In this document: positions 1-64,000 of the stretch, piece by piece
Numbering within the stretch: position 1 is the stretch's first letter
Layout of the letters: each line of letters opens with the position of its first letter
IMG/VR virus record: IMGVR_UViG_3300010352_000682
Source of the DNA: an uncultured virus (IMG/VR IMGVR_UViG_3300010352_000682)
Lineage: Duplodnaviria; Heunggongvirae; Uroviricota; Caudoviricetes
DNA length: 64,000 nt
Strand: one strand, 5' to 3'
Notes under the pieces: model-generated
What the model was told of the DNA's origin: nothing
Databases searched by the model: none
Seen by the model: the letters and a program-made list of their open reading frames with translations, nothing else
Program-made: the position numbers and the translations under genes

Positions 1-228
1 TCATTCTTACCTCACTCTCTGAGCAATCCGGTATATGGGCAACAAAGCGGATGCAGGAGAGCTTCTTTTGCCGTGCTGACCATATCGGATGTAATCGCGC
101 TTGCCGGCTCACACATGGAAAAAGAAGCAAAATTTTGAGCATTTGTTCCTTTGTGGTCTGGCAGACATTTTCTTGGACTTGCATCTTTTATCTCGCTGGT
201 AACTTTGATTCCATACTTAAATGTGTAC
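1..228. repeat. Left copy of window-end direct repeat
   Basis: Aligns without gaps to 63773-64000; first 106 nt identical, 7 transitions in total. Confidence 0.95.
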
Positions 229-236
229 TTGGACAT
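12..236 (-). CDS. Small hypothetical protein (MSKYTFKYG...)
   Basis: ATG preceded by GAAAGGAAG RBS; a variant copy lies at 63784 to beyond 64000. Confidence 0.55.
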   Translation of the reverse strand: MSKYTFKYGIKVTSEIKDASPRKCLPDHKGTNAQNFASFSMCEPASAITSDMVSTAKEALLHPLCCPYTGLLRE

Positions 237-351
237 AATCAATCTTCCTTTCTCGCGGCGTCTAGTCGCATTATTAAATGGTATCACACAAGCGTATATG
301 AATTAAATGGTATCGCGTGGGCGTATATGCGCAAGTGTTTTTCTAATTATA

Positions 352-397
352 AGTATAAACTTTTCCAAAAACCTTTTCAATTGACTAACTAAACAAA
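352..397 (-). promoter_or_regulatory. SigA-type promoter with abutting 17-bp upstream box
   Basis: TTGAAA-17-TATACT preceded directly by TTTGTTTAGTTAGTCAA. Confidence 0.65.
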
Positions 398-567
398 TAA
401 ATATAAAAAAATTGTGCAACATAACTAAATGATTTAGTAATATTGCACAAAAAAATTCTTTACTTTTATTCAATTTACCATACTAACAAACTATATCCAA
501 TCAGGGGTTTTATATCCAAACAAATATCCAAATGGGCTGTGTGGTGATGTCCAAGGAAGAAATAAGA

Positions 568-990
568 TTATTTCTTCCTTATTCGCCGTTTTTCTCGAAC
601 AAGTTTTTTTAATCCAGATACAATTTTTTTTGATGCGTTCATCCTTGATGCCACCAAATCATAGTCACCTGCGGATAATGATTTTACTGTATTTAACATC
701 CTACGATTTCGTTCATATTCTTGCGAAAGTCTATCTATCCATTTCTCTAATTTAACCTCGGATAAATTAGAGGATGCAAATGCTTTCATGGTATTATCAA
801 TTAATTCAATTGTTTCATCACCACCACGAAAGGATTTATGAATAATAATCTGGATAGCTTCCGGTTTTGGTAAAGACAATAATATCATATTAGCAGCATC
901 CCTAACCATTCCGTTAAAAATATTTGGAGAAGCTCTTTTTCCTTCTACGTGTACAACTGTTAATCCACTTAAACTTCCTCTACCACCCAT
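568..990 (-). CDS. Hypothetical protein with MGGRG N-terminus
   Basis: ORF with RBS (AGGATG) immediately downstream of the DUF4417 gene. Confidence 0.7.
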   Translation of the reverse strand: MGGRGSLSGLTVVHVEGKRASPNIFNGMVRDAANMILLSLPKPEAIQIIIHKSFRGGDETIELIDNTMKAFASSNLSEVKLEKWIDRLSQEYERNRRMLNTVKSLSAGDYDLVASRMNASKKIVSGLKKLVREKRRIRKK

Positions 991-1001
991 TTTTTCACAT
1001 C

Positions 1002-1637
1002 CTAATCAAATAACTCTACAAATCTACTATGACTGTCTCCAATATATGTAATTTTAATTCCAAAATCTTCAACAAATTCTGACTTTTGTCCATAAAATAA
1101 AATCTCTTTTGGTTCCAATACGTTAATCATTTTTTCAAAACCGTCCATAAAAAGAGTTTTTTGATATTCTCCATGAACACACCCGGTATTAGAACATGCA
1201 ACAACACTGTCAACAGGCATTCCATCAAAACAGAACTCAAAACTTCTATCGTCCCCCCAACAAACAGTTGGCACAACAGAAATTCCATACTCTTGATAAT
1301 AAAGAGACAACCACATCTTCCTATAATGATTATAAATTTGCATTGCAAATGGGTAATCAGCATAAATAGAAAAATCTGGAGAACAGATACAATCATAAGA
1401 CTGAAAAAGCGAAACATATCTTTCTGGAGAAAGCCAAAGACGCTCAAACTGATAATCGTCAACAAAGAAGTGTAAGCCCTTATGTTTTCGATTTTTTTCA
1501 GTTAAAGCATTGTTGAAAGAGATAAAATTTTGAGCTGTGTAGCTTTCGCAGGAGCGAATTTCGGGGATTTCGTATTTTCCAAACCCTGGAAAAAATCGCT
1601 TCTCTAAATTTTCTTTACCACGTTCTTTTTCTGCCAT
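1002..1637 (-). CDS. DUF4417 domain protein
   Basis: Motifs HFFVDDYQFERLW, SPDFSIY, QIYNHYR, PTVCW, CFDG. Confidence 0.85.
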   Translation of the reverse strand: MAEKERGKENLEKRFFPGFGKYEIPEIRSCESYTAQNFISFNNALTEKNRKHKGLHFFVDDYQFERLWLSPERYVSLFQSYDCICSPDFSIYADYPFAMQIYNHYRKMWLSLYYQEYGISVVPTVCWGDDRSFEFCFDGMPVDSVVACSNTGCVHGEYQKTLFMDGFEKMINVLEPKEILFYGQKSEFVEDFGIKITYIGDSHSRFVELFD

Positions 1638-1644
1638 ACTGTCC

Positions 1645-1842
1645 TCACATAAAACGAATCTGCCCTAAGTCCTTAATTACAAGATAGATTATACCACCGT
1701 TTGCATCCATGAGTGTTAAATCATAACCCTTGTTCCTTACCACTGTACAATTACCATCAAAGTCTCTGGCGGTTTCCTCTATTGCCTGTAGATAAATCAG
1801 ACGGCCTTGATATTCTGTTCCATTATATTCAACACTGATCAT
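1645..1842 (-). CDS. Hypothetical protein
   Basis: Tightly packed ORF with RBS GAGGA. Confidence 0.6.
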   Translation of the reverse strand: MISVEYNGTEYQGRLIYLQAIEETARDFDGNCTVVRNKGYDLTLMDANGGIIYLVIKDLGQIRFM

Positions 1843-2227
1843 TTACTTTATTCCTCTTATTTATAATTTCAGCAGCTTTTTGTTTTTGATTTTTTGTTGG
1901 AGCTACCCTATATACAATATCATTATTTGGGCATTTTGATTCTTCTCTGTGTATGCTAACTGCATCTAATGATTCATCTATGCCAAGATTTTTAAATCTA
2001 TTTGACAAATAAATAAGAACATCTATCTGTACACAAGTACGAAGCACTTCATGCTGTTTTCGCTTATTACCAACATAATCATATTCAGTTTCATAAACAA
2101 CGTATACTGTAATCTGACGCTTCTGTAATTCTGACCAAAATTGATTTTGACTAACGAGTGTTACAATACCGTTTGCCGCCAAAGCAGTTTGAAGTTTTCT
2201 AATTAAAGATAAATATTTACTATTCAT
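1829..2227 (-). CDS. Hypothetical protein
   Basis: ORF downstream of a TTTACA-17-TATAAT promoter. Confidence 0.65.
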   Translation of the reverse strand: MNSKYLSLIRKLQTALAANGIVTLVSQNQFWSELQKRQITVYVVYETEYDYVGNKRKQHEVLRTCVQIDVLIYLSNRFKNLGIDESLDAVSIHREESKCPNNDIVYRVAPTKNQKQKAAEIINKRNKVNDQC

Positions 2228-2314
2228 ATATTAAACCCGCCTTTATATTTTTATCCATACTACCACTCAACACTCACAGACGGTATTATAGCACATATTA
2301 TGACATTTGTAAAG

Positions 2315-2800
2315 TTATTTTTTAAATGGAAGATCATTCATTTCTGGCTTATTTTCTAATGTCCATAATAAACCAAACATATTCCATATAAATGCTCTTT
2401 CGTGTGGTTCATCATTGTCTCCACGAACATATTTTAACAAATGACGTATTCCACTATCTATATAACAATGAAGTGGAATACCTTTTTCCCAATTTCTTTC
2501 ATTGTATTTTCTTGCACCATCCTCATATTGTTTTGAAACTTCAAGTATTGCAGTCTGCATATCTACTTTCAAAATACCAAAAATAAATAAATATATCACT
2601 CTATAAATATCTTCTGTATCACCTGTATATAAGAATGAATTAAGGTGGTTCAAAATACCAACAACCCACATATTCTCACCCTCGAAAAGCTCTGAAACCT
2701 GTTTAAGTGGTAATAAATCACATCTGCCCTTATCATCTGCACAATCGCGCACAGCACCACTTGTAAACTCTCTACGTTCTCCACTATCTTTAAGTATCAT
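2315..2800 (-). CDS. dATP/dGTP diphosphohydrolase-like protein (DUF5664)
   Basis: KDSGERREFTSGAVRD, KGRCDLLP, GARKYNERNWEKGIP, RHL motifs. Confidence 0.75.
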   Translation of the reverse strand: MILKDSGERREFTSGAVRDCADDKGRCDLLPLKQVSELFEGENMWVVGILNHLNSFLYTGDTEDIYRVIYLFIFGILKVDMQTAILEVSKQYEDGARKYNERNWEKGIPLHCYIDSGIRHLLKYVRGDNDEPHERAFIWNMFGLLWTLENKPEMNDLPFKK

Positions 2801-2960
2801 TTTTCTATATCTCCTAATTCTGTGTGTTTGTTCTTTTGTTTCTTTATTGATTCAAACATTCCTTTAAATACACCAACCATTAGAAAACAGAAAAATAAAA
2901 ATCCACCAGCAAGTCCTATCGCTGTAAAGATAATTCCAAATATTTGCCCCAAACTCATTT

Positions 2961-3284
2961 TTATACCTCCATAATAGTTCCGTCATTATGCACAAAATAT
3001 ATAGGAATATAATTTTTAAGTGCATATTCCATTTCAAGTTTACATCCTTTACTGCTTTGCCAATTCTCACAAAACCAAATTTCATCACATCGGCTTAATG
3101 CTTCAAAGCAATGCTTCATTCCTTCATCATAAGGAAGAACATGATAAAAGAATCCAGTTGCATTTAATGGACTATAATATGTAGTATCTTTATACATGTA
3201 GAGAAGTTTTACAATTAAATTTTCTACATCATCAACATTCTTTTGCTCACCATTAAATGGATGGGCAATATAAACCATCTTCAT
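2961..3284 (-). CDS. Nucleoside 2-deoxyribosyltransferase-like protein (DUF4406/DUF1937 type)
   Basis: VYIAHP...SP...LSRCDEIW...WQSSKGCKLEMEYA. Confidence 0.75.
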   Translation of the reverse strand: MKMVYIAHPFNGEQKNVDDVENLIVKLLYMYKDTTYYSPLNATGFFYHVLPYDEGMKHCFEALSRCDEIWFCENWQSSKGCKLEMEYALKNYIPIYFVHNDGTIMEV

Positions 3285-3499
3285 AATCCTATCACCTTAA
3301 AATTCCTTTTGTACACATTGCACAAATTTACATCCTTACAATACACTTGTCTTTTTGTCTCAACAGCACGACAAGTATCACTGGAATGTGCTATGCTCTT
3401 ATCATCATACAATGATTTCCTATGTACACAGCACAGACACACATCATCAAAATATGGATTACTGTATTGCATATTCTTCTCCTTAAATCTGGCGTACAA
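3281..3499 (-). CDS. Small Cys-rich hypothetical protein
   Basis: CxCCxH...C...C...C pattern; overlaps the next gene by ATGA. Confidence 0.5.
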   Translation of the reverse strand: MYARFKEKNMQYSNPYFDDVCLCCVHRKSLYDDKSIAHSSDTCRAVETKRQVYCKDVNLCNVYKRNFKVIGL

Positions 3500-3523
3500 T
3501 ATCTCTACTGTACGCCATATATA

Positions 3524-4960
3524 TTATTGGTCATAGGATTCAATCGCACTAAGCATTGTATCAAATCCACGTTCTGACATATTAATAAATTGGAGAACCT
3601 TTTCATTCCATCCGGCAATTATATTTGTCTTATCTCCAATAAATTGTTGTGTGCCATATCCCTGCATATCAATAGCGTGTACCCAAAGATTTGGATTTAC
3701 TCGTTCTCTATACTGATTAACAATTGATTGGCAAATATGTTTATATCCTCCATACCTACCGCTATTTATCTCATTATCTGAAAGCAAAATAACTCGATCA
3801 ACATTGATATTGTTATTAAGTATTTGCTTAAATGGAAGAGAAATATCTGTTCCTCCACCATATGTGATAAATGAATCGGCGCTTTGAAGTATTCCGGAGC
3901 GTGAAGAACAGGTTTTTTGAAAAAGCCTTGTATCAAAAGTATAGATAATTGATTCATCACAAATTTTATTTGCAATAGCGGCAATAATACTAGCAATATC
4001 GCAACAACGAACATCAGAATTACCAGAAATTGTGTTACTCATACTTCCAGAAACATCTATTGCAATAAGTGTTTTTCCATGAATCTTTTCAATATTATCA
4101 CAACTTGCTGAAACAGCGTCCTCTAATACATCAATCACCTTATTAGAACATCCCATATTCTTAACAATGCGATATGCAGAATAAAACCTAAAAGGAAGTT
4201 GCCTTGAGCGCCTTACTTTTTCGGGATCTGAAAGGATAGAATAAACCTTATCAATATTATCTGGATGTACATTGATTATATTACGCAAATTACGCAGTAG
4301 TGCCATATAACCAACCTTTCCACTATCAATAAGTTCTTCCCACACTTCTTTTGTATTACCGCGAGCAGAAAGTTCAACTTCCCATGTATATGGAGTTTCA
4401 AGAGCATCATTGATAATTTTACCAAATAATTCATCCTGTTTTGAAGTATTTGGTACAGGATGTGTAAGTCTAAGAACATCCTTAAATTTAATTGATTTGT
4501 TATTGCCGCTATACTTTGCAAATTGGTATTCGTCAAAATTACCCATGCTGTGTGCCAATGCCTTTTTAAGTGCATTTGGAATTGGCTTACCATACATATT
4601 AAGATAACAAGCAAGAATCTCTGTTATATCATCTGCACGAAGCACAACACCGCTGACTGTGCGCCCTGTAAATGCTCTACCGTGCTTTGCTATAATAGAA
4701 GTAAGCACATGAGACACAGAGCGCAAATTCATTTCTCTACGCGCATACACAGCAAGATTTGAAATGAAATGAGCATCAATCTGTGCTATAGTCTCTGCTA
4801 ACTTAACTAACTCTGTGCTGTTATCACCATAATATTTTTGTTCATTAAACATAGTAGTGAGTACCATTGTTACAAGACGAAGTTTATCTTCCATCTTATA
4901 CGCGGCATAACCACATTTATTTGTGGTTGACATTGAATTTTCCTTATTAAACTTAGACAT
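3524..4960 (-). CDS. Ro60/Rsr TROVE-domain RNA-binding protein with C-terminal vWA domain
   Basis: MSKFN start, YARREMNLRSV, FDEYQFAKY, TWEVELS, GYMALLRNLRNI, SRQLPFRFYSAY, MIDAS motif DVSGSM, GGTD, SDNE. Confidence 0.93.
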   Translation of the reverse strand: MSKFNKENSMSTTNKCGYAAYKMEDKLRLVTMVLTTMFNEQKYYGDNSTELVKLAETIAQIDAHFISNLAVYARREMNLRSVSHVLTSIIAKHGRAFTGRTVSGVVLRADDITEILACYLNMYGKPIPNALKKALAHSMGNFDEYQFAKYSGNNKSIKFKDVLRLTHPVPNTSKQDELFGKIINDALETPYTWEVELSARGNTKEVWEELIDSGKVGYMALLRNLRNIINVHPDNIDKVYSILSDPEKVRRSRQLPFRFYSAYRIVKNMGCSNKVIDVLEDAVSASCDNIEKIHGKTLIAIDVSGSMSNTISGNSDVRCCDIASIIAAIANKICDESIIYTFDTRLFQKTCSSRSGILQSADSFITYGGGTDISLPFKQILNNNINVDRVILLSDNEINSGRYGGYKHICQSIVNQYRERVNPNLWVHAIDMQGYGTQQFIGDKTNIIAGWNEKVLQFINMSERGFDTMLSAIESYDQ

Positions 4961-5022
4961 GATTTTTTCCTCCTTTAAAATAATATTGCCAATACATTTA
5001 AGTATTGGCAGTTAATTGATAG

Positions 5023-5154
5023 TGACGGAAGAATAAGCAAAAACAGCTAGCAAATGCTCTACCGATTGAGCTACTGTACATATGCACAGTTAGGAGTCGA
5101 ACCCAAAACATTTCGTTTAACAGACGAAGTAACTGTTTTTTACACTGTCCGCCA
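5023..5154 (-). ncRNA. Y-RNA-like RNA 1 containing a circularly permuted tRNA-Asn(GUU) module
   Basis: Closing stems GGCGGA/TCCGTC and AAAAACAG/CTGTTTTT; inside, anticodon arm TTCGT-CTGTTAA-ACGAA, T arm TTGGG-TTCGACT-CCTAA, loop-closed acceptor CTGTGC-ATAT-GTACAG, D arm GCTC-AATCGGTA-GAGC; next to the TROVE gene. Confidence 0.85.
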
Positions 5155-5196
5155 GTGATAACTAAACACCGTTGCCGGTGATTAATTCAAATTAGC

Positions 5197-5307
5197 TGCC
5201 GAGAAAAGACGATAACAGTCGAATAAACTAAAATATAAATTTGATACATTTAATAAATAATCATTACAAGTATAAGCATTGAAGTAACTGTTATCTACAC
5301 TACGGCA
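5197..5307 (-). ncRNA. Y-RNA-like RNA 2
   Basis: TGCCG/CGGCA outer stem, AGTGTA internal loop, GATAACAGTT/GACTGTTATC inner stem, ACTTC motif, AT-rich loop. Confidence 0.75.
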
Positions 5308-5314
5308 TATGGTG

Positions 5315-5395
5315 CAATATGAGAAAAATCGAATACAGTCAGTTTTATACAAAAGACAAATTTTGTGAAGTAACTGTGTTCTGCACTTCATATTG
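5315..5395 (-). ncRNA. Y-RNA-like RNA 3
   Basis: CAATATGA/TCATATTG outer stem, AGTGCA loop, GAACACAGTT/GACTGTATTC inner stem, ACTTC motif; begins at the predicted +1. Confidence 0.75.
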
Positions 5396-5402
5396 TAACT
5401 AG

Positions 5403-5448
5403 AGTATAACACACATTTTTAATAAATACAAGTGGTAAAATACACAAA
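5403..5448 (-). promoter_or_regulatory. Promoter of the Y RNA-Ro60 unit
   Basis: TTGTAT-17-TATACT with TG extension, preceded by TTTGTGTATTTTACCAC. Confidence 0.7.
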
Positions 5449-5599
5449 GTTTAATTTTATTTTTGTTTATTTTAAACAAATCAAACATGCTTTCATACAC
5501 TCAAGAGCTGTTTTCACATATTCACACTGTTTATCATTGTGCGTTGTAGTATAACGCTTTTGTAGGGACTCAAAATGCTTAATTGATTTAGTCAAAATA

Positions 5600-6262
5600 T
5601 CATTGTTCATAAGGACTCACCAACCAATTCGTATATTCATTAATGTTTTTCTGTGCATCATTATATGTCTTATAATAATGATTCAATTTTCCATCACCAC
5701 GGAATTGTACATAATCTGCTGGTAATACTCTTCCAACATTTTGTATTCCTTCTTTTTCATACTGCCAACGTATATACACGTCTAACGCAATATCATAATA
5801 CATATCTCCATCTGAATACGCGCTATATGCGAATTGGTTTGGTTGCGTTACAACATCCTTTATAGACGAACCCCTATCTACTCTATTCAGAACACACCAA
5901 CCTATTTTTGCAAGCTCTACATTCACACTACCATATGCTTCGCGCCGCATTGTCTTTGATATGTAATAGATATCTGAATTTGATTGTTTGGATATTTCTT
6001 GTAGCACGTTTAATTTTGCATTGGCATCTTTCCAAATTAGACCAGCAGTAATAATAATATCATTATCTTCTTTAAATCCCAATGCCCTTGCACTGTCAGC
6101 CATCTGGTGTGCATTAGTTAATATGTTTTGCTGTTCTGCTATTTGTTGTGACACATCTATGCATGTATCACACGCATTTACTTGAATATCACCAAACACA
6201 TTTATTATAGACAGAACCACTAAATAACACACAAGCATAATTACAACATTGATTTTTCTCAT
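5600..6262 (-). CDS. Cell wall hydrolase, SleB/Hydrolase_2 family, with N-terminal signal or TM segment
   Basis: EAYG, IGWCVLNRV, SIKDVVTQPNQF motifs. Confidence 0.75.
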   Translation of the reverse strand: MRKINVVIMLVCYLVVLSIINVFGDIQVNACDTCIDVSQQIAEQQNILTNAHQMADSARALGFKEDNDIIITAGLIWKDANAKLNVLQEISKQSNSDIYYISKTMRREAYGSVNVELAKIGWCVLNRVDRGSSIKDVVTQPNQFAYSAYSDGDMYYDIALDVYIRWQYEKEGIQNVGRVLPADYVQFRGDGKLNHYYKTYNDAQKNINEYTNWLVSPYEQ

Positions 6263-6278
6263 TTGTCACTTTCCTTTC

Positions 6279-6965
6279 TTAGAAAACCATTACCACTAGG
6301 AAAAGTAATGCTTGTTTTCCTTCCAATGCACCAACTTTTATTTTTCTCGTCAGTACATCAATCCAAGTAAGAATATTGACTAAGCTACTTGTATCATATA
6401 TTCCCACAAACTTCTTATTATAAAAAATAACACCATTGGTTAAGCCAGTATTTTCTATAATGTTTACATTCTTCGGAGTATCTTGTATTTGCAAAATTGT
6501 CCTAACCTTTGAGTACAACAGTGAAAATGTACCTAAAGCATCTTCATCTTTGACTTGTTCTGCACATTCTATCACACTTGACAATCTATGTAAACAGAAA
6601 TTATCAACAAACGCATATGTAAAATTTTCTTCTTCTTTCATACACTCAATTATATGTGTACTGAAAAACTTATAAAACTTACCTCGTTTATCCAATGTCT
6701 GATAAATGAATATAAGAATGTTATCTGACTTATTCTCTACTATCTTTTTCCAATCACTCTCTGATGCTTTCACAAATGCTAAATCATATCGAATCACAAA
6801 CGTCACAGGTTCATCGTACAGCGATTTCTGGTACAGCCTACTAACTATAGCTAAAACATCTGAAATGCTCTCTGAGCGCGTTCTAGTGCCTGACACGATA
6901 CTATTAATCGTATTATCAATTAAATTAGTATCATTGCCAACCAAGATGTAAACATTACTGTTCAT
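6279..6965 (-). CDS. Clamp loader delta-like subunit
   Basis: NVYILVG N-terminus, QKSLY, LDKRGKFYK, C-terminal KIKVG; lies near the DnaX-like gene. Confidence 0.6.
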   Translation of the reverse strand: MNSNVYILVGNDTNLIDNTINSIVSGTRTRSESISDVLAIVSRLYQKSLYDEPVTFVIRYDLAFVKASESDWKKIVENKSDNILIFIYQTLDKRGKFYKFFSTHIIECMKEEENFTYAFVDNFCLHRLSSVIECAEQVKDEDALGTFSLLYSKVRTILQIQDTPKNVNIIENTGLTNGVIFYNKKFVGIYDTSSLVNILTWIDVLTRKIKVGALEGKQALLFLVVMVF

Positions 6966-7263
6966 CTGAGATTCTCCCTATGTCAAATAACCACATATCA
7001 AATATCATTGCTTTATTTGCCCCGGACTCATTTAGATCGTTTAATGCCTGTATTGTAGCAAGAATCATTTTAGCATAAACTTTTGATTTTTCTTCACAGG
7101 ATAAATGCATACACACATGTGAAAAATCAATTAAAAATTGTGACAACTCAAATCCATCATCTGTATCTTTTATCTTAATGTATTTTCTTATTTTGAGAAT
7201 ATTGCCAAAATTTATATCATTTATATTCTCAGCAATATTCTCCAATAACTGCTCATAATCCAT
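6955..7263 (-). CDS. Hypothetical helical protein, possible clamp-loader component
   Basis: Located between the DnaX-like and delta-like genes. Confidence 0.45.
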   Translation of the reverse strand: MDYEQLLENIAENINDINFGNILKIRKYIKIKDTDDGFELSQFLIDFSHVCMHLSCEEKSKVYAKMILATIQALNDLNESGANKAMIFDMWLFDIGRISDEQ

Positions 7264-7266
7264 ATA

Positions 7267-8190
7267 TTACCTCAGTAATATTTTACTTACTATATATTCA
7301 TATGGCATATTTTCATTCATAAGATGCTCTTTCAATTCAAGGATAAATTGAAGTGTGTCAAGATATACTTCTGCTCCACTAGATAATGAATCTACTGCGG
7401 CATTAAGTGCTACACTGAAACAACTACTAATAAAGAATTTAAGATTTGCTCCATTATCATTTAATTGTTTTATTACTTTTACGCCTACTGCCGTGTCATT
7501 ATCATCACAAGCACCAAGAAATGCACTAATATATTTACCATAATCAACACCAAGCAATGCTTTTACATCCTCAATGTCAGATATGTTTGCAGAAATGCAC
7601 TTATCAAAATAGTTAATGGCCTGTCTCATACAGCCGTGAGAAATTGAAGCAATATAATCCAATGACTCGCCAAACTTAGTGCTACAATTTTCAGTATATG
7701 CTATATAATCCAGTCTATGTACTATTTGTTCAGTTACCAATGGAAGAAATTCAAATCTCTGTACACGCGAAAGTATTGTAATAGGTATTTTGTTTGATTC
7801 TGTCGTGCAGAAAATAAAGTAAACATTCTCAGGCGGCTCCTCTACTATTTTTAACAACGCTTGCCATGCAGGAGTGCTTAATGAATGGCATTCATCCATT
7901 ATAAAACACTTGCATTTCTTTACTATGGACTTCTTTATTGCTTCATCTTGTAGTTGTCTAATATTCTCAATTCCATTATTACTTGCGGCATCAAGCTCAA
8001 ATATTTCTGCATCAAGCTCATTTGCTACTATTCGCGCTATCGTTGTTTTACCTGTACCAGCTGGGCCAACGAATAACATACACTGTGATACTTCACCATT
8101 CTTTAATTCAGCCGAAAGCGTTTTTACTGTTTCTGTTTGCCCCACAACATCATCTAATGTGGTAGGACGATATTTTAAAGTTAATTGCAA
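7267..8190 (-). CDS. dnaX: DNA polymerase III gamma/tau-like clamp loader ATPase
   Basis: KYRPTTLDDVVGQ, Walker A GPAGTGKTT, ELDAASNNG, DECH, LLKIVEEPP, TILSR. Confidence 0.88.
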   Translation of the reverse strand: MQLTLKYRPTTLDDVVGQTETVKTLSAELKNGEVSQCMLFVGPAGTGKTTIARIVANELDAEIFELDAASNNGIENIRQLQDEAIKKSIVKKCKCFIMDECHSLSTPAWQALLKIVEEPPENVYFIFCTTESNKIPITILSRVQRFEFLPLVTEQIVHRLDYIAYTENCSTKFGESLDYIASISHGCMRQAINYFDKCISANISDIEDVKALLGVDYGKYISAFLGACDDNDTAVGVKVIKQLNDNGANLKFFISSCFSVALNAAVDSLSSGAEVYLDTLQFILELKEHLMNENMPYEYIVSKILLR

Positions 8191-8191
8191 T

Positions 8192-8764
8192 CTAATCTAC
8201 CTCCTTATAATAATCATCTGCATACATAAACACATATCCGGGACAAACAGTAGAATTCTTCCGTTTGCCTTTGCAAATATTTCTAATTGTCTTTCGTGAA
8301 CAATTATTATATCTTGCTGCTTTTTCAACAGAATTATATGTTTTTACAACAATATCTGTTACCTTATTTACCTTTACTATTTTTTTGCCGGACTTACTTT
8401 TATTTGCATTAGGATAACTTGCGTTTGCAACAACATAATTTTCAAGTGAAAAATCTGTTCTATTGTTACTCTTTTGATACAATTTTTTTCCTTCTGGTAC
8501 ATTAATTCCATAAAGTAAACAATAAAGCCTACCTATTGTATAATGTTTTCGTGAGCCATCTTTTGCAACTAAATTATAAACATATGTTGATCTTGTAATA
8601 CTACCATTTTTCTTATATGGAGTTAAATTTCTTACTGAACCATTTTGAAGAATTCTTCTTACAATTCCAGATGTATTCATTTGATATAAACCAACGTAGC
8701 CGGGTATATCAATAAAGCCATCATTTTCAACTATGTTGTATTTTTCATGTTTTGGCCCAGACAT
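8192..8764 (-). CDS. NUMOD4/NUMOD1-type homing endonuclease-related protein, HNH core apparently degenerate
   Basis: IPGYVGLYQ...G.VR N-terminus; C-terminal YNSVEKAAR...IRNICKGKR. Confidence 0.6.
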   Translation of the reverse strand: MSGPKHEKYNIVENDGFIDIPGYVGLYQMNTSGIVRRILQNGSVRNLTPYKKNGSITRSTYVYNLVAKDGSRKHYTIGRLYCLLYGINVPEGKKLYQKSNNRTDFSLENYVVANASYPNANKSKSGKKIVKVNKVTDIVVKTYNSVEKAARYNNCSRKTIRNICKGKRKNSTVCPGYVFMYADDYYKEVD

Positions 8765-9000
8765 TATAAAACTCCTTTAGCCCTTAATTTTGCATCTTTT
8801 CTTTGTTCCCAATATGGATGATCTTCAAATTTTACAAAAGCATCACATTGTTTTTTTAAACATTTATGATGTTTCATATTTTGTACAGTTAGTGCTCCCA
8901 TATGATTTTTACTAAAACACATGGCACACACATTTTCTGTACGCGCCCCATAAATAGTTTTATATTTTTTATTTGGAACCCGTATCATTATTTTAGCCAT
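8764..9000 (-). CDS. Small Cys/His-rich hypothetical protein
   Basis: Start placed after RBS AAGGTG; C...H.G.LT...H.CL.K.C pattern. Confidence 0.55.
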   Translation of the reverse strand: MAKIMIRVPNKKYKTIYGARTENVCAMCFSKNHMGALTVQNMKHHKCLKKQCDAFVKFEDHPYWEQRKDAKLRAKGVL

Positions 9001-9193
9001 TATAATGACACCTTGCTTTCTCGTCACTACCAGCTTTATAAAACACCGCACAATCTTTTTTTCCACATTCCATAAATACTCTACTCTCAATAAGTTTTTG
9101 TTGAGTAAAATTTTCTAGCGCTGTATCTTCTATAAAATCTCTGTTACATTGAGTAACCTGTTCTATATAACAAATATTATATGGACAAATCAA
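8993..9193 (-). CDS. Small Cys-rich hypothetical protein
   Basis: CPY...ECGKKDCAV...C. Confidence 0.5.
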   Translation of the reverse strand: MICPYNICYIEQVTQCNRDFIEDTALENFTQQKLIESRVFMECGKKDCAVFYKAGSDEKARCHYNG

Positions 9194-9531
9194 TCTATAT
9201 TCACCAACCTTTTAAAATCTTCCTCTGTAATAACATAATAATTATTTTGCTGCTCGGCTTCACCACCAAAATTAAATGCTAAAGCATATGAATCTTTATG
9301 TGTTGCAAATGCTTCCTCTCGTGCCTTATCTAACCACTCTCGCTTAATTGTAAATGTTTTCTTCTCTTGCATTTGTGTCTTTGCTTCTATAAGATACCGT
9401 GCTGTTAAAACATCTCCCAGAATAAATTTACCGGCCCCACTCATGGGCGTTCTTCTACCATCAACCGCTCTAGCTATGTATTGCTCTTGACGCTCGCTTA
9501 AATACTTTGTACAATCTTTATTATTTGTCAT
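9190..9531 (-). CDS. PD-(D/E)XK nuclease, Holliday junction resolvase-like
   Basis: QE.YIA, SGAG...GDV...LIEAKT motif. Confidence 0.7.
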   Translation of the reverse strand: MTNNKDCTKYLSERQEQYIARAVDGRRTPMSGAGKFILGDVLTARYLIEAKTQMQEKKTFTIKREWLDKAREEAFATHKDSYALAFNFGGEAEQQNNYYVITEEDFKRLVNID

Positions 9532-9563
9532 ATTAATACTTCACCACCAATCATAATGACATT

Positions 9564-9609
9564 ATTATATCACATAACCACTAAATAATCTATTGGCAAA
9601 ACACACAAA
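9564..9609 (-). promoter_or_regulatory. Promoter with abutting 17-bp box
   Basis: TAGATT-17-TATAAT (TG-extended) preceded by TTTGTGTGTTTTGCCAA. Confidence 0.6.
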
Positions 9610-9647
9610 ACACAATAAAAAATTTGTATATAAATACTAACAGAGGG

Positions 9648-10667
9648 TTATTTGCCCCCTGTTATATACTTTCCTATTTCATTTTTTATGAGCTTGTATG
9701 TATCCTCATTTTCAATTAGATACTTTATTACGTTTGGTCGCCCCTGACATTTTACTATCAGTTCTTTTGTTATAGGATTCATTATATTGAACCAAGCACC
9801 TGATTGTATAATAATTCCTATCTTTATGGCAAGGTCAACGGTATCAGTTAGATAATCAATACCATTATAATAACATAACGTATACTGACCGGTCTTTCTG
9901 TCATTAGGAAAACACTTACTCTTTATAACGGACATTTGTACATAATTACCAAAAGGATTCTCATATGTCTGATTTACTTTTGTATAATTTGTATCAAAAA
10001 AATCTCCGCGCTTAAATTCTATCCTCAAACTAGTGTTATGTTTCCAAGCCTTACCTCCTGTAGTAATTGTTCCACCAAATGCTGAACTTAAATTATCGCG
10101 CATTTGATTTATACCAATTATTGTACAACCATATTTATGACACAGTAATTCAGCTTTCTTGCTGAATGTTGTAAGGGGCATTGAAATACCCCCGTATGTT
10201 CTTTCACCGATATCCTTATCGTATGCCTGTTCTGAGAGCATTACACCCAAACTATCAATTACAACTAGACCAACTTCTCCTGTATCAATAGCATCAAGTA
10301 TAAACTGAAAAATTTCTTCTGCTGTTTGCGTTTCTGGTTTCATTATAAGTAATTCATCTGAATTTACTCCTAATTTAGCCGCCCACTTTGGATCATATGT
10401 ATTTTCTGCATCAACAAAAATAATCTTTTTATCGGTAAACATATTCTGCGCATTTGCACACACATCTAACGCTGTGGCAGTTTTACCACTACCCTCCGCA
10501 CCAAAAAACTCAATCAACCTGCCAATTGGTATTCCACCATATAAACAATAATTTGCTCTTGGAGAAGATAATGGAATAACATCAACATCATATGTTTTGA
10601 CACCAAACTGAACTATCTCGGATTTCCAATTTTTGTTAGCTTCCATACATACAGAATTAAGACTCAT
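9648..10667 (-). CDS. recA: RecA recombinase
   Basis: GGIPIGRLIEFFGAEGSGKT, FVDAE, VIDSL, INQMR, TTGGKAWKH. Confidence 0.92.
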   Translation of the reverse strand: MSLNSVCMEANKNWKSEIVQFGVKTYDVDVIPLSSPRANYCLYGGIPIGRLIEFFGAEGSGKTATALDVCANAQNMFTDKKIIFVDAENTYDPKWAAKLGVNSDELLIMKPETQTAEEIFQFILDAIDTGEVGLVVIDSLGVMLSEQAYDKDIGERTYGGISMPLTTFSKKAELLCHKYGCTIIGINQMRDNLSSAFGGTITTGGKAWKHNTSLRIEFKRGDFFDTNYTKVNQTYENPFGNYVQMSVIKSKCFPNDRKTGQYTLCYYNGIDYLTDTVDLAIKIGIIIQSGAWFNIMNPITKELIVKCQGRPNVIKYLIENEDTYKLIKNEIGKYITGGK

Positions 10668-10811
10668 TTTATGTTTTCAACCTTAACCTTTACGATATAT
10701 TTTCCATCAACATTATTCATACTAAATGAATCAACTCTATAATTATTGGCATCTACCCAAGTATCTAAATTTGTCATAACCGACATTAAATCATTTCCAA
10801 TAAATTTCATT

Positions 10812-11078
10812 TCAATTGTCTGCATTTATGTCTCCATATCTTATACCCTTCTCATATTCATCCACTCTATCATCAAACCATTTTGCCGTATTTAAGTATA
10901 TTAAATCGTTTGTGGATGCAAATAAACTTCTATACATATATGCAGATAACTTACAATAATTATAAACTTGTCTATCAGTAAATAATAATTTCATGTCAGA
11001 AAAAATGTACTCTTTTTCTGACATAGGAGTTGGTCTAAATTCATTTAAACAAAACTGACCATCACTTAATACTATCAT
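10812..11078 (-). CDS. Hypothetical protein
   Basis: Packed ORF overlapping the upstream gene by ATGA. Confidence 0.55.
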   Translation of the reverse strand: MIVLSDGQFCLNEFRPTPMSEKEYIFSDMKLLFTDRQVYNYCKLSAYMYRSLFASTNDLIYLNTAKWFDDRVDEYEKGIRYGDINADN

Positions 11079-11581
11079 CTTATTACCGTCCTTGATAATT
11101 CTTGTTCTGATGTTCGGCGCGTTAATATTTTTTTTAAGGCGCTTGCCATTTCACTCGCACGATCAACTTTATATTGATAAAACTTCAACGCTGTTGTATA
11201 ACACGTTTTTAACACATCATCATTCTGACACAGTAGTGCGGCTTTTGCTTTCTTATCGCCCATAGTGCCGCTAGAATCGTTATAGGCATTATTGAATGAT
11301 TCTTCACGAATCATTTTTGCAACGCTCTCTTGTAGCGTTATCAATTCAAGACCATTGCCCACCCAATACAGTATTGAATTGATATTCATTAACATTGTTT
11401 CAAGAACTGATGTTGGAATCTCATTATCTTCCATTAACATCTTATCTATTTGCATCATATAATCATCAAGTTGTCTACATTTATCATCAACAATATTACG
11501 AACAATTTCGTCAAGCAATTCTGTATTTTCTAATACTTTTTTTATTGATGGAGTAAAATCTCCTAATTTAAGATTAGACAT
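11075..11581 (-). CDS. Helical hypothetical protein, possibly a UvsY-like recombination mediator
   Basis: Coiled-coil character; between the RuvC and RecA genes. Confidence 0.45.
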   Translation of the reverse strand: MSNLKLGDFTPSIKKVLENTELLDEIVRNIVDDKCRQLDDYMMQIDKMLMEDNEIPTSVLETMLMNINSILYWVGNGLELITLQESVAKMIREESFNNAYNDSSGTMGDKKAKAALLCQNDDVLKTCYTTALKFYQYKVDRASEMASALKKILTRRTSEQELSRTVIR

Positions 11582-11762
11582 TTTTTATTCCTTTTGCTAA
11601 AGCACAAATAAATATAATAATTATCCAAATACCTAAAGCATATTTCCATGAAAATGTAAAATCAAAACAACACGCTGTCATAAAAAAGAAAAGTGCTGTA
11701 TTTAAAAATGTTACTATTCCGGAAATTATTACTATAAGTAAACTACCAAAAAATTCTTTCAT
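11574..11762 (-). CDS. Small two-TM membrane protein
   Basis: Two hydrophobic segments. Confidence 0.6.
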   Translation of the reverse strand: MKEFFGSLLIVIISGIVTFLNTALFFFMTACCFDFTFSWKYALGIWIIIIFICALAKGIKNV

Positions 11763-12208
11763 TTAAATTTTCTCCTGCCATATTCTGCAATCAATAATGC
11801 CTCTGCCATACCATCACTTTCTTTTTTACACTGTGATGTTGGATAAAATGATGTGTCAGGAAATAATCTGTGTGCAACTTCTATGGATTGTAACTTATCA
11901 CTACCAAGTGAAAAGTGTCTTTTCCAAACTATTGGCGGTATTTCCTGATATGGTATACCGCATGTTTCAAGCACACCTTTTATATATCCAAAATTTTTAC
12001 CAAAATTGAACATTGATGTTACGCCCTGTCCAGGCATTGCATGAACCTGTTCAAGAGCACACACCATATTATAATCCTCTGTACAATAGGCATAACAGAG
12101 ATCAATTAAATCTTTCTCAGAATATGGACGAACAATCAAACAATCATCAAATATGATCGCTATTCCACCTTTTAATCCAGGATCAATTCCCATATTACCA
12201 TTTTTCAT
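11759..12208 (-). CDS. RuvC-like Holliday junction resolvase
   Basis: GIDPGLKGGIA, LEQVHAMPGQGVTSMFNFG, P.VWK, DGMAEALLIA. Confidence 0.85.
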   Translation of the reverse strand: MKNGNMGIDPGLKGGIAIIFDDCLIVRPYSEKDLIDLCYAYCTEDYNMVCALEQVHAMPGQGVTSMFNFGKNFGYIKGVLETCGIPYQEIPPIVWKRHFSLGSDKLQSIEVAHRLFPDTSFYPTSQCKKESDGMAEALLIAEYGRRKFK

Positions 12209-12993
12209 TATAGTCCACCACAAACCTCCGTATATTTACAATAGGCACACTTATGTTTATTTTCTTCCTTATCTGGAATAATATCATTTTTAACATCGTT
12301 TGACACTTCATTAATCACACTAATAATATCATTTGCGGCTTCTTCTGTCGCCACAAAATGAAATGCTTTCTTATCAAGTGAATCTCTATTTTCATAAAGA
12401 TACAAAACATCTGGAATACCAAATGAAAGATAATATGTCACACCCTGAGGAATATGTTCTGGTCTAACATTCTTGTGTTCATAATATTTATGAGCCATTT
12501 CTGTTTTAATTTCAAGTATATAATACTTACCACAATATCTGATAATGCCGTCTGTAAGAAATGAAATATTATATCGCTTATTATAACACTTAGTTTCTAT
12601 ACCGGACTTTTCTATTATCTCTATGTCTGTAAGATTCCTATATTTTACAAAATCAGCTATATCTATAAATTCACAATCTATACCAAAATCTTTCATGGAG
12701 CAAATAGCTTCTTGTAATCTTATATGCCTATCTGTTCCACTTTCACATATACCAATTAAAGTATATGAACTTCGTCCTTCATCTTGTTTTGCACCGGTTA
12801 ATTGAAAATAAATGTTTCTTTTACATGAACCAATACTTGACGGTTTAAATGTTTTACTAGGAATCCTTTTATTCTTTTTATCAATACATTCAATTGTGTA
12901 TGATAAATCATTAACGAATGATTGCTCGACTGGTAGGGAGTTAGATGCACCCTCTACCAGTCGGATAATATTTTTTAAAGACTTACTCGACAT
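12208..12993 (-). CDS. PD-(D/E)XK Cas4-like exonuclease
   Basis: PSSIGSCKR, GTDRH, DGII...LEIKT, Q...Y, C-terminal CAYCKY..VC. Confidence 0.8.
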   Translation of the reverse strand: MSSKSLKNIIRLVEGASNSLPVEQSFVNDLSYTIECIDKKNKRIPSKTFKPSSIGSCKRNIYFQLTGAKQDEGRSSYTLIGICESGTDRHIRLQEAICSMKDFGIDCEFIDIADFVKYRNLTDIEIIEKSGIETKCYNKRYNISFLTDGIIRYCGKYYILEIKTEMAHKYYEHKNVRPEHIPQGVTYYLSFGIPDVLYLYENRDSLDKKAFHFVATEEAANDIISVINEVSNDVKNDIIPDKEENKHKCAYCKYTEVCGGL

Positions 12994-13196
12994 TTTTTTA
13001 CTACCTCCGGACATTTATTTTTCATATCCCACACTATTGTATAATCTCTAATCTGCTTATACCAATGTGTTGAAAAATAACTTGGAGCAATACCGCCACG
13101 GAAAGGAAATTTCTTATCCACATTATCAAATCCAAGTAACTTGAATTGATTATGTGCTACTGACCTTGCGAGTTTTCTAGGATGCACATACATCAT
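12975..13196 (-). CDS. Hypothetical protein
   Basis: Packed ORF with RBS GAGGT. Confidence 0.5.
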   Translation of the reverse strand: MMYVHPRKLARSVAHNQFKLLGFDNVDKKFPFRGGIAPSYFSTHWYKQIRDYTIVWDMKNKCPEVVKKCRVSL

Positions 13197-13206
13197 TTAT
13201 GCTACC

Positions 13207-13584
13207 TCAATTTCTCTGTGCTTCACTGAGTAACTTTTTGAGAATGTTATTATAATTACCTTTGTTATCAAACACACGCTTACAAATAGCCATTGAAAGA
13301 CCTTTTTCTTCATCCCAAAAATCACATTCATCACAGTGTACAACAGTCTTTGTATTATCTTTCCAAATAACGATTGTTGCACTATCATTAAAAATAACTC
13401 GTTTTGGTTCTGGAATAGTATATGATTTGATAACCTTTACTTCCTTAGTAGGACAATCTTGAGGAATTCTTGGCTTATCTGTAGGAGTTTCTTTAGTATA
13501 TTTGTCCACAAAACCAAATGATGCATCACACACATCAACCCAATTAATTTTTTCCTTCATCACATTAAAAATCTTTTCATTCAT
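13207..13584 (-). CDS. Conserved phage hypothetical protein
   Basis: RVIFNDSATIVIWKDNTKTVV.C...D.WDEEKGLSMAICKR, a motif I recognise from other phage proteins. Confidence 0.7.
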   Translation of the reverse strand: MNEKIFNVMKEKINWVDVCDASFGFVDKYTKETPTDKPRIPQDCPTKEVKVIKSYTIPEPKRVIFNDSATIVIWKDNTKTVVHCDECDFWDEEKGLSMAICKRVFDNKGNYNNILKKLLSEAQRN

Positions 13585-13588
13585 TACA

Positions 13589-14680
13589 TTAAACCTCCTG
13601 TAATGCCACAATTCTCGTTGTTAAATCATCTTTAAGAACAATGAATTTATTATTTCCAATACCCAATGAGATTGAATCATTTGTCATTGATTTAAGCTGT
13701 GCTTTTAACAGATTTACATTGATTCTAAACTGTGTATCTGGTGTCTTTGCTGAAATAAACATCTTTTCATTTGCGCACGAATTTACTGTAGTAAACTCAA
13801 TATGACCGTCCTCAATTTTAACATCAACACCGCCACTGTCATAGACACCAACAAACAAATTCATTCTATCAATAACATTAATCAAATCAGTCCTATCAAC
13901 TTCTATGTAATTTAGACCATCACAGTTAGTCTTGTAAAGATTTTGTATTGCTCCTATTGGATATTCAGAGATTTCATCCACCATTTCAGCACAATCAAAG
14001 CGCATTATATCATCATAAAAAGACCAAACACCGTTTTCATATTTATCAGCATTGATAACATCATCAAACTGACTTAACATATCAAGTGTCTCCGGACTAA
14101 ACATTGTCGCACTATGAGAAAATGTTGCTATGTTACTTAAACAAATTGAAATAGAATTTGTTGAAACATTAAAATCCTTACTGAAATAATACCCAAATAG
14201 TGTGGGCATAACCTTTTGATTTGTAGGCAATGACGCTCTATGAAGTTTTGCTATATCTCTTACCATGTCGGCATATATTTCCTCATGGTCAATTTTTTTA
14301 TTGCTCTGTATGATATCAGGCATATCAATCTTATTTCCACTATCTGTTCTTGCTGGGATTGTATATTTTCCAGTATCACTAATAATGACTAAACTTTCGT
14401 CTGTACACTTAAATTTTAATATTTCACAATCGAGCTTATATACAAGTTTCTGCAATACATCTATATCAACCACGATTGAAAAATCTGTGTCATTTGGTTC
14501 ATCTACTGCACAACACATTGTAAATACACTTGTTGCATTTGTTGTAGAAATAGCCAAAAAATCTTTATTTTTTTGAGATATCTTACACATTTCAGTAATA
14601 GGTACAAATCCATTTATCACAGATTCTTTTACAACCTTACTGAGTACGGACTTTAGTGTTGCTGTTTGTATTGTTACCAT
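13589..14680 (-). CDS. dnaN: DNA sliding clamp (beta/DnaN-like)
   Basis: 363 aa with the three-repeat pattern (STTN, STN, YP...DLINVIDRM, FRIN..LL, C-terminal RIVAL); clamp loader genes nearby. Confidence 0.72.
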   Translation of the reverse strand: MVTIQTATLKSVLSKVVKESVINGFVPITEMCKISQKNKDFLAISTTNATSVFTMCCAVDEPNDTDFSIVVDIDVLQKLVYKLDCEILKFKCTDESLVIISDTGKYTIPARTDSGNKIDMPDIIQSNKKIDHEEIYADMVRDIAKLHRASLPTNQKVMPTLFGYYFSKDFNVSTNSISICLSNIATFSHSATMFSPETLDMLSQFDDVINADKYENGVWSFYDDIMRFDCAEMVDEISEYPIGAIQNLYKTNCDGLNYIEVDRTDLINVIDRMNLFVGVYDSGGVDVKIEDGHIEFTTVNSCANEKMFISAKTPDTQFRINVNLLKAQLKSMTNDSISLGIGNNKFIVLKDDLTTRIVALQEV

Positions 14681-14691
14681 GTTATTCCTTT

Positions 14692-15645
14692 CTAAAACAG
14701 AGAAATAGTTTTAGGTATCATAACATCTTTTTGTGTTATACAATAAAACTTTTCTCTTCCTTCACCACGACCAACAAGATAGCTCTCGACTTCTTCGACA
14801 TTAAATCTATCAGAACAAATAGAATACATTGTTTTGGCCAAAGGATACTTTCTTTCTCCAACATTTAAGATAAAAGCACCATTTATCAATGATATTGTTT
14901 TTAATATAAAAGGCTCATAAAATCCTTTTACCCAATCATCATATGTATGATACCTATTAAGACTATTTGTTTCTTCATCAGAATAATCTTCTGTGTCATA
15001 ATATGGTGGTGAAGTCAATGCCATATCAAACTCTCCACTAATATCTGCATCTTCATATGGAGTACATTTCACTTCAAAGTTAAATGTCGGTTGAAGCATG
15101 TGTAACCAATCACCTAATCTGCAAAGACCGTCATATGTTCTTGTAGACGGCTCACAGCCTATGTATGTCGAATTAGGTATCGTGGCACAACCTATCATTC
15201 TACCACCCCAGCCGCAACACGGGTCTAGTATTTTCATATGTTCGATATTTGATTCATTATACTTTAGATATATCTTTCGTGCCACATATGGTGGAAACTC
15301 TGCTATTGCTGGTATTCCATTGTACCCACGTTGTGTTGCCCAATAAAATGTATCATCCTTTGCCTGTGTATACTTATGCGCCCATATTCTTGCCAATCCT
15401 TCTCTGTAATGCTCGTCACTCAAACCACTATAAAGAGTATGACCAAAGTTGTTCTGTACGCCTTTTGTGTCTAATCTATGTGGGTTAAACAAAAGTGATA
15501 TTCTATTTCCACACCGCTCACCATTACACAATTTATTAAATTCATCAACTGCTGTAGGAACATTAATAAACAATTCGGCAAACTCTTGAAGTGACAAGTC
15601 TTTCAAATATGTATCAATTATTTGTAAAAGTATTTCTTTATCCAC
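14692..15645 (-). CDS. DNA methyltransferase (N4-C/N6-A class)
   Basis: SAM-binding ILDPCCGWGGR and catalytic TSPPYY. Confidence 0.85.
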   Translation of the reverse strand: MDKEILLQIIDTYLKDLSLQEFAELFINVPTAVDEFNKLCNGERCGNRISLLFNPHRLDTKGVQNNFGHTLYSGLSDEHYREGLARIWAHKYTQAKDDTFYWATQRGYNGIPAIAEFPPYVARKIYLKYNESNIEHMKILDPCCGWGGRMIGCATIPNSTYIGCEPSTRTYDGLCRLGDWLHMLQPTFNFEVKCTPYEDADISGEFDMALTSPPYYDTEDYSDEETNSLNRYHTYDDWVKGFYEPFILKTISLINGAFILNVGERKYPLAKTMYSICSDRFNVEEVESYLVGRGEGREKFYCITQKDVMIPKTISLF

Positions 15646-17844
15646 TTACATACTCCATGACCTCATTGCTTCTACGTCACACACTGTCTTGATTGGTAAA
15701 TCCTTAGCTGCTTCTACCATACAATCAGAAAACAACCTTGAACATTCTTCAACACTTTCTTCTGGACACTCACCAATTAATTCATCATGTACTTGCAATA
15801 ATAATCTAAATCCTAACTCATTTAATCTTTTATTATTTACAATCAATCGCATGGCTATTTTTGTCTGATCAGCAGCACTACCCTGTATGCGAGAATTAAC
15901 ACACTGTCTTTCAGCCTGTGATATTTTTTTTGTATTGTCTATCACATATACTCCATCAAGATTTATTTTCTGGAATACTGGCTTCTTATAACCGCTACAA
16001 TGATTTATCATTTTGATATATTTACTTGCAACCTCTTGTGAAACAGGTTCATTTGTTTTGGAATAGTAAAACTCATACATAGGTAAACTAAAATCTGGTA
16101 ATCTTCTTTTTCTTCCCCAAAAAGTAGTTACATAACCTTTTGTATATGCCATATTTTCAGATTCTTCTTTAAATGGAAGTAATCTTGTATAAGCATCAAA
16201 AACTCGTTTGTTTATCTCCTTAGCCTTTTCTTCTGGTACTCCCAAACCTTCTGCAACAGTTGCTATCCCTGCGCCATATGTAATGCCTAACATAACTTTC
16301 TTTGCGGCTTTTCTTCTTTTTTTACCCTCTTTGTTCACCGTACCATCTGCATGAAACTCTTTACATTCATCATATGGCACATCATAAGCAATAGAAGCTA
16401 TTGAAACATATGGGTCAATACCATTATTATACTCATATATCATTCTTTCATCACCAGACATACAAGCTGTAAGTCTGGGTTCCTGCGCTGAATAGTCTGA
16501 TGAAAGCATTATATATCCATCTGACGCGGTAAACATTGTTCTTATTTCTGCATTCTTACTAGGAATATTTTGAAGATTTGGATTACTACTTGAAAATCTT
16601 CCTGTATCTGTACCTAATTGATTAAATTCTCCGTGTACCCTACCATCACGTCTTGCACACTCTGCCATTTTATCAATATAAGTAGAAATTAATTTTGCAT
16701 ATCCTCTATATTCAAGTATTGCTATTGCAAGTGGATGATCTATTGCTGAAAGAGTTTCTTCGTCAACTGGTCGTTTTACCTTTCCTGTAAATCTATCAAC
16801 CTGTGGCTTTAGCAATTTCAATTCATCATAAAATAACTTTACTAATTGTTGCGGACTTGATATAGAATATTCATTATCTGTATAATCATTTAGTATTGAA
16901 TAGAATTTATGTTCTGCATCATTTTGCAATATATGGTATCTTTCTGATAACTGTTGTTGCACTGTAAAATCAAATTTAACACCTAGGTCTTCCATATCTG
17001 CAACGGCATTTACTATTGGCATTTCTATGTTCCAGAAAACATTAGATACTCCTTCAAGTTCTTGCTCTATACATTCTTCTGTTCCAATAGTAAGATAAGG
17101 AAGTTGAAATTCATAAAATTCATAGGTTATTTGTGCATCCCTAGCTGCGTACAGATAACCAGTATCTATCGGCACCAAATCAAATTGTATATCTTCAAAA
17201 AGTTCTCCATAAGAAAATGCATCTTGCTCACCGCCAAGAACATATTTCTTGTGTAGTGCTTTTAATCCTCTATCGCCAACAGGCTCATTTTCATTTAACA
17301 ATCGGCTTGCTATATATGTATCAAAATAAGGAATAAATATTACACCCACCGTATTTTTTAATACTCTTACATCAAACTTTGCATTAAACCAAACGGTTTT
17401 TACATTGTTATCAATAAGTCTCTGTAATTGTTCTCTGACAATTTTAACAGATAATTGATGATCTGTTATTAATCCGGTTATATATGATTTATGATTAATT
17501 GGAATATAACAAGCCTTGTTACCCGGAGTAAATAAACTGAACCCAACTATATCACATGATAGTGGGTCAAGTCCAGTAGTCTCTGTGTCGATTGCCACAA
17601 TATTATTCGCTATACAATCATCTATATATGAAATTAACTGAGCTTCGTCTGTAATACATAAATATAAATTTCTCTTGTCTCCAAGATACTTTTCAATATT
17701 GTCTTTCATTGTGGCAATCTTCTGCGCTAAGTTTTTAGTGCCTTTGATAGAAACTACAGGACTTCTTGCTTTACTGGCTTTTGAAATAACTGCTTTATCT
17801 GCAATAATATTATTTTTTATTGGTAAATCAAAAAGTCCTGTCAT
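15646..17844 (-). CDS. polA: Family A DNA polymerase with 3'-5' exonuclease
   Basis: AIDTETTGLD, FNAKFD, TGRFSSSNPNLQNIP, DYSAQEPR, R.AAK...GITYG, IQGSAAD, QVHDEL. Confidence 0.95.
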   Translation of the reverse strand: MTGLFDLPIKNNIIADKAVISKASKARSPVVSIKGTKNLAQKIATMKDNIEKYLGDKRNLYLCITDEAQLISYIDDCIANNIVAIDTETTGLDPLSCDIVGFSLFTPGNKACYIPINHKSYITGLITDHQLSVKIVREQLQRLIDNNVKTVWFNAKFDVRVLKNTVGVIFIPYFDTYIASRLLNENEPVGDRGLKALHKKYVLGGEQDAFSYGELFEDIQFDLVPIDTGYLYAARDAQITYEFYEFQLPYLTIGTEECIEQELEGVSNVFWNIEMPIVNAVADMEDLGVKFDFTVQQQLSERYHILQNDAEHKFYSILNDYTDNEYSISSPQQLVKLFYDELKLLKPQVDRFTGKVKRPVDEETLSAIDHPLAIAILEYRGYAKLISTYIDKMAECARRDGRVHGEFNQLGTDTGRFSSSNPNLQNIPSKNAEIRTMFTASDGYIMLSSDYSAQEPRLTACMSGDERMIYEYNNGIDPYVSIASIAYDVPYDECKEFHADGTVNKEGKKRRKAAKKVMLGITYGAGIATVAEGLGVPEEKAKEINKRVFDAYTRLLPFKEESENMAYTKGYVTTFWGRKRRLPDFSLPMYEFYYSKTNEPVSQEVASKYIKMINHCSGYKKPVFQKINLDGVYVIDNTKKISQAERQCVNSRIQGSAADQTKIAMRLIVNNKRLNELGFRLLLQVHDELIGECPEESVEECSRLFSDCMVEAAKDLPIKTVCDVEAMRSWSM

Positions 17845-17857
17845 TTTCTACCCCATA

Positions 17858-18505
17858 TTAAAACTTTCGTTGTGGCGGTTGCCTACGTGCAACTGTTACT
17901 GGTCGATCTGTTTCTGGATTACGTGCTGAACGATCAACAGGCTTTGGTGTTTCTGTACTAAACCTACCTGTGCTAACATATTCAACAAGTTCATCAAAGG
18001 TCTTATCCATAATAACAGTGCCAAGCGCCTGAGGAATATCTGGCAAATCTTCAAGTGTTGTTGAATCTGCTGTTGTTGGATAAAATGTATATGTAGTACC
18101 CATATCACCCTTACGTCCGTGACGTTCAACTTCAATTGGCATACTCACAAGAGGATTATACCGACCACAAAGACCACTAAGCTGACCTGCAAATTTCTTT
18201 CCGCGTTGCCAAATCTGAGCTTCTCCATCTTTTTCATTATACACAGGTATGTATAATTTAACTTGTTGTTTTAAACCTGCGCGACACAGAGGACAATTAT
18301 CAACAGATTCATCATATGACCTGAGACAATTCACAACACGTTTCTTGTCACCAACATCAATTTCATGTACCACCGAGAATTGTACATCCTCAACTGAATT
18401 ATACATGAATCTGATTGTTGCTGTATCTCCTTCATCCTCAAGTTTGAAAAAATTACTGCCACCATTTGCATAGTTGTCAACATCGTTGATTCCACAATTA
18501 CCCAT
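17858..18505 (-). CDS. Single-stranded DNA-binding protein (gp32-like)
   Basis: FFKL.DEGD.ATIRF, H...C...CPLC zinc motif, R.G.KGD..TTY. Confidence 0.7.
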   Translation of the reverse strand: MGNCGINDVDNYANGGSNFFKLEDEGDTATIRFMYNSVEDVQFSVVHEIDVGDKKRVVNCLRSYDESVDNCPLCRAGLKQQVKLYIPVYNEKDGEAQIWQRGKKFAGQLSGLCGRYNPLVSMPIEVERHGRKGDMGTTYTFYPTTADSTTLEDLPDIPQALGTVIMDKTFDELVEYVSTGRFSTETPKPVDRSARNPETDRPVTVARRQPPQRKF

Positions 18506-18552
18506 AATTTTTTACTCCTTTTTATAGTATTTTATCTCTTTTGGGTATATTT

Positions 18553-18598
18553 ATTATATCATATTTAATAACAATTGTATATTGACATAATAACTAAA
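18553..18598 (-). promoter_or_regulatory. Promoter with abutting 17-bp box
   Basis: TATACA-17-TATAAT (TG-extended) preceded by TTTAGTTATTATGTCAA. Confidence 0.6.
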
Positions 18599-18621
18599 AA
18601 TAATTTACTTTTTTAGTTAAT

Positions 18622-19587
18622 TTATACAAACTCTGTATGTAGATTAAAAAACTCGTTTTCTGATAAATCATTTATATCTCTTGTATCATTTTCACTGTAT
18701 ATTAATTTATATACAATTTTTGTATTTTTTAAAAATGTGCCTATCTTTATTGTACCAAGTTTACCAGCAGTATCAGGATCAAGAGCCAATACAATATTTC
18801 TACACGGCAATTTAGATAATTCATAAAGTTGTTCATATGAACCCGTACCATTCAAGGCAACCGCCGGAATATTATATGTCCATAATGTAAGACAATTAAA
18901 CATACTTTCAGTTACCCACACAGTTTTTTCATTAAACATATTACTATGTTGATAAAGCTCATATACTCCATATAGCGGCTTATGCGCTCCAGATGGATAA
19001 TTAAAATATTTACCTTTTATTGAACGCCTAGCTACAAAAAGACAATTACCACTAATGTCTCGTACTGGAAATGTAATACAATCAGTCTCTTTGTCATATC
19101 CCAAATCAAACCAATCAATTATTCTATCTGTCATTTTACGATGATATAAATATGGATGTGTATATCTATATTGGTCAAGTACAATATCTGGAATATATGA
19201 ACATTGCTTATTGGAAAGAGTTTCTCTTGATAAATCAATATCTATATTCTCTCTTTCCTCTATAGAAACAGTACCAAAGTTTTTCTTTATCCATTCTGTA
19301 CCAAACATACCATAATCATGTTTACCAAAAACATCACTGATTAACTCAGGTAATGTTACTGCATATCCACACCTGAAACAATGTACAACACCTGTTTTTT
19401 TATGTACTCCACAAGATGGTTTTCTTTCCTTACCATCTTTATGTGCTGGACAAGTAATCATAATATTTTTTTCGGTATCATTGAATTGTGGATAATATGA
19501 GCTACCATTAAGATGAAGTTGATATCTCATTTCAAGTAAGATATCTTGTACTGTTGTATTATAAACAATACCATTTAACTCAATCAT
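18622..19587 (-). CDS. DNA primase
   Basis: CHC2 finger CPAH...CFRC; Toprim VTES...LALDPDTAG...DINDL. Confidence 0.9.
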   Translation of the reverse strand: MIELNGIVYNTTVQDILLEMRYQLHLNGSSYYPQFNDTEKNIMITCPAHKDGKERKPSCGVHKKTGVVHCFRCGYAVTLPELISDVFGKHDYGMFGTEWIKKNFGTVSIEERENIDIDLSRETLSNKQCSYIPDIVLDQYRYTHPYLYHRKMTDRIIDWFDLGYDKETDCITFPVRDISGNCLFVARRSIKGKYFNYPSGAHKPLYGVYELYQHSNMFNEKTVWVTESMFNCLTLWTYNIPAVALNGTGSYEQLYELSKLPCRNIVLALDPDTAGKLGTIKIGTFLKNTKIVYKLIYSENDTRDINDLSENEFFNLHTEFV

Positions 19588-19991
19588 GTAACTACCTCAA
19601 TGATTCCAGAGTTATTAATCATTCTCTGACAAATGGGACAAGGGGAAACATCTTCTGGTTTAAGCTGTTCACCATTTTCAAAACCAACAAGATAAAGAAC
19701 AGCACCATCCATTTCTTCTTTTGATGCCATAAGCATTGCATTCTGCTCTGCGTGTACTGAATGACAGTTACCATAGTTACCATCATTGTGTGTTGCACCA
19801 TCTAATGCCCGCTGACACACCCCAATGTCACAACAGTTAATTTCACCTGTAGGTGAGCCATTATACCCGCACGACACAATTCTGTCGTTCTTGACGATTA
19901 CAGCCCCATACTGGCGACGTAGACACGTTGAACGCTTTGATACTGCTTCTGCAATAGATAAATAGTAATCAATTTTTGTAGGCCGCATCAA
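19584..19991 (-). CDS. dCMP deaminase
   Basis: RSTCLRR.YGAVIVK, GYNG, HAEQNA, PCPIC. Confidence 0.92.
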   Translation of the reverse strand: MMRPTKIDYYLSIAEAVSKRSTCLRRQYGAVIVKNDRIVSCGYNGSPTGEINCCDIGVCQRALDGATHNDGNYGNCHSVHAEQNAMLMASKEEMDGAVLYLVGFENGEQLKPEDVSPCPICQRMINNSGIIEVVT

Positions 19992-21286
19992 AATACGACT
20001 CCTTTCTTTCTTGTCGGCTGTAGGTCTTTTGTTATCTCAGCCGTTCTTTCCTCTCTACGTTCTGTTGATGCACAATCATCATCTGATGGAATATAAGTGA
20101 AGTCACCAATGTTCGGTATCCACTTATAGATTATCTTATCCCCAACTTTACTATCTCTGCTCTTTTTGATTGTAAACTCTATTGTTTCCTCGTCAACCTT
20201 TTGCCTGATTGAGATTATCTTTGAAGCATTGTATGCAATACCATCCGCATCACGAATGTTCTCTAGCTGTAAGTCACCACCATTGAGTTTTACTCCATCA
20301 CGGTTAGCTTGTACAACTGCAAGTATTGGTATCTTCAATTCCATTGAGAGTGCATACAAATCTTCTGAGATATGTGTTAATTGTGCCTGTGTGTTATCTG
20401 TGCGTGTTCTGCGCTCGTCTAGCATATATGATATGCCATCTATGCCAATAATATCAAGATTATTTGCCTGTATAAAAGAACGTAGCTTGCTTATTGTCAT
20501 GGCATTGCCGAAATCTTGTGTGGTGGCAACAATGAATCTGTTTTCTTTAGCTTTCAGACCGCTTATATAATCTTCATAGCCAGAAACATCTTTTCCCCAA
20601 TTTAATGCTTGATTATCAAAATGTTCCATCAATGTATCAGCACGATAACCAATTTTATCAGCAGACATTTCTGGTGAAACAAAACCCACATTAAATCCTA
20701 TCTGCCATGCATGTGAAAGTGTCTTTGCTAATATCCATGATTTACCCTGATTTGTTCTTGCAAAAAATACAACCAATTCTTCTCCGCGTGACCAACCATG
20801 CAACAAATCATCAAGTTCTCTAAAACCTGTTGTTATATAATAATCATCAGACTTACCGTTCTTCTTATCATTCCATGAATCTAATCGTTTCTGCGCGTCT
20901 TTTATAATATCAACACATGAAACACCGATTTTCTGATTGAGTATTTCTGCATTTGCCATAAGATAATGTACAGCGTCATTAGCATTTGTTTTAAGTATTT
21001 CTGCCGTTTTCTGTACAACAGGCACGGCATCACGATACATCTTTTCTTCTAAAAGTGCATCTACCAAATATTTATCACTTTCAGCTACATCAATCAAATC
21101 AAATTCAGGAAATTTTTCAATGAATGTTTCTTTATCTGGCACAACTTTATACTGTTTAAAATGCTCGATGATATATCTGTATTCATTTTCATATGGAGTG
21201 AAGTACGATTCATCAAGAGCATTATTAAAAATGATTGATAAATCCTTTGATGCAAGTATTCGATTAAGACATTGAAGTTGAACCAT
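19988..21286 (-). CDS. dnaB: DnaB-like replicative helicase
   Basis: TGFRELD, ARTNQGKSW, SPEM, IDGISY, QANR, KSRD. Confidence 0.9.
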   Translation of the reverse strand: MVQLQCLNRILASKDLSIIFNNALDESYFTPYENEYRYIIEHFKQYKVVPDKETFIEKFPEFDLIDVAESDKYLVDALLEEKMYRDAVPVVQKTAEILKTNANDAVHYLMANAEILNQKIGVSCVDIIKDAQKRLDSWNDKKNGKSDDYYITTGFRELDDLLHGWSRGEELVVFFARTNQGKSWILAKTLSHAWQIGFNVGFVSPEMSADKIGYRADTLMEHFDNQALNWGKDVSGYEDYISGLKAKENRFIVATTQDFGNAMTISKLRSFIQANNLDIIGIDGISYMLDERRTRTDNTQAQLTHISEDLYALSMELKIPILAVVQANRDGVKLNGGDLQLENIRDADGIAYNASKIISIRQKVDEETIEFTIKKSRDSKVGDKIIYKWIPNIGDFTYIPSDDDCASTERREERTAEITKDLQPTRKKGVVF

Positions 21287-21945
21287 TATCTACCGCTCCT
21301 ATAACCATCTGATACAAAATTAACTACAGACGAATTATTCCATATCTTGTTTACAATAGACATTCCCACAATTTCTTGAAGTGCTGATTTATTATAATTA
21401 GTAGTTATGATTGTAGACTTTTCATTTAACATACGCTGACTAATTATCGAACCTAATACATTCAAATCAAACTCAGTTATTTTTCCTATACCAAAATCAT
21501 CTAATATTAAAAGGTCAATAGTATTTATTGTGTCTTTCAATTCCTTAAATGATTCATCATCTTTAAACTCTTTCCATTGAAGTAAGAATGTCGGTACGTG
21601 GATAAAGTAACCGCGTTTTCTAAAACCATTGCCGGCCCATATATCATCAAAGTATGAAAGCATTAACTGTATTGCCCACTCTGTTTTACCATTGCCTGAA
21701 TTCATTGAATAAATAATAAGATTTTCTCCATTATTTACAAAATTTTTCATATCATTGATTATTTCATCAAGCAGTTTATATGCTTCTTTATCCCGATTAA
21801 TTAATTCAAGATTTTTGAATGCACACTTCTTTTCTGGTATCTTACTTGTCTTTAGTAGAAAACTAATTTCTGAGTAACGAATACATTGTGTACCACATTC
21901 ACTTGTATCCTCTAATTTACAATCATCGGAATAAAAACATTTCAT
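21286..21945 (-). CDS. DnaC/IstB-like helicase loader ATPase
   Basis: SGNGKT, LLILDD, R....KSTIITTN. Confidence 0.85.
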   Translation of the reverse strand: MKCFYSDDCKLEDTSECGTQCIRYSEISFLLKTSKIPEKKCAFKNLELINRDKEAYKLLDEIINDMKNFVNNGENLIIYSMNSGNGKTEWAIQLMLSYFDDIWAGNGFRKRGYFIHVPTFLLQWKEFKDDESFKELKDTINTIDLLILDDFGIGKITEFDLNVLGSIISQRMLNEKSTIITTNYNKSALQEIVGMSIVNKIWNNSSVVNFVSDGYRSGR

Positions 21946-22211
21946 ATTTGTTCTCCTGAGCCGATTTCAACTGGAGGCTTTATGTAGAAAAACTCGCAAT
22001 GACTTCCTACATCAATCTTTGTAGCATCTGTCCATTTTCGACCATCATACATTTTATCATTCCATAATCGCTTATAATATGAATGATATTTCTTCTCTCT
22101 AAGAAATTCATCTATGATAGCCAACCCAAACTCTTTTGTTCTGACTGAACCTAACAACTGTACAGGTCCTTTTGTACCCTCGAAATACACATTGTACATG
22201 TACTTCTTCAT
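21942..22211 (-). CDS. Hypothetical protein
   Basis: Packed ORF containing IDVGSHCEFF. Confidence 0.65.
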   Translation of the reverse strand: MKKYMYNVYFEGTKGPVQLLGSVRTKEFGLAIIDEFLREKKYHSYYKRLWNDKMYDGRKWTDATKIDVGSHCEFFYIKPPVEIGSGEQI

Positions 22212-22927
22212 TATGTTTTCCTCCTATTAATTAGTATACCATCATCATTACCCATAACAACTGATTTTTTATAATGTTCTTGCTTGCCAGTATCTTTGTA
22301 AAAGCACATATAACCTCTCACTGTAGCTGTATAGATAATCTGCAAGGCTTCTTCTTTGGTATCTGCTAAATCATTTAGTGCTAGAATAATTGTTCTGAAA
22401 CTCTTTGCTGACATTTTTCCTAGAGTAATTCTAACAGACAGATAATCACGTAATGCTTCTTTTATTTCATCATCACTGAACAATTCATTAATACTATCTA
22501 TACAGAGTTCATATAGATTTTTCTTTTTAGATATCAATTCTGCGTCAGCAGAGATATCTTTAGATATCTCTTTAGTTTCCTCTTTATATTTATTATCTAT
22601 ATTAATAGCTAATCTTTTTGATGAGGGAGCCTCATCATTTTGATTAGGCAGTATGAACAAATTGTTAACACAAGTCAATCTTCTGTGTCTTCCATCAAAC
22701 TCAACTACTTGTATTAGTCCCAAATCTATTAATTTTTTTATAGACCTTGTTATAGTAGGCACACTACAGCCACAGAATTTTGCAAAATATCCATTACTAG
22801 CATAACAACCATCTTCTGTGGATGACAGACTATCTATTTCAGCCAACAAGACCTTATCTATAGCACTTAATCTTTCATTTAGCCAAATATTTGCTGGTAT
22901 CCATACACCTTTAAAGTCTCTATTCAT
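22211..22927 (-). CDS. Replication initiator/replisome organizer (HTH)
   Basis: RDFKGVWIP, AEIDSL, GCYASNGYFA, TITRSIKKL..LGLI. Confidence 0.85.
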   Translation of the reverse strand: MNRDFKGVWIPANIWLNERLSAIDKVLLAEIDSLSSTEDGCYASNGYFAKFCGCSVPTITRSIKKLIDLGLIQVVEFDGRHRRLTCVNNLFILPNQNDEAPSSKRLAINIDNKYKEETKEISKDISADAELISKKKNLYELCIDSINELFSDDEIKEALRDYLSVRITLGKMSAKSFRTIILALNDLADTKEEALQIIYTATVRGYMCFYKDTGKQEHYKKSVVMGNDDGILINRRKT

Positions 22928-22958
22928 GTGTTTCTTCCTCATTTTTAAGATAGTAAAA

Positions 22959-23045
22959 CACTCTAATAAGCTATGACGGTAACTTATTAGAGTGCTGAGT
23001 TAACCAATATTTAATTGCAACCAGCGCCGTCATACTGGTTAACTA
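22959..23045 (-). promoter_or_regulatory. Structured leader with complementary hairpin loops
   Basis: Hairpin loops ATGACGG and CCGTCAT are complementary; the second hairpin is followed by TTTT; promoter TTGACA-16-TATAAT at 23053-23080. Confidence 0.65.
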
Positions 23046-23099
23046 TAATATAATTATATCACAAAATATATATTTGTCAATATTAAAATGATATAATTT

Positions 23100-23176
23100 T
23101 GGTGCGAATGGTGGGACTTGAACCCACGACTTACCGCTTAAAAGGCGGTTACTACTACCAACTGAGTTACACTCGC
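23100..23176 (-). tRNA. tRNA-Lys(TTT)
   Basis: Cloverleaf, ACCGC-CTTTTAA-GCGGT, encoded CCA. Confidence 0.92.
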
Positions 23177-23353
23177 TTATCTACTAATTCCTCTGTAATA
23201 CCAAGTGTTTCAGCTATAAGAAAACCAAATACCATTGGCAACATATTCTTTTTTACAATAGAATCAATACATGCAATTATGCGTATTACAGATTTAGATA
23301 ATGAAATATAAAGATGTTCTTTACTATTCATAATACTTTCCTAATTTTAATTT

Positions 23354-23430
23354 TGGTGATCTGTAGATGGCTCGAACATCTATTACGGCCTTGAGGGGGC
23401 CGCGACCTATTCCTATTAGTCTAACAGACC
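23354..23430 (-). tRNA. tRNA-Glu(CTC), C33
   Basis: CGGCC-CCCTCAA-GGCCG, T loop TTCGAGC, CCA. Confidence 0.85.
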
Positions 23431-23443
23431 ACATATAAATTAC

Positions 23444-23510
23444 TCGTAGCTAACCTCATACTACGACAACCAGACCCACAATCTTGCACATTACTATGCT
23501 CTGGCTTCCA
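23444..23510 (-). ncRNA. Unnamed structured RNA motif, copy A
   Basis: TGGAA-P1-P2-AAGATTGTGGG-P1'-TG-P3(TGAGGTT loop); covaries with the copy at 23606-23679. Confidence 0.7.
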
Positions 23511-23512
23511 AG

Positions 23513-23597
23513 TGGTGGGCAAGAGGGGAATTGAACCCCCAATCCTCTCGGCAGCGGTTTTTAAGACCGCTCTGTATTCCTATTCCAGCACTCGCCC
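23513..23597 (-). tRNA. tRNA-Leu(TAA)
   Basis: GCGGT-CTTAAAA-ACCGC, long variable arm, CCA. Confidence 0.92.
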
Positions 23598-23605
23598 ACA
23601 TTTAT

Positions 23606-23679
23606 GTTACATTAACCTCAAATGTAACCAACCTTGCCCACTATCTTGCGTACATAAAATATGTATGCCAAGGTTTCCA
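23606..23679 (-). ncRNA. Unnamed structured RNA motif, copy B
   Basis: TGGAA-ACCTTG...AAGATAGTGGG-CAAGGT-TG-GTTACATT-TGAGGTT-AATGTAAC. Confidence 0.7.
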
Positions 23680-23700
23680 TTACAATTTTAAAAACGCTGA

Positions 23701-23777
23701 TGGTAGCGGGGGTGGGATTTGAACCCACGGCCTTTTGGGCATGAACCAATTAAGCTACCAGACTGCTCTACCCCGCT
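23701..23777 (-). tRNA. tRNA-Met(CAT) with initiator-like body
   Basis: AGCGGGG acceptor, GAGCAGTCTGGTAGCT D arm as in tRNA-fMet, loop TTCATGC, CCA. Confidence 0.82.
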
Positions 23778-23818
23778 ATATACTGCACCATCCATATGGT
23801 TATGAAAATTAGTATTTC

Positions 23819-23893
23819 TGGCAGAGACAACAGGACTTGAACCTACAACCCTGGAGTCAAAGTCCAGTGTGTTACCAATTACACCATGTCTCT
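23819..23893 (-). tRNA. tRNA-Gln(TTG)
   Basis: CTGGA-CTTTGAC-TCCAG, GCCA end. Confidence 0.92.
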
Positions 23894-23898
23894 ATATC

Positions 23899-23975
23899 AG
23901 AACAGATTAACACAGCCGAGCAGTAGTCCTCTATAATGACTTCGATAAGGACACATTTTGTATTAATCTGTTCTA
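23899..23975 (-). ncRNA. Candidate hairpin ncRNA heading tRNA cluster 1
   Basis: AGAACAGATTAATACA/TGTGTTAATCTGTTCT stem with internal GTCCT/AGGAC helix; begins at the predicted +1. Confidence 0.5.
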
Positions 23976-23982
23976 TGTGTAA

Positions 23983-24028
23983 ATATTACCACATCTGTCT
24001 AAATAATGCAAGTGCAAAATTGAACAAA
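23983..24028 (-). promoter_or_regulatory. Promoter of tRNA cluster 1 with abutting box
   Basis: TTGCAT-17-TAATAT (TG-extended) preceded by TTTGTTCAATTTTGCAC. Confidence 0.6.
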
Positions 24029-24042
24029 ATATTATTTATTTT

Positions 24043-24237
24043 TTAGCTATTATTAATAGTATCATTGATTTGTTGGTATACCTCATTATAACAATCGTCA
24101 AATAGTGCTGCCCTTTCAGCTTTTAAATCACAATCTGGCGCAACTGACCTTTCTTCGGTGTACTCAAATGTATAAAAGTTATCACCAATTTTTGTGGAGA
24201 TTCTTGCGCTTGCTTTAATTGTTGTAGTAGTTCCCAT
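24043..24237 (-). CDS. Hypothetical protein
   Basis: Packed ORF with RBS GAGGG. Confidence 0.6.
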   Translation of the reverse strand: MGTTTTIKASARISTKIGDNFYTFEYTEERSVAPDCDLKAERAALFDDCYNEVYQQINDTINNS

Positions 24238-24239
24238 AA

Positions 24240-24635
24240 TTATGCCCTCTTAACAAAAAGTTTTATTGTTGGTGCTTTGTGTTCAACACACGCCGCGACA
24301 ACATCATTTGATACAAGACTGTTGTAGATTGCGTCTTCCAATGCTTCATTGTCAACATATTCTCTGGTCTTGACAATCTTGTTATACTTCTGCTTTGATA
24401 TTGTACCATCCTCAACGAGCTTTTTCAAGCTGTTGATTAGCTGAGATTCGTTGAGTTTGTTATTATCCACTGAAATAGTGTGCGCTGAATAACCACTAAA
24501 CTCATAGGTATCAATTCCTTGTTCTGAAAATTGATTTTTAATCTCTGAGTTTAGTTCTTTTGATTCTTTGTCGAGCTTGTCTAGCATTGACTTTTTTTCT
24601 GAAAAGCTCACTATTAGTTGTTCTAGTTTGTTCAT
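24240..24635 (-). CDS. Hypothetical protein with coiled-coil N-terminus, possibly Gam-like
   Basis: Strong RBS AAGGAGG; IVKTREYVD..ALE motif. Confidence 0.6.
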   Translation of the reverse strand: MNKLEQLIVSFSEKKSMLDKLDKESKELNSEIKNQFSEQGIDTYEFSGYSAHTISVDNNKLNESQLINSLKKLVEDGTISKQKYNKIVKTREYVDNEALEDAIYNSLVSNDVVAACVEHKAPTIKLFVKRA

Positions 24636-24645
24636 ATTATCCTCC

Positions 24646-26370
24646 TTATGATAACAGATATTTTATTGTGTCGCCATTTACTTTATTATCTATAATAGCA
24701 TCTGATAACTGTCTTTTTTGTTCAAGTAATGTAAAGATTCTTTCATCTATTGTATCTTTTGTTATTAGATTATAAACATTAACAGAGTGTTTTGTTCCTA
24801 TTCTATGACACCTATCTACTGCTTGGTCATACATTGCCGCTGTCCACGGGTGGTCAAAAAAAATGACATTTGTTGCCGCTGTAAGAGTTAATCCAGTACC
24901 CATAGCACCTATTGTTCCTATTAATACTTTTGAACACGGTGAGTGCTGAAATCTCCTTACCCCCACATCCCTAAGTTGGTCAGAAACCTTTCCAGTAATC
25001 TGGTCAGGTTTGTACTTATCTAACCGTTCAGCTATTATGTCTGTCATTGAAGTCCAGTTACTAAATATTAATACTTTTTGGTCATTTTGCACAATATCAT
25101 CTACTAACTCAACAAGTCTATCAAGTTTTGCACTTTCTTTTACTGTGCTACTCAATATTCCTGTATAGCCAGTAGCTTGCCTTAGTCTTATTAATTCAGA
25201 TAATGGACTTGGATTAATTTTGATTTTATCAATATTACAAAGTAAATCATCTTTGATTTCGTCATAGATTTTTTCTTGCTTTGTTGACATTTCAACATAT
25301 TCAGTCATGTAAATTTTTTCTGGCAAATCAAGAACATCAGACTTTAATCTGCGTAACATCATCCTATCAAGTATAATTTGTAATTGTTCAAGATTTTTAT
25401 AGCCAACCACTTCATATCCACCAAAACCACCCATACGACAGTAATGTACTTTAAATTGGAAGAATGAGTGTTCTTCATAGCCGAGCCACTTTAGTATGAT
25501 AAAGAGGTCAAGTGGATTGTTCATAATTGGTGTACCTGTCATAGCAATCATAGAATCAGCAGAAAGATTTAAGAATTGTTTACCTTGTTCACTTTCTGGA
25601 TTTTTCATTTTATGACACTCATCTGCAATTATCATATTAATGCTGTCACTTTTATCATTTAAAGCATTAATAATTGGATACTCAACTTCTTCAACATTTT
25701 TGCCATGAACCTTTTTAATGTTACCTGTCTTTATCTTATAACGTAGTGATTCAATATTTGTTATAATAAAGTATGGTAAATTGTCTAAGTTGAGTAAATC
25801 ATCTAATTTATCTTTGTTTGAACCTATGGTTAAACCATTTTTAGTTTTTCTTTGTCCGAGTATGTGTGCGGTTTCTGTTGTGTGTTGCTTTACTTCATTA
25901 AACCAGTTATACTTTAATCCATTAACACCACAAATGATTAAACAATGCTTATAACCACATTGTTTTTTATTGTATAAAGCAATCTCAAGAGAAGATAATG
26001 ATTTACCTAATCCTTGTTCATCAGCTAATAAGAATTTTTTATGGTCTATGCTATATTCCAGACTTTCAACTTGATGTTGATATGGTTTTGTTTTTAGACA
26101 CGTTGTAATGACTTCTAAGGCATTTTTATCTTTGGGGGTGAAACTATACTCTTTACCATTATAAAATACAGTGTGACCCATTCTGGTGGCTTCTGAAAGT
26201 ATATATGGCACATCGTCTAGTCTACATTCCCAAATCTTTGTTTTATAATCATAATATCGCGCTGGGAGACATTGCATAAGTTTTACAAGGTCTTTATCAT
26301 AATTAAATGATACAAAGGCTGAGTTTTCATATTTCTTTAAAACGATTGATTTTCCTATATTGATGTTTAT
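24646..26370 (-). CDS. SNF2-family helicase, probable ATA start
   Basis: PYQHQ, LADEQGLGKS, DECH, MTGTPIMN, GTGLTLT, QAVDRCHRIG; frame stays open 31 codons upstream of the ATG at 26277 to an ATA 5 nt after AAGGTG. Confidence 0.9.
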   Translation of the reverse strand: MNINIGKSIVLKKYENSAFVSFNYDKDLVKLMQCLPARYYDYKTKIWECRLDDVPYILSEATRMGHTVFYNGKEYSFTPKDKNALEVITTCLKTKPYQHQVESLEYSIDHKKFLLADEQGLGKSLSSLEIALYNKKQCGYKHCLIICGVNGLKYNWFNEVKQHTTETAHILGQRKTKNGLTIGSNKDKLDDLLNLDNLPYFIITNIESLRYKIKTGNIKKVHGKNVEEVEYPIINALNDKSDSINMIIADECHKMKNPESEQGKQFLNLSADSMIAMTGTPIMNNPLDLFIILKWLGYEEHSFFQFKVHYCRMGGFGGYEVVGYKNLEQLQIILDRMMLRRLKSDVLDLPEKIYMTEYVEMSTKQEKIYDEIKDDLLCNIDKIKINPSPLSELIRLRQATGYTGILSSTVKESAKLDRLVELVDDIVQNDQKVLIFSNWTSMTDIIAERLDKYKPDQITGKVSDQLRDVGVRRFQHSPCSKVLIGTIGAMGTGLTLTAATNVIFFDHPWTAAMYDQAVDRCHRIGTKHSVNVYNLITKDTIDERIFTLLEQKRQLSDAIIDNKVNGDTIKYLLS

Positions 26371-26533
26371 ATAATCACCTTATTTCTTCTTCTGTTGGTA
26401 TTTTATCACAAATAGATAAAATTTTCAAGATAAAAAAATACACAAAAATTATTTTATTTTTGTACATTTTATATAAAAATGAGCCAATGCACATTAGGCA
26501 CGGCCCATTCATTTTATTTTATTTGACCCATTT

Positions 26534-26842
26534 TCATTTAATACTTGTTTCTCCAACTGTATCAGCTATTGTACTGGTATTAGTTATTGTGTTTGTATCA
26601 GTTGTTATTGCGTCTACTGCATCTTCAACTTTTTGTACTGTCTTTCCAATAGATGTGGCATCAATTTTACCCTCTGTAATAATATAGGTCATAACTGATA
26701 CAAGAGCTGTTACTGCACCAGTGATAATTTGAATTGTATTTGTGTCAGCTCCTAATGCAATGGCAATACCTGTTGTAATTCCTGCAATCGCGCACCAAAG
26801 TTTTGTAGATTTAAGTTTTTGTAAAATTGTTCTTGTAGTCAT
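26534..26842 (-). CDS. Holin
   Basis: KLKSTKLW, two TM segments, YIITEGKIDA; in the lysis cluster. Confidence 0.75.
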   Translation of the reverse strand: MTTRTILQKLKSTKLWCAIAGITTGIAIALGADTNTIQIITGAVTALVSVMTYIITEGKIDATSIGKTVQKVEDAVDAITTDTNTITNTSTIADTVGETSIK

Positions 26843-27141
26843 TATATTTCGTCTCCATAATTATTTGTTTCTTGCATTGTAAAATTATTTGCTTTTGCTG
26901 TTTCAAAAGTTATGCCGCCAACGCTATGATCTGATTTAGCCATATTAAGATAAACTGCTTGAACAGTATTATATGATATCCAAGCACTTGATACCATTGT
27001 TGCCACCCAACCAAGTGAGCCAATATAATCTTTATAAACACAGTAAAATGCTAATATTAAACCAGCTATTGTTATTATCCATAACAGGGGTCTTAAATCC
27101 TCAATTATTTTTTTTGAAAAGTCTTTATTATTTTTTTTCAT
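26842..27141 (-). CDS. Two-TM lysis-associated membrane protein
   Basis: FSKKI, two TM segments, Y..MAKSDH; between endolysin and holin. Confidence 0.65.
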   Translation of the reverse strand: MKKNNKDFSKKIIEDLRPLLWIITIAGLILAFYCVYKDYIGSLGWVATMVSSAWISYNTVQAVYLNMAKSDHSVGGITFETAKANNFTMQETNNYGDEI

Positions 27142-27895
27142 CTAATAATCCTATACGATTAAGAACAACCGCAAGTTCTTGTCTTTTAAGTGGTGCTTGT
27201 GGATAATCAATAAGTCCATCTTTGTCACCATCAGCAAATATGCCGGCCACAATTGCTTTTTTACTTGCTTCTTTTGCATAGTCACTTGCTCCTAATGATT
27301 GTATTGATTTTATCCAATTATCTGCCATCATATTAAATTCTTCTTGTGTCATAATATCCTCCGCTAAACTAAAATTTGGTCTGCCATATTTTATAGTTGT
27401 GTCATAGTAGCTGTGCTCTTTTTTACACACCATACCACCATTTGGAATAACACCCTTTTTATCATTTGTATTACCCTCAATGGTGTATACAATTCCATTG
27501 TTTATTGCAACAACCGTACCCGTATGTATAATTTTTGTGGTACCAAAAAATGCCTGATCTCCAATTTGTGGCTTACTGTATAGTGCTCCAGCTACTTTAT
27601 AGGCGTTTGCACTTTCTATACATCCTGCTCCATATTGATTATGATACATCATTTTTTTTGCAAGTTCTACTCCAAAAGTTTGTACCATACACCAATCATG
27701 GAAAATATCACACCATGCCTGTCCCTGTTTTGGATAATTATAAAATCCAGGAATTGCATCTAAATCTCTTGCATATTTAGTATAATTTCCAGAACCGGCA
27801 TTAGCTGTTTTACTATCAAGTTGAGAATTAGATGCTTTTTCTAAATAGCCTATTTCTGCTTCTAGTGTTTGTATTAATCTTTCTTGTGGTGTCAT
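27128..27895 (-). CDS. Endolysin, CHAP domain with SLH-like C-terminus
   Basis: AEIGYLEK, NYTKY, AWCDIF, HTG.V, TIEGNT; C-terminal GIF.DGD...PQAPLKRQELAVVLNR. Confidence 0.88.
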   Translation of the reverse strand: MTPQERLIQTLEAEIGYLEKASNSQLDSKTANAGSGNYTKYARDLDAIPGFYNYPKQGQAWCDIFHDWCMVQTFGVELAKKMMYHNQYGAGCIESANAYKVAGALYSKPQIGDQAFFGTTKIIHTGTVVAINNGIVYTIEGNTNDKKGVIPNGGMVCKKEHSYYDTTIKYGRPNFSLAEDIMTQEEFNMMADNWIKSIQSLGASDYAKEASKKAIVAGIFADGDKDGLIDYPQAPLKRQELAVVLNRIGLLDEKK

Positions 27896-27913
27896 TTTAT
27901 TACTCCTAATATA

Positions 27914-29587
27914 TTATACTCCTACTATATACTTTGCATAGTAAGACCAGTTTGTTGCTGTTTTCCAAGAATTTAATAATGATGCCCTTACTTTAATCGT
28001 ACAATCTGAAGGTATTCCATTAAATGCATTTGTATCGGCCAATGTTGGAACTGCTGCATAATGTGTAAAATCATAATACTTCGTACAGGAACATTGATAG
28101 AAAAGACCTGCACTAATAGTGGTAACTCTCGGAGAAATCTGAATATTTACAAAACTACCGTCACGAAAAGCATAATCAGCAATACTTGTAACACAATCTG
28201 GAATTCTAATATCCATAAGATTACTGCAAGACCGAAAAGCATATGTACCAATACTTGCAGTTCCTGAAATCTGGCCAATACTGTCAACTTTTTGAAGAAT
28301 TGTAAGATTAGTGAGATCGGTACACATCTCAAAAGCATGGTCACTAATACGTGTAACTCCTGCTGGAATTATAATTGCTTTAAGACCGAAACAACCATAA
28401 AAAGCATAGGAATTAATAGCTGTAACTCCTGAAGGAATTATAAACTCTTTTAGACTTTTGCAGCAATAAAAAGCATAACTACCAATGTCGGCATGCACTC
28501 CTGATGGAAGTGTAATACTTGTAAGAGCGCGACAGTTATAAAAAGCATAATCAAAAATGTATTCAAGGCCAGAAGGTAAAATAATATCGGTGAGGCAGTA
28601 ACAGGAATCAAAAACATGATCGTCAATAGCTATAACTCCTGAAGGAATCCTAATGCTTTTTAATCTATTACAATTACGAAAAGCACAAGCACCAATATTT
28701 GTAACTCCTAAAGGAAGTGTAATATTGTCCATATTGCACCCCTGAAAAGCATAGAGACCAATAGTTGTAATCCCAGGAGGAAGTATTACATATGTAACAA
28801 TGTCACAGCCGGTCAAAGCACTATCACTTATAGTTGTAACTCCTGATGGTATTATAATACCATTTAATTTATAGCAATTACCAAAAGCATTGGCACCAAT
28901 AGTTGTAACTCCTGAAGGAATTGTAATATTTTTTAATCCAGTACAGTATAAAAAAGCATTAGCAGCAATAGTTGTAACATTTTTTCCAATATTAATGGAT
29001 TGTAACATATTAGCATATACCCAACCGGCGCCAGAATATGGACCCATAATAGTATTTGGACTTGTTCCCCATCCAAGACCAAGTGTACAGCCATCCGCAA
29101 CAGTTAGGGTTATTGTATAATTTCCAACTGCTGTATAGTTGTGACCAGTACCAACATTTCCTACACTACTTGAGCTAGTGTTTGCTGAGCCATCTCCCCA
29201 ATTAATTGTAACTCCATTTGCAACTGTTTGTGTTATATATAATGGAACAACCGTACGCCCAAGTGCAGCTACGGTGATATTTAGTTTTGTTGTTCCATCT
29301 GATGTAATATACATGGCACCAATATTTGTTGCTACTGTTAAGTTATTTACTTGTGTAAGTGTATAATTCCATCCATCAAAAGTTAATCCATCATGACTTG
29401 GAGGAATAGGAAGCGCAGTTAATGCGGCTGCTTGTGATAATGTGCATGATTTAATTAGTGTTCCATCATAATCATAAAATTTTATAATCATATCTGCACT
29501 ATCAGCAGTAGTCTTACCCACTACATGATTGTGTTTCATAAGCGCAATCGCTGTCATTTGGAGCCTGTCGGCATCAGTCAATGCCAT
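27914..29587 (-). CDS. BspA-type leucine-rich-repeat protein with PKD-like domain, putative receptor-binding protein
   Basis: About 12 repeats of IPSGVTxIxxxAFxxCxxL; INWGDGS...HNYT.VGNYTITLTV; at the end of the tail module. Confidence 0.85.
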   Translation of the reverse strand: MALTDADRLQMTAIALMKHNHVVGKTTADSADMIIKFYDYDGTLIKSCTLSQAAALTALPIPPSHDGLTFDGWNYTLTQVNNLTVATNIGAMYITSDGTTKLNITVAALGRTVVPLYITQTVANGVTINWGDGSANTSSSSVGNVGTGHNYTAVGNYTITLTVADGCTLGLGWGTSPNTIMGPYSGAGWVYANMLQSINIGKNVTTIAANAFLYCTGLKNITIPSGVTTIGANAFGNCYKLNGIIIPSGVTTISDSALTGCDIVTYVILPPGITTIGLYAFQGCNMDNITLPLGVTNIGACAFRNCNRLKSIRIPSGVIAIDDHVFDSCYCLTDIILPSGLEYIFDYAFYNCRALTSITLPSGVHADIGSYAFYCCKSLKEFIIPSGVTAINSYAFYGCFGLKAIIIPAGVTRISDHAFEMCTDLTNLTILQKVDSIGQISGTASIGTYAFRSCSNLMDIRIPDCVTSIADYAFRDGSFVNIQISPRVTTISAGLFYQCSCTKYYDFTHYAAVPTLADTNAFNGIPSDCTIKVRASLLNSWKTATNWSYYAKYIVGV

Positions 29588-29605
29588 AGTATATCCTCCC
29601 TTATC

Positions 29606-31588
29606 TCAAGAAATAGAAATGGTTCCGACATAATTATCAGGCCATGTAAAAGTCATACTAGAATCAGTTTCAGTATAATTAATTGTTTCAGCAGAAGTTT
29701 TTCCTTCCATAATTACAGCTATTGTACCGGCAGACTTATTTATAGCTACTGATTTTATTCTGCGCATTTTTGCATCTACAAAATCACTTAATACAATATC
29801 AGTTGAATTATCTGCATCAACAATATATTTAATAGTTAAGCCTGTGGTAGATTTCCAAATATATGCTTTACCATTATTTCCTGTTCCAGAACCATATCCT
29901 AAACTGATTATTGGTTCATAACTTCCACTTTCCATTTCATAGCTGAATGATGCTTTTACATAGTCTGTATATTGATAAATAGTTACAGGATATGCTGTCA
30001 CATCTGTAGTCATATAAACTCGTTGTCCATTTATATATGGAATACCATCAGTTATTGTTGCGGTACTTATATCTTGTTTCCAATACATTGATGTTCCATA
30101 TCTATTAGTTAATTGCTGTGTTTGCGGCGTTGTGCCATCTAATACAACTACACTACGCATAAAAGTCAATGAAACTTCATGCCCAGTAAAATAGTAATCA
30201 TCAGTTGTATCATTATTAAGATACTTACTTACTTTTTTACTTGTATCAATCCAGTCTACTGTTAGTTCAGATACATTACCTTGAGCCGAGTATAAAGCAT
30301 TTGTAATGACTGCTTCTGATATTGTTGCTCCTTCAACAGTTACATCGCCCGTTATTTTATATTTTCTGGCTGCGGCATCAAAATATATACAGTCTTTTAA
30401 TTCACCATCAACAAGAGCTTGCATTGAGAGAATATCACTGTTAAATATTGCTTTTCCATAAACAGTGTCTCCATCTGTTTTTTCAACTGTTAATCCATTT
30501 TTTCTTGTTATTGATGCTCCATAATATTTTTGATTGAGTTTAACAACTCGATTAAATTGTTTTTGTGTTGAACTTACATAAGGATATTCATGACTTACTT
30601 CATTATCACTAGGAGCAGAAATATCTGCACCCCACATATGAGATAGATTCCATGTAATACTACATACTTGGTACAATACATTATTTATTGTTATCCAATC
30701 ACCTAATTCTACTGCTGGATTTAATACCGAATTAGATACAGTATATGGTTTATATGTATATGTGCTTAATGATGATAAAAAAGAATTAGTCATGGCTTGC
30801 GTGGCCCATAAACAGTCCGCCACTAGTTCTATTCCAGTATCATCACCGGAAGTATAATAACTATCATCATCCCAATATAGGGTAGCTCTTGAAAATTTCT
30901 CAATGTTTGTTCCAACAGTAAATTGAGTTACATTTAATTCCAGATTATCTCTTGATGTATTTGTTTGATTTAATGGAACAAAAAGTAACTTATTGTCACC
31001 AGTAATTATGAAATTTCCACAATTTGCCACGGCAATATAACAAAGCATTTCTCTAATTGTGTAATCATCAGTAAAGTACGCAATTGGATAATCATTGATG
31101 AAAACAGAACGGCTGTCTAATGTAACACCAATTCTGGTACAAATATTACTTAGTGCGTCTGCTTGTGATATTGGAAAAGTTACTCCTTGTAAACTTTCAT
31201 TATACCACACTTGTTCTGTTTTCATCATTGAATCGTATGCGTGTAATGTGGTGTTTCCTGTATTGGGCTGTTCTCTTGTATCAATATAAAATGTTCCAAA
31301 TGGTATCCATTCAGAAACATTAGATGAATTTGTTGCTTCATATAATCTATATTCAATTAATACGCTTGACATTTTTGGAATATTATCTGATGTTTCATTT
31401 ATTTCTATTGTCATTGTTTGTGAAACACATCCTCCAACGCCAACTCCACTATTATTGAATAGTGCATTTTCAATAGTACATTGTTTTATTTTATCCATAC
31501 CATATACAGTAGTACCAATTGTAGCCCTAAATTCCATTCTACAATCAGTTGCAAATATTGTATTGTATGTTGAAGAAACAGTTTTCAT
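29606..31588 (-). CDS. Tail tip/baseplate hub protein
   Basis: G.CVS, EWIP.GTFYID, AYDSM, ELGD; located after Dit. Confidence 0.75.
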   Translation of the reverse strand: MKTVSSTYNTIFATDCRMEFRATIGTTVYGMDKIKQCTIENALFNNSGVGVGGCVSQTMTIEINETSDNIPKMSSVLIEYRLYEATNSSNVSEWIPFGTFYIDTREQPNTGNTTLHAYDSMMKTEQVWYNESLQGVTFPISQADALSNICTRIGVTLDSRSVFINDYPIAYFTDDYTIREMLCYIAVANCGNFIITGDNKLLFVPLNQTNTSRDNLELNVTQFTVGTNIEKFSRATLYWDDDSYYTSGDDTGIELVADCLWATQAMTNSFLSSLSTYTYKPYTVSNSVLNPAVELGDWITINNVLYQVCSITWNLSHMWGADISAPSDNEVSHEYPYVSSTQKQFNRVVKLNQKYYGASITRKNGLTVEKTDGDTVYGKAIFNSDILSMQALVDGELKDCIYFDAAARKYKITGDVTVEGATISEAVITNALYSAQGNVSELTVDWIDTSKKVSKYLNNDTTDDYYFTGHEVSLTFMRSVVVLDGTTPQTQQLTNRYGTSMYWKQDISTATITDGIPYINGQRVYMTTDVTAYPVTIYQYTDYVKASFSYEMESGSYEPIISLGYGSGTGNNGKAYIWKSTTGLTIKYIVDADNSTDIVLSDFVDAKMRRIKSVAINKSAGTIAVIMEGKTSAETINYTETDSSMTFTWPDNYVGTISIS

Positions 31589-31641
31589 AAAATATACCTC
31601 TGTACTTTGATTATATCACACTAAATAAAAATATGCAAGTA

Positions 31642-32058
31642 TTAGGAGAATTTTGGTTCCATTGCAACAAATTGAAAATCTCCATCTTTCCAATAATTTG
31701 TTCCATTTACATCATATTTTAACATGTCTCTACTACCGCTTGTTATATAGGCATTAAATGTTATAGTTGATTGTGTTACATTATCACCAACATCAAACGG
31801 CATAATAATTACATGACTTTGAGATAAAGAGGAACATAATGACCATAATTTGTTATACTCTCTCATACCATCAATTGTATATTCAGGTTTAATTTTTAAC
31901 TTATAGTTAAAATATGTTCCTATTATATCTCGTTTCATAATTCCTGAAAGAAATCGCCCAGAATTAGCTCCATCTAAGATTTCAAATGTTTGAGTTAATT
32001 CAAGTATTCTAAGATGTGAAAATGTTACTCCATCTATACTAAATAATGTTGTACTCAT
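31642..32058 (-). CDS. Distal tail protein-like
   Basis: DG.NSGR..SG.M.RDIIGT motif; located after the tape measure gene. Confidence 0.7.
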   Translation of the reverse strand: MSTTLFSIDGVTFSHLRILELTQTFEILDGANSGRFLSGIMKRDIIGTYFNYKLKIKPEYTIDGMREYNKLWSLCSSLSQSHVIIMPFDVGDNVTQSTITFNAYITSGSRDMLKYDVNGTNYWKDGDFQFVAMEPKFS

Positions 32059-32070
32059 ATTATATCCTCA

Positions 32071-34938
32071 TTATGTGACACTTATACCAACACGGGCTGA
32101 TTCTTTTTGTATGTATGGTGATGTAAGTTTTGCAAAAGTCCTTCCATCAATTTGTAAATATATATTATCGTTTTGTGTTCCAGTTTTACTTTCAGAAAGA
32201 GCTTCCATAAGTGCTTCTTTCATAAGTGATATTGGAGATACAATCTCTTGTTCATGTCTATTATCTCCAAGAATAGCCTGAAATTCATGTCCAGGATTTA
32301 CAACTGCTCCTTGTTCAAGTCTTGGTAAACTTATGTTAGAGATATTGAATCCCCATTGTTTTCCACCAACAAAAGGAACCCAACTTGGCACTTTCCAACT
32401 TATTGTGTTTAACTTAGAAATTATCCAGTTTACTGCTGTTTCAACTGCTGAAATTATTGAATTCAGCACAGATTTTACAGCACCTATTCCTTTTCCAATA
32501 CCATTACTTAAACCATTAGCTATTGCGGTTCCAGCAGTTTGCATTTTAGTGGAAGTACCTGTTTTATCAATACCAAATACTGATATTATGTTATTCCAAA
32601 TTGGGTCAAAGATATGTGTTTTAATCCAATTTCCAATGGTTGACAATACTGTGTCTATACCATTTAAAAGTCCTTGACCAATGTACTTACCTTGTTCAGC
32701 CATTACTTTTGAAGGACTTGAAATACCAAAAATACTCTTGAATCCATTAATAAATGGTGTAAAAATATGATCTTTTATCCAAGTTCCTATAGATTTTAAG
32801 CCATCATCAATACCATCTAATAAACCCTGTAGTGTAAATTTACCATCTTCATAGGCATGATCTTTCCACCAACCTCTAATATCTTCAATAGCTGGCTTAA
32901 TTATTAAATCCCAAAGACCGCGTATGGCTAATCCTAAAAGTTCTCCTATTAACTTAAATCCATCAGATATTAATTTATTCCAATCAATGTCTGTGAATAT
33001 TTTACTAAATCCATTTTTTATAGATGTTTCTATTTCACTTAGATCAAGATTTTCTATAAATCCAATTAATCCATCAATTGCACCTGTTGCAACAACAACA
33101 AAGTATTTAATCACATCAAACATAATTGTTCCCCAATCAATGTTTGACAGTAATGTGCCTATAGAAGATCCAATTTTACTGAAATCAAGGGTTGAAATAA
33201 AGGTAATCATAAAATCATATATATTAGTAATTGATAAACTTATTGTTTTACCTAATTCCTCCCAATTAACATTGTAAAAAACATTATTTATAATATCTGC
33301 AAGTTTACTGCCCAATGCGCTAAAATCAAATGTAGATAAAAAGATAAATCCATCATTAATTATGGTGTTCAGTATATCAGCAAATAATTTGCCATGCACA
33401 ACAGGATCAATTCCACTAATTATGCCATTAAGAAGATTAGATAAATTTTTAGTGTATTCTGCTGTTTTTGGATATAACACACTTGTTACCCAAGTATCTA
33501 TGGAACTAAGTACGCCGTTTAGTTTTTCTGATATTTCTTTTCCAATACCTTCCCAATCTTGTGCATCAATTTTTTTCTTTAAATCATCTAATTGACTACT
33601 AAAATCTGTGTCAGCAAAATTGAAATCAGGAGTGATTCCTGATCCTGAACCTCCACCACCCTCTGTTGACTTTGCCTGTTGTATTGTATCCCAAGATGCT
33701 AAAAATTTATCATTTGATTTACCCGCAGATGTTGCGGCTTGTCCTTGCGCATATAAACTTTTTGCTGCTGATTTAGATGCTTTTCCTACACCAAATAGAA
33801 TACTAATTAACGCTGAAATATATTGTATTAGCTTAATTATCCAATTACATACTGTTTGTATAATTGGTACAATGGTAGTCAATAATGGTTGGAAAGCAGT
33901 TATTGCTGCTCCCTTAACTTGTGCAAATGATTGATAAACCTGTGAATTTCCTTCCATTAAATCTTTATACATATTAAGAAGATTTGTTAATGAAGTACGT
34001 ATTGGTCTAAAAATTAATCCTTGTAAAATAGCTGTATTTAAGCGTTTTCCAAAACTTGAAAATTTCTTACTAAGATTTTTAAGCGGGTTTGTTAATATAT
34101 TTTTAAAACCACTTAATAATGTTTTAGATAATTTAAGCGCAGAACCAATAATTCCGTTGAACACATGAATTCCTATTCTACCAAGTGCCTTAAATCCCAT
34201 ACCCAATGTTGTAAGCGTTGTTTTTCCCATAGTTTCAAGAACATATTTTACTTTTTCCCAACCATGTAGTGTGTCTATAATATCTTTTCCACTATCGGTT
34301 TTTTTTGCGTATAATGCATCTAGTGCTGTTTTTTGTTGTTCAACAGCTTCTTTTGCAGCATCATATTTAGTTTTTGTACTATCAATTTTTGTATTTAATT
34401 TTTCTTGTTCTTTATTTGGAACATTTAATAAATCTGAAAAAACTTTTACATCTTGTTCGAGTCCTGTAAATTGTGTTTTTGTGGTTGATAATTTTTCATT
34501 TAAATCAGAAACGTATTTAGTATATATTTCAAAATTTTTTTGATCAATATTAGCCCTACCTAATTGTCCTTTTGCAAGATTAGCTGTTTTTGTTTTTCCG
34601 CCCCACGCACCTGTTTCTACAGCACTTCTAATTTTCTCTGCTTTTCCTGCTTTTTCTGTGCCAAATAAATCTATTGCTTTTTGTGAAATAAGTGTGCTTC
34701 TCGATTTTAATAATTCATTATAGGTATTTTTTAGTTGTGTTATTTTTGTATTTGTTTCATCTATGGTTTTATTATCAAAAAAAGCTCTTTCTTTATCACT
34801 AGATAATTTTTGATACTGTGCTTGAAGCTCTTTTAATTTTGTTTCCTGAGTATTAAGAGCCGCAGTTAACTTTGCAAGAGCTTTTTCGGCCTTACCTATT
34901 TCTGTATCAACATCAATTCTAACTTCTCCATCAGCCAT
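32071..34938 (-). CDS. Tape measure protein
   Basis: MADGEVRID start, coiled coil, periodic D(W/F) repeats, GISSPSKVM, PRL.QGAVV. Confidence 0.9.
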   Translation of the reverse strand: MADGEVRIDVDTEIGKAEKALAKLTAALNTQETKLKELQAQYQKLSSDKERAFFDNKTIDETNTKITQLKNTYNELLKSRSTLISQKAIDLFGTEKAGKAEKIRSAVETGAWGGKTKTANLAKGQLGRANIDQKNFEIYTKYVSDLNEKLSTTKTQFTGLEQDVKVFSDLLNVPNKEQEKLNTKIDSTKTKYDAAKEAVEQQKTALDALYAKKTDSGKDIIDTLHGWEKVKYVLETMGKTTLTTLGMGFKALGRIGIHVFNGIIGSALKLSKTLLSGFKNILTNPLKNLSKKFSSFGKRLNTAILQGLIFRPIRTSLTNLLNMYKDLMEGNSQVYQSFAQVKGAAITAFQPLLTTIVPIIQTVCNWIIKLIQYISALISILFGVGKASKSAAKSLYAQGQAATSAGKSNDKFLASWDTIQQAKSTEGGGGSGSGITPDFNFADTDFSSQLDDLKKKIDAQDWEGIGKEISEKLNGVLSSIDTWVTSVLYPKTAEYTKNLSNLLNGIISGIDPVVHGKLFADILNTIINDGFIFLSTFDFSALGSKLADIINNVFYNVNWEELGKTISLSITNIYDFMITFISTLDFSKIGSSIGTLLSNIDWGTIMFDVIKYFVVVATGAIDGLIGFIENLDLSEIETSIKNGFSKIFTDIDWNKLISDGFKLIGELLGLAIRGLWDLIIKPAIEDIRGWWKDHAYEDGKFTLQGLLDGIDDGLKSIGTWIKDHIFTPFINGFKSIFGISSPSKVMAEQGKYIGQGLLNGIDTVLSTIGNWIKTHIFDPIWNNIISVFGIDKTGTSTKMQTAGTAIANGLSNGIGKGIGAVKSVLNSIISAVETAVNWIISKLNTISWKVPSWVPFVGGKQWGFNISNISLPRLEQGAVVNPGHEFQAILGDNRHEQEIVSPISLMKEALMEALSESKTGTQNDNIYLQIDGRTFAKLTSPYIQKESARVGISVT

Positions 34939-35497
34939 TTACGTCCCCTCCATTAAGAAGCGAATTAAATTCCTCTATTTTTTGTTGTTCTTCCTCATTG
35001 TATTGAATAGGAGGAGTTAAACTCTTTTTCATTTTTTGTAAATCAGTACGAGCCTTACCCTTAACATCTTTTATATCATAGTCTCGTATTTCAATAGCTT
35101 TACTTAAAGCACTGTCCTTATCAAGACTGCCCAATAATGCAATAAACTCAAACCAATGTAAATCTGATTTTGCTAAATCTATACTATATGTTTGTTTAAA
35201 GGAACTATATAGTCTACTTGAATCAAAGTCCCAATAAAACAAAGTTTTATCATTATTATCTGATGATTTATATTCTGGATTACCACACGCCATAAACCAT
35301 CTTAATCCATCTATAGCACTTTCTAATTCTGGCATACCATTACCATAAAGAAGATTTAATGATATTAACATCTTATCAGTATCATCTAATTCAACATCAT
35401 CAAGACACATACAAATTTGTATTCCTATTCTAAACGATGTACGAATTAAATATCCATTATATTCATTTGGAAGTTTATCAAGTAGGATATTATACAT
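34931..35497 (-). CDS. Gp15 family tail assembly protein (A118-like)
   Basis: IRTSFR, D...LYSSFKQTYSIDL, LHWFEFIALL, IEIR. Confidence 0.85.
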   Translation of the reverse strand: MYNILLDKLPNEYNGYLIRTSFRIGIQICMCLDDVELDDTDKMLISLNLLYGNGMPELESAIDGLRWFMACGNPEYKSSDNNDKTLFYWDFDSSRLYSSFKQTYSIDLAKSDLHWFEFIALLGSLDKDSALSKAIEIRDYDIKDVKGKARTDLQKMKKSLTPPIQYNEEEQQKIEEFNSLLNGGDVNG

Positions 35498-35566
35498 TTA
35501 ATCACCTAAAAATATACCCACAATATTAAGGGTATATTCCCCAATAATACTGTGGGTATCATCTAT

Positions 35567-35980
35567 TTATAAGGAGGAACCCGTTCTATCTGCGCTATAT
35601 TTATTAAATTTATCAATACGATTTTTTGTGTGTTTTTCAATATATGGTAAACAGGCTTCTATGAATTCTAATACGTATTCAACTCCAACTAAAACATCTT
35701 TGCCAAATATGGCCTCATAACTTCCCGGCCCAAATAATTGTTCAAATTCAGATTTAAGATATTCATGAAAAATAACATCAATTTTAATTTTCTCAAGACT
35801 ATCTAAATCTTCATTTTTTATACTTGTTTCAAACTCATTTGCTTTTTTCTGTACGTTATCAGTAAATTCATAAAAACATTGGTTAAAGCGTTCATCACTT
35901 ACGGGTAATTTTACAATGTATCCATCATCATTAACTTCAAGCTCGATAACTTCTACATTACTTCTAAATTTATCAGCCAT
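35567..35980 (-). CDS. Tail assembly chaperone
   Basis: LFGPGSYEAIFG motif; located between the major tail and Gp15 genes. Confidence 0.7.
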   Translation of the reverse strand: MADKFRSNVEVIELEVNDDGYIVKLPVSDERFNQCFYEFTDNVQKKANEFETSIKNEDLDSLEKIKIDVIFHEYLKSEFEQLFGPGSYEAIFGKDVLVGVEYVLEFIEACLPYIEKHTKNRIDKFNKYSADRTGSSL

Positions 35981-36009
35981 AACTAGGTTACTCCTTAGAT
36001 ATTAATTGC

Positions 36010-36528
36010 TTATGTGTTTTTTGTAAATGTGGGTACTCCATCTGTGAGTGCAACAGTTCCTTGAATTGGATCACCAATAAAGTTAATTGTATATTCCTGA
36101 ACTGGTGTCTCACCACCGGCTCCACCATATGTATCAACCTGTATTGAAACTTTTTGTACTTCTGCAACATATTTTAAAGTTGGAGTTCCGGAACTATCCC
36201 AAAGATCAACATTTAACATCCATGTTTGACAATCGCCAAGAATTGCACGATTGCGCCGAAGATTTGTAATAAATTCAAAGATTTCGTCACCCTTAGTGCA
36301 TTGTTGCGAAACAGCACTTGTGGGTTGATAGCCAGTAACATCAGTTGCAGCAGAATTAGAAACGATATCTTGTTCTGTTTCTGTTTGTGCTCCATAGTCT
36401 ACGCTCATATCAGTTACATTAAGACCAATGCGTTTCCATGTTACTCCAGTGGCATAATCAGCAGATTTAGCAGTATCAAGGAAATGTGCTATAAGAGGTC
36501 TTTTGATTTTTTCAACAGTTGTTGGCAT
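36010..36528 (-). CDS. Major tail (tube) protein
   Basis: W.RIG, GY.PT, YGG.GG, YTINFIGDP.QGT; position in the module. Confidence 0.75.
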   Translation of the reverse strand: MPTTVEKIKRPLIAHFLDTAKSADYATGVTWKRIGLNVTDMSVDYGAQTETEQDIVSNSAATDVTGYQPTSAVSQQCTKGDEIFEFITNLRRNRAILGDCQTWMLNVDLWDSSGTPTLKYVAEVQKVSIQVDTYGGAGGETPVQEYTINFIGDPIQGTVALTDGVPTFTKNT

Positions 36529-36538
36529 TTTTTACTCC

Positions 36539-37006
36539 TTACTTAAACTCAATAATTAATTTTTTTTCACGCTTACGTTTTGCTTGTTCTCTCCAAAGTA
36601 ATCGTTGATGCTCTATTGTATCTATAATATCATTGCGCCATTTTATTTTATTATCATTAATGGCTCTTTCATCCCAATATGGGCCAGCAAATGGATTACT
36701 TTTTTCTCCAGGATTTCTTCCGGGTATAAATCTTACTGATTTACCTGCACTGGAGACACCTTCATATATATTTTCTGTATAATCATATCCAGTTAGTGGG
36801 TTAACGCCCTCATACTCAATCAATAATTCATTATCGACAATTTCAGCACTATCGTATCCTGAACGTGATGTTCTACCAGTTTTATATGGAACATACATAT
36901 CAATATCTGATACGATATCATTTTTTATATATTTTAGGGCGTAATTGGCTGATGTTTGAACATCTGTCATTATTTCATCAACATCTATTAAACTTTCAAT
37001 TGGCAT
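36539..37006 (-). CDS. A118-like minor capsid/neck protein
   Basis: YVPYKTG, NPFAGPYWDERA. Confidence 0.7.
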   Translation of the reverse strand: MPIESLIDVDEIMTDVQTSANYALKYIKNDIVSDIDMYVPYKTGRTSRSGYDSAEIVDNELLIEYEGVNPLTGYDYTENIYEGVSSAGKSVRFIPGRNPGEKSNPFAGPYWDERAINDNKIKWRNDIIDTIEHQRLLWREQAKRKREKKLIIEFK

Positions 37007-37446
37007 TAGTTTTCTCTCCAATATGTCATTGCGCAACGCATTTGATAAACGGCACTATCTGATGTTGCAGAAGCGGCATATTGTGTTTGATTTGGCATAA
37101 TAGAGACTACTTCTCCCTCTGAAATGATAGGAAAATTCTTCACTTTGGTTTGAGTATACACCCATTCTTTTAATTTGTCAAAAAATTGTAGATTATCAAG
37201 ATTTTGTTCGGGGTCATCCCCATATGGAGCACGTAGAGCAAATATAAAATTAATGGTTTGTTCTCCATTATAAGAATTATTACCTATAATATCTGTATAT
37301 ACTCTTAAAGGAGACGGCATTGTATATATTGAACACTCTGTGGCCTTATCACCAAGATAATCGGTTCCAAAATTAACTATATTTGATACATCTGAACATT
37401 GAAGAAACCAAAGTCTTAAATTTTCATTGGTATTTATTTCTGCCAT
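37006..37446 (-). CDS. Tail terminator/neck protein
   Basis: YTDIIG, NL.FFD.L.EW, A.YQ; position in the module. Confidence 0.6.
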   Translation of the reverse strand: MAEINTNENLRLWFLQCSDVSNIVNFGTDYLGDKATECSIYTMPSPLRVYTDIIGNNSYNGEQTINFIFALRAPYGDDPEQNLDNLQFFDKLKEWVYTQTKVKNFPIISEGEVVSIMPNQTQYAASATSDSAVYQMRCAMTYWREN

Positions 37447-37871
37447 TATTTACACACAACTTTCCAATGTTTTGCACTTGGTTTATTTCTATTATCTGTT
37501 ACAGAAAGTATTGTAATAACATCATCATATTTATCTTCTAGTTTTGCCGGTTTTGCACTATCTCCAGAATCAGTTACAGCACCGCGTATAATTATATCTC
37601 CATGTGATATTGTCCAATAATTAATCATCTTATCATTGGGTATTTTTTCAAATTCTTTTGGAGACAAATATGATTTACCACTAAAATCTGCATCTATTGG
37701 TATTCTTATTGTATATAAGTCAGCGCTTAATAACCCATCTTGTGAAACAAGTGCCTGTGCTTCACCAAACCACGATACACCAGTAATTATGGTTGATAAA
37801 TATTTTTTATATTTTGTTGTGGGGTCTGTGTAACTATTAAATATTGTTATTGTTTCAATACATTGTTGCAT
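37446..37871 (-). CDS. Head closure protein (DUF6751-like)
   Basis: TITIFN, GVSW, IRIP, WTI..GDIIIRG, HWKV. Confidence 0.65.
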   Translation of the reverse strand: MQQCIETITIFNSYTDPTTKYKKYLSTIITGVSWFGEAQALVSQDGLLSADLYTIRIPIDADFSGKSYLSPKEFEKIPNDKMINYWTISHGDIIIRGAVTDSGDSAKPAKLEDKYDDVITILSVTDNRNKPSAKHWKVVCK

Positions 37872-38299
37872 CAGAAAACGCCCCTATATAAAAGTAGTGT
37901 TCCAGTATCATCGCGCTCTAAAGCTAAATATGATTTTATTGTATTTGATTCAGTTAAATCAATTCCGTGTCGTACTGCTGCCATATATGTTCCGGGGTCT
38001 CCTCCGCCAGTAGCAAATGATTCTTGATAACCGTCATTAATATAACTAGACACCAAACGGCCTTCATTGCCCGCAGAATTGCCCATAATAATATTTTGCA
38101 TATTGGTAGTATATAACTGCTCTTGATATAAAAGAGCCATCATACAGCGTTTAACTGTCTCTGGTATGGTAGTCATTGCTTTTATACGTTCTGCGGTAAA
38201 GGCATCGATCTTTTTACTGCATTCAAAACAATATTGTAAAAAGGTAGTTTCATCAAGAGTACCACCATATTCTATATATTCTTCATAAGTAAGGTACAT
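37871..38299 (-). CDS. Head-tail adaptor
   Basis: YLTYEEY...GG, ID..T..RI, NDGY.ESF, LLYRGV. Confidence 0.8.
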   Translation of the reverse strand: MYLTYEEYIEYGGTLDETTFLQYCFECSKKIDAFTAERIKAMTTIPETVKRCMMALLYQEQLYTTNMQNIIMGNSAGNEGRLVSSYINDGYQESFATGGGDPGTYMAAVRHGIDLTESNTIKSYLALERDDTGTLLLYRGVF

Positions 38300-38318
38300 A
38301 ACAAAACCACCTTGTTAA

Positions 38319-38576
38319 TTATTCTGTTTGAGTTTTCTTAGATTTGGCTAATTGATTTTTGAGTTGGGCAATTTCAGTTTCATATTTACTAATTAATCTG
38401 GTATGCTCCAGAAATTTAATCCGGAGCATACCTATATCAGTAGGAATAGCTTCTTTAATGATATTGCCCATATCATCTATTTGATTATAGCCTTTTTCAA
38501 TAAACTCTTGTAATCTATCTTCTGGAATTTCAAGCACTTTATTTGCTTTTTGTACCATAATCTTATTGGGCATCAT
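38319..38576 (-). CDS. Small head-associated protein
   Basis: ORF directly after the major capsid gene. Confidence 0.55.
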   Translation of the reverse strand: MMPNKIMVQKANKVLEIPEDRLQEFIEKGYNQIDDMGNIIKEAIPTDIGMLRIKFLEHTRLISKYETEIAQLKNQLAKSKKTQTE

Positions 38577-38587
38577 TTATTACCTCA

Positions 38588-39508
38588 TTAGGGTGTTGAT
38601 GTAATATTGAATTGTATTGCGTCAGCCTTATTGTTCAGTATGAATACATCTTCATAACTTTCTTCATAGTACACGTACTTACCTTCACTTAAAGCAGAAG
38701 GAGCTTCAAGCTGGCTAAAGGTGTACTTAACAGGAGTTATAACAGCCATAGGATGTACAAGGAACATATTAATTTGTTTTGCGCCGGCAGCAACCGACCA
38801 ACCAGTTGTAAAAACATATGCGGTTTTCATAAGAGTTGAAGGAACACCAATAACTTGAACTTCATCAAGACGTGAAATTGTACGATTGATGGTGTCTGTT
38901 CCGATTTGAACATCAAAGTTACGTTGAATTTGTGTTGCCTGTTTCAGCATTGTTTTAACTTCATGTGTAACATAGAGAATACGTCCATTTGCAGGAACCC
39001 GCGCATTATCCATATTAAGCATAAGCGTATCAAACACGGTAAGTACATTTGCAGTAGTGAGCGCTGTAGTATCTGCGGTGTGAGCGACATACCCTTCACC
39101 AGAAACAGCAGTTGTCCAAAGACTGTAAAGTTTACTAATGAGGTATGCATCCATTTCTGGGAATTTGTGTTCCTCATTAAACACTTGTGTAATATTACCA
39201 ATAGTTGTGGTCATTTTTGTTTCATCAACATCCATAGGATGAACCAGTGTACTCCACTTACGTTCATTATCAAGAGTTTTTGTTTCCCAACTATTGTCAT
39301 AATTACGGGTTGCTGTTGCAATTGTATCACGGTCTGCGTCAACACGGCCTGTGGTAGAAATACGAGGAATTTCAATTGTTTTAGCGTTGACCCAACGATA
39401 TCTGCCATTATTTGGAGTAGCATAGAGCGATCCAAAATTCAGAGTATATGGAAAAGATTGTTCAATTTCATTTTGGTAATCAACTGCATAATTTAATGCG
39501 TTAGGCAT
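38588..39508 (-). CDS. Major capsid protein
   Basis: LNYA..Y, KTIEIP, VHPMDVDET, PEMDAY, GRILYV, INMFLVHP, YEDVFIL. Confidence 0.88.
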   Translation of the reverse strand: MPNALNYAVDYQNEIEQSFPYTLNFGSLYATPNNGRYRWVNAKTIEIPRISTTGRVDADRDTIATATRNYDNSWETKTLDNERKWSTLVHPMDVDETKMTTTIGNITQVFNEEHKFPEMDAYLISKLYSLWTTAVSGEGYVAHTADTTALTTANVLTVFDTLMLNMDNARVPANGRILYVTHEVKTMLKQATQIQRNFDVQIGTDTINRTISRLDEVQVIGVPSTLMKTAYVFTTGWSVAAGAKQINMFLVHPMAVITPVKYTFSQLEAPSALSEGKYVYYEESYEDVFILNNKADAIQFNITSTP

Positions 39509-39521
39509 TTATATTTTCTCC

Positions 39522-40157
39522 TTATTTATTTGTTGGTTCTCTTAATTTTGTAAAATTAAATCCAAATTTACTTTCAGCGGGTGGTTGTGCTGGCGCTGAG
39601 ACAGGAGGAACAAATATTGGAGGTGTTACTGGTGGAGTAGTCGGTGGTGTTTCTGTTTTAAATACTCCAGGATCATTTTGTTTGATTGCATCAATATATT
39701 CAGAAATTCCAATAAGTTTATCATTCTGAATAGGAAGATTTTTTTCTAATAATCCATTAAGAAATTCTTTTTTTGCTGCATTGCTTGTAAATTCTATACC
39801 CGCTATAGATTCTTTAGCAAGGAATTCATAATTTTGTTTTGATAACCTTGTTTGCCATTCATTTTTATCGGCTTCATATTTTTGAGTAAGTGTATTTAAA
39901 TTTGTTTGCACTTCTGAAAGTTTTGAAGAACTTTGTCCGGCATCAGTTAACTTTTGTTTTAGATCATTTAAGTCAGTATCTCTTTGTGTAACTTGTCCTG
40001 TAAGGTCTGTTATTTGTCCTGTAAGTGTATCAATTTGTGATTGAAGTTTAGTTTTTGCTTCTGTGACGTCCTTACCACTCTCAGCTTGAATTTTTTGCAG
40101 GGCATCTTCTGAGACATTAAACTCTTTAAGAATTTCTTTTAACACATCTGTTTTCAT
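39522..40157 (-). CDS. Capsid scaffolding protein (GP20-like)
   Basis: E.GKD, coiled coil, Pro-rich tail; upstream of the major capsid gene. Confidence 0.8.
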   Translation of the reverse strand: MKTDVLKEILKEFNVSEDALQKIQAESGKDVTEAKTKLQSQIDTLTGQITDLTGQVTQRDTDLNDLKQKLTDAGQSSSKLSEVQTNLNTLTQKYEADKNEWQTRLSKQNYEFLAKESIAGIEFTSNAAKKEFLNGLLEKNLPIQNDKLIGISEYIDAIKQNDPGVFKTETPPTTPPVTPPIFVPPVSAPAQPPAESKFGFNFTKLREPTNK

Positions 40158-40233
40158 TTTATTTCTCCTATATACATCCTAAGTATTTTTTAGTTGATAC
40201 TAACAACTGGATGGTGCGTTTTAAGTACGCTAA

Positions 40234-40464
40234 CTAATTAAGTTTTTCTTCTAACTTTTCAAGCACAGTAATTCTTGTTTCGTGGTCATTAACTTTTTCT
40301 CTTACATTTGATTGTTCTGATTTTTGATCAGATAACATAGATGAAAGATTATCAACACTTGATCGTAATTCTGTAATTACTTTTGTGTTATTAGCCACAA
40401 TTTTACAAATTGCTATACCAAAAGTTACAAGAATTATGAGTTCCGCAAGAAGATCCCAAGTCAT
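40234..40464 (-). CDS. Small TM + coiled-coil protein (XhlA-like)
   Basis: N-terminal TM segment, DHETRITVLE; own promoter at 40498-40525. Confidence 0.6.
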   Translation of the reverse strand: MTWDLLAELIILVTFGIAICKIVANNTKVITELRSSVDNLSSMLSDQKSEQSNVREKVNDHETRITVLEKLEEKLN

Positions 40465-40541
40465 GTGGTTGTTCTCCTAACTTTTGGATATACTTATATT
40501 ATACACATTATTCACAATTTGTCAAGTGTTTTTTGTATAAA

Positions 40542-41474
40542 CTAACGAAAATTTTTATAATCATTCACTATTGGTTTATAATATGGAATATACATAGACC
40601 TAAGACACACAATTTCACCAATAGAATTAACCTCTGCTTCACATATCCAACCACCCATATTTGCTTGTATGCCTTTACCACGCATAAAACTTGTTTGTGA
40701 TTGAAAACATCCAGTCTGAAATGCATGAACACCGCCATAAAATAATTGTTCTGCCTTATGATAATGTCCTATAGCTAAAATATTTGGTTTTTCATCATCG
40801 GGCATACCATCAATTATTTTTTGAGTTTTATAACTAAGTGCATATGTTGAACCGTCCCATGGATGTCTAAGTTCAAGTGTGCATTCTGGCGTAAGATTTA
40901 TAATAGCACAGTCTCTTCCAAGATATATCATATCTTCTCGTTTTGCTGATATTGATTTACCTATATCAGTTCCACAGCGTTTAAATATACTTGCGTCATG
41001 GTTTCCTGTAATAAAATGTGTTTCTATATCTTTATGATATGGATAATTTTTAATTATTTCATCAATATGTTCATCTGCTCCTTGATTATAACACTCATAT
41101 TGATGCCCCATACGCATTTGTTCTCCTTCATCAATATCGCCCGTATGATAAATAATATGTACATCTTCATTTTCGCACTTATTATAAAAATCATGTAAAT
41201 ATGTTAATTGTGTATACTTACTATTTATTTGTGTGTCGCCCATTAAAGCAAAGCGTATATGTTTATTACCTTTCCACTTTAAATCATATTTAATAGGATT
41301 TAAATTTTCTGTAATATCTATAGATATATTTGTTGGGCAATTTAATACTCTTTTAACTCTGTGCAAAGCCGCATCCCTATTTGGTGCATCAATATCTTTA
41401 TAAAGTAAATCACAAATTTGTCTATGATTATATCCTTTTGATTGGAGAATTAATGCTTCATCTTTCCAACTCAT
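40542..41474 (-). CDS. Calcineurin-like metallophosphoesterase
   Basis: GDTQ, HTGDIDEG, ITGNHD, LRHP, GHYH. Confidence 0.85.
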   Translation of the reverse strand: MSWKDEALILQSKGYNHRQICDLLYKDIDAPNRDAALHRVKRVLNCPTNISIDITENLNPIKYDLKWKGNKHIRFALMGDTQINSKYTQLTYLHDFYNKCENEDVHIIYHTGDIDEGEQMRMGHQYECYNQGADEHIDEIIKNYPYHKDIETHFITGNHDASIFKRCGTDIGKSISAKREDMIYLGRDCAIINLTPECTLELRHPWDGSTYALSYKTQKIIDGMPDDEKPNILAIGHYHKAEQLFYGGVHAFQTGCFQSQTSFMRGKGIQANMGGWICEAEVNSIGEIVCLRSMYIPYYKPIVNDYKNFR

Positions 41475-43084
41475 TTATTATCCTCCGGCTTATTAATATT
41501 TTTCTTAGTGTCCTCGGGAGATTTTGGTGTTTTACTACCAGTAGTGTTTAATCCTGGTTGCGGCTGTGGTGTGAATGCATCTGCTCTTTCTTTAGCTTCT
41601 TGTGTTGAAACTTCAAGAGCTTTCTTAGCTTGGTCCTCTGTTTCGCCATAATACCACATACGAATATTAAGGCGACTTTCAATTCCAGCATTCATGAGAA
41701 GTAACCTACGTTGCAGTTCTTCCTCAGGGCTGTTTATCAGACTGTCATCCCATGTGTATGATACTGAATATTCACCGGCAGGAGCAAGATTATACAAATC
41801 ACAATATACATTTATGATATAAATTACATCATCAAGTGTTCTTTGAAGTGCTTTCTGAATGTCTGCGTTTGCCGCATAGCTTCTCTGACGCATTATAAGC
41901 AGCTCTGTGGCCGTTTTAGCTTCGCTACGTGTAATATCACTGATTGTGCCACGACTAAGGCTACAAGCATCTTCAACACGCATAAAGATAGCATTCAAAC
42001 CGTTATTATAACTAGCATCCCTTAGTGTAGGAGCATACTGTTGATATGTTTCTTCTGTATTAAGGTCAAGTTTACGAAATAGACGAGATTGTAACTTATT
42101 GGGCAATTCTATATAATTGCCACTTGCGTCTTTTGTGGTTTTAAGCGCATCTAAGTCAACATCAACAGCTAATTGACCACCCTCATATTCCCACAATAAT
42201 TCACTATATTGATAATCCGCATCACGAATCAAACTAACCGCCCTACTAAATCCACTAACTCCAAGAGGACTAAGTGAATCTATGGTGTTTGCATCTGGCA
42301 TTTTGAAATATGCAAATAAAAGTCTATCAACATTTTGAATTGTTGCTTCTGTGGCAATATTTTTCCAAGCATCTATAGAATGTAAATCAATCTCAATACC
42401 AAGTGTATTTTTGTTTCTATCCATATCTTGATTGATGTATTGTTTATATGCCTTGTTTATTACTGTTACAGTACGAGTTTGCGCATCAAATTTGTGATAT
42501 TCCAAACGGGTATATATAATTTTTTCTTGTGATACTGTATCAACAAATGCCGCTTCTGTTATATTCCCCACACTATCAAATGTGAGTGGATAAAAATCGT
42601 CTGCCTGACAAAAAGTGAATGCAATTTGATTATCCCTATAAATATAGGGTTTAATCACTAATCCACCTTTTGCAATTCCATATTCAAGTTGTCTGCGAAT
42701 ATGTGGCATAAGGTGTAATTGGAACATCTTGTTAATAAATGCTGCCCTTGTTGCTGTTGGTGTATTATCATCAACTTGCATATCATCATCCTTTGGTACT
42801 TCACCAGAAGGAGTAACAACAATTTTCATTTCAAGTGTTGCCATACGTGCTTTTTCACTTGAAATAAGTGCTGGTAATCCAAGGGATACAACTCTTGTCG
42901 GATCTATATAAGTAGGTTCGTGTAACCAATCTGCTTCATTTTTATACATTTTGTCCCATAACTCTATCGCAGTTGACATTTTTGTTGATATTGTTGGGAC
43001 TATATTAAGTGCCTGTTCAATATTTTTTGTACCGATCAATTTTAAAACAACTCCCCGTATTGCGTTCCAAATTTTAGTAAACAT
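41471..43084 (-). CDS. Portal protein (A118/SPP1-like)
   Basis: W.KMY, GGLVIKPY, SPLGVS, WEYEGG, KTATE, WDDS. Confidence 0.88.
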   Translation of the reverse strand: MFTKIWNAIRGVVLKLIGTKNIEQALNIVPTISTKMSTAIELWDKMYKNEADWLHEPTYIDPTRVVSLGLPALISSEKARMATLEMKIVVTPSGEVPKDDDMQVDDNTPTATRAAFINKMFQLHLMPHIRRQLEYGIAKGGLVIKPYIYRDNQIAFTFCQADDFYPLTFDSVGNITEAAFVDTVSQEKIIYTRLEYHKFDAQTRTVTVINKAYKQYINQDMDRNKNTLGIEIDLHSIDAWKNIATEATIQNVDRLLFAYFKMPDANTIDSLSPLGVSGFSRAVSLIRDADYQYSELLWEYEGGQLAVDVDLDALKTTKDASGNYIELPNKLQSRLFRKLDLNTEETYQQYAPTLRDASYNNGLNAIFMRVEDACSLSRGTISDITRSEAKTATELLIMRQRSYAANADIQKALQRTLDDVIYIINVYCDLYNLAPAGEYSVSYTWDDSLINSPEEELQRRLLLMNAGIESRLNIRMWYYGETEDQAKKALEVSTQEAKERADAFTPQPQPGLNTTGSKTPKSPEDTKKNINKPEDNK

Positions 43085-43099
43085 GGTTATTCACCAACC

Positions 43100-44191
43100 T
43101 TAAGTTATTGCGACATATACACCATCTGACCACATACCATTTGTGGCATGAGCATATATTGTTATTTTATATGTGCCGTCTCCATTTGTCAATTCATTGT
43201 AATCAACTATTATACTGGCTGATGTATTTGCGGTTAAATTTGTACCGCTTTCTACAAGTGTACCAGAACCTCTATCAGTTGATGCACTACCATAAACAGC
43301 TCTTGATTCCCAGTATGCACAATTTAAATCACAGGTAAAAGTACAAACGCATTGAGTATATCCACTTTCATCAGAAATTGCTGTCTTTGTTGGAGTACCA
43401 AGTGTTATTGTTGGTGTTGTTCTATTAAGATTTGCGCTTATTACACTATCCGCTGATACTGTAAATGTATTACCACTTATTGCAGTACCATTAACTGTAT
43501 ACGCCGCTAATGTATAACCATTATCTAATGTTGAACTTAAAGTAATTGTTGTACCAGAATAAACACTACCAGTTTTACTTGCTGTTATTGTAGCACCAGT
43601 AGGATTTGATACTGAAACAGTGTATTGAGTATCATCATAACTATAAGTTATTGCTAATGTTACAGAAGTTACTCTGGCTTCAAAGGAATCATTTTTTTTA
43701 TTACCTTTTATGCCATTCATACCAATATCTAACTCAATGTTTGGTAACGCTGTATAGGAGGCGAGCGCAGTAACAAAAGCAGTTGTTGAAAATGTGTATG
43801 TTGTATATGAACTCGATAATGTTTTTGAGCTATTGGATACAGATGAAACTGCTGATGTAGCATCACCAACTTTTACAAGTGCATCAAGTGTTGCACTATC
43901 ACCAGATTTGGATGATGTGTGTCTTGCTATAACGTATAATGTGGCACCAGTAAAAGTTACTACGGCTCCAGATGGTATTGAGCCACTATATATACCCATC
44001 TTATAATTTGAATTTGATGGGCTACCTAATACTGTTAATGATATTGTATCATATATATAAGTGGAATCTCCATCAGTATTACTAACAGGGTCTTTAATAG
44101 AAGCCCACGCAGAACTACCGCCAGTATAAGAAGCAGTAGAAGCTCCATTAGCAGATGCGACTAATATTAATGTACCTGTTATTGTAGCCAT
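43100..44191 (-). CDS. Ser/Thr-rich virion protein with Ig-like/B-repeat domains
   Basis: G.TITL...D.GY.L..YTVNG repeat module; C-terminal domain paralogous to 44936-45598. Confidence 0.65.
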   Translation of the reverse strand: MATITGTLILVASANGASTASYTGGSSAWASIKDPVSNTDGDSTYIYDTISLTVLGSPSNSNYKMGIYSGSIPSGAVVTFTGATLYVIARHTSSKSGDSATLDALVKVGDATSAVSSVSNSSKTLSSSYTTYTFSTTAFVTALASYTALPNIELDIGMNGIKGNKKNDSFEARVTSVTLAITYSYDDTQYTVSVSNPTGATITASKTGSVYSGTTITLSSTLDNGYTLAAYTVNGTAISGNTFTVSADSVISANLNRTTPTITLGTPTKTAISDESGYTQCVCTFTCDLNCAYWESRAVYGSASTDRGSGTLVESGTNLTANTSASIIVDYNELTNGDGTYKITIYAHATNGMWSDGVYVAIT

Positions 44192-44889
44192 GATAAGACC
44201 TCATTTTTTAACATTTCTTTTGTTAAAATAGCATTATCTATACAACCCGGTATTTTACCGCTATCAGGTGGACAGATTTGATTTATCAAATTTGTTCTAT
44301 CGACAAAAGATACTTGTGTTGCAAAAATAAACATACCGTTTGCTCTGCGTGTCATTGAACCCAATATCTTTTTGTCGTTTATAAGTATATCATTATTATT
44401 TAATACAACATTTGAAAAATATTGTTTAAAATAAGTATAAAATCTACTCATAAAATAATCCGATGTTGCATCAGTATTTTCGTTTACAATAATTGCTATA
44501 CTAAAATCTTCTGGTCCACTGATTATAGTGCCGCCTAAATAGCGCATTTCATAAACGGTTACTCCAAGTGATTTACATAAATCATAATCTATTGTTTCTG
44601 AACCGTGCCAAGCAAATACATTATCAGCAGTAGGTATATATACGCTAATTTCTTTAGTTTTAACAGACGCTTCAACGGCATCCTCAATACCAAGCATTGC
44701 AGGTTCATATATTGTTGGATTAGATGTTCTAACAAGATATTCGGTCTTATCTTTAAAATAAGTATCAAGTGAAGTATATCCGGCAGATGATAACCTACTT
44801 AAAAGAGAAAGTGTTTTAAATGTGTCTCTTGTATCAAGATATTGTTGTTCTATAACGATACCATTTTTTATTTTTTCACTATCTAACAT
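44179..44889 (-). CDS. Lipoate-protein ligase-like protein (BPL/LplA/LipB fold)
   Basis: R..GGT(I) motif and NNDILINDKKILGS, matching the ND.....KI.G catalytic-Lys motif. Confidence 0.65.
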   Translation of the reverse strand: MLDSEKIKNGIVIEQQYLDTRDTFKTLSLLSRLSSAGYTSLDTYFKDKTEYLVRTSNPTIYEPAMLGIEDAVEASVKTKEISVYIPTADNVFAWHGSETIDYDLCKSLGVTVYEMRYLGGTIISGPEDFSIAIIVNENTDATSDYFMSRFYTYFKQYFSNVVLNNNDILINDKKILGSMTRRANGMFIFATQVSFVDRTNLINQICPPDSGKIPGCIDNAILTKEMLKNEVLSWLQ

Positions 44890-44900
44890 TATATACCTCA

Positions 44901-44927
44901 AAGAATGGGGCGGTAATTAGCCGCCCC
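44901..44927 (-). terminator. Intrinsic terminator-like hairpin
   Basis: GGGGCGG-N7-CCGCCCC followed by ATTCTTT. Confidence 0.5.
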
Positions 44928-44935
44928 TATTTTAT

Positions 44936-45598
44936 TTATGCTGACCACAAATCGTTTTCTGCGTCTTGTCCAAAGACTTTGATTACGTATGTACCATCAG
45001 AACCACCACAAGCAACTTTAAGGTCTGAACCATAAATTTTACAAGTAATGGAGGTAGATGCTGCTAAAGTAGTTCCTGTCATATTGGTAGAACCACCAGT
45101 AGCAAGTATCTGAGTACCGTCACCCTCACCACTTGAAGTCTGTGGCACAAGTTTAACTTTCCAAGCTTTCAGAGCCACATTAGATGTGAAGCTGAATGAG
45201 CAAATATTCTTACCAGACACTTCACTAATCTTAGTTACATCGGGTGCAGTAATTGTGATTGTTGGCAGAGAAGTAGACAGGGTAATTGTTGCTGTGGATG
45301 CGCTACTTTCGTTGTAAACATCATCACGAACCTTGATACTGATAGTATAACTACCATCAGTAGAAGATGGAAGTGTAACAGATTTAGTTGTTGCAAAGGA
45401 TTCCCAAGAAGCAGACGCTTCGTCAGCGGCTCCTGAGATACCCCAAATCTTCATAGTATAGCCAGTAGTAGAAGCATCACTCACCGCTATGCTAAGAGAC
45501 ACTGTTGAACTTGTTGTTACTGATGCTCCACCATTAATTGTAAATGTTGATATTACAGGAGCAAGTGTGTCAAGTATTAATTGAAAATAATTAGCCAT
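44936..45598 (-). CDS. Ig-like virion protein
   Basis: LDTLAP, INGGA.VT, DGSYTISIKVRD..YNES beta-sandwich motifs. Confidence 0.7.
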   Translation of the reverse strand: MANYFQLILDTLAPVISTFTINGGASVTTSSTVSLSIAVSDASTTGYTMKIWGISGAADEASASWESFATTKSVTLPSSTDGSYTISIKVRDDVYNESSASTATITLSTSLPTITITAPDVTKISEVSGKNICSFSFTSNVALKAWKVKLVPQTSSGEGDGTQILATGGSTNMTGTTLAASTSITCKIYGSDLKVACGGSDGTYVIKVFGQDAENDLWSA

Positions 45599-45600
45599 TA

Positions 45601-45732
45601 TTTATCCTCTTCATTTTTAAATTCTAAATAAAAATATGCACCTGATCTATTATATATTAAATCATCATTATAATAGACTTGTTTAATTCCCATATCGCCG
45701 TAAAATATTAATTTATTTTCTGCTATGAGTTT
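45601..45732 (-). CDS. Small hypothetical protein, not in the ORF track (bounds approximate)
   Basis: AAGGTG RBS, GTG start, VSNIKVDKLIAENK...EEDK stop. Confidence 0.4.
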
Positions 45733-45762
45733 ATCAACTTTTATATTACTCACAACATCACC

Positions 45763-45957
45763 TTATCCTTTTATAAAATAATATTTTTGTTCATGAATAG
45801 TGTTGTTATATTCTATTAAATCTATTGGGTCTGGTAATAATTCCACATATTCAACTGTACTCATATCAATGGGAATAGATTGTTCATCCTCCACTTCAAT
45901 TGATATTGTTGTTTCTTCTTCTATTTCAATATTAATGGGGTATGATATAAGTTCCAT
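45763..45957 (-). CDS. Small acidic hypothetical protein
   Basis: RBS GAGGATG; packed ORF. Confidence 0.55.
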   Translation of the reverse strand: MELISYPINIEIEEETTISIEVEDEQSIPIDMSTVEYVELLPDPIDLIEYNNTIHEQKYYFIKG

Positions 45958-45971
45958 TTAATATCACATCC

Positions 45972-46307
45972 TCAATCTGTACTTTGAAATAGTGTCTTAT
46001 TCATATAAAGTTCCACAATTTTTGTTTTTGGTATCTTACCTCCAACATAAGTAATTTTGGTATCCATATAAAAATTTTTATCCGGTAAAAAAAGACGTGT
46101 TTCAGCATCGGTAAAGTATACATAGAAAATTTTATTTATTGTATCATATGTTACATTAGTTGGATATGTTTTTAAAATTATTTTTTCTGCGTTCTCTGAC
46201 GGCTGTTGCTTAAAAATAAATTCAATTGTATTTATTAATGTAATATCAGTTATAGCACTAATAGTTACCGGAATTGTTGGTGTAGTACCACGCTTATAAT
46301 CAATCAT
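45972..46307 (-). CDS. BppU-N-like structural protein
   Basis: RGTTPT, F.FKQ, T..ET..F pattern. Confidence 0.55.
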   Translation of the reverse strand: MIDYKRGTTPTIPVTISAITDITLINTIEFIFKQQPSENAEKIILKTYPTNVTYDTINKIFYVYFTDAETRLFLPDKNFYMDTKITYVGGKIPKTKIVELYMNKTLFQSTD

Positions 46308-46309
46308 TT

Positions 46310-46345
46310 TTATTTACCTTTCTTTTTCTTAGTTCTACAGGCCAT
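46310..46345 (-). CDS. 11-aa basic peptide MACRTKKKKGK
   Basis: RBS AGGGGTG and ATG; fills the gap between terL-C and the next gene. Confidence 0.45.
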   Translation of the reverse strand: MACRTKKKKGK

Positions 46346-46357
46346 TATTATCACCCC

Positions 46358-46531
46358 TTATTGACCACGCCGTTTCCAAACTCTCTCTAAGGCATACCTG
46401 ACGCTATCTATGCAGTTATGTACTATAAAGCCGCCATTAATAGTAAAATTATGAAAATCTCTTACTTCCATATTATATACATCCTCTGTATTAGGAAGTT
46501 TCTTTATCTGTGTTATTTTTACTGATTTCAT
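46358..46531 (-). CDS. terL: Split intein C-part (39 aa) fused to terminase large subunit C-extein (18 aa)
   Basis: MKSVKITQIKKLPNTEDVYNMEVRDFHNFTINGGFIVHN|CIDSVRYALERVWKRRGQ: intein block F (VYN.EV...HNF), block G (VHN) and Cys+1; RBS GAGGT. Confidence 0.92.
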   Translation of the reverse strand: MKSVKITQIKKLPNTEDVYNMEVRDFHNFTINGGFIVHNCIDSVRYALERVWKRRGQ

Positions 46532-47159
46532 TTTTTAACCTCGGTAATCTAGGATATAATATGTCTGAACAATGTTTGCTACAGGTACTATTTTTATAAT
46601 ACTTATTACTTGTAAAGGTTTTACCACACACAGGACAGATTTTTTCAATATCATCTAAGTGGTTATCCCTGCGCCATTTAGATTTGCAAGCATTTGAACA
46701 AAATCTACTTCTTGTTTGCTTGCTTTTAAAGGGTTTATTACAACACTCACATATAAAATCTTTTTCTTGTAATGCATCATTACCGAGTTTTCCTATTTTA
46801 GCATAGTAATCATAATTATAATTTTCCTTACGAATTTTTGCTGCTGCTGGAATGACATTTTTTATCATGTTTTGCCTGTACCACTCACGTTGTTCATCTG
46901 TTAATTCTGCGCTATGTAATTTACGATGTTCAGCTCTTATCATAAGTTCAAGATTGGAAATATCATTATTGTCTTTATTGTGGTCTTTATGATGTACTTC
47001 ATATCCCTTTGGTATTTCACCATTGTATTGTTCCCATACACAACAATGTAATCTTTTGTGCAAGGTAGAACAAAGCCAGTAACCAGATTTTTTATCCTTT
47101 CTAAACTTATACCCGTTATAGTATACTAAATTAGTGTTTTCAATATATTGTATGGTCAT
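46491..47159 (-). CDS. Free-standing HNH homing endonuclease with zinc fingers
   Basis: RLH..VWE, IPKGYEVHHKDHNKDNNDISNL, CECC..F...FCSNAC, CPVCGK.F. Confidence 0.9.
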   Translation of the reverse strand: MTIQYIENTNLVYYNGYKFRKDKKSGYWLCSTLHKRLHCCVWEQYNGEIPKGYEVHHKDHNKDNNDISNLELMIRAEHRKLHSAELTDEQREWYRQNMIKNVIPAAAKIRKENYNYDYYAKIGKLGNDALQEKDFICECCNKPFKSKQTRSRFCSNACKSKWRRDNHLDDIEKICPVCGKTFTSNKYYKNSTCSKHCSDILYPRLPRLKNEISKNNTDKETS

Positions 47160-47217
47160 ATGGATATCTCCTTATTTAAGATATCCATATTATATCATAA
47201 ATATCTAACAGGGTCAA
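47158..47217 (-). promoter_or_regulatory. HNH promoter and start-sequestering hairpin
   Basis: TTGACC-17-TATAAT (47189-47217); 12-bp perfect stem at 47158-47190 covering the end of the AAGGAG RBS and the AT of the ATG. Confidence 0.75.
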
Positions 47218-48710
47218 TAGATATTTAAAATTTCATCGTCCGTAGTTAATTCACACATTTTTATCCAACCACGAGTTGTTAATACAGGATGTTCAGCGGT
47301 AGCTTTTATAGATGAACCATCTTCAAGAGTGATTTCATATATCTCTGCATCTTTTTGTGTCAATCTAACGTCAAAATAATCTGATATGGTAGACTTTTTA
47401 TTATCTTCGTCATAACAATAGACCTTACCAGTTTTACCAACTAGGTCTTTTATGGCTATATCTCCATCAACAGTATTAACTATGGTATCACCTGTTAGAC
47501 AGTGGTTATTTTCATCTGGATAATCACTGATTATTTCATCATCTTTGTTTCGTGTGTATTCATATGTTAAAAATTCATCAGCAGCAACAGGGCATCTTGC
47601 TAAGTCAATATAGATATGACTAAGAGATTGTAGCCATTTCATTGAATATTCAATACTTCCGGGTCCTTTTTCAGCACCCCTCGTATTACTGCCGTAAGAA
47701 CGAAAGTCTGAAATTGATTTAGGTTCCGCGCTATCAGCAGTAATTAGGTCTGAGCCAATGACACCTTTCTTTTCTACAAGGTCATTCCAGACTTCTATAT
47801 TCCCCTTTTTATTTACAACATATTCATCATAAATATAAAGGTCACGTCTAGCACTATCATAGTACACCTTAACCCACGCAAACGGGTCAGGATACCATCC
47901 CCAGTCAACGCCCATGTAGATTCTATCAAATGTTTTAATCTGTTCATCTGTGATGGGCTTTACTTTGACATTTTCAAAGACATTACCACCATCACCGATT
48001 GCTTCACCTAAATATTCGTGTGTATATGCACGTGGATTTATGGCTTTTAACCAATCAGCTTCATCATAAAATGATTCTCCTAACCACTCTCTTGGCACAT
48101 CTAAATAACTTGATTTAATACACAGTGTATCTGGTCTATCAACTAATATATCTTTGTTTGCCCAATTTGATGCAGAAATAGGTGGGTTAAATGAACGAAA
48201 ATCCCAAAATTTATCTCCACCACGCATAGTGGACTGTAATACCTTACGAATTTCAGCATCACCAGCATATTGATCTTCTTCCTCAAACCATGTAACTCCA
48301 ATATAACCAAAGGGTAATTTAATAGATTTAATTTTTCCCGGATCATCCAGACCAAAGAACATAATTTTTTGTCCTGTTGGTCTATAAATCATTTCCATTG
48401 GGTTAACTTTAAACTTATAAAGAGAATAAAGTCCATCAGTTTGATCAATACCCCATTGCATTTGACCATATACAGAATTTTTTAATGTGTTTCCCACTTT
48501 ACGAAATACACAAGCATGAACATTAGGATTATTTATTATTATGTGTGGTATTATTTCGCTAATAAAGGATGATTTAGTAGAACCACGTCCGCCATATAAT
48601 TTATAATGTGTATATTCGTGATTCATAATATCTCTATATAAATCATAATATTTTGGTATTATTTTTTCTGAACCATGAAATATTACTTCTTGTTTATTGG
48701 TTCTTATCAA
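47214..48710 (-). CDS. terL: Terminase large subunit (PBSX type) N-extein fused to split intein N-part (95 aa, 47217-47501)
   Basis: GGRGSTKS, WFEE, SFNPP, GVDWGW..DP, ADSAEPKSI, DENNH|CLTGDT (intein block A), TAEHP (block B); TTG start after AGGAG, downstream of the promoter. Confidence 0.93.
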   Translation of the reverse strand: MIRTNKQEVIFHGSEKIIPKYYDLYRDIMNHEYTHYKLYGGRGSTKSSFISEIIPHIIINNPNVHACVFRKVGNTLKNSVYGQMQWGIDQTDGLYSLYKFKVNPMEMIYRPTGQKIMFFGLDDPGKIKSIKLPFGYIGVTWFEEEDQYAGDAEIRKVLQSTMRGGDKFWDFRSFNPPISASNWANKDILVDRPDTLCIKSSYLDVPREWLGESFYDEADWLKAINPRAYTHEYLGEAIGDGGNVFENVKVKPITDEQIKTFDRIYMGVDWGWYPDPFAWVKVYYDSARRDLYIYDEYVVNKKGNIEVWNDLVEKKGVIGSDLITADSAEPKSISDFRSYGSNTRGAEKGPGSIEYSMKWLQSLSHIYIDLARCPVAADEFLTYEYTRNKDDEIISDYPDENNHCLTGDTIVNTVDGDIAIKDLVGKTGKVYCYDEDNKKSTISDYFDVRLTQKDAEIYEITLEDGSSIKATAEHPVLTTRGWIKMCELTTDDEILNIY

Positions 48711-48744
48711 AAATAAATCACTCCTAAATGCATTCTTTGTGCAT

Positions 48745-48773
48745 ATTATACAGCAAATATTATACATTGTCAA
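48745..48773 (-). promoter_or_regulatory. Consensus promoter for terL
   Basis: TTGACA-17-TATAAT. Confidence 0.75.
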
Positions 48774-48780
48774 TAAAAAA

Positions 48781-48823
48781 AATAAAAATTAAGGAGCCAC
48801 CTACTCGCAATAGGTAGCTCCTT
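48781..48823 (-). terminator. Terminator after tRNA cluster 2
   Basis: AAGGAGCTACCTA/TAGGTGGCTCCTT stem followed by a T-rich tract. Confidence 0.7.
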
Positions 48824-48853
48824 TACTTTTTGATATTTGTATTAAAATTACCG

Positions 48854-48929
48854 TGGTGGAAAATGTAGGAGTTGAACCTCTCTACCTGTTCCCAAAACAG
48901 GTGTGCAGAACCGTTACACTTCATTCTCC
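48854..48929 (-). tRNA. tRNA-Pro(TGG), atypical
   Basis: CCTGT-TTTGGGA-ACAGG; G1-C72, weak T stem, CCA. Confidence 0.75.
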
Positions 48930-48932
48930 GTG

Positions 48933-49007
48933 TGGCGGGGTAAATAGGGTTTGAACCTATGACACACTGGTTAACAGCCAGCCGCTCTTCCTCTGAGCTA
49001 CTACCCC
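48933..49007 (-). tRNA. tRNA-Asn(GTT)
   Basis: GCTGG-CTGTTAA-CCAGT, GCCA. Confidence 0.92.
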
Positions 49008-49010
49008 ATA

Positions 49011-49088
49011 TGGCGGCTACGGTGAGATTTGAACTCACGATGTTCTGATAGACAGTCAGACGCATTAAACCAACTATGCTACATAGCC
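49011..49088 (-). tRNA. tRNA-Asp(GTC)
   Basis: TCTGA-CTGTCTA-TCAGA, GCCA. Confidence 0.92.
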
Positions 49089-49155
49089 CTATTGTGGCAT
49101 TTTCATTTTTAGGATAAAAGAAAAATTGTTGAGCCACATTCAAAAGAAAACCATG

Positions 49156-49231
49156 TGGTGGAATATGTGGGACTTGAACCCACGACATCCTGATTGCAAA
49201 TCAGGTACTCTCCCATCTGAGTTAATACCCC
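49156..49231 (-). tRNA. tRNA-Ala(TGC)
   Basis: CCTGA-TTTGCAA-TCAGG, G3-U70, ACCA. Confidence 0.92.
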
Positions 49232-49233
49232 AT

Positions 49234-49309
49234 TGGTAGCCCACCTTGGTGTCGAACCAAGAACCTATCCCTTATCATGGGATTGCTCTACCTGTTGAGC
49301 TAGTGGGCT
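49234..49309 (-). tRNA. tRNA-Ile(GAT)
   Basis: ATCCC-ATGATAA-GGGAT, ACCA. Confidence 0.9.
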
Positions 49310-49316
49310 ATATTTC

Positions 49317-49378
49317 TGGTGAGCATTTCCTCTCACCACGCAGGGGTTTTCATCTGCTATGCGTCCGCAAACACATAC
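49317..49378 (-). ncRNA. Candidate three-hairpin RNA
   Basis: TATGTGTT/GACGCATA, GCAG/CTGC and TGGTGAG/CTCACCA hairpins between the two tRNA-Ile genes. Confidence 0.4.
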
Positions 49379-49386
49379 CTCTATTC

Positions 49387-49463
49387 TGGTGCTCCTAAGT
49401 GGAATCGAACCACTAACCTATCTCTTATAAGGGGATTGCTCTAACCAATTGAGCTATAGGAGC
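49387..49463 (-). tRNA. tRNA-Ile(TAT)
   Basis: ATCCC-CTTATAA-GAGAT, canonical D and T arms, ACCA. Confidence 0.85.
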
Positions 49464-49467
49464 ATGT

Positions 49468-49543
49468 TGGTGCCACGAGGAAGAATTTGACTTCTGACGC
49501 TAGGTTCTTCGGACCTACGTTCTACCTACTGAGCTATCGTGGC
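49468..49543 (-). tRNA. tRNA-Phe(GAA), degenerate
   Basis: TAGGT-CCGAAGA-ACCTA (C33); T loop TCAAATT; D-stem mismatch. Confidence 0.65.
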
Positions 49544-49546
49544 ATA

Positions 49547-49626
49547 TGGTGGAGATAAGGAGAGTCGAACTCCTGTCCAGAACTTAGCACATCGGCCTTT
49601 CGCCCTGTCGAAACCAATCTATCCCC
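49547..49626 (-). ncRNA. Minimal tmRNA (tRNA-like domain only)
   Basis: 5' GGGGATAGATTGGTTTCGAC and 3' GGACAGGAGTTCGACTCTCCTTATCTCCACCA match the ends of tmRNA; G3-U70; only 18 nt inside helix 2. Confidence 0.82.
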
Positions 49627-49691
49627 ATATAGTGCTCATGCATATTGCTCACATCTAGGCTTGTGAGCAATATGCGAGAATCAGCCGCATT

Positions 49692-50498
49692 TCAGCATGT
49701 GACCTCCTTCAAAAGCTCCGAGTTATCTTGTATGCGTTTATTTGCTATATCACAATATGTAGTGTCTAATTCAAACCCAATGTAGTTGCGTTTATTCAAT
49801 AACGCCATTTTTGCCGTAGTACCGCTGCCCATAAATGGGTCAAAAACTATATCACCCTCGTTACTCCAAGAAAGTATATGGTCTTGTGCTAACAACTCTG
49901 GGAACACAGCAGGATGCTCAGTTTTATCATCGCCAGAAGTAAATCCAACATTATATCTCCAAATATTTGACCTTAACTGCAATTTACCTTCTGCGTCACT
50001 TCTTTTTTCTACTTTTTGAATTCCATCTTTAGTAATTCTTCCTGTCTTAATTCCACCTTTTGTTCTTGGTTTTCCGTTATCCAATCTATGTACTGTTTTA
50101 ATTTTTCCTTTTGTAAAAACAAACATATATTCAAACGTCTGCCAATAGCAATTGTTGCTTCCGCACGCTCCTGTTCCATTCTTTTCGTAAATCATAGTGT
50201 CGTGAAGGTTGAACCCAATTTCCTTAAAAAATAACGCTTGGCGGAACGATGTCCCCGTTTCGCTTCCTTTAATTGTTGCGTCAGCCACTATCCAAACCAC
50301 TACGCCGCCTTGCTTTGTTACTCGATATAATTCTTTTGCTATATCTTGAAACTTCTCAAAAGACCACTGTGCAATATTTCCGTTATATGTGCGTAGATTA
50401 TCGTATGGCGGCGAAGTAATCGTCAAATCAATACATTCATCATCTAATTGCTTCATTCCGTCAAGACAATCCATATTATAAATTTTATTTAATTCCAT
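49692..50498 (-). CDS. DNA methyltransferase, N4-C/N6-A beta class
   Basis: TSPPYDN, HPAVFP, DPFMGSGTT. Confidence 0.92.
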   Translation of the reverse strand: MELNKIYNMDCLDGMKQLDDECIDLTITSPPYDNLRTYNGNIAQWSFEKFQDIAKELYRVTKQGGVVVWIVADATIKGSETGTSFRQALFFKEIGFNLHDTMIYEKNGTGACGSNNCYWQTFEYMFVFTKGKIKTVHRLDNGKPRTKGGIKTGRITKDGIQKVEKRSDAEGKLQLRSNIWRYNVGFTSGDDKTEHPAVFPELLAQDHILSWSNEGDIVFDPFMGSGTTAKMALLNKRNYIGFELDTTYCDIANKRIQDNSELLKEVTC

Positions 50499-50539
50499 AT
50501 GTATAATCTCCCATCTTAATTCCGCACCAAACATCTGTT

Positions 50540-51010
50540 CTATGTTACTTTTGAATTGAACACAACTACCATACTCGGAAACGGTGCTGACTGAAGTTTA
50601 AAATTACCTTCCGGGTTCCACGATGGGAGAAGCCTATTAATAAACTTTAATCTGCCCTGTAAAAATCTAATCTCAGCTTTGTTATATATGTATTTGTGAA
50701 ACCATTTTGTATCCGTTCTCGATGGAATAAGCATTACGACGATAGTGTTTGGTTTTTTAGATTCCTCATAGCATTTCTTAACCCACGTTCCAATTTCTTT
50801 TCCATAAGGCGGGTTACAAAATACTGTTTCACCTTCCCAACTCTTTTTTAGTCCATCATCATCTGGTGTATAATACTTATCTGTTTTATGGTTGTATTCT
50901 TGACAACACGGATCTAGTGTAAAATTAAACTCTTTGTTAAGGCTATCATAAAAAGCCTGAGGCGTTTCCCATTCGTTCGAAATGCTACTAAAAAGAACTT
51001 CTGTATTCAT
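50540..51010 (-). CDS. Phage N6-adenine DNA methyltransferase (Dam family)
   Basis: EWETPQ, FTLDPC, VFCNPPYG, LIPSRTDTKWFH, APFPS. Confidence 0.9.
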   Translation of the reverse strand: MNTEVLFSSISNEWETPQAFYDSLNKEFNFTLDPCCQEYNHKTDKYYTPDDDGLKKSWEGETVFCNPPYGKEIGTWVKKCYEESKKPNTIVVMLIPSRTDTKWFHKYIYNKAEIRFLQGRLKFINRLLPSWNPEGNFKLQSAPFPSMVVVFNSKVT

Positions 51011-51088
51011 GTTTTTATCTCCTTTCTAAAATGTTAATAAAATTGCTATTTGGTTAATGTTTTTAATCAATTTATGATTGCAAAATAT

Positions 51089-51370
51089 TCAATATGGCTG
51101 ATATTCATAACTGCGGGCAACGTCGGTGTTGGAAATCAGCTTTTCCTCTTTAAGTGCGTCCCGTTCGGCTAACAAATTGCAAGCGCACCGTTCACATTCC
51201 GCTTCGTGTTTGTCAAACATTTTAATGGCGTAAATTGCAATATCTATTGCTTCAAGTTTGCGTTTCCACAATTCGGAAAAAGACGTGTCATGCACTGGCT
51301 CACTCGCCAATCTTCCGACAAGATTTGTCGCGTCAATCTCCAACTGCACGATTGCTTCTTCATTCGTCAT
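51089..51370 (-). CDS. Hypothetical protein
   Basis: MTNEEAI...EAIDIAIYAI phage motif; higher-GC block. Confidence 0.55.
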   Translation of the reverse strand: MTNEEAIVQLEIDATNLVGRLASEPVHDTSFSELWKRKLEAIDIAIYAIKMFDKHEAECERCACNLLAERDALKEEKLISNTDVARSYEYQPY

Positions 51371-51674
51371 TGCTGTCACCATCCTTCCGTTTGCCGTATG
51401 AGCAAAAATCATCATTGTCCATATCACAGTCAAACTGTGCGCCGCCCTCTTTGTCTCTATCTGCTAACTTCTCGCATTCACCGACAGTGGTGTATTTACG
51501 ATTCCAATAGCAACAGTCCTTGCACCGAACCACCTGTGCCTCCTCTCGCTTGTCTGCGGCTTTAAGCGCATCGGCGGCAGCTAACAAAATGGGGCGCAAC
51601 TCGTTTATTTCGCAATCAAGCTCGGTGTTGCTCTCTGCATCCCTCAATGCCTTTATCAGTTCAGTGTTTTCCAT
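51360..51674 (-). CDS. Hypothetical Cys-motif protein
   Basis: VVRCKDC.YW...DDFCSYGKRK phage motif. Confidence 0.6.
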   Translation of the reverse strand: MENTELIKALRDAESNTELDCEINELRPILLAAADALKAADKREEAQVVRCKDCCYWNRKYTTVGECEKLADRDKEGGAQFDCDMDNDDFCSYGKRKDGDSNDE

Positions 51675-52257
51675 CGTATTCCTCCACATATGCCCAGCTT
51701 TGGGGTGGGCGCTTGATTGTGTCATCCTCATATCTCAACCCTGTTGGCATTTCTGGCTTGTGAAACTCGCTCAGTTCCCTCGGCTTGTCGTAGATTTGCG
51801 GGGCAGATATGTGCCAGCCGTAGCCAGTATTTCCATTGAGATAATCGTTAAGCTCGATTGCGGATAAGCACGTTTCGCCCATCACATTCGGTCGGTTCAG
51901 CGTACCAATTTCCTCAAACACAGGCTGGTCATGTGGGCATATGGAGTAGTAAATCCCATACATCTTGTCGCAGACAAATTCTCCTATAATCTTTCCGTTT
52001 GCGTTGCCCCACGGTCTATTGTCGTGAAAAACATTCTTAATCCCCTTGCAATTCATGATGTTGTATTCTTTGGTCACAAAAGGCTGGTCTATCCAGTCCT
52101 TAAAGAGCGTGTGTTCCTTGTCATGTGTGCAGTAGATATAGCACTTGAACGGCGTTTCCAGCTTTGGGCGATTTTTGCGGACTTCAATGGTCTTTTTGCC
52201 ATTGCATATCAGCTCACACCATTGCGGGCGAATGCTGATTAGCACACACTTGTTCAT
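51661..52257 (-). CDS. ASCH domain protein
   Basis: VLISIRPQWCELI.NGKKTIEVRK, GKIIGEF, YGWHIS, RPPQSW. Confidence 0.8.
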   Translation of the reverse strand: MNKCVLISIRPQWCELICNGKKTIEVRKNRPKLETPFKCYIYCTHDKEHTLFKDWIDQPFVTKEYNIMNCKGIKNVFHDNRPWGNANGKIIGEFVCDKMYGIYYSICPHDQPVFEEIGTLNRPNVMGETCLSAIELNDYLNGNTGYGWHISAPQIYDKPRELSEFHKPEMPTGLRYEDDTIKRPPQSWAYVEEYDGKH

Positions 52258-52274
52258 AATCCCTCCTTGCTTAT

Positions 52275-52433
52275 TCATAAGCCCTCCCCATCAAATAGGC
52301 TTGTCTGCTCCGTATGAGCTGCAAATCCTAATTCTTTTGCTTTATAGTATGCCCATCCTTTTTTATAGTCATATTTTTCAGCAAGACTAACTAGATCGTT
52401 GTGGCTCTTAGGATTATCAATTTTTATGTTCAC
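52275..52433 (-). CDS. Small protein with a QTSLF motif near its C-terminus
   Basis: GTG start after GAGGGG; YKKGWAYYKAK...EQTSLF. Confidence 0.45.
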   Translation of the reverse strand: MNIKIDNPKSHNDLVSLAEKYDYKKGWAYYKAKELGFAAHTEQTSLFDGEGL

Positions 52434-52456
52434 ATATAATCGCCCCTCTGTATAAT

Positions 52457-52531
52457 TGGTACTCATACAAGGACTCGAACCCTGATTATTGGGGTAGAAA
52501 CCCAAAGTCCTATCCATTGAACGATATGAGC
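52457..52531 (-). tRNA. tRNA-Arg(TCT)
   Basis: TTGGG-TTTCTAC-CCCAA, A20, ACCA. Confidence 0.9.
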
Positions 52532-52654
52532 ATATAAAGATGTTTTTATCTTTCTTGGCAAGGTATCACATCAAACTTGCCGTTTTTCAACCTCAGACTG
52601 GTCAGGTTTACTTTCTAAAATTATATTAACGTAAACACTCTATTAATATAAAGT

Positions 52655-52730
52655 TGGCGCGGCCTAAAGGACTCGAACCTTTATCCTACAGTTTTGGAGA
52701 CTGGCATTTTTCCAGTTAAACTAAGTCCGC
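52655..52730 (-). tRNA. tRNA-Trp(CCA)
   Basis: CAGT-CTCCAAA-ACTG, GCCA. Confidence 0.88.
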
Positions 52731-52738
52731 ATATTTTC

Positions 52739-52799
52739 TAGGCGCTTTTTGAATAATCACATTCATTTTATGTAGATAAAAAATTGCTGTAAGCGCCTA
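52739..52799 (-). ncRNA. Candidate three-way-junction RNA with ACAGCAA strand
   Basis: 9-bp TAGGCGCTT/AAGCGCCTA closing stem plus two internal hairpins. Confidence 0.5.
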
Positions 52800-52803
52800 T
52801 TTT

Positions 52804-52882
52804 TGGAGGTAATGGCGGGATTCGAACCCACGAATACTGATTTTGCAGACCAGCGCCTTAGACCAGTCTTGGCTACATTACC
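52804..52882 (-). tRNA. tRNA-Cys(GCA)
   Basis: CTGGT-CTGCAAA-ATCAG, U73. Confidence 0.9.
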
Positions 52883-52883
52883 T

Positions 52884-52976
52884 TGGCGCGAGATATAGGA
52901 TTTGAACCTATACACACTTTTAATGTTACTGATGGATTAGCAATCCATTCCCTTACCAGATTAGGGTTAATCTCGC
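52884..52976 (-). tRNA. tRNA-Ser(GCT)
   Basis: ATGGA-TTGCTAA-TCCAT, long variable arm, G73. Confidence 0.9.
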
Positions 52977-52982
52977 ATATAG

Positions 52983-53069
52983 TGGTGGGTAAGGTTGGAC
53001 TCGAACCAACAGTGTTTCTAATGTCACGGTTTTACAGACCGCTTTCTTCACCAATTTGAATACTTGCCC
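52983..53069 (-). tRNA. tRNA-Tyr(GTA)
   Basis: GCGGT-CTGTAAA-ACCGT, long variable arm. Confidence 0.9.
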
Positions 53070-53094
53070 ATAAGTAAAGTGGTTAATTAAATAA

Positions 53095-53163
53095 GCGTGT
53101 ACCCCTGACGGATTCTAACCATCTTTACCACAAACATCAACGTCAATGTTTAGCGGCACACGC
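53095..53163 (-). ncRNA. tRNA-like RNA lacking D arm and CCA
   Basis: GCGTGTGCC/GGTACACGC closing stem, AAACATT/GATGTTT hairpin, T-arm-like GATGG-TTAGAAT-CCGTC. Confidence 0.5.
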
Positions 53164-53164
53164 A

Positions 53165-53252
53165 TGGCGCAAACGGTAGGATTTGAACCCACATGCCCTT
53201 TCAGACAATCAGTTTTCAGGACTGACACCTTTACCAACTCGGTCACGTTTGC
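53165..53252 (-). tRNA. tRNA-Ser(TGA), C33
   Basis: TCAGT-CCTGAAA-ACTGA, long variable arm, G73. Confidence 0.88.
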
Positions 53253-53259
53253 ATATAAA

Positions 53260-53335
53260 TGGTACTCTGTGTGGGACTCGAACCCACATCATAAGATTGA
53301 AAATCTTATATCTTAACCAGTTTGACTAACAGAGC
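53260..53335 (-). tRNA. tRNA-Glu(TTC)
   Basis: TAAGA-TTTTCAA-TCTTA, ACCA. Confidence 0.9.
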
Positions 53336-53437
53336 ATATAATGCCGCACTAAAAAACTTAGTATTAAGACGTCCTTACTAAGAAACTCTATGCGATTAGT
53401 TTTTTATGGTTCCGCTTCCTAGCGGTTTCCTTGAAAA

Positions 53438-53514
53438 TGGAGTACCATAAGGGATTTGAACCCTTACTAATAGAGTGGAGGTCTATTGTGCTTGCCATTA
53501 AACACTAATGGTAC
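53438..53514 (-). tRNA. tRNA-Gly(TCC), C33
   Basis: ATAGA-CCTCCAC-TCTAT, U73. Confidence 0.85.
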
Positions 53515-53517
53515 ATA

Positions 53518-53593
53518 TGGAGCTACCAAGAGGACTTGAACCCCCGACCCGCTGATTACAAAACAGCAGCTCTACCAACTGAGCTATGGTAGC
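53518..53593 (-). tRNA. tRNA-Thr(TGT)
   Basis: GCTG-T-TTTGTAA-T-CAGC, canonical D and T arms. Confidence 0.9.
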
Positions 53594-53612
53594 ATTTCTT
53601 ATGTGTGTATAT

Positions 53613-53641
53613 AATATACCACCATTAATATGAGAAGTCAA
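53613..53641 (-). promoter_or_regulatory. Promoter of tRNA cluster 3
   Basis: TTGACT-17-TATATT with TG extension. Confidence 0.65.
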
Positions 53642-53721
53642 TAGTTAATTTATATAAAAAGACGCGGCTTCAATAGTGCAAAATACACAAAAAATACAAA
53701 TCTCAATATACTAGAAGCACG

Positions 53722-53861
53722 TCTACTATTAGAAAATATGAAAAATGTTTAGATACAAAACATTAAAGGCGCGGCCTACTATAAGGAATTTCAAAAAATG
53801 TTTGGATACAAAACATTAGGGGCGGCACTATAATAGAGAATTTCAAAAAATGTTTGGATAC
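53722..53861. repeat. Three imperfect ~53-bp direct repeats
   Basis: Core AAAATGTTT(A/G)GATAC(AAAACATT) at 53742, 53795 and 53847. Confidence 0.8.
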
Positions 53862-53896
53862 GGGAGCGCTAGGCTGGTGGGGGTGCTCCCCCCTTC

Positions 53897-54085
53897 CCGG
53901 TTTCCTTCCCGGTTTCCTTCCCGGTTTCCTTCCCGGTTTCCTTCCCGGTTTCCTTCCCGGTTTCCTTCCCGGTTTCCTTCCTCTGTTCGTCCTTCCTCTG
54001 TTCGTCCTTCCTCTGTTCGTCCTTCCTCTGTTCGTCCTTCCTCTGTTCGTCCTTCCTCTGTTCGTCCTTCCTCTGTTCGTCCTTC
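53897..54085. repeat. Adjacent perfect tandem repeats: 7 x CCGGTTTCCTTC and 7 x CTCTGTTCGTCCTTC
   Basis: 53897-53980 (84 bp) and 53981-54085 (105 bp). Confidence 0.95.
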
Positions 54086-54342
54086 CTCTCCCCGTGTTCG
54101 TCATTTTGCACAGATTTTTCACTCGATAGTTATGCAATAGTACCAATGAATAGTATGCACAATAGGTGTATAAAAATACATAGGTGTTATAACGCGCTAT
54201 AATGCGCTGTATTGCATTATATCTACTGCCGTATAATTTGACATGGTAATATATAAACGCGCTCATACGTGGCTACAGAGCGCTACAGTGACATATAATA
54301 GGTATAATAAATGCCCACGTCATATTAAACGTGGGCAAATAG

Positions 54343-54534
54343 TTAATGATTATAGACGTGATATATTAAATTATCGTCATTAATGCCATTGCCGTATGAG
54401 ATAACATATTGACTGCTATTATCGCTAATAAGTCGTGCGGACTGTATTGTATTGTACTTGCCTATCATATATACACTTGCAAATAGAGCGGCCATAATAA
54501 CGGCATATATTAATAGTTTAATTACATCTTTCAT
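54343..54534 (-). CDS. Small N-terminally anchored membrane protein
   Basis: RBS GGGAG; one TM segment; flanked by terminator hairpins. Confidence 0.6.
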   Translation of the reverse strand: MKDVIKLLIYAVIMAALFASVYMIGKYNTIQSARLISDNSSQYVISYGNGINDDNLIYHVYNH

Positions 54535-54591
54535 ATTTGTGCTCCCATTATAATACCGGCGGCATATTTCAGCCGCCGGTATTAATTGATG

Positions 54592-55263
54592 TTACTTTGT
54601 TACTACTGCCGCCGGGGCAGATGTTTTGACTTCTGTCGCCTTGGTAATTGGGGCCGGGCCGGTAACCTTGCTATCGGCCTTGATTTTATCGGCGGCTTTT
54701 TCGGCGGCCGTCTCTTTTCGTGTTTCAACCTTGCTTGTTTTGGCATGATGGGAGCGGCCCTTTTCAGTCGGTACTTTCGGCTCCCCGCTATCGCTCTTGG
54801 CCGTGGCGCTCTTGGCCGTGGCGCTCTTGGCCGTGGCGCTCTTGGCCGTGGCGCTCTTGGCCGTGGCGCTCTTGGCCGTGGCGCTCTTGGCCGTGGCGCT
54901 CTTGGCCGTGGCGCTCTTGGCCGTGGCATTGGCCTTGACCGTGGGCGTGGGCGTGGGCTGTTCTTTTGCAAAGGCCTGAGCGGCTTTGTTTCTATCGGCC
55001 CGGACTTGCTTGTAGTATTCGTGATAGTAGCGCGTGCCTTGATCGCTAATTGTCTGAATTAAAGTCTTTTCGGGCCGGCTCATATTGTCGCGCTCAAGCG
55101 TGGCCAAAACTGCCTTTACATCTGCCAAGGGGACATAGCTCTTTTTACCAAATAAATCAGTAAGGAGCGGCTCCACCTTTTCACAAATTGCAATGAGCTT
55201 TTTGTTGTCGGTCAAGCTCTTTTGTTCCGCCGCGATCTCCGTCCAAAATCTTTTGTCTGCCAT
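54592..55263 (-). CDS. Lys/Ala/Thr-rich protein with (ATAKS)9 repeat and histone-H1-like tail
   Basis: RBS GAGGT; 9 x 15-bp repeat at 54793-54927; terminator hairpin near 54548-54585. Confidence 0.75.
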   Translation of the reverse strand: MADKRFWTEIAAEQKSLTDNKKLIAICEKVEPLLTDLFGKKSYVPLADVKAVLATLERDNMSRPEKTLIQTISDQGTRYYHEYYKQVRADRNKAAQAFAKEQPTPTPTVKANATAKSATAKSATAKSATAKSATAKSATAKSATAKSATAKSATAKSDSGEPKVPTEKGRSHHAKTSKVETRKETAAEKAADKIKADSKVTGPAPITKATEVKTSAPAAVVTK

Positions 55264-55393
55264 AGTAATTTTTACCTCTTTTTAGTGTTGTCGTATTTAA
55301 CGCGCCGCCACGCGCGATATGCTGTAGACATATCTAATTGTCAAGGTGCAGTACCGTGGCATTCGGTCGCCGGGGGCTTTGTTTCATGATACC

Positions 55394-55439
55394 AATATAA
55401 ACTTTTCAAAAGACTTTGTATACTGGCGGATTGTACAAA
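55394..55439 (-). promoter_or_regulatory. Promoter with abutting box and downstream boxA-like element
   Basis: TATACA-17-TATATT preceded by TTTGTACAATCCGCCAG; TGCACCTTGACAA near 55338-55350. Confidence 0.55.
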
Positions 55440-55822
55440 AATGATGGTCTGTTTTTGTGCAATATTTTATACCTATATAATATAGCAATTCATCGGGGGG
55501 AATTTTAATCGCGCTCATTGGTAAAGTCCTGGGAGCCATATCCGGCCGGGGACGTATAGGGACATATCCAAGGAGGAATTACAATATCGTCCGCGATAGT
55601 ATATCCAAGGAGTATTTATAATTATATCCCCGGAAACGTATCACACAAAATTTTTTGGAATGATTCCCAAGGAGCAAATTGGACTCTATATATGCGCAGA
55701 ACACGTCCAAAATCCCAGGAATTTGTGCAACATGCACAAAAACTCCCAGGAATAGTTGTATTTTCACTATGGATAAAAGTTAATCCCCTTGTGCAATATG
55801 CACAAAGGGATAATTGGAATAT

Positions 55823-56281
55823 TTAATTCATTTTGTCTGGAAGCTCAACTCTAACTGTCAATTCAGTAGGAGCATTTGCATCCACTTTCATTTGGAAATC
55901 AATTTGACGTTTTGCTAAAGCATCCAGAGCTTTTAATCGGTCGGATAAACTGGGATCCAAACCGAATTGGTCCATTATTTCACCACGAGCAATTGCAGAA
56001 TACATTTCAAGGATTTGTTGAGCTTCCAATATATTTGAACTGTGTAGCTTTGCATTTTTCATGCCGATAATTTCGCGGATTTCGGAACGTCCAAGGAGCT
56101 TTCGAGAACTTCCATATGTTGTAGATTTGGAATACCCAGCTCGTTCTGCTGCTTTTGTTGGATTGAAGTCTATAAGGAACTCGTCTATGAAGCGTTTCTG
56201 CTTCTCTGGAAGTCTTGCTTCTATTGCTTCCACTTGTTCATCTGTCATAGTCTGTTGGAATTTATATTTACTATAATCCAT
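55823..56281 (-). CDS. terS: Terminase small subunit
   Basis: KQKRFIDEFLIDFNPTKAAERAGYS, IARGE, DRLKALDALAKR. Confidence 0.92.
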   Translation of the reverse strand: MDYSKYKFQQTMTDEQVEAIEARLPEKQKRFIDEFLIDFNPTKAAERAGYSKSTTYGSSRKLLGRSEIREIIGMKNAKLHSSNILEAQQILEMYSAIARGEIMDQFGLDPSLSDRLKALDALAKRQIDFQMKVDANAPTELTVRVELPDKMN

Positions 56282-56365
56282 TTTTACTACCCTCTCTGTT
56301 ATATAAAAAAATAGGAAGTAATTCTTTTATTACTTCCTATATTATATATTATTATTAATCATTTG

Positions 56366-59300
56366 TCAAGTGTCCCTTTTTTCTACCCCGCCCAGGATTC
56401 GTTTTAATTCTTCCCGTTGATTGTATCCTATAGTTAAAATATTTTTTTCATATACCCACCAATTCATTTCTCCTCTTATTGGATGGTTAAATTTTATAAG
56501 ATAATCATATAGCACTCCATCAGTTGATATAATTGTTCCTGTAATACCATCAATGGATAAATCATCTACTGTTCCACATAGTGTTACTTTCTGTCCTACT
56601 TTATATTTCATTTTCTTGCCTCCTAAATATATCATAATTTAATATGTTATTACTATATATAAAATTAATAAGTGGAATATAGAAGTCTTGTTTTTCTATT
56701 TCTCCTACTACTATTCCCTTTATTACCTGTATTGTTCCTATATTAGTTACGCCAGTTTCTTTTACCGCCCAAACTTCGCCGGATATCTTACAATCTATTT
56801 TTAAATTCGATTTGGTCATACTCTACTGGAAATATTTCACGCTCCCGAAATGCCGCAGTAATTTGATTGTCTCCATCAAAATTTTTGTTTAAGACAAAAC
56901 TTATGATATATGGAAAATTAACCTCAAAAGAATTACAGCGAATAATAACTCCCACCACTCCAGTAATTTTTTTATAATAAACATCATCTTCTGGAATTTT
57001 AACAAGAACGTGTTGTCCTATACTGTATCTCATTTTATATCCTCCAATCTCATATTGCATTTTCCAAGGAATATTTTATTTTCTCTTGGTCATACATCGA
57101 AGGACGTAGATTTTTTCCTGCTATCCACAAAGTGATTTTATAATCAGGAAAATAGACTGAATAAATATTATTCACAGCAATTCCAACAATGCGGCCAATT
57201 TTTCTATTGTATTTAGAGAATGCGCCGGAAAGTTCCCACACAAGTACATTTGACCACAAACTATATTTCATTTCTTTCTCCCCTCAATCTCGTTCCTATA
57301 TTGTGATTGACTATAATCGGGCAGACAGAGATTTTCCTCATTAACCCACCACCTAATTTTTCCAACTTCTTTATGATTAAGACGTATATAATATTCCGTT
57401 CTGGATTTCGTACCGGGTCTCCCATTGAATGTCATAATTTGGTCAATAATACCAAAATTTCCATCAAGATTAAGACCATCTACTTTTCCTTTTAATGCAA
57501 CATTCTGTCCTTCAACATACTTCATATTTCTCTCCTTTACTTTTTTGTTAGCTTTTCTTTTTCTGTTTCCTGAACATATTTTAGTTCTTGCAAATCCCTA
57601 GAAGGTAAAGAAGCCCGTATTAGTTTTTTATCACAGGAATGCAAAGACACATCATAAAAATTTTCCCAATAATCTGTAATCCGAGCTACCTTTCCATCAA
57701 TAGATTCATAAAACCTGCGATCATACTCAGCTCTTCCCGACAAAAAAGACTTTGAAAGATGTATACGCGCATATTCTCCTATTTTAAATTTTCTCATAAT
57801 TATATCCGCACTCCTTTATAAATGCTGATTGGTTGTATAAAAACGGAGATAATTCTTTATCCGAAAAATTTAATGTTTTATCTTCTATTTCCATACTATA
57901 GGGCCAACGTACATTATTTGTATTTATCCATATGATACGCGCCGATTTACCCAATAGGTACATATACTCTCCCGGATTATCTGCATCTATATTAACGATA
58001 GTTACTAATTGTCCAATACTATATTTCATTTTTATCATTCCTTTCTATGGTGTTTTCACGCAAAGCAGTTTGATCATAATTCATAGGAAAAACACATTGG
58101 GGCATGGCCTCCCAAATCTTTTTTCCATAAACATCTATATTGAACATAAGTTTATATCCAACCGGCTCGCCCTGTTCTGGAAAATAATCAATAATATGAC
58201 AAATTTTATTATTAAATAGTGGAGAACTTGCGCTCCTAATAACAGCCCGTTGTCCAATTTTTAATTTATTTTCAATCATAATTTATAGCTCCTTTTAAAC
58301 TGCTTTGTTCATACATATAATCCTTTGACTCAACTAGAAATTTTGCTTCGGAAGAGAAATTAATTTTGCGGCGCAAAGTAGTTAAAATATATTTATGGAA
58401 ATAATGGTCATATCCTTTAATTATTGCGGGCGGATCAGTTAACATAGAAGAAATTATATCTCCATTTGTTCCGCAAAAATCATAAATACTGCCACGATAT
58501 CTGACAGTTTGTCCGATCTTAAATTTATAAGCCATAATATTTCTCCTTTATTATTTCTGGATTGCCTGTTTAAAATCAACTTGATTATATTCAACTGGAA
58601 CAACATTTTCTTTCCCAACATAATAACCATTATGCTTATTATAACCAAAGGTTCCGTGATCACCATGGCCACAATCTAAAGGACGATCAAAATCCACAAA
58701 ATACATATACTTTTCTGTATGTGGAAATCCCTCATGAGAATTATTTGCTATTATTTTTCCAGTCAGAGAAAAATTATAATTTCTCTCATGTAAAGAATCA
58801 CAGTCTCCAATAAATCTTATCCTTATACCTACTGAATACATTTTACTTCCTCCTTATTTCAGCCTTAAAATCTTTCTGGTTATAATCCGAATAGGGTCTT
58901 AAGTCCTTTATATTACACCACCAACAATGACCATTTTCTCCTCTATTATCACCAGAATGTCCACCTATATATTTATTAAATTCAATAAGATAGTTTCTAG
59001 CGGAACTACTGCGTAATTCGCCGTCTCCAATATAAACTATTTGTCCGACACTTAAAAATAAATCAGTATCATTATAGGATAATTCATGTTCAACAAACAT
59101 AATTGATTGTCCTACTCTAAACACGATAAAATCTCCTTTCTAAATTCTTTTTGGCAATACGAAAGGATCTGTAATTGATGACTACCGGAAGATATTTTTT
59201 TTCCGATACAGTCGGGAATCCAATAAATTGTATCACCATAAACTTCAACAACTGTTCCGAAACTACCAAAAAGTTCTCCTTTAAATTCACGGCTAGACCA

Positions 59301-59614
59301 AACAAAATGGGAAGAAAACATAACTTTTTGACCCGGACAAAATACTTGATTCATTTCTTTTTGTCTCCTATCTTATCTATATATATCTTTTGATTATACT
59401 CTGATGGACGAATATGTTCAATTGGTACATTCCAATATAACTTTTCATCCGTAACACCAAAATGTAAACGATAACTAAATGGAATATCAAATTTTACCGA
59501 TACGATTCCATTACGAATCATATGAGAAATTTTACCCTCATGTCCTTCAATGTCTAGACCGTCATATTTACCAACTCCAATAACTCTTTGGTTAACAAAA
59601 AATGGCTCATTCAT
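56366..59614 (-). other. Array of 12 paralogous small SH3/KOW-like CDSs with C-terminal YxQ motif, plus one unrelated or degenerate ORF (56601-56819)
   Basis: ORFs 56366-56611, 56788-57033, 57050-57271, 57268-57525, 57537-57797, 57784-58029, 58019-58279, 58272-58535, 58551-58841, 58843-59124, 59112-59354, 59351-59614; most start (F/Y)x(V/I)GQxV and all carry YxQ near the C-terminus. Confidence 0.8.
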
Positions 59615-59734
59615 TTAATTATCTCCTTTCTAATAATATAGTAGGGGAGAAAATATTCTCCCCATATTTAACTGTTAGTAGAGTTAAGGATATATTGAAT
59701 AAACGTAATAGTCGGAATTGTACTCCCCTTTTTA

Positions 59735-59917
59735 TTATATTATTTTTTCAACTATCGGATTTAACTCAGCTGGATATAAAATACCGGTTTCTATATCGAG
59801 GGCAAAACTTGTATTCATATCCTTACAATAACAATACATATATACATCCCATCTTAACCTAAATAACTCTCCAGCCATTAAATCATGCAGATGTATTAAT
59901 GTGTGCTTTTTAGCCAT
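59735..59917 (-). CDS. Hypothetical protein
   Basis: Strong RBS GGAGGTG. Confidence 0.55.
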   Translation of the reverse strand: MAKKHTLIHLHDLMAGELFRLRWDVYMYCYCKDMNTSFALDIETGILYPAELNPIVEKII

Positions 59918-59939
59918 AGGAAAGTATCACCTCCTCCTC

Positions 59940-60191
59940 TTACCTCCCATACATTTTTAGATAGTTATTTTTTCTGTCAACCTCCGAAAGGAGTTTTGCC
60001 GCTTGGAGCCGTTTATCACTCGCTCTACGACTTAAAGACAAGGATTTAAGATTATCCGGCTCAGAGTTTGCTCTAAAATCAAGCGCATCAGCTTCCCTTA
60101 CAAGGATATCAGACTTTGCTGTAAGCAACGGTATTTCGGACCTATATCTCCTTTCTATATCGTCTATTTCTCGTTTAGATGGCATGGACAT
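59940..60191 (-). CDS. Hypothetical helical protein
   Basis: RBS GAGGAGG. Confidence 0.55.
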   Translation of the reverse strand: MSMPSKREIDDIERRYRSEIPLLTAKSDILVREADALDFRANSEPDNLKSLSLSRRASDKRLQAAKLLSEVDRKNNYLKMYGR

Positions 60192-60300
60192 AATTATTCG
60201 CCCTCCTCTTCTTCATAAATTGTGCAGGTATCTTCATCATCCTCTTCTGTCTCAAAATCAGGAGGTATCTTCTTTTTGTGCCAACACATATTTATCCCCT

Positions 60301-61356
60301 CTATCTTTCAGAAAGTTTAGTGAAAGCATCCTCATAATCCCTCTCACTTTCCCAAACCCAGCGCGGCAAAAGTGTTATCCCAGCAGATGAAACAATCTCC
60401 TTATCTTTTACTGTAGAAATTGCGCCCTTAGCGTCCCTATAAAGAATAGTGCCGGACTTTGTTACTCCATAACCGCCGCACGATTCAAGGATATACTTAT
60501 CACCGTTCATAGGACGAAGCCAATATTCACCACGAAACATCCAATAAATTTTTTCTCCTTTTTTTGCTGTGGCAGGTACCAATTTTTTTGTTTCTTCCCA
60601 CACACCTGTTTCTCGATTTTTATTCCAACTATACTGACCACCAAAATAGTCATCCTTATAATATGAATATACTTTTTTGATGTACTTATATTTTGTGAGT
60701 ACATCATCTTTAAGGATTGTCATAATGCGAGAAATTGTTTTTGCCAAATCCTCAAGTACGATGTATTCAGAAATCTGATGTGGATTATAGTAGCCGCTCG
60801 AAAGATTAACGGCCGCGACACCCAAAAAAGGAGCAATATCTGATATATCAGAACATGATCCATACTCCTCTTTAAAACCATGATCTACAATGAATTTTGT
60901 AAAATCAGGATTATCACACTGATAAAAAACAGCATCATCAACTCCCTTTCTATCAACCTCAATTATATAGTTTACGATTGGAATGATACCGGCCTTTATA
61001 AACTTTTTTGCACCGATACATCCTTTTTCTTCATCTTCTGTAAACAAAAGATGAACTTGGAAGTTCTTTGCTACCTGCAATAGAGCATATACTCCACACC
61101 TATCATCCCCACCAATTCCTTGAGGAGACATGAAAACACCATCCGAGGAACGACACAGGCTATCAATATCATAGGTATGGATTCTATCCATGTGCGCAAC
61201 CATGAGAACAGGCACAGTTCCTGGTGCATACAAAAAGCCATCCTGATCCTGAATATTCTCATATCCTCTGGCAGTAAGTTCTTTGGAGAGCGCCGCTTTC
61301 AACTCCATTTGTGGCAGACGTAATACTTTCTCAAAATTCATATATTCTCCTTTCAT
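60301..61356 (-). CDS. M28/M20-clan zinc peptidase
   Basis: AHMD, GGDDRCGV, FTEDEEKG, EVDR, SDI, GYYNPH. Confidence 0.8.
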   Translation of the reverse strand: MKGEYMNFEKVLRLPQMELKAALSKELTARGYENIQDQDGFLYAPGTVPVLMVAHMDRIHTYDIDSLCRSSDGVFMSPQGIGGDDRCGVYALLQVAKNFQVHLLFTEDEEKGCIGAKKFIKAGIIPIVNYIIEVDRKGVDDAVFYQCDNPDFTKFIVDHGFKEEYGSCSDISDIAPFLGVAAVNLSSGYYNPHQISEYIVLEDLAKTISRIMTILKDDVLTKYKYIKKVYSYYKDDYFGGQYSWNKNRETGVWEETKKLVPATAKKGEKIYWMFRGEYWLRPMNGDKYILESCGGYGVTKSGTILYRDAKGAISTVKDKEIVSSAGITLLPRWVWESERDYEDAFTKLSER

Positions 61357-62952
61357 TTAAATACCCAAGTCATCCTTCATAAACTTATCCAGACACTTTT
61401 TGCAGAACCAATATTTTTTTCCATTGTACTTTTCAGTCAGGATAAGAAACTTTTCATCCCCAGCACTTCCGCAATTTGAGCAACGATGGTATTGTGGATT
61501 TGAAGTAAAACAATCAAGACAAACGTGCTTTTTTCCGTTTACTCGTATCATGTTTTCCCGATAATGCTTTTTACCACAATCAGCACAGGACACAAAGTAA
61601 TCATCCACACAGCTTTCACAGAAATACCTATCTCCTTCCTTTACCGTACTATCGGATATGAAAATAATTCTTCCACAACAAGCACACTTGGTTACACACT
61701 TTTTGCAGTAATATTTTCCATCACGATCATCATAAATAGCTTCATCCCTCTTAATTATTTCTCCACAATGATCACAGACAATCATTTTGCCATACAAACC
61801 AAAGGAAGTAGAATTGAACTTGTCTCCACCAATGATACCGATAGCCCACGCACCAATATTAAGTACCGGATGATCTGCGCCGCGAAGCAAACAAACTTTC
61901 CCATTAAACTGAGAATACGAATAGTCAGGATAATGCGTCGCGCCATTTTCTGTATTCCAGTAAGTTAGGCCATCAGCATTTGCGGAGGCCATTGTATCCC
62001 AATAATTAGGAAGATTATTACAAGCGGCCAAGATTTCTTGGACAGTATTTCTGAAAGATGTTTGCAGAGCGGAATCATTTGGATCAGGATAAATTCGACT
62101 GGCAATCATTGTTCCTTTTTTAATCATGTACATTTGCCGATTGATTTTTCCCTCAAGGCAGTAATCTCTCCCATCAAATGTTTTGTCAACGGTATAAAGA
62201 ACCGCGGAACAATCATCAAGCATATAGGAAAGACAGCCGGTCATATATCCACCATCACGAATATTATGACAAGACCGCCACGGAGATTTTCCTGTCCCAT
62301 GAGAAGCACCATTTGACATGAGGAGATAATCAGTTGGATGAATACTGAGAAGCGTAAATCTCTTTACAACCAAAGGATTTAGACTATCGGAAATTGCGGC
62401 AAATAAACGATCATAGACAAAAACTTCCTTGCCATAACCATTGTCCGTTGTGCCAAAATAGTCTCTGAGTCCGAATTCAGTGAAAACATCACCCAGGATT
62501 CTACTCTCCTTCTTGCCGCTTTTAATCTTCTCAGCAAGTTTAGGATATCCATTGTTAATCATAACCTCCTTGATGAAGTCAATTTGGCAATCGTCAATAA
62601 TTCCAATATTATTACCAAGAACATCACGCAGCGTAGCAATAATCTGGAATTTATCATTATCAATATCCTCAGAACCAGTAACTTCCTTGTTTTTACTCCA
62701 GTAAAATCTAAATAGATCGTCAACCTTACTGGAAAAGGTATTATGGTCAGCCGGACGTTCAACATCTGTTGAGAAAAGGATTGCCTGTGCATTTTCATCC
62801 CAATTTGGATGATTACTCAAAAGTTTATGCAAATCGTCCTTTTTGGTTTCCCACTCCTTGTACACAGCATTAAGACCAACATCCGTATACTTCTTCTTAT
62901 TATTATCAAGAGCTGTTTTCATGGTACGGATAATTTCTTCTTTATTAGGCAT
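61357..62952 (-). CDS. Conserved phage protein with C-terminal CxxC zinc-ribbon array
   Basis: SIHP.DYL.MS, WRSCH, GCLSYMLD, SRIYP; eight CxxC pairs. Confidence 0.7.
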   Translation of the reverse strand: MPNKEEIIRTMKTALDNNKKKYTDVGLNAVYKEWETKKDDLHKLLSNHPNWDENAQAILFSTDVERPADHNTFSSKVDDLFRFYWSKNKEVTGSEDIDNDKFQIIATLRDVLGNNIGIIDDCQIDFIKEVMINNGYPKLAEKIKSGKKESRILGDVFTEFGLRDYFGTTDNGYGKEVFVYDRLFAAISDSLNPLVVKRFTLLSIHPTDYLLMSNGASHGTGKSPWRSCHNIRDGGYMTGCLSYMLDDCSAVLYTVDKTFDGRDYCLEGKINRQMYMIKKGTMIASRIYPDPNDSALQTSFRNTVQEILAACNNLPNYWDTMASANADGLTYWNTENGATHYPDYSYSQFNGKVCLLRGADHPVLNIGAWAIGIIGGDKFNSTSFGLYGKMIVCDHCGEIIKRDEAIYDDRDGKYYCKKCVTKCACCGRIIFISDSTVKEGDRYFCESCVDDYFVSCADCGKKHYRENMIRVNGKKHVCLDCFTSNPQYHRCSNCGSAGDEKFLILTEKYNGKKYWFCKKCLDKFMKDDLGI

Positions 62953-63070
62953 AATTTAATTCCTTCCTTCAAATAATAAAATTTTAATGTGTTCCGCATA
63001 TTTTTTCCGCTTTTAATAAAAAAGGGAGGAGCAAATCACTCCTCCCATTTTGCTGGGAAATTACTGAGGT

Positions 63071-63466
63071 TTAGCCTTCTACGATTTCCACATCGTAGCC
63101 GAGGGCGCGGGCTACATCCGCCACAGTCATTTTCTTGGCTTCCTTACGGATCCACACAGCCACATAGTCAGCGTCATTCAGGGACAGCATACGGAACTTA
63201 CTGACCGGGATTTCAACCTTCATGATATCCCAGTCGCGGTTGGTCTTATGGATGAGGGTCGAATCATATTCGGCGGAAACATCGCAGAATTTATTCTTCA
63301 CTCCGCCATCACCGTGCTTGGGAATGTTGGTCAGAACAGTGGGACAGTCAGTAATGTACCCAACATCCAAAAAGGCCGGTGCCTTGAGGACAATGCGGGC
63401 TTCGCCATTGCGATAAGTGACACGCATACCGGAGGTGAGGTCGCTAAGTTTAATGGAACTGAACAT
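63071..63466 (-). CDS. Hypothetical protein with C-terminal KKMTV...LGYDVEIV motif
   Basis: DL.SGM.V..RNG, DIMKV motifs; RBS GGGAG; terminator near 63022-63046. Confidence 0.7.
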   Translation of the reverse strand: MFSSIKLSDLTSGMRVTYRNGEARIVLKAPAFLDVGYITDCPTVLTNIPKHGDGGVKNKFCDVSAEYDSTLIHKTNRDWDIMKVEIPVSKFRMLSLNDADYVAVWIRKEAKKMTVADVARALGYDVEIVEG

Positions 63467-63569
63467 AATGTTCTCCCTTCATAATTGGCGGTTACGGGCG
63501 CCACCCAAATGTCCGGTCAAGCCGGATGGCTGGGGGCTTTTACAGGAGACCCCCAAGAACCATGCTGGA

Positions 63570-63776
63570 TTACATTCTGATATCCAGTATTTTACCGTCA
63601 ATGGGTTTTGATATTGCTCCGGCATCGGGATCCGGTTCATACTCGCTTTTCAACTGCCTGACCGTTTCCTTTGCCATGAAATAGGAAGCGCGTCTACACT
63701 TCTCATTGTAACGCGGGGATATTGCAAGGAGTACCTGACAGAATGGCATCGTCAACCACATAATCCAAAATCTCAT
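63570..63776 (-). CDS. Small hypothetical protein (MRFWIMW...)
   Basis: ATG after GAGGT. Confidence 0.45.
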   Translation of the reverse strand: MRFWIMWLTMPFCQVLLAISPRYNEKCRRASYFMAKETVRQLKSEYEPDPDAGAISKPIDGKILDIRM

Positions 63777-64000
63777 TCTTACCTCACTCTCTGAGCAATC
63801 CGGTATATGGGCAACAAAGCGGATGCAGGAGAGCTTCTTTTGCCGTGCTGACCATATCGGATGTAATCGCGCTTGCCGACTCACACATGGAAAAAGAAAC
63901 AAAATTTTGAGCGTTTGTTCCTTTGTGGTCTGGCAGACATTTTCTTGGACTTGCATCTTTTACTTCATTGGTAACTTTGATTCCATACTTAAATGTGTAC
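63773..64000. repeat. Right copy of window-end direct repeat
   Basis: Matches 1-228 with 7 mismatches. Confidence 0.95.

Follow-up and report, generated by a model that had tools for sequence, protein, structure and literature searches.

The 64,000-nt window analysed here, i.e. the whole stretch of DNA from IMG/VR record IMGVR_UViG_3300010352_000682, carries two copies of a structured RNA that alternate with tRNA genes on the minus strand; this RNA is genuine, uncatalogued and of narrow distribution. A third copy was found in a related phage, and copy A was found to match clostridial tRNA-His(GUG) in register, a likeness that had been missed in the preliminary description.

The window comprises most of the genome of a tailed phage, of which the minus strand carries all major genes. 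Clostridium phages have capsids 64% identical to that of the window, and DNA nearly identical to the window is present in sludge and wastewater runs, so the host is probably of the Clostridia type. The phage encodes 21 tRNAs for 18 amino acids, a count that includes an atypical tRNA-Phe(GAA) with C33 and G54 (49468-49543, minus; 42.6 bits), which was detected by Rfam alone and missed by ARAGORN. Neither program called a tRNA for His or Val in the window. The motif lies in a cluster with the minus-strand order Gln-Met-(B)-Leu-(A)-Glu-Lys: tRNA-Gln(UUG) (23819-23893) comes first, followed by tRNA-Met(CAU) (23701-23777) upstream of copy B, tRNA-Leu(UAA) (23513-23597) between both copies, tRNA-Glu(CUC) (23354-23430) downstream of copy A and finally tRNA-Lys(UUU) (23100-23176). 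The tRNA-Glu(CUC) has an atypical T-stem; it stays under the Rfam filter at gathering and scores 47.2 bits in an E-value scan. After tRNA-Lys, a 12/12 match to a sigma-70-type promoter is found for the replication-initiator gene (23080-23053). At the other end, a long hairpin 5' of tRNA-Gln (23894-23980, minus; z -4.6; no Rfam match) is covered by contigs from two RNA-library runs and probably marks the start of the motif-bearing tRNA transcript; its structure is different from that of the motif. The RNA-library contigs X19 (23759-23959) and X20 (23880-24029) cover neither copy, which is no proof that the copies are absent from the RNA, and the covered parts may stem from carried-over DNA. No integrase was found among the window ORFs scanned, and the covarying stems argue against the copies being copies of an attP site.

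Each copy consists of an unpaired GGAA, a 6-bp helix P1, a variable inner hairpin (P2), a conserved 11-nt block (J) and a 7-bp helix P3 that is closed by a 9-nt loop. In copy A (23444-23511, minus), as delimited by sequence check and by the two- and three-copy alignments, GGAA occupies 23509-23506, P1 pairs 23505-23500 with 23474-23469, P2 spans 23499-23486 and J 23485-23475, with its GUG at the tRNA anticodon register. A 2-nt linker then leads from the J/P1 part to P3, where 23466-23460 pairs with 23450-23444 around the loop 23459-23451. In copy B (23606-23680, minus) the corresponding positions are 23678-23675 for GGAA, 23674-23669 with 23636-23631 for P1, 23668-23648 for P2, 23647-23637 for J and 23628-23622 with 23612-23606 for P3 (loop 23621-23613). 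Both copies are present as quoted in the preliminary description, on the same strand as five neighboring tRNAs, and its placement of TGGAA 2 nt (A) and 21 nt (B) past the upstream CCA was borne out. The conserved 5' block is really GGAA instead of TGGAA, as copy C has an A preceding it. The 5' UGG that was suggested to pair with the CCA is not conserved either, copy C having AGG. The distance from the upstream CCA to GGAA is variable (3, 22 and 56 nt in A, B and C), and that to the downstream tRNA is short (13, 8 and 7 nt).

Copy C was detected in phage G041 with a covariance model of A and B (E 1.6e-11) among 50 records with related capsids (50 of the 57 capsid loci, 7 short loci having been dropped). 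The capsid of G041 is 82% identical to that of the window. Copy C lies between tRNA-Gln(UUG), the counterpart of the first tRNA of the window cluster, and tRNA-Leu(UAA); these are the only two tRNAs of G041, and an 11/12 promoter match stands ahead. Copy B with its tRNA-Leu and copy C with its tRNA-Leu align at 80% identity over 141 nt, and copy C is therefore the positional ortholog of copy B. It has diverged: the unpaired blocks are kept and the stems have changed again. Because a model of A and B found C, part of the invariance of the unpaired core is built in; its genomic position is independent of the search model. The search of phage genomes by covariance model, which had been proposed earlier as a check, thereby delivered an independent, syntenic copy. 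In G041, 56 nt separate tRNA-Gln from copy C, and this spacer (L256 1614-1667, minus) contains two more small hairpins that were not seen in the window.

The known distribution is narrow, with only three distinct sequences from two phage lineages in all data searched. In the window, the covariance model of A and B found no third copy (next match 13 bits, E 0.31) and no motif in the remaining tRNA spacers. With 48 of the 77 new tail-protein loci as input, one of 50 records was matched, namely G264, which is 99.96% identical to G041; further covariance-model searches of phage records (0/11 and 1/61 matched) yielded no new sequence. Viral pattern scans gave no real match among 13 and none with a tRNA or the full structure among the 120 matches listed, while two later scans returned 2 of 19 and 2 of 19 real matches, all of which were copy C. 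A metagenome pattern scan found one real match out of 51 (L159, identical to the window); this pattern would miss C-type members, because it requires a TG linker that copy C lacks. None of 86 matches in a GTDB pattern scan was real, and bacterial genomes gave nothing by covariance model (0/151) or by pattern (0/401). Two weak covariance-model matches in bacterial genomes (2/150) were rejected for broken pairs and the lack of a tRNA. BLASTN against cultured phages and plasmids returned only tRNA or chance matches. In run X15, a single contig of a relative covers both copies, with 81 differences and 10 gaps over 22677-23760. Six indels are listed near the motif: one affects the P2 loop of copy B and the other five the spacers; five further indels and the motif substitutions lie outside this listing.

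The covariation suffices to establish P1 and P3 as helices. When only A and B are compared, 37/38 cells are paired and double-sided changes affect 9/19 pairs (1/500 shuffles as high; 25-33% pairing in slid controls). With three copies, all 51 cells of a structure that omits the A.C column of P2 are paired, and double-sided changes are seen in 10 of 17 pairs (0/500 shuffles as high; slid controls 22-40%). The unpaired core behaves oppositely, as 22 of its 24 bases are invariant (GGAA 4/4, J 10/11, loop 8/9) vs 0 of the 14 columns of P3. Ensemble probabilities of P1 and P3 range from 0.66 to 1.0. For P2 there are zero double-sided changes, and its two G-C pairs reach only 0.14, 0.01 and 0.00 in the minus-strand ensemble; P2 is not established as a helix. 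The earlier observation that the stems differ and still pair consequently stands for P1 and P3 and was not confirmed for P2. On the minus strand the predicted pairing of J differs copy by copy. An intramolecular CAU:GUG pairing can be formed in every copy and is favored in A alone (0.5-0.8 vs at most 0.09), and no pseudoknot of more than 4 bp is possible between the conserved blocks.

The comparison with Rfam 15 by Infernal, likewise proposed earlier, gave no family at gathering score nor up to E 10, in support of an uncatalogued structured RNA. For copies A and B the sole overlapping match was a fragment of a permuted tmRNA, with 16 bits and E 0.67, spanning tRNA-Leu and A; copy C gave only miRNA/lncRNA noise. 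The motif is not a canonical tRNA. In none of the three copies is P3 followed by a complementary 3' strand that could complete an acceptor stem and end in NCCA, and neither the window nor G041 offered a convincing 3' acceptor piece that might act in trans. The T-loop consensus C56 and A58 is absent, the 9-nt loop being devoid of C in all copies, and a 5-bp anticodon stem around a 7-nt loop with U33 has a probability of 0.0 for 29-31 with 39-41 in every copy (A33 in B and C). A search for antisense targets of J gave nothing convincing in either phage (best 11/13). Pairing of GUGGG with the acceptor stems of neighboring tRNAs was rejected, since GUGGG is kept while the Leu acceptor changes in G041. 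In terminator scoring, copy C alone scores. Four 13-nt strings of the motif led to only one unrelated paper in the literature, and keyword searches did not find a description of it. Neither did the available parts of PMC10085705, bioRxiv 10.64898/2026.09.22.753630, PMC3399842 and PMC10690425 contain a description. Six supplementary files of the last paper gave no motif match; the motif may still be among its 10,006 candidates, because files 1, 2 and 4 lay outside the search.

The likeness to tRNA-His emerged from the single match of copy A in the plasmid database (E 2): the matched gene, from an Oscillospiraceae record, encodes tRNA-His(GUG). Three register tests (the ranking of 110 tRNAs, the helix ends and the 12 free positions) were chosen after this match had been seen. 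When the GUG of J is taken as anticodon, tRNA-His genes hold the top five places out of 110 tRNAs, whichever copy is compared. Copy A matches these five genes in register at 24, 23, 22, 20 and 20 of 28 nt over tRNA positions 26-53, and other isotypes do not exceed 17. The helix ends, as defined by covariation, fall on tRNA positions: the 3' strand of P1 starts at 39 and P3 ends at 53. Where the copies can differ freely (12 positions), A agrees with five His genes at 10, 9, 9, 7 and 7, and B and C at 1-4. The same register also places GG at -1/+1, G10/C11, A14, G24/C25 and the inner hairpin at the D-arm. After removal of the discovery match and the pattern-picked His genes (109 of 111 tRNAs retained), the best window of copy A in any register was again His in register, at 17/20 (0/100 dinucleotide shuffles as high) and 22/28 (1/100).

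Taken singly, copies B and C resemble tRNA-His no more than expected by chance: for B, 92-100 of 100 shuffles score as high, and for C 27-65. The 35 invariant letters show no preference for His in gapped alignment (326/500 shuffles as high; best Ile and Gly), the 13-nt core alone is not significant (51/300 shuffles reach 11/13), and the gapped score of copy A against tRNA-His is marginal (11/200 shuffles as high). The likeness of copy A is suggestive of an origin from tRNA-His without proving it. As B, C and the invariant core do not exceed chance by themselves, it is only moderately probable that the motif descends from or mimics tRNA-His(GUG). It departs from the tRNA by A33 in B and C, by G38 and by the loss of C56. 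Some enzymes need U33 or the tRNA elbow, and for these the motif would be a poor fit on account of the same departures.

Several other RNAs of the phage deserve mention. An 80-nt RNA at 49547-49626 (minus) scores as tmRNA (63.8 bits, above gathering) and lacks the mRNA-like domain, whereas it has the 5' and 3' ends of a tmRNA, the G3.U70 pair and the CCA. It amounts to a tmRNA reduced to its tRNA-like domain and may serve as a decoy for SmpB or AlaRS; a literature search found nothing specific. The phage encodes Ro60 (3524-4960, minus) with an adjoining YrlA-like RNA (5037-5139, minus; 37.9 bits vs a gathering score of 69). This RNA starts with the 11-nt block ACAGTTACTTC, of which two more are found upstream (5377, 5291 and 5136, minus), which probably makes a tandem of three Y-like RNAs whose Ro60-binding element is non-standard. 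More structured spacers occur in other tRNA clusters on the minus strand (49310-49386, 52731-52803, 53070-53164 and 53336-53437); that at 52731-52803 has a closing stem and the block TACAGCAA, which recurs at 60123. An ASCH-like protein (51661-52278, minus) with weak PADLOC matches to PDC-M11B is encoded beside a tRNA cluster. A related Ro60-encoding phage, G012 (L388 1-2119, L391 19359-19935), has 23 tRNAs in the fetched part, among them one with a CUA anticodon, and a full tmRNA.

We tentatively favor the view, in line with the sponge idea of the preliminary description, that the motif is a refolded former tRNA-His, which would be freed from the tRNA transcript to serve as decoy for some host protein that binds tRNA. 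It would be transcribed together with the phage tRNAs as a small non-coding RNA and excised during their maturation, whereby the cut of RNase P at the downstream tRNA would leave an A/U tail of 7-13 nt. The ancestor would be a tRNA-His(GUG) gene that lost its 3' acceptor strand and CCA. Its former 5' acceptor strand would then have found a new partner in the 3' half of the anticodon stem, giving P1, and the region of the His anticodon would now lie open over 11 nt (J), while the T-stem would have been lengthened to P3 beneath an altered T-loop. Without acceptor stem, CCA and T-loop consensus, such an RNA could be neither charged nor used for decoding. A decoy role is suggested because the anticodon sequence is kept, no tRNA-His is encoded and the phage carries other tRNA mimics (the YrlA-like and the 80-nt tmRNA-like RNA). 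The target may be a host protein that reads the anticodon loop of tRNA-His or GUN, either a tRNA-cleaving defense nuclease or a tRNA-modifying enzyme. The precedents for this are indirect: phage tRNAs counter tRNA-cleaving defenses (PMC11555353), competition by viral tRNAs was suggested as inhibition of AriB, for which tRNA-His is a minor product (PMC12409363), and Cas13b6 cuts isolated His anticodon stem-loops (PMC13692257). In the data searched no partner protein, target or expression of the motif was found. More doubtful is the more specific proposal that a tRNA-His gene was re-paired by a register shift into either a non-translating inhibitor of a tRNA-cleaving nuclease or a new, tRNA-descended ribozyme class.

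A different possibility, though an unlikely one, is that of a new small self-cleaving ribozyme by which the polycistronic precursor of the tRNAs is cut; its active site would be built from GGAA, J and the loop. The near-invariance of the unpaired core and the fixed helix lengths are the pattern of a compact tertiary fold. Hammerheads have a core of CUGANGA and GAAA blocks, of which CUGANGA is missing in all three copies and their flanks and GAAA occurs in B alone. Twister, twister-sister, pistol and hatchet gave no Rfam match with the standard models, permuted forms being outside their scope, and there is no shared pseudoknot of more than 4 bp. A loose descriptor for the nested double pseudoknot of theta/HDV (P1-P2-P3-P1.1, catalytic C in J4/2) found nothing in B and C, and its sole match, in A, begins inside tRNA-Leu; there is accordingly no shared HDV-like fold, and the earlier view that the motif is neither hammerhead nor HDV/theta was upheld by these descriptor tests. 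The position between tRNAs is that of theta ribozymes. According to PMC10879173, these ribozymes cleave at most 5 nt from the tRNA end, and only 4.5% of the linked tRNAs encode CCA. Measured against this, the variable CCA distance of the motif, together with the CCA that the window tRNAs already encode, weakens the earlier proposal of a processing ribozyme for the upstream tRNA. A rather improbable reading is a cis-acting signal for host RNases: the stack of P1 and P3 would resemble a tRNA half and be cut by RNase P or another nuclease, or it would form a roadblock against decay (5'-3' or 3'-5') that aids maturation of the next tRNA. The motif always lies shortly 5' of a tRNA and accompanies tRNA-Leu(UAA) in both phages, and the 13-bp stack is as long as the acceptor plus T stem of tRNA-His. 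This reading is countered by the other tRNA spacers of the window, which do without the motif, and by the loss of C56, the T-loop base used by RNase P; the strong conservation of J would also be left without explanation.

There is likewise a fairly small chance that the RNA has nothing to do with tRNA and binds a protein or ligand, in which case copy A would resemble tRNA-His fortuitously. The lack of a significant likeness to tRNA-His in B, C and the invariant core would agree with this, as would the lack of a tRNA counterpart for GGAA and the conserved loop; the match of copy A itself speaks against it, as do the helix ends, which coincide with tRNA positions 39 and 53. Quite improbable is that the plus strand works, be it as an antisense RNA, with C/U-rich loops that are anti-Shine-Dalgarno-like or complementary to the anticodon arm of tRNA-His, or as a DNA hairpin. 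Folding favors this strand: the complete P1-P2-bulge-P3 model is its minimum-energy fold in all three copies (z -2.6, -6.3 and -3.6), the P2 and open-J arrangement is not that of the minus strand, and the A.C mismatch of B and C would read as G.U. Against this, four G.U cells in three columns are workable on the minus strand alone vs two cells in one column for the plus strand, no plus-strand promoter match is common to both phages, and transcription from the tRNA promoter can hardly fail to read through the motif on the minus strand. From the wobble pairs, the lack of a shared plus-strand promoter and the place inside a minus-strand tRNA run, it is very likely that the minus strand is the working one. 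Finally, the phage's own Ro60 (TROVE and vWA domains) could bind the motif as a Y-like RNA, which is highly improbable. The Ro60 gene is about 18.5 kb away and already has a YrlA-like neighbor. The two do not co-occur either: G041 (88% complete) has the motif without a Ro60 match, and the fetched part of G012 has Ro60 and tRNAs without the motif. The Y RNA element GNCGAAN0-1G, as defined in PMC4201824, is missing in all three copies.

Phage tRNA arrays are read as replacing tRNAs that host defenses destroy. If the preferred decoy reading is true, an RNA without acceptor but with a strongly selected anticodon sequence would represent a second strategy in the same operon, decoy vs replacement tRNA. 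It would also offer a small, natural and traceable case of a tRNA refolding and evolving into a new functional RNA, within the limits of a narrow known range.

Compared to the clostridial tRNA-His(GUG) (RF00005; for example L481 4976-5051, L488, L513), the likeness of copy A over positions 26-53 (at most 24/28) is joined by GUG with G37, by G42/G43, by a 5-nt segment before the paired 49-53/61-65 helix and, in register, by G10/C11...G24/C25 and GG(-1,+1). Unlike this tRNA, the motif has no 3' acceptor strand, no CCA and no RF00005 match, its positions 39-44 pair with 4-9 instead of 26-31, its 5' anticodon strand is short by two nt and its 9-nt loop lacks the T-loop consensus. The theta ribozymes of gut phages (PMC10879173) are similarly short structured RNAs directly between phage tRNAs. 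They differ by a nested double pseudoknot and a fixed distance to the tRNA 3' end; the motif shares neither, and the window tRNAs encode their CCA without a suppressor tRNA or recoding. In the YrlA Y RNAs (PMC4201824) and the pseudo-tRNA 'tRNA-Other' of Bacillus cereus (PMC3399842), a tRNA-derived or tRNA-like structure is likewise used outside translation. Different from the YrlA Y RNAs, the motif lacks the Ro60-binding element and does not co-occur with Ro60. Moreover, both of these RNAs retain the elbow or the cloverleaf, whereas the motif would have retained the anticodon sequence, lost the acceptor and altered the T-loop.

What the first reader, a model, noticed from the sequence alone, without database searches (positions are those of the whole stretch)
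49547..49626. 80-nt mini-tmRNA: tRNA-like domain without tag reading frame or pseudoknots
Seen: GGGGAUA/UAUCUCC acceptor with G3-U70, A73 and CCA; stemless D loop GAUUGGUUUCGAC; helix 2 CAGGGC/GUUCUG; short GAC linker; canonical T arm. Only 18 nt (GAAAGGCCGAUGUGCUAA, ending in UAA) lie where tmRNA has roughly 250-300 nt. Known: these are the AlaRS, EF-Tu and SmpB determinants of tmRNA, and tag-less tmRNAs are known from some mitochondria. Inference: an SmpB sponge or trans-translation inhibitor, or a rescue RNA that alanylates stalled chains without adding a degradation tag. I know of no described phage example.
Basis: partly seen in the sequence, partly recalled or inferred. Interest (0 to 1): 0.88.

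Follow-up and report, generated by a model that had tools for sequence, protein, structure and literature searches.

The report
Phage tag-less mini-tmRNA, DS6A family
A wastewater phage carries, among its tRNA genes, a real 80-base gene for only the alanine-carrying, tRNA-like end of the bacterial ribosome-rescue RNA (tmRNA); one such phage RNA was already published, but the form is widespread and strongly conserved, and probably competes with the host's rescue-and-tag system.

Summary
Confirmed, on the minus strand (49626 to 49547): Rfam tmRNA 63.8 bits, 18 nt replacing 312 model positions. Not an assembly collapse: contigs from two further studies span it without a joint. Not unprecedented: mycobacteriophage DS6A's 'TLD-only' tmRNA is published and reported to inhibit E. 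coli tmRNA. A model built without either scores DS6A 63 and this gene 50-60 bits: one family of about 81 nt, with over 100 distinct viral members, covarying helices and a small capping hairpin. With those positions left out of the search patterns, G3-U70/A73 held in 88 of 88 well-paired hits and the SmpB-contact G19/A334 in 92 of 93. None of 50 carriers encodes SmpB. Unannotated members sit in four cultured Streptomyces phages and inside the stress-induced Anabaena PCC 7120 trn operon. Best reading: an alanylated RNA using host SmpB and EF-Tu to enter non-stop ribosomes, adding Ala without tag or stop codon, so lowering ssrA tagging (inferred, about 0.55). No expression evidence. This scan reported this kind before on other DNA, and the Nostoc operon copy too.

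The parts
49547..49626 (-). Tag-less mini-tmRNA gene, 80 nt
   Evidence: RF00023 63.8 bits; family model R1 50.5 bits with filters, 60.3 without
49620..49626 (-). Acceptor stem 5' strand GGGGAUA; G3 at 49624
   Evidence: sequence; alignment
49608..49619 (-). Stemless D loop; GG at 49615-49614; equivalents of E. coli U17, C18, G19, A20 at 49611-49608
   Evidence: SmpB contacts named in PMC8363625; E. coli ssrA fetched for numbering
49602..49607 (-). Helix P2a 5' strand CAGGGC
   Evidence: covariation in family
49584..49601 (-). 18-nt insert: A-rich loop GAAA, 3-bp capping hairpin (49597-49586), AA; replaces pseudoknots and tag frame
   Evidence: hairpin covaries in family
49578..49583 (-). Helix P2a 3' strand GUUCUG
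49575..49577 (-). GAC connector; A at 49576 is the equivalent of E. coli A334
   Evidence: A kept in 92 of 93
49558..49574 (-). T arm, 5 bp, loop UUCGACU
49547..49557 (-). Acceptor 3' strand UAUCUCC (U70 at 49553), discriminator A73 (49550), encoded CCA
48854..49543 (-). Downstream tRNA cluster in the same orientation (degenerate Phe-GAA 3 nt after the CCA, then Ile-TAT, Ile-GAT, Ala-TGC, Asp, Asn, Pro)
48791..48823 (-). Terminator-like 15-pair hairpin with U-rich tail closing the cluster
   Evidence: consensus match only
49640..49675 (.). Perfect 14-bp hairpin between the methyltransferase stop and the mini-tmRNA 5' end; role unknown
   Evidence: read from the sequence
52457..53641 (-). Upstream cluster of 9 tRNA genes with a sigma-70-like promoter (53641-53613); possible start of the transcript
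   Evidence: promoter count in the region is at chance level (13 found, 12.6 expected), so weak

Best explanation
The gene is a member of the DS6A-type family of tag-less (TLD-only) tmRNAs. It is co-transcribed with the phage tRNAs and matured like a tRNA (inferred), charged with alanine by host AlaRS through G3-U70 and A73 (inferred from identity rules), bound by host SmpB at the D loop and GAC connector and by EF-Tu, and delivered to the empty A site of ribosomes stalled on non-stop mRNA. It accepts the nascent chain on its alanine but offers no resume codon, tag or stop codon, so the chain gets one or more untemplated alanines and must be released by another route (host tmRNA, an Arf-type factor, or drop-off). 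By using up SmpB and stalled ribosomes it lowers host ssrA tagging during infection. Shown here: sequence, structure, family, selection on the charging and SmpB-contact positions, absence of a phage SmpB. Inferred: expression, charging, ribosome entry, net effect.
For: Alanine identity is under selection: with the acceptor left out of the pattern, 88 of 92 distinct hits had a 7/7 acceptor and all 88 had G1-C72, G2-C71, G3-U70 and A73 while pairs 4-7 covary. SmpB contacts are under selection: with D loop and connector left out of the pattern, equivalents of U17/C18/G19/A20/A334 were kept in 90/83/92/86/92 of 93 distinct members while neighbouring loop positions vary (contacts from PMC8363625 passages). 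Structure covaries: 97.1% of 1122 cells paired, double changes in all four helices, 0 of 500 shuffles and no slid control near it. SmpB found in 0 of 50 carrier records (0 of 17 at least 90% complete) and not in the nearest record G001, so the host protein is needed. All 5 cellular carriers tested also hold a full-length tmRNA: accessory, not a replacement. Published: the DS6A form inhibits E. coli tmRNA (PMC11915505, citing Mao 2009); a TLD fragment with SmpB makes polyalanine in vitro without mRNA (PMC3929946 passage, citing Shimizu and Ueda 2006).
Against: No expression evidence: the two RNA runs laid gave only 21-34-nt T-arm pieces with loose ends, i.e. other organisms' tmRNA. Hudson 2014 says inhibition occurred whether or not the RNA was chargeable, so inhibition in E. 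coli needs no ribosome entry. The minimum-energy fold of this copy is an alternative one, 2.4 kcal/mol better than the TLD fold (family median 1.1; TLD is the minimum in 16 of 109). One relative has an A-C mismatch in P2a (49579, one contig). G3-U70 could be kept only because charging and EF-Tu binding stabilise the RNA. Carriers seldom bring release machinery (RF-1 domain 2 of 23, PTH2 0 of 23), so how the chain is released is open. Three cyanobacterial array copies look degenerate.
Confidence: 0.55

Rival explanations
1. Pure SmpB sponge: the RNA binds and titrates host SmpB, which destabilises or disables host tmRNA; charging and ribosome entry are incidental.
For: SmpB contacts kept; no phage SmpB; inhibition reported whether or not chargeable (PMC4131195).
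Against: G3-U70 and A73 in 88 of 88 when unconstrained, although a Watson-Crick pair would fold as well; the length and distal hairpin of the P2 arm are conserved beyond the SmpB footprint.
Confidence: 0.15
2. Helper, not inhibitor: a cheap tag-free rescue RNA that keeps ribosomes cycling when tmRNA, tRNA or mRNA are damaged, like the CDS-less mitochondrial and plastid tmRNAs.
For: A member lies inside the Anabaena PCC 7120 trn operon, which is induced 100-1000-fold by ribosome-targeting antibiotics together with rtcB (PMC8421152 sections 19, 21 and passages); same position in other cyanobacterial arrays; CDS-less organellar tmRNAs exist.
Against: It has no stop codon and carriers rarely encode release factors; the only in vivo report is inhibition; some array copies have lost the UUCGAC motif or the T loop, as passengers in arrays do.
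Confidence: 0.15
3. Decoy against host defence systems or toxins that bind or cut tmRNA or tRNA (e.g. the SmpB-like domains predicted in CoCoNuT systems).
For: CoCoNuTs carry SmpB-like OB folds and RNases predicted to act on tmRNA (PMC10542128 passages); this phage also encodes Ro60/TROVE and many tRNAs.
Against: No direct evidence; no anticodon loop to cut; TROVE in only 6 of 23 carriers; alanine identity would not be required.
Confidence: 0.1
4. Non-functional: assembly collapse, decaying ssrA, or an attachment-site remnant.
Against: Contigs of two further studies span the gene with no joint; narrow size range, 61 of 83 at 81-83 nt; compensatory changes; both ends intact; tyrosine integrase in 2 of 23 carriers, in none of 110 neighbouring proteins and none of 70 window ORFs; same form in cultured phages.
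Confidence: 0.03

Closest known systems
TLD-only (CDS-less) tmRNA of mycobacteriophage DS6A (NC_023744 28478-28560; PMC4131195, PMC11915505; Mao et al. 2009 as cited there)
   Same: Standard gene order, 83 vs 80 nt, G3-U70, A73, stemless D loop, P2a, A-rich loop plus 3-bp capping hairpin, T arm; both match model R1 built without them (63.0 and 50.5 bits).
   Different: This copy encodes CCA, has the canonical GGAC (DS6A GCAC) and UUCGAC, a GCCGAUGUGC rather than CCGCACGCGG cap, and lies in a tRNA cluster; DS6A's stands alone.
Standard one-piece bacterial tmRNA (RF00023)
   Same: Whole tRNA-like domain, P2a and the A-rich loop that follows it (E. coli, cyanobacterial and other full genes compared).
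   Different: No pseudoknots, resume codon, tag frame or stop codon; cannot complete trans-translation.
CDS-less organellar tmRNAs (jakobid and oomycete mitochondria; ~65-bp Mallomonadaceae plastid genes; PMC11915505)
   Same: Tag-less, relies on an SmpB encoded elsewhere.
   Different: Those are the organelle's only tmRNA; this one is accessory beside a host full-length tmRNA. RF00023 outscored the other clan members here.
RqcH/RqcP alanine tailing (RQC; title seen in reference list of PMC8012679; mechanism recalled)
   Same: Possible product: untemplated C-terminal alanines.
   Different: RQC uses tRNA-Ala on split 50S subunits; this would use SmpB on 70S. Functional analogy only.

Membership tests
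DS6A-type TLD-only tmRNA | Intact tRNA-like domain in standard order with both ends | tested here: met
   RF00023 positions 1-374 matched, 63.8 bits
DS6A-type TLD-only tmRNA | No tag reading frame or pseudoknots; about 80 nt | tested here: met
   18 nt for 312 model positions; stop triplet not conserved, 21 of 109
DS6A-type TLD-only tmRNA | Homology with DS6A including the internal hairpin | tested here: met
   Model R1 from 51 other members scores DS6A 63.0 and the window 50.5-60.3 bits, best window tRNA 23.8
DS6A-type TLD-only tmRNA | Inhibits host tmRNA when expressed | not testable with these tools
   reported for the DS6A form only
tmRNA (trans-translation competent) | Alanine identity G3-U70, A73 | tested here: met
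   family 88 of 88
tmRNA (trans-translation competent) | SmpB-contact residues U17, C18, G19, A334 | tested here: met
   present in the window copy; 90, 83, 92, 92 of 93 in the family
tmRNA (trans-translation competent) | mRNA-like domain with resume codon, tag and stop | tested here: not met
tmRNA (trans-translation competent) | Expressed, processed, alanylated, SmpB-bound | tested here: inconclusive
   RNA-run contigs gave no cover beyond the T arm; binding and charging not testable here
Permuted two-piece tmRNA | 3' acceptor piece precedes the 5' GGGG piece | tested here: not met
   standard order; RF04321 only 16.6 bits
tRNA-Ala | D stem and anticodon arm | tested here: not met
   no ARAGORN call; a separate tRNA-Ala(TGC) lies at 49156-49231
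attP fragment of ssrA | 3' fragment only, beside an integrase | tested here: not met
   both ends present; no integrase among 70 window ORFs or in G001

The most novel reading that the evidence does not exclude
These RNAs are a widespread, unannotated class of tag-less ribosome-rescue RNA that uses host SmpB to write untemplated alanine tails on intact 70S ribosomes, deployed by phages and by stress-induced bacterial tRNA operons such as the Anabaena trn operon: a route distinct from trans-translation, Arf factors and RQC, and a tractable model for what CDS-less organellar tmRNAs do.
Probability: 0.25. Interest if true: 0.85.

Novelty: new member of a known kind. Interest (0 to 1): 0.52.

Why it matters
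The form is published from one phage and treated as an oddity. Invariant alanine identity suggests more than a sponge. Members in four cultured Streptomyces phages and in the genetically tractable Anabaena trn operon make testable a question that PMC11915505 leaves open: what a tmRNA without a tag frame does. If it inhibits trans-translation it is a natural RNA inhibitor of an antibiotic target pathway.

Tried and rejected
Whole genome not held; nearest record G001 shares 91% of words and has the identical gene but may be the same source, so not counted as support. BLAST of the 80-mer against cultured phages found only T-arm matches; four opened were a full-length tmRNA (Lactococcus AM4), two permuted tmRNAs (S-CAM3, S-SSM7) and a tRNA-Ala (S-SRM01). 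The first scan fixed U70/A73 in its pattern and my filter fixed GGG, so its 83 of 83 is circular and not used; 8 of its distinct hits were dropped as 3' fragments or permuted genes. Mini-tag reading of the insert (frame 1 ERPMC-stop) rejected: not conserved, and helix 2 points out of the ribosome. Sequence-specific role for the cap loop rejected: loops are mostly generic stable types (YNMG 32, other CNNG 15, GNRA 9 of 109; class names recalled). D-loop pairing with the A-rich segment as a switch: no covariation seen by eye, not pursued. Dedicated protein partner: no common neighbour among 110 flanking proteins, one largest ORF per side; TROVE 6 of 23, PTH2 0 of 23, RF-1 domain 2 of 23, SmpB 0 of 50; no control set of non-carrier phages. 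RNA runs X16 and X18: no cover beyond the T arm, no evidence either way. A too-tight subtype pattern found 0 loci, a looser one 8. Cyanobacterial survey: 2 of 151 genomes, but only 30 candidates per genome were scored, so a lower bound. Genome scan: 17 of 120 hits, picked by eye, scored 45-86 bits; the other 103 were not scored and look mostly like 3' ends of full tmRNAs. Look-alike earlier findings by place were unrelated.

Full report
Observation. Rfam RF00023 matches it over model positions 1-374 at 63.8 bits with 18 nt in place of 312 positions; ARAGORN lists 20 tRNAs in the window and misses it. Folding energy alone is unremarkable (z = -0.35), and the minimum-energy fold pairs the D loop with the insert, 2.4 kcal/mol better than the TLD fold; such models ignore SmpB and tertiary contacts (established knowledge), but it is a caveat.

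Not an artefact. Twenty runs in 13 studies hold part of the stretch, mostly wastewater and sludge. Leaving out the two possible source runs, contigs in X3 (49263-50200) and X5 (49366-49881), from two studies, span the gene with no joint. Each differs from the window at 23 places; inside the gene there is one neutral T-loop change in both and one P2a mismatch in X5 only. The RNA runs X16 and X18 cover only 21-34 nt of the T arm with loose ends, so expression is not shown.

Setting. The window is a tailed phage with portal, head, tail, polymerase and helicase genes; none of 70 ORFs scanned matched an integrase. It encodes Ro60/TROVE. The gene lies 65 nt after a methyltransferase stop and 3 nt before a degenerate tRNA-Phe, first in a same-strand tRNA cluster closed by a 15-pair terminator-like hairpin. 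A Bacillota host is a weak inference from 34% GC and from three Bacillota MAG contigs with the same acceptor stem.

Family. Pooled with a second scan and four cultured phages there are 112 distinct members; a third scan gave 94 distinct sequences, partly overlapping. On a 51-member subset chosen for equal D-loop length, 97.1% of 1122 cells pair, all four helices including the distal 3-bp hairpin show double changes, and neither 500 shuffles nor slid controls approach this (relatedness inflates the shuffle test). Anchored counts on 109 members give 95-100% pairing at the first four variable P2a pairs against 43-51% shuffled. Compared with full-length genes, the RNA is TLD plus P2a plus the following A-rich loop plus a short capped stem. 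In 80 of 117 sampled viral tmRNA 3' ends (those with full flanks), a rough classification gave 5 mini, 37 full-length, 23 permuted, 15 other. A tRNA lies within 1 kb for only 20 of 78 members with enough flank, so array location is not defining.

Selection on function. Because the first pattern fixed the acceptor, I repeated the scan without it: 88 of 92 distinct hits had a fully paired acceptor and all 88 had G1-C72, G2-C71, G3-U70 and A73, with pairs 4-7 covarying; CCA is encoded in 26 of 88. The four others were two permuted-gene pieces, one with a different 3' end and one 6/7 acceptor. I then left the D loop and connector out: of 94 sequences given, 93 matched the model, and the equivalents of U17, C18, G19, A20 and A334 were kept in 90, 83, 92, 86 and 92 (two tRNA matches and two reference rows dropped). 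Guyomar 2021 (PMC8363625, passages) names U17, A334, C18 and G19 as SmpB contacts and says G19C abolishes trans-translation. SmpB was found in 0 of 50 carrier records and not in G001. One of 23 carriers also has a full-length tmRNA (G006); 5 of 5 cellular carriers do.

Prior art. Hudson 2014 (PMC4131195, passages) lists DS6A as 'TLD only' and says a similar molecule, chargeable or not, strongly inhibits tmRNA, perhaps by titrating SmpB. Nawrocki 2025 (PMC11915505, first fifth of the text and passages) repeats this and adds CDS-less plastid genes. Mao 2009 itself is not held. I located the DS6A gene: 83 nt with the family's hairpin; model R1, built without it or the window, scores it 63.0 bits and the window 50.5, or 60.3 unfiltered. 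So this is a new member of a published kind. Searches found no paper describing the form as a widespread family; the library lacks most subscription journals. Three papers citing Mao 2009 (passages) and three on phage tmRNA or defence (passages) did not describe it. This scan noted the kind at least eight times on other DNA; I had the DS6A lead before that call.

Tractable members. Unannotated full members lie in the tRNA regions of Streptomyces phages LuckySocke, Shaeky, BRock and pSt2308. A member lies between trnE-UUC and trnY in the trn operon of Nostoc/Anabaena PCC 7120 plasmid delta (NC_003273.1 51736-51819; 48.7 bits; G3-U70 and A73 intact, connector GGAU). That operon is one transcript induced 100-1000-fold by ribosome-targeting antibiotics, co-regulated with rtcB (PMC8421152, sections 19 and 21 and passages). 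Neither that paper's main text, its supplement as held (cut when stored), nor PMC10272220's main text contains tmRNA, ssrA or smpB. Figures are not held and the 2012 paper on the cluster was not read, so I cannot exclude that the element was drawn there, or is one of three undetected 'pseudogenes'; 24 ARAGORN calls plus two tRNAs seen by eye give 26 without it, which suggests it is not counted. Against a strong role: three other cyanobacterial array copies have lost UUCGAC or gained a T-loop insertion. An earlier scan note saw such a gene in a related Nostoc operon.

Mechanism. A sponge needs SmpB contacts but not a G-U wobble at 3-70; its invariance argues that the charged form matters. A TLD fragment with SmpB supports polyalanine synthesis without mRNA in vitro (PMC3929946, passages). 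I therefore favour an alanylated competitor that enters non-stop ribosomes, adds alanine without tag or stop codon and lowers host tagging (0.55), over a pure sponge (0.15), a helper in rescue (0.15), a defence decoy (0.10) or decay (0.03). Release of the chain is unexplained: carriers seldom encode an RF-1 domain (2 of 23) or PTH2 (0 of 23). Alanine tails can themselves signal proteolysis (title in a reference list), so 'tag-less' need not mean 'protective'. All steps after transcription are inferred.

Verdict. The undocumented breadth, the selection pattern and the tractable hosts justify about 0.5.

Noticed in passing
L369:5737-5820 (NC_003273.1 51736-51819, minus): Family member inside the stress-induced trn operon of Anabaena/Nostoc PCC 7120, unmentioned in the two operon papers searched; similar copies at the same place in other cyanobacterial arrays (L269, L372, L373, L370), some degenerate; a Nostoc sp. 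MS1 plasmid hit was not opened.
   Followed up: partly
window 49471-49543 (-): Degenerate tRNA-Phe(GAA), 42.6 bits, missed by ARAGORN; relatives in X3 and X5 differ at four places, which by eye restore D- and T-stem pairs and the T loop.
   Followed up: partly
window 49387-49463 (-): tRNA-Ile with unmodified-type TAT anticodon, rare in bacteria (recalled); also in Bacillota MAG arrays L293, L314, L323.
   Followed up: no
window 46358-48773 (-): Terminase large subunit ends in an intein-like segment (CLTGD...), followed by an HNH ORF and a short ORF ending ...HN-CIDSVRY: by eye an intein interrupted or split across three ORFs.
   Followed up: no
window 3524-4960 (-): Ro60/TROVE protein; TROVE also in 3 of 4 Streptomyces carrier phages. 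No Y RNA at gathering score in the window.
   Followed up: partly
window 53890-54100 and 54800-54960: Tandem repeat arrays: about 15-nt and 12-nt units upstream of the tRNA promoter, and an ATAKS-repeat in a 223-aa basic ORF; possibly near the genome end.
   Followed up: no
window 49085-49155, 49310-49386, 52533-52654, 53070-53164, 53336-53437: Intergenic spacers among the tRNAs, some with paired motifs (e.g. 52745-52800); could hide further small RNAs; no Rfam hit at gathering score.
   Followed up: no
G006:C1:46486-46567 and 77588-77979; G019 two copies: One viral record holds both a mini and a full-length tmRNA; another holds two minis.
   Followed up: no
L089, L113, L071: Shorter 64-72-nt members lacking the capping hairpin; possibly separate deletions.
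   Followed up: no
L510-L589: Permuted two-piece tmRNAs make up about 23 of 80 sampled viral tmRNA 3' ends (rough classification).
   Followed up: no
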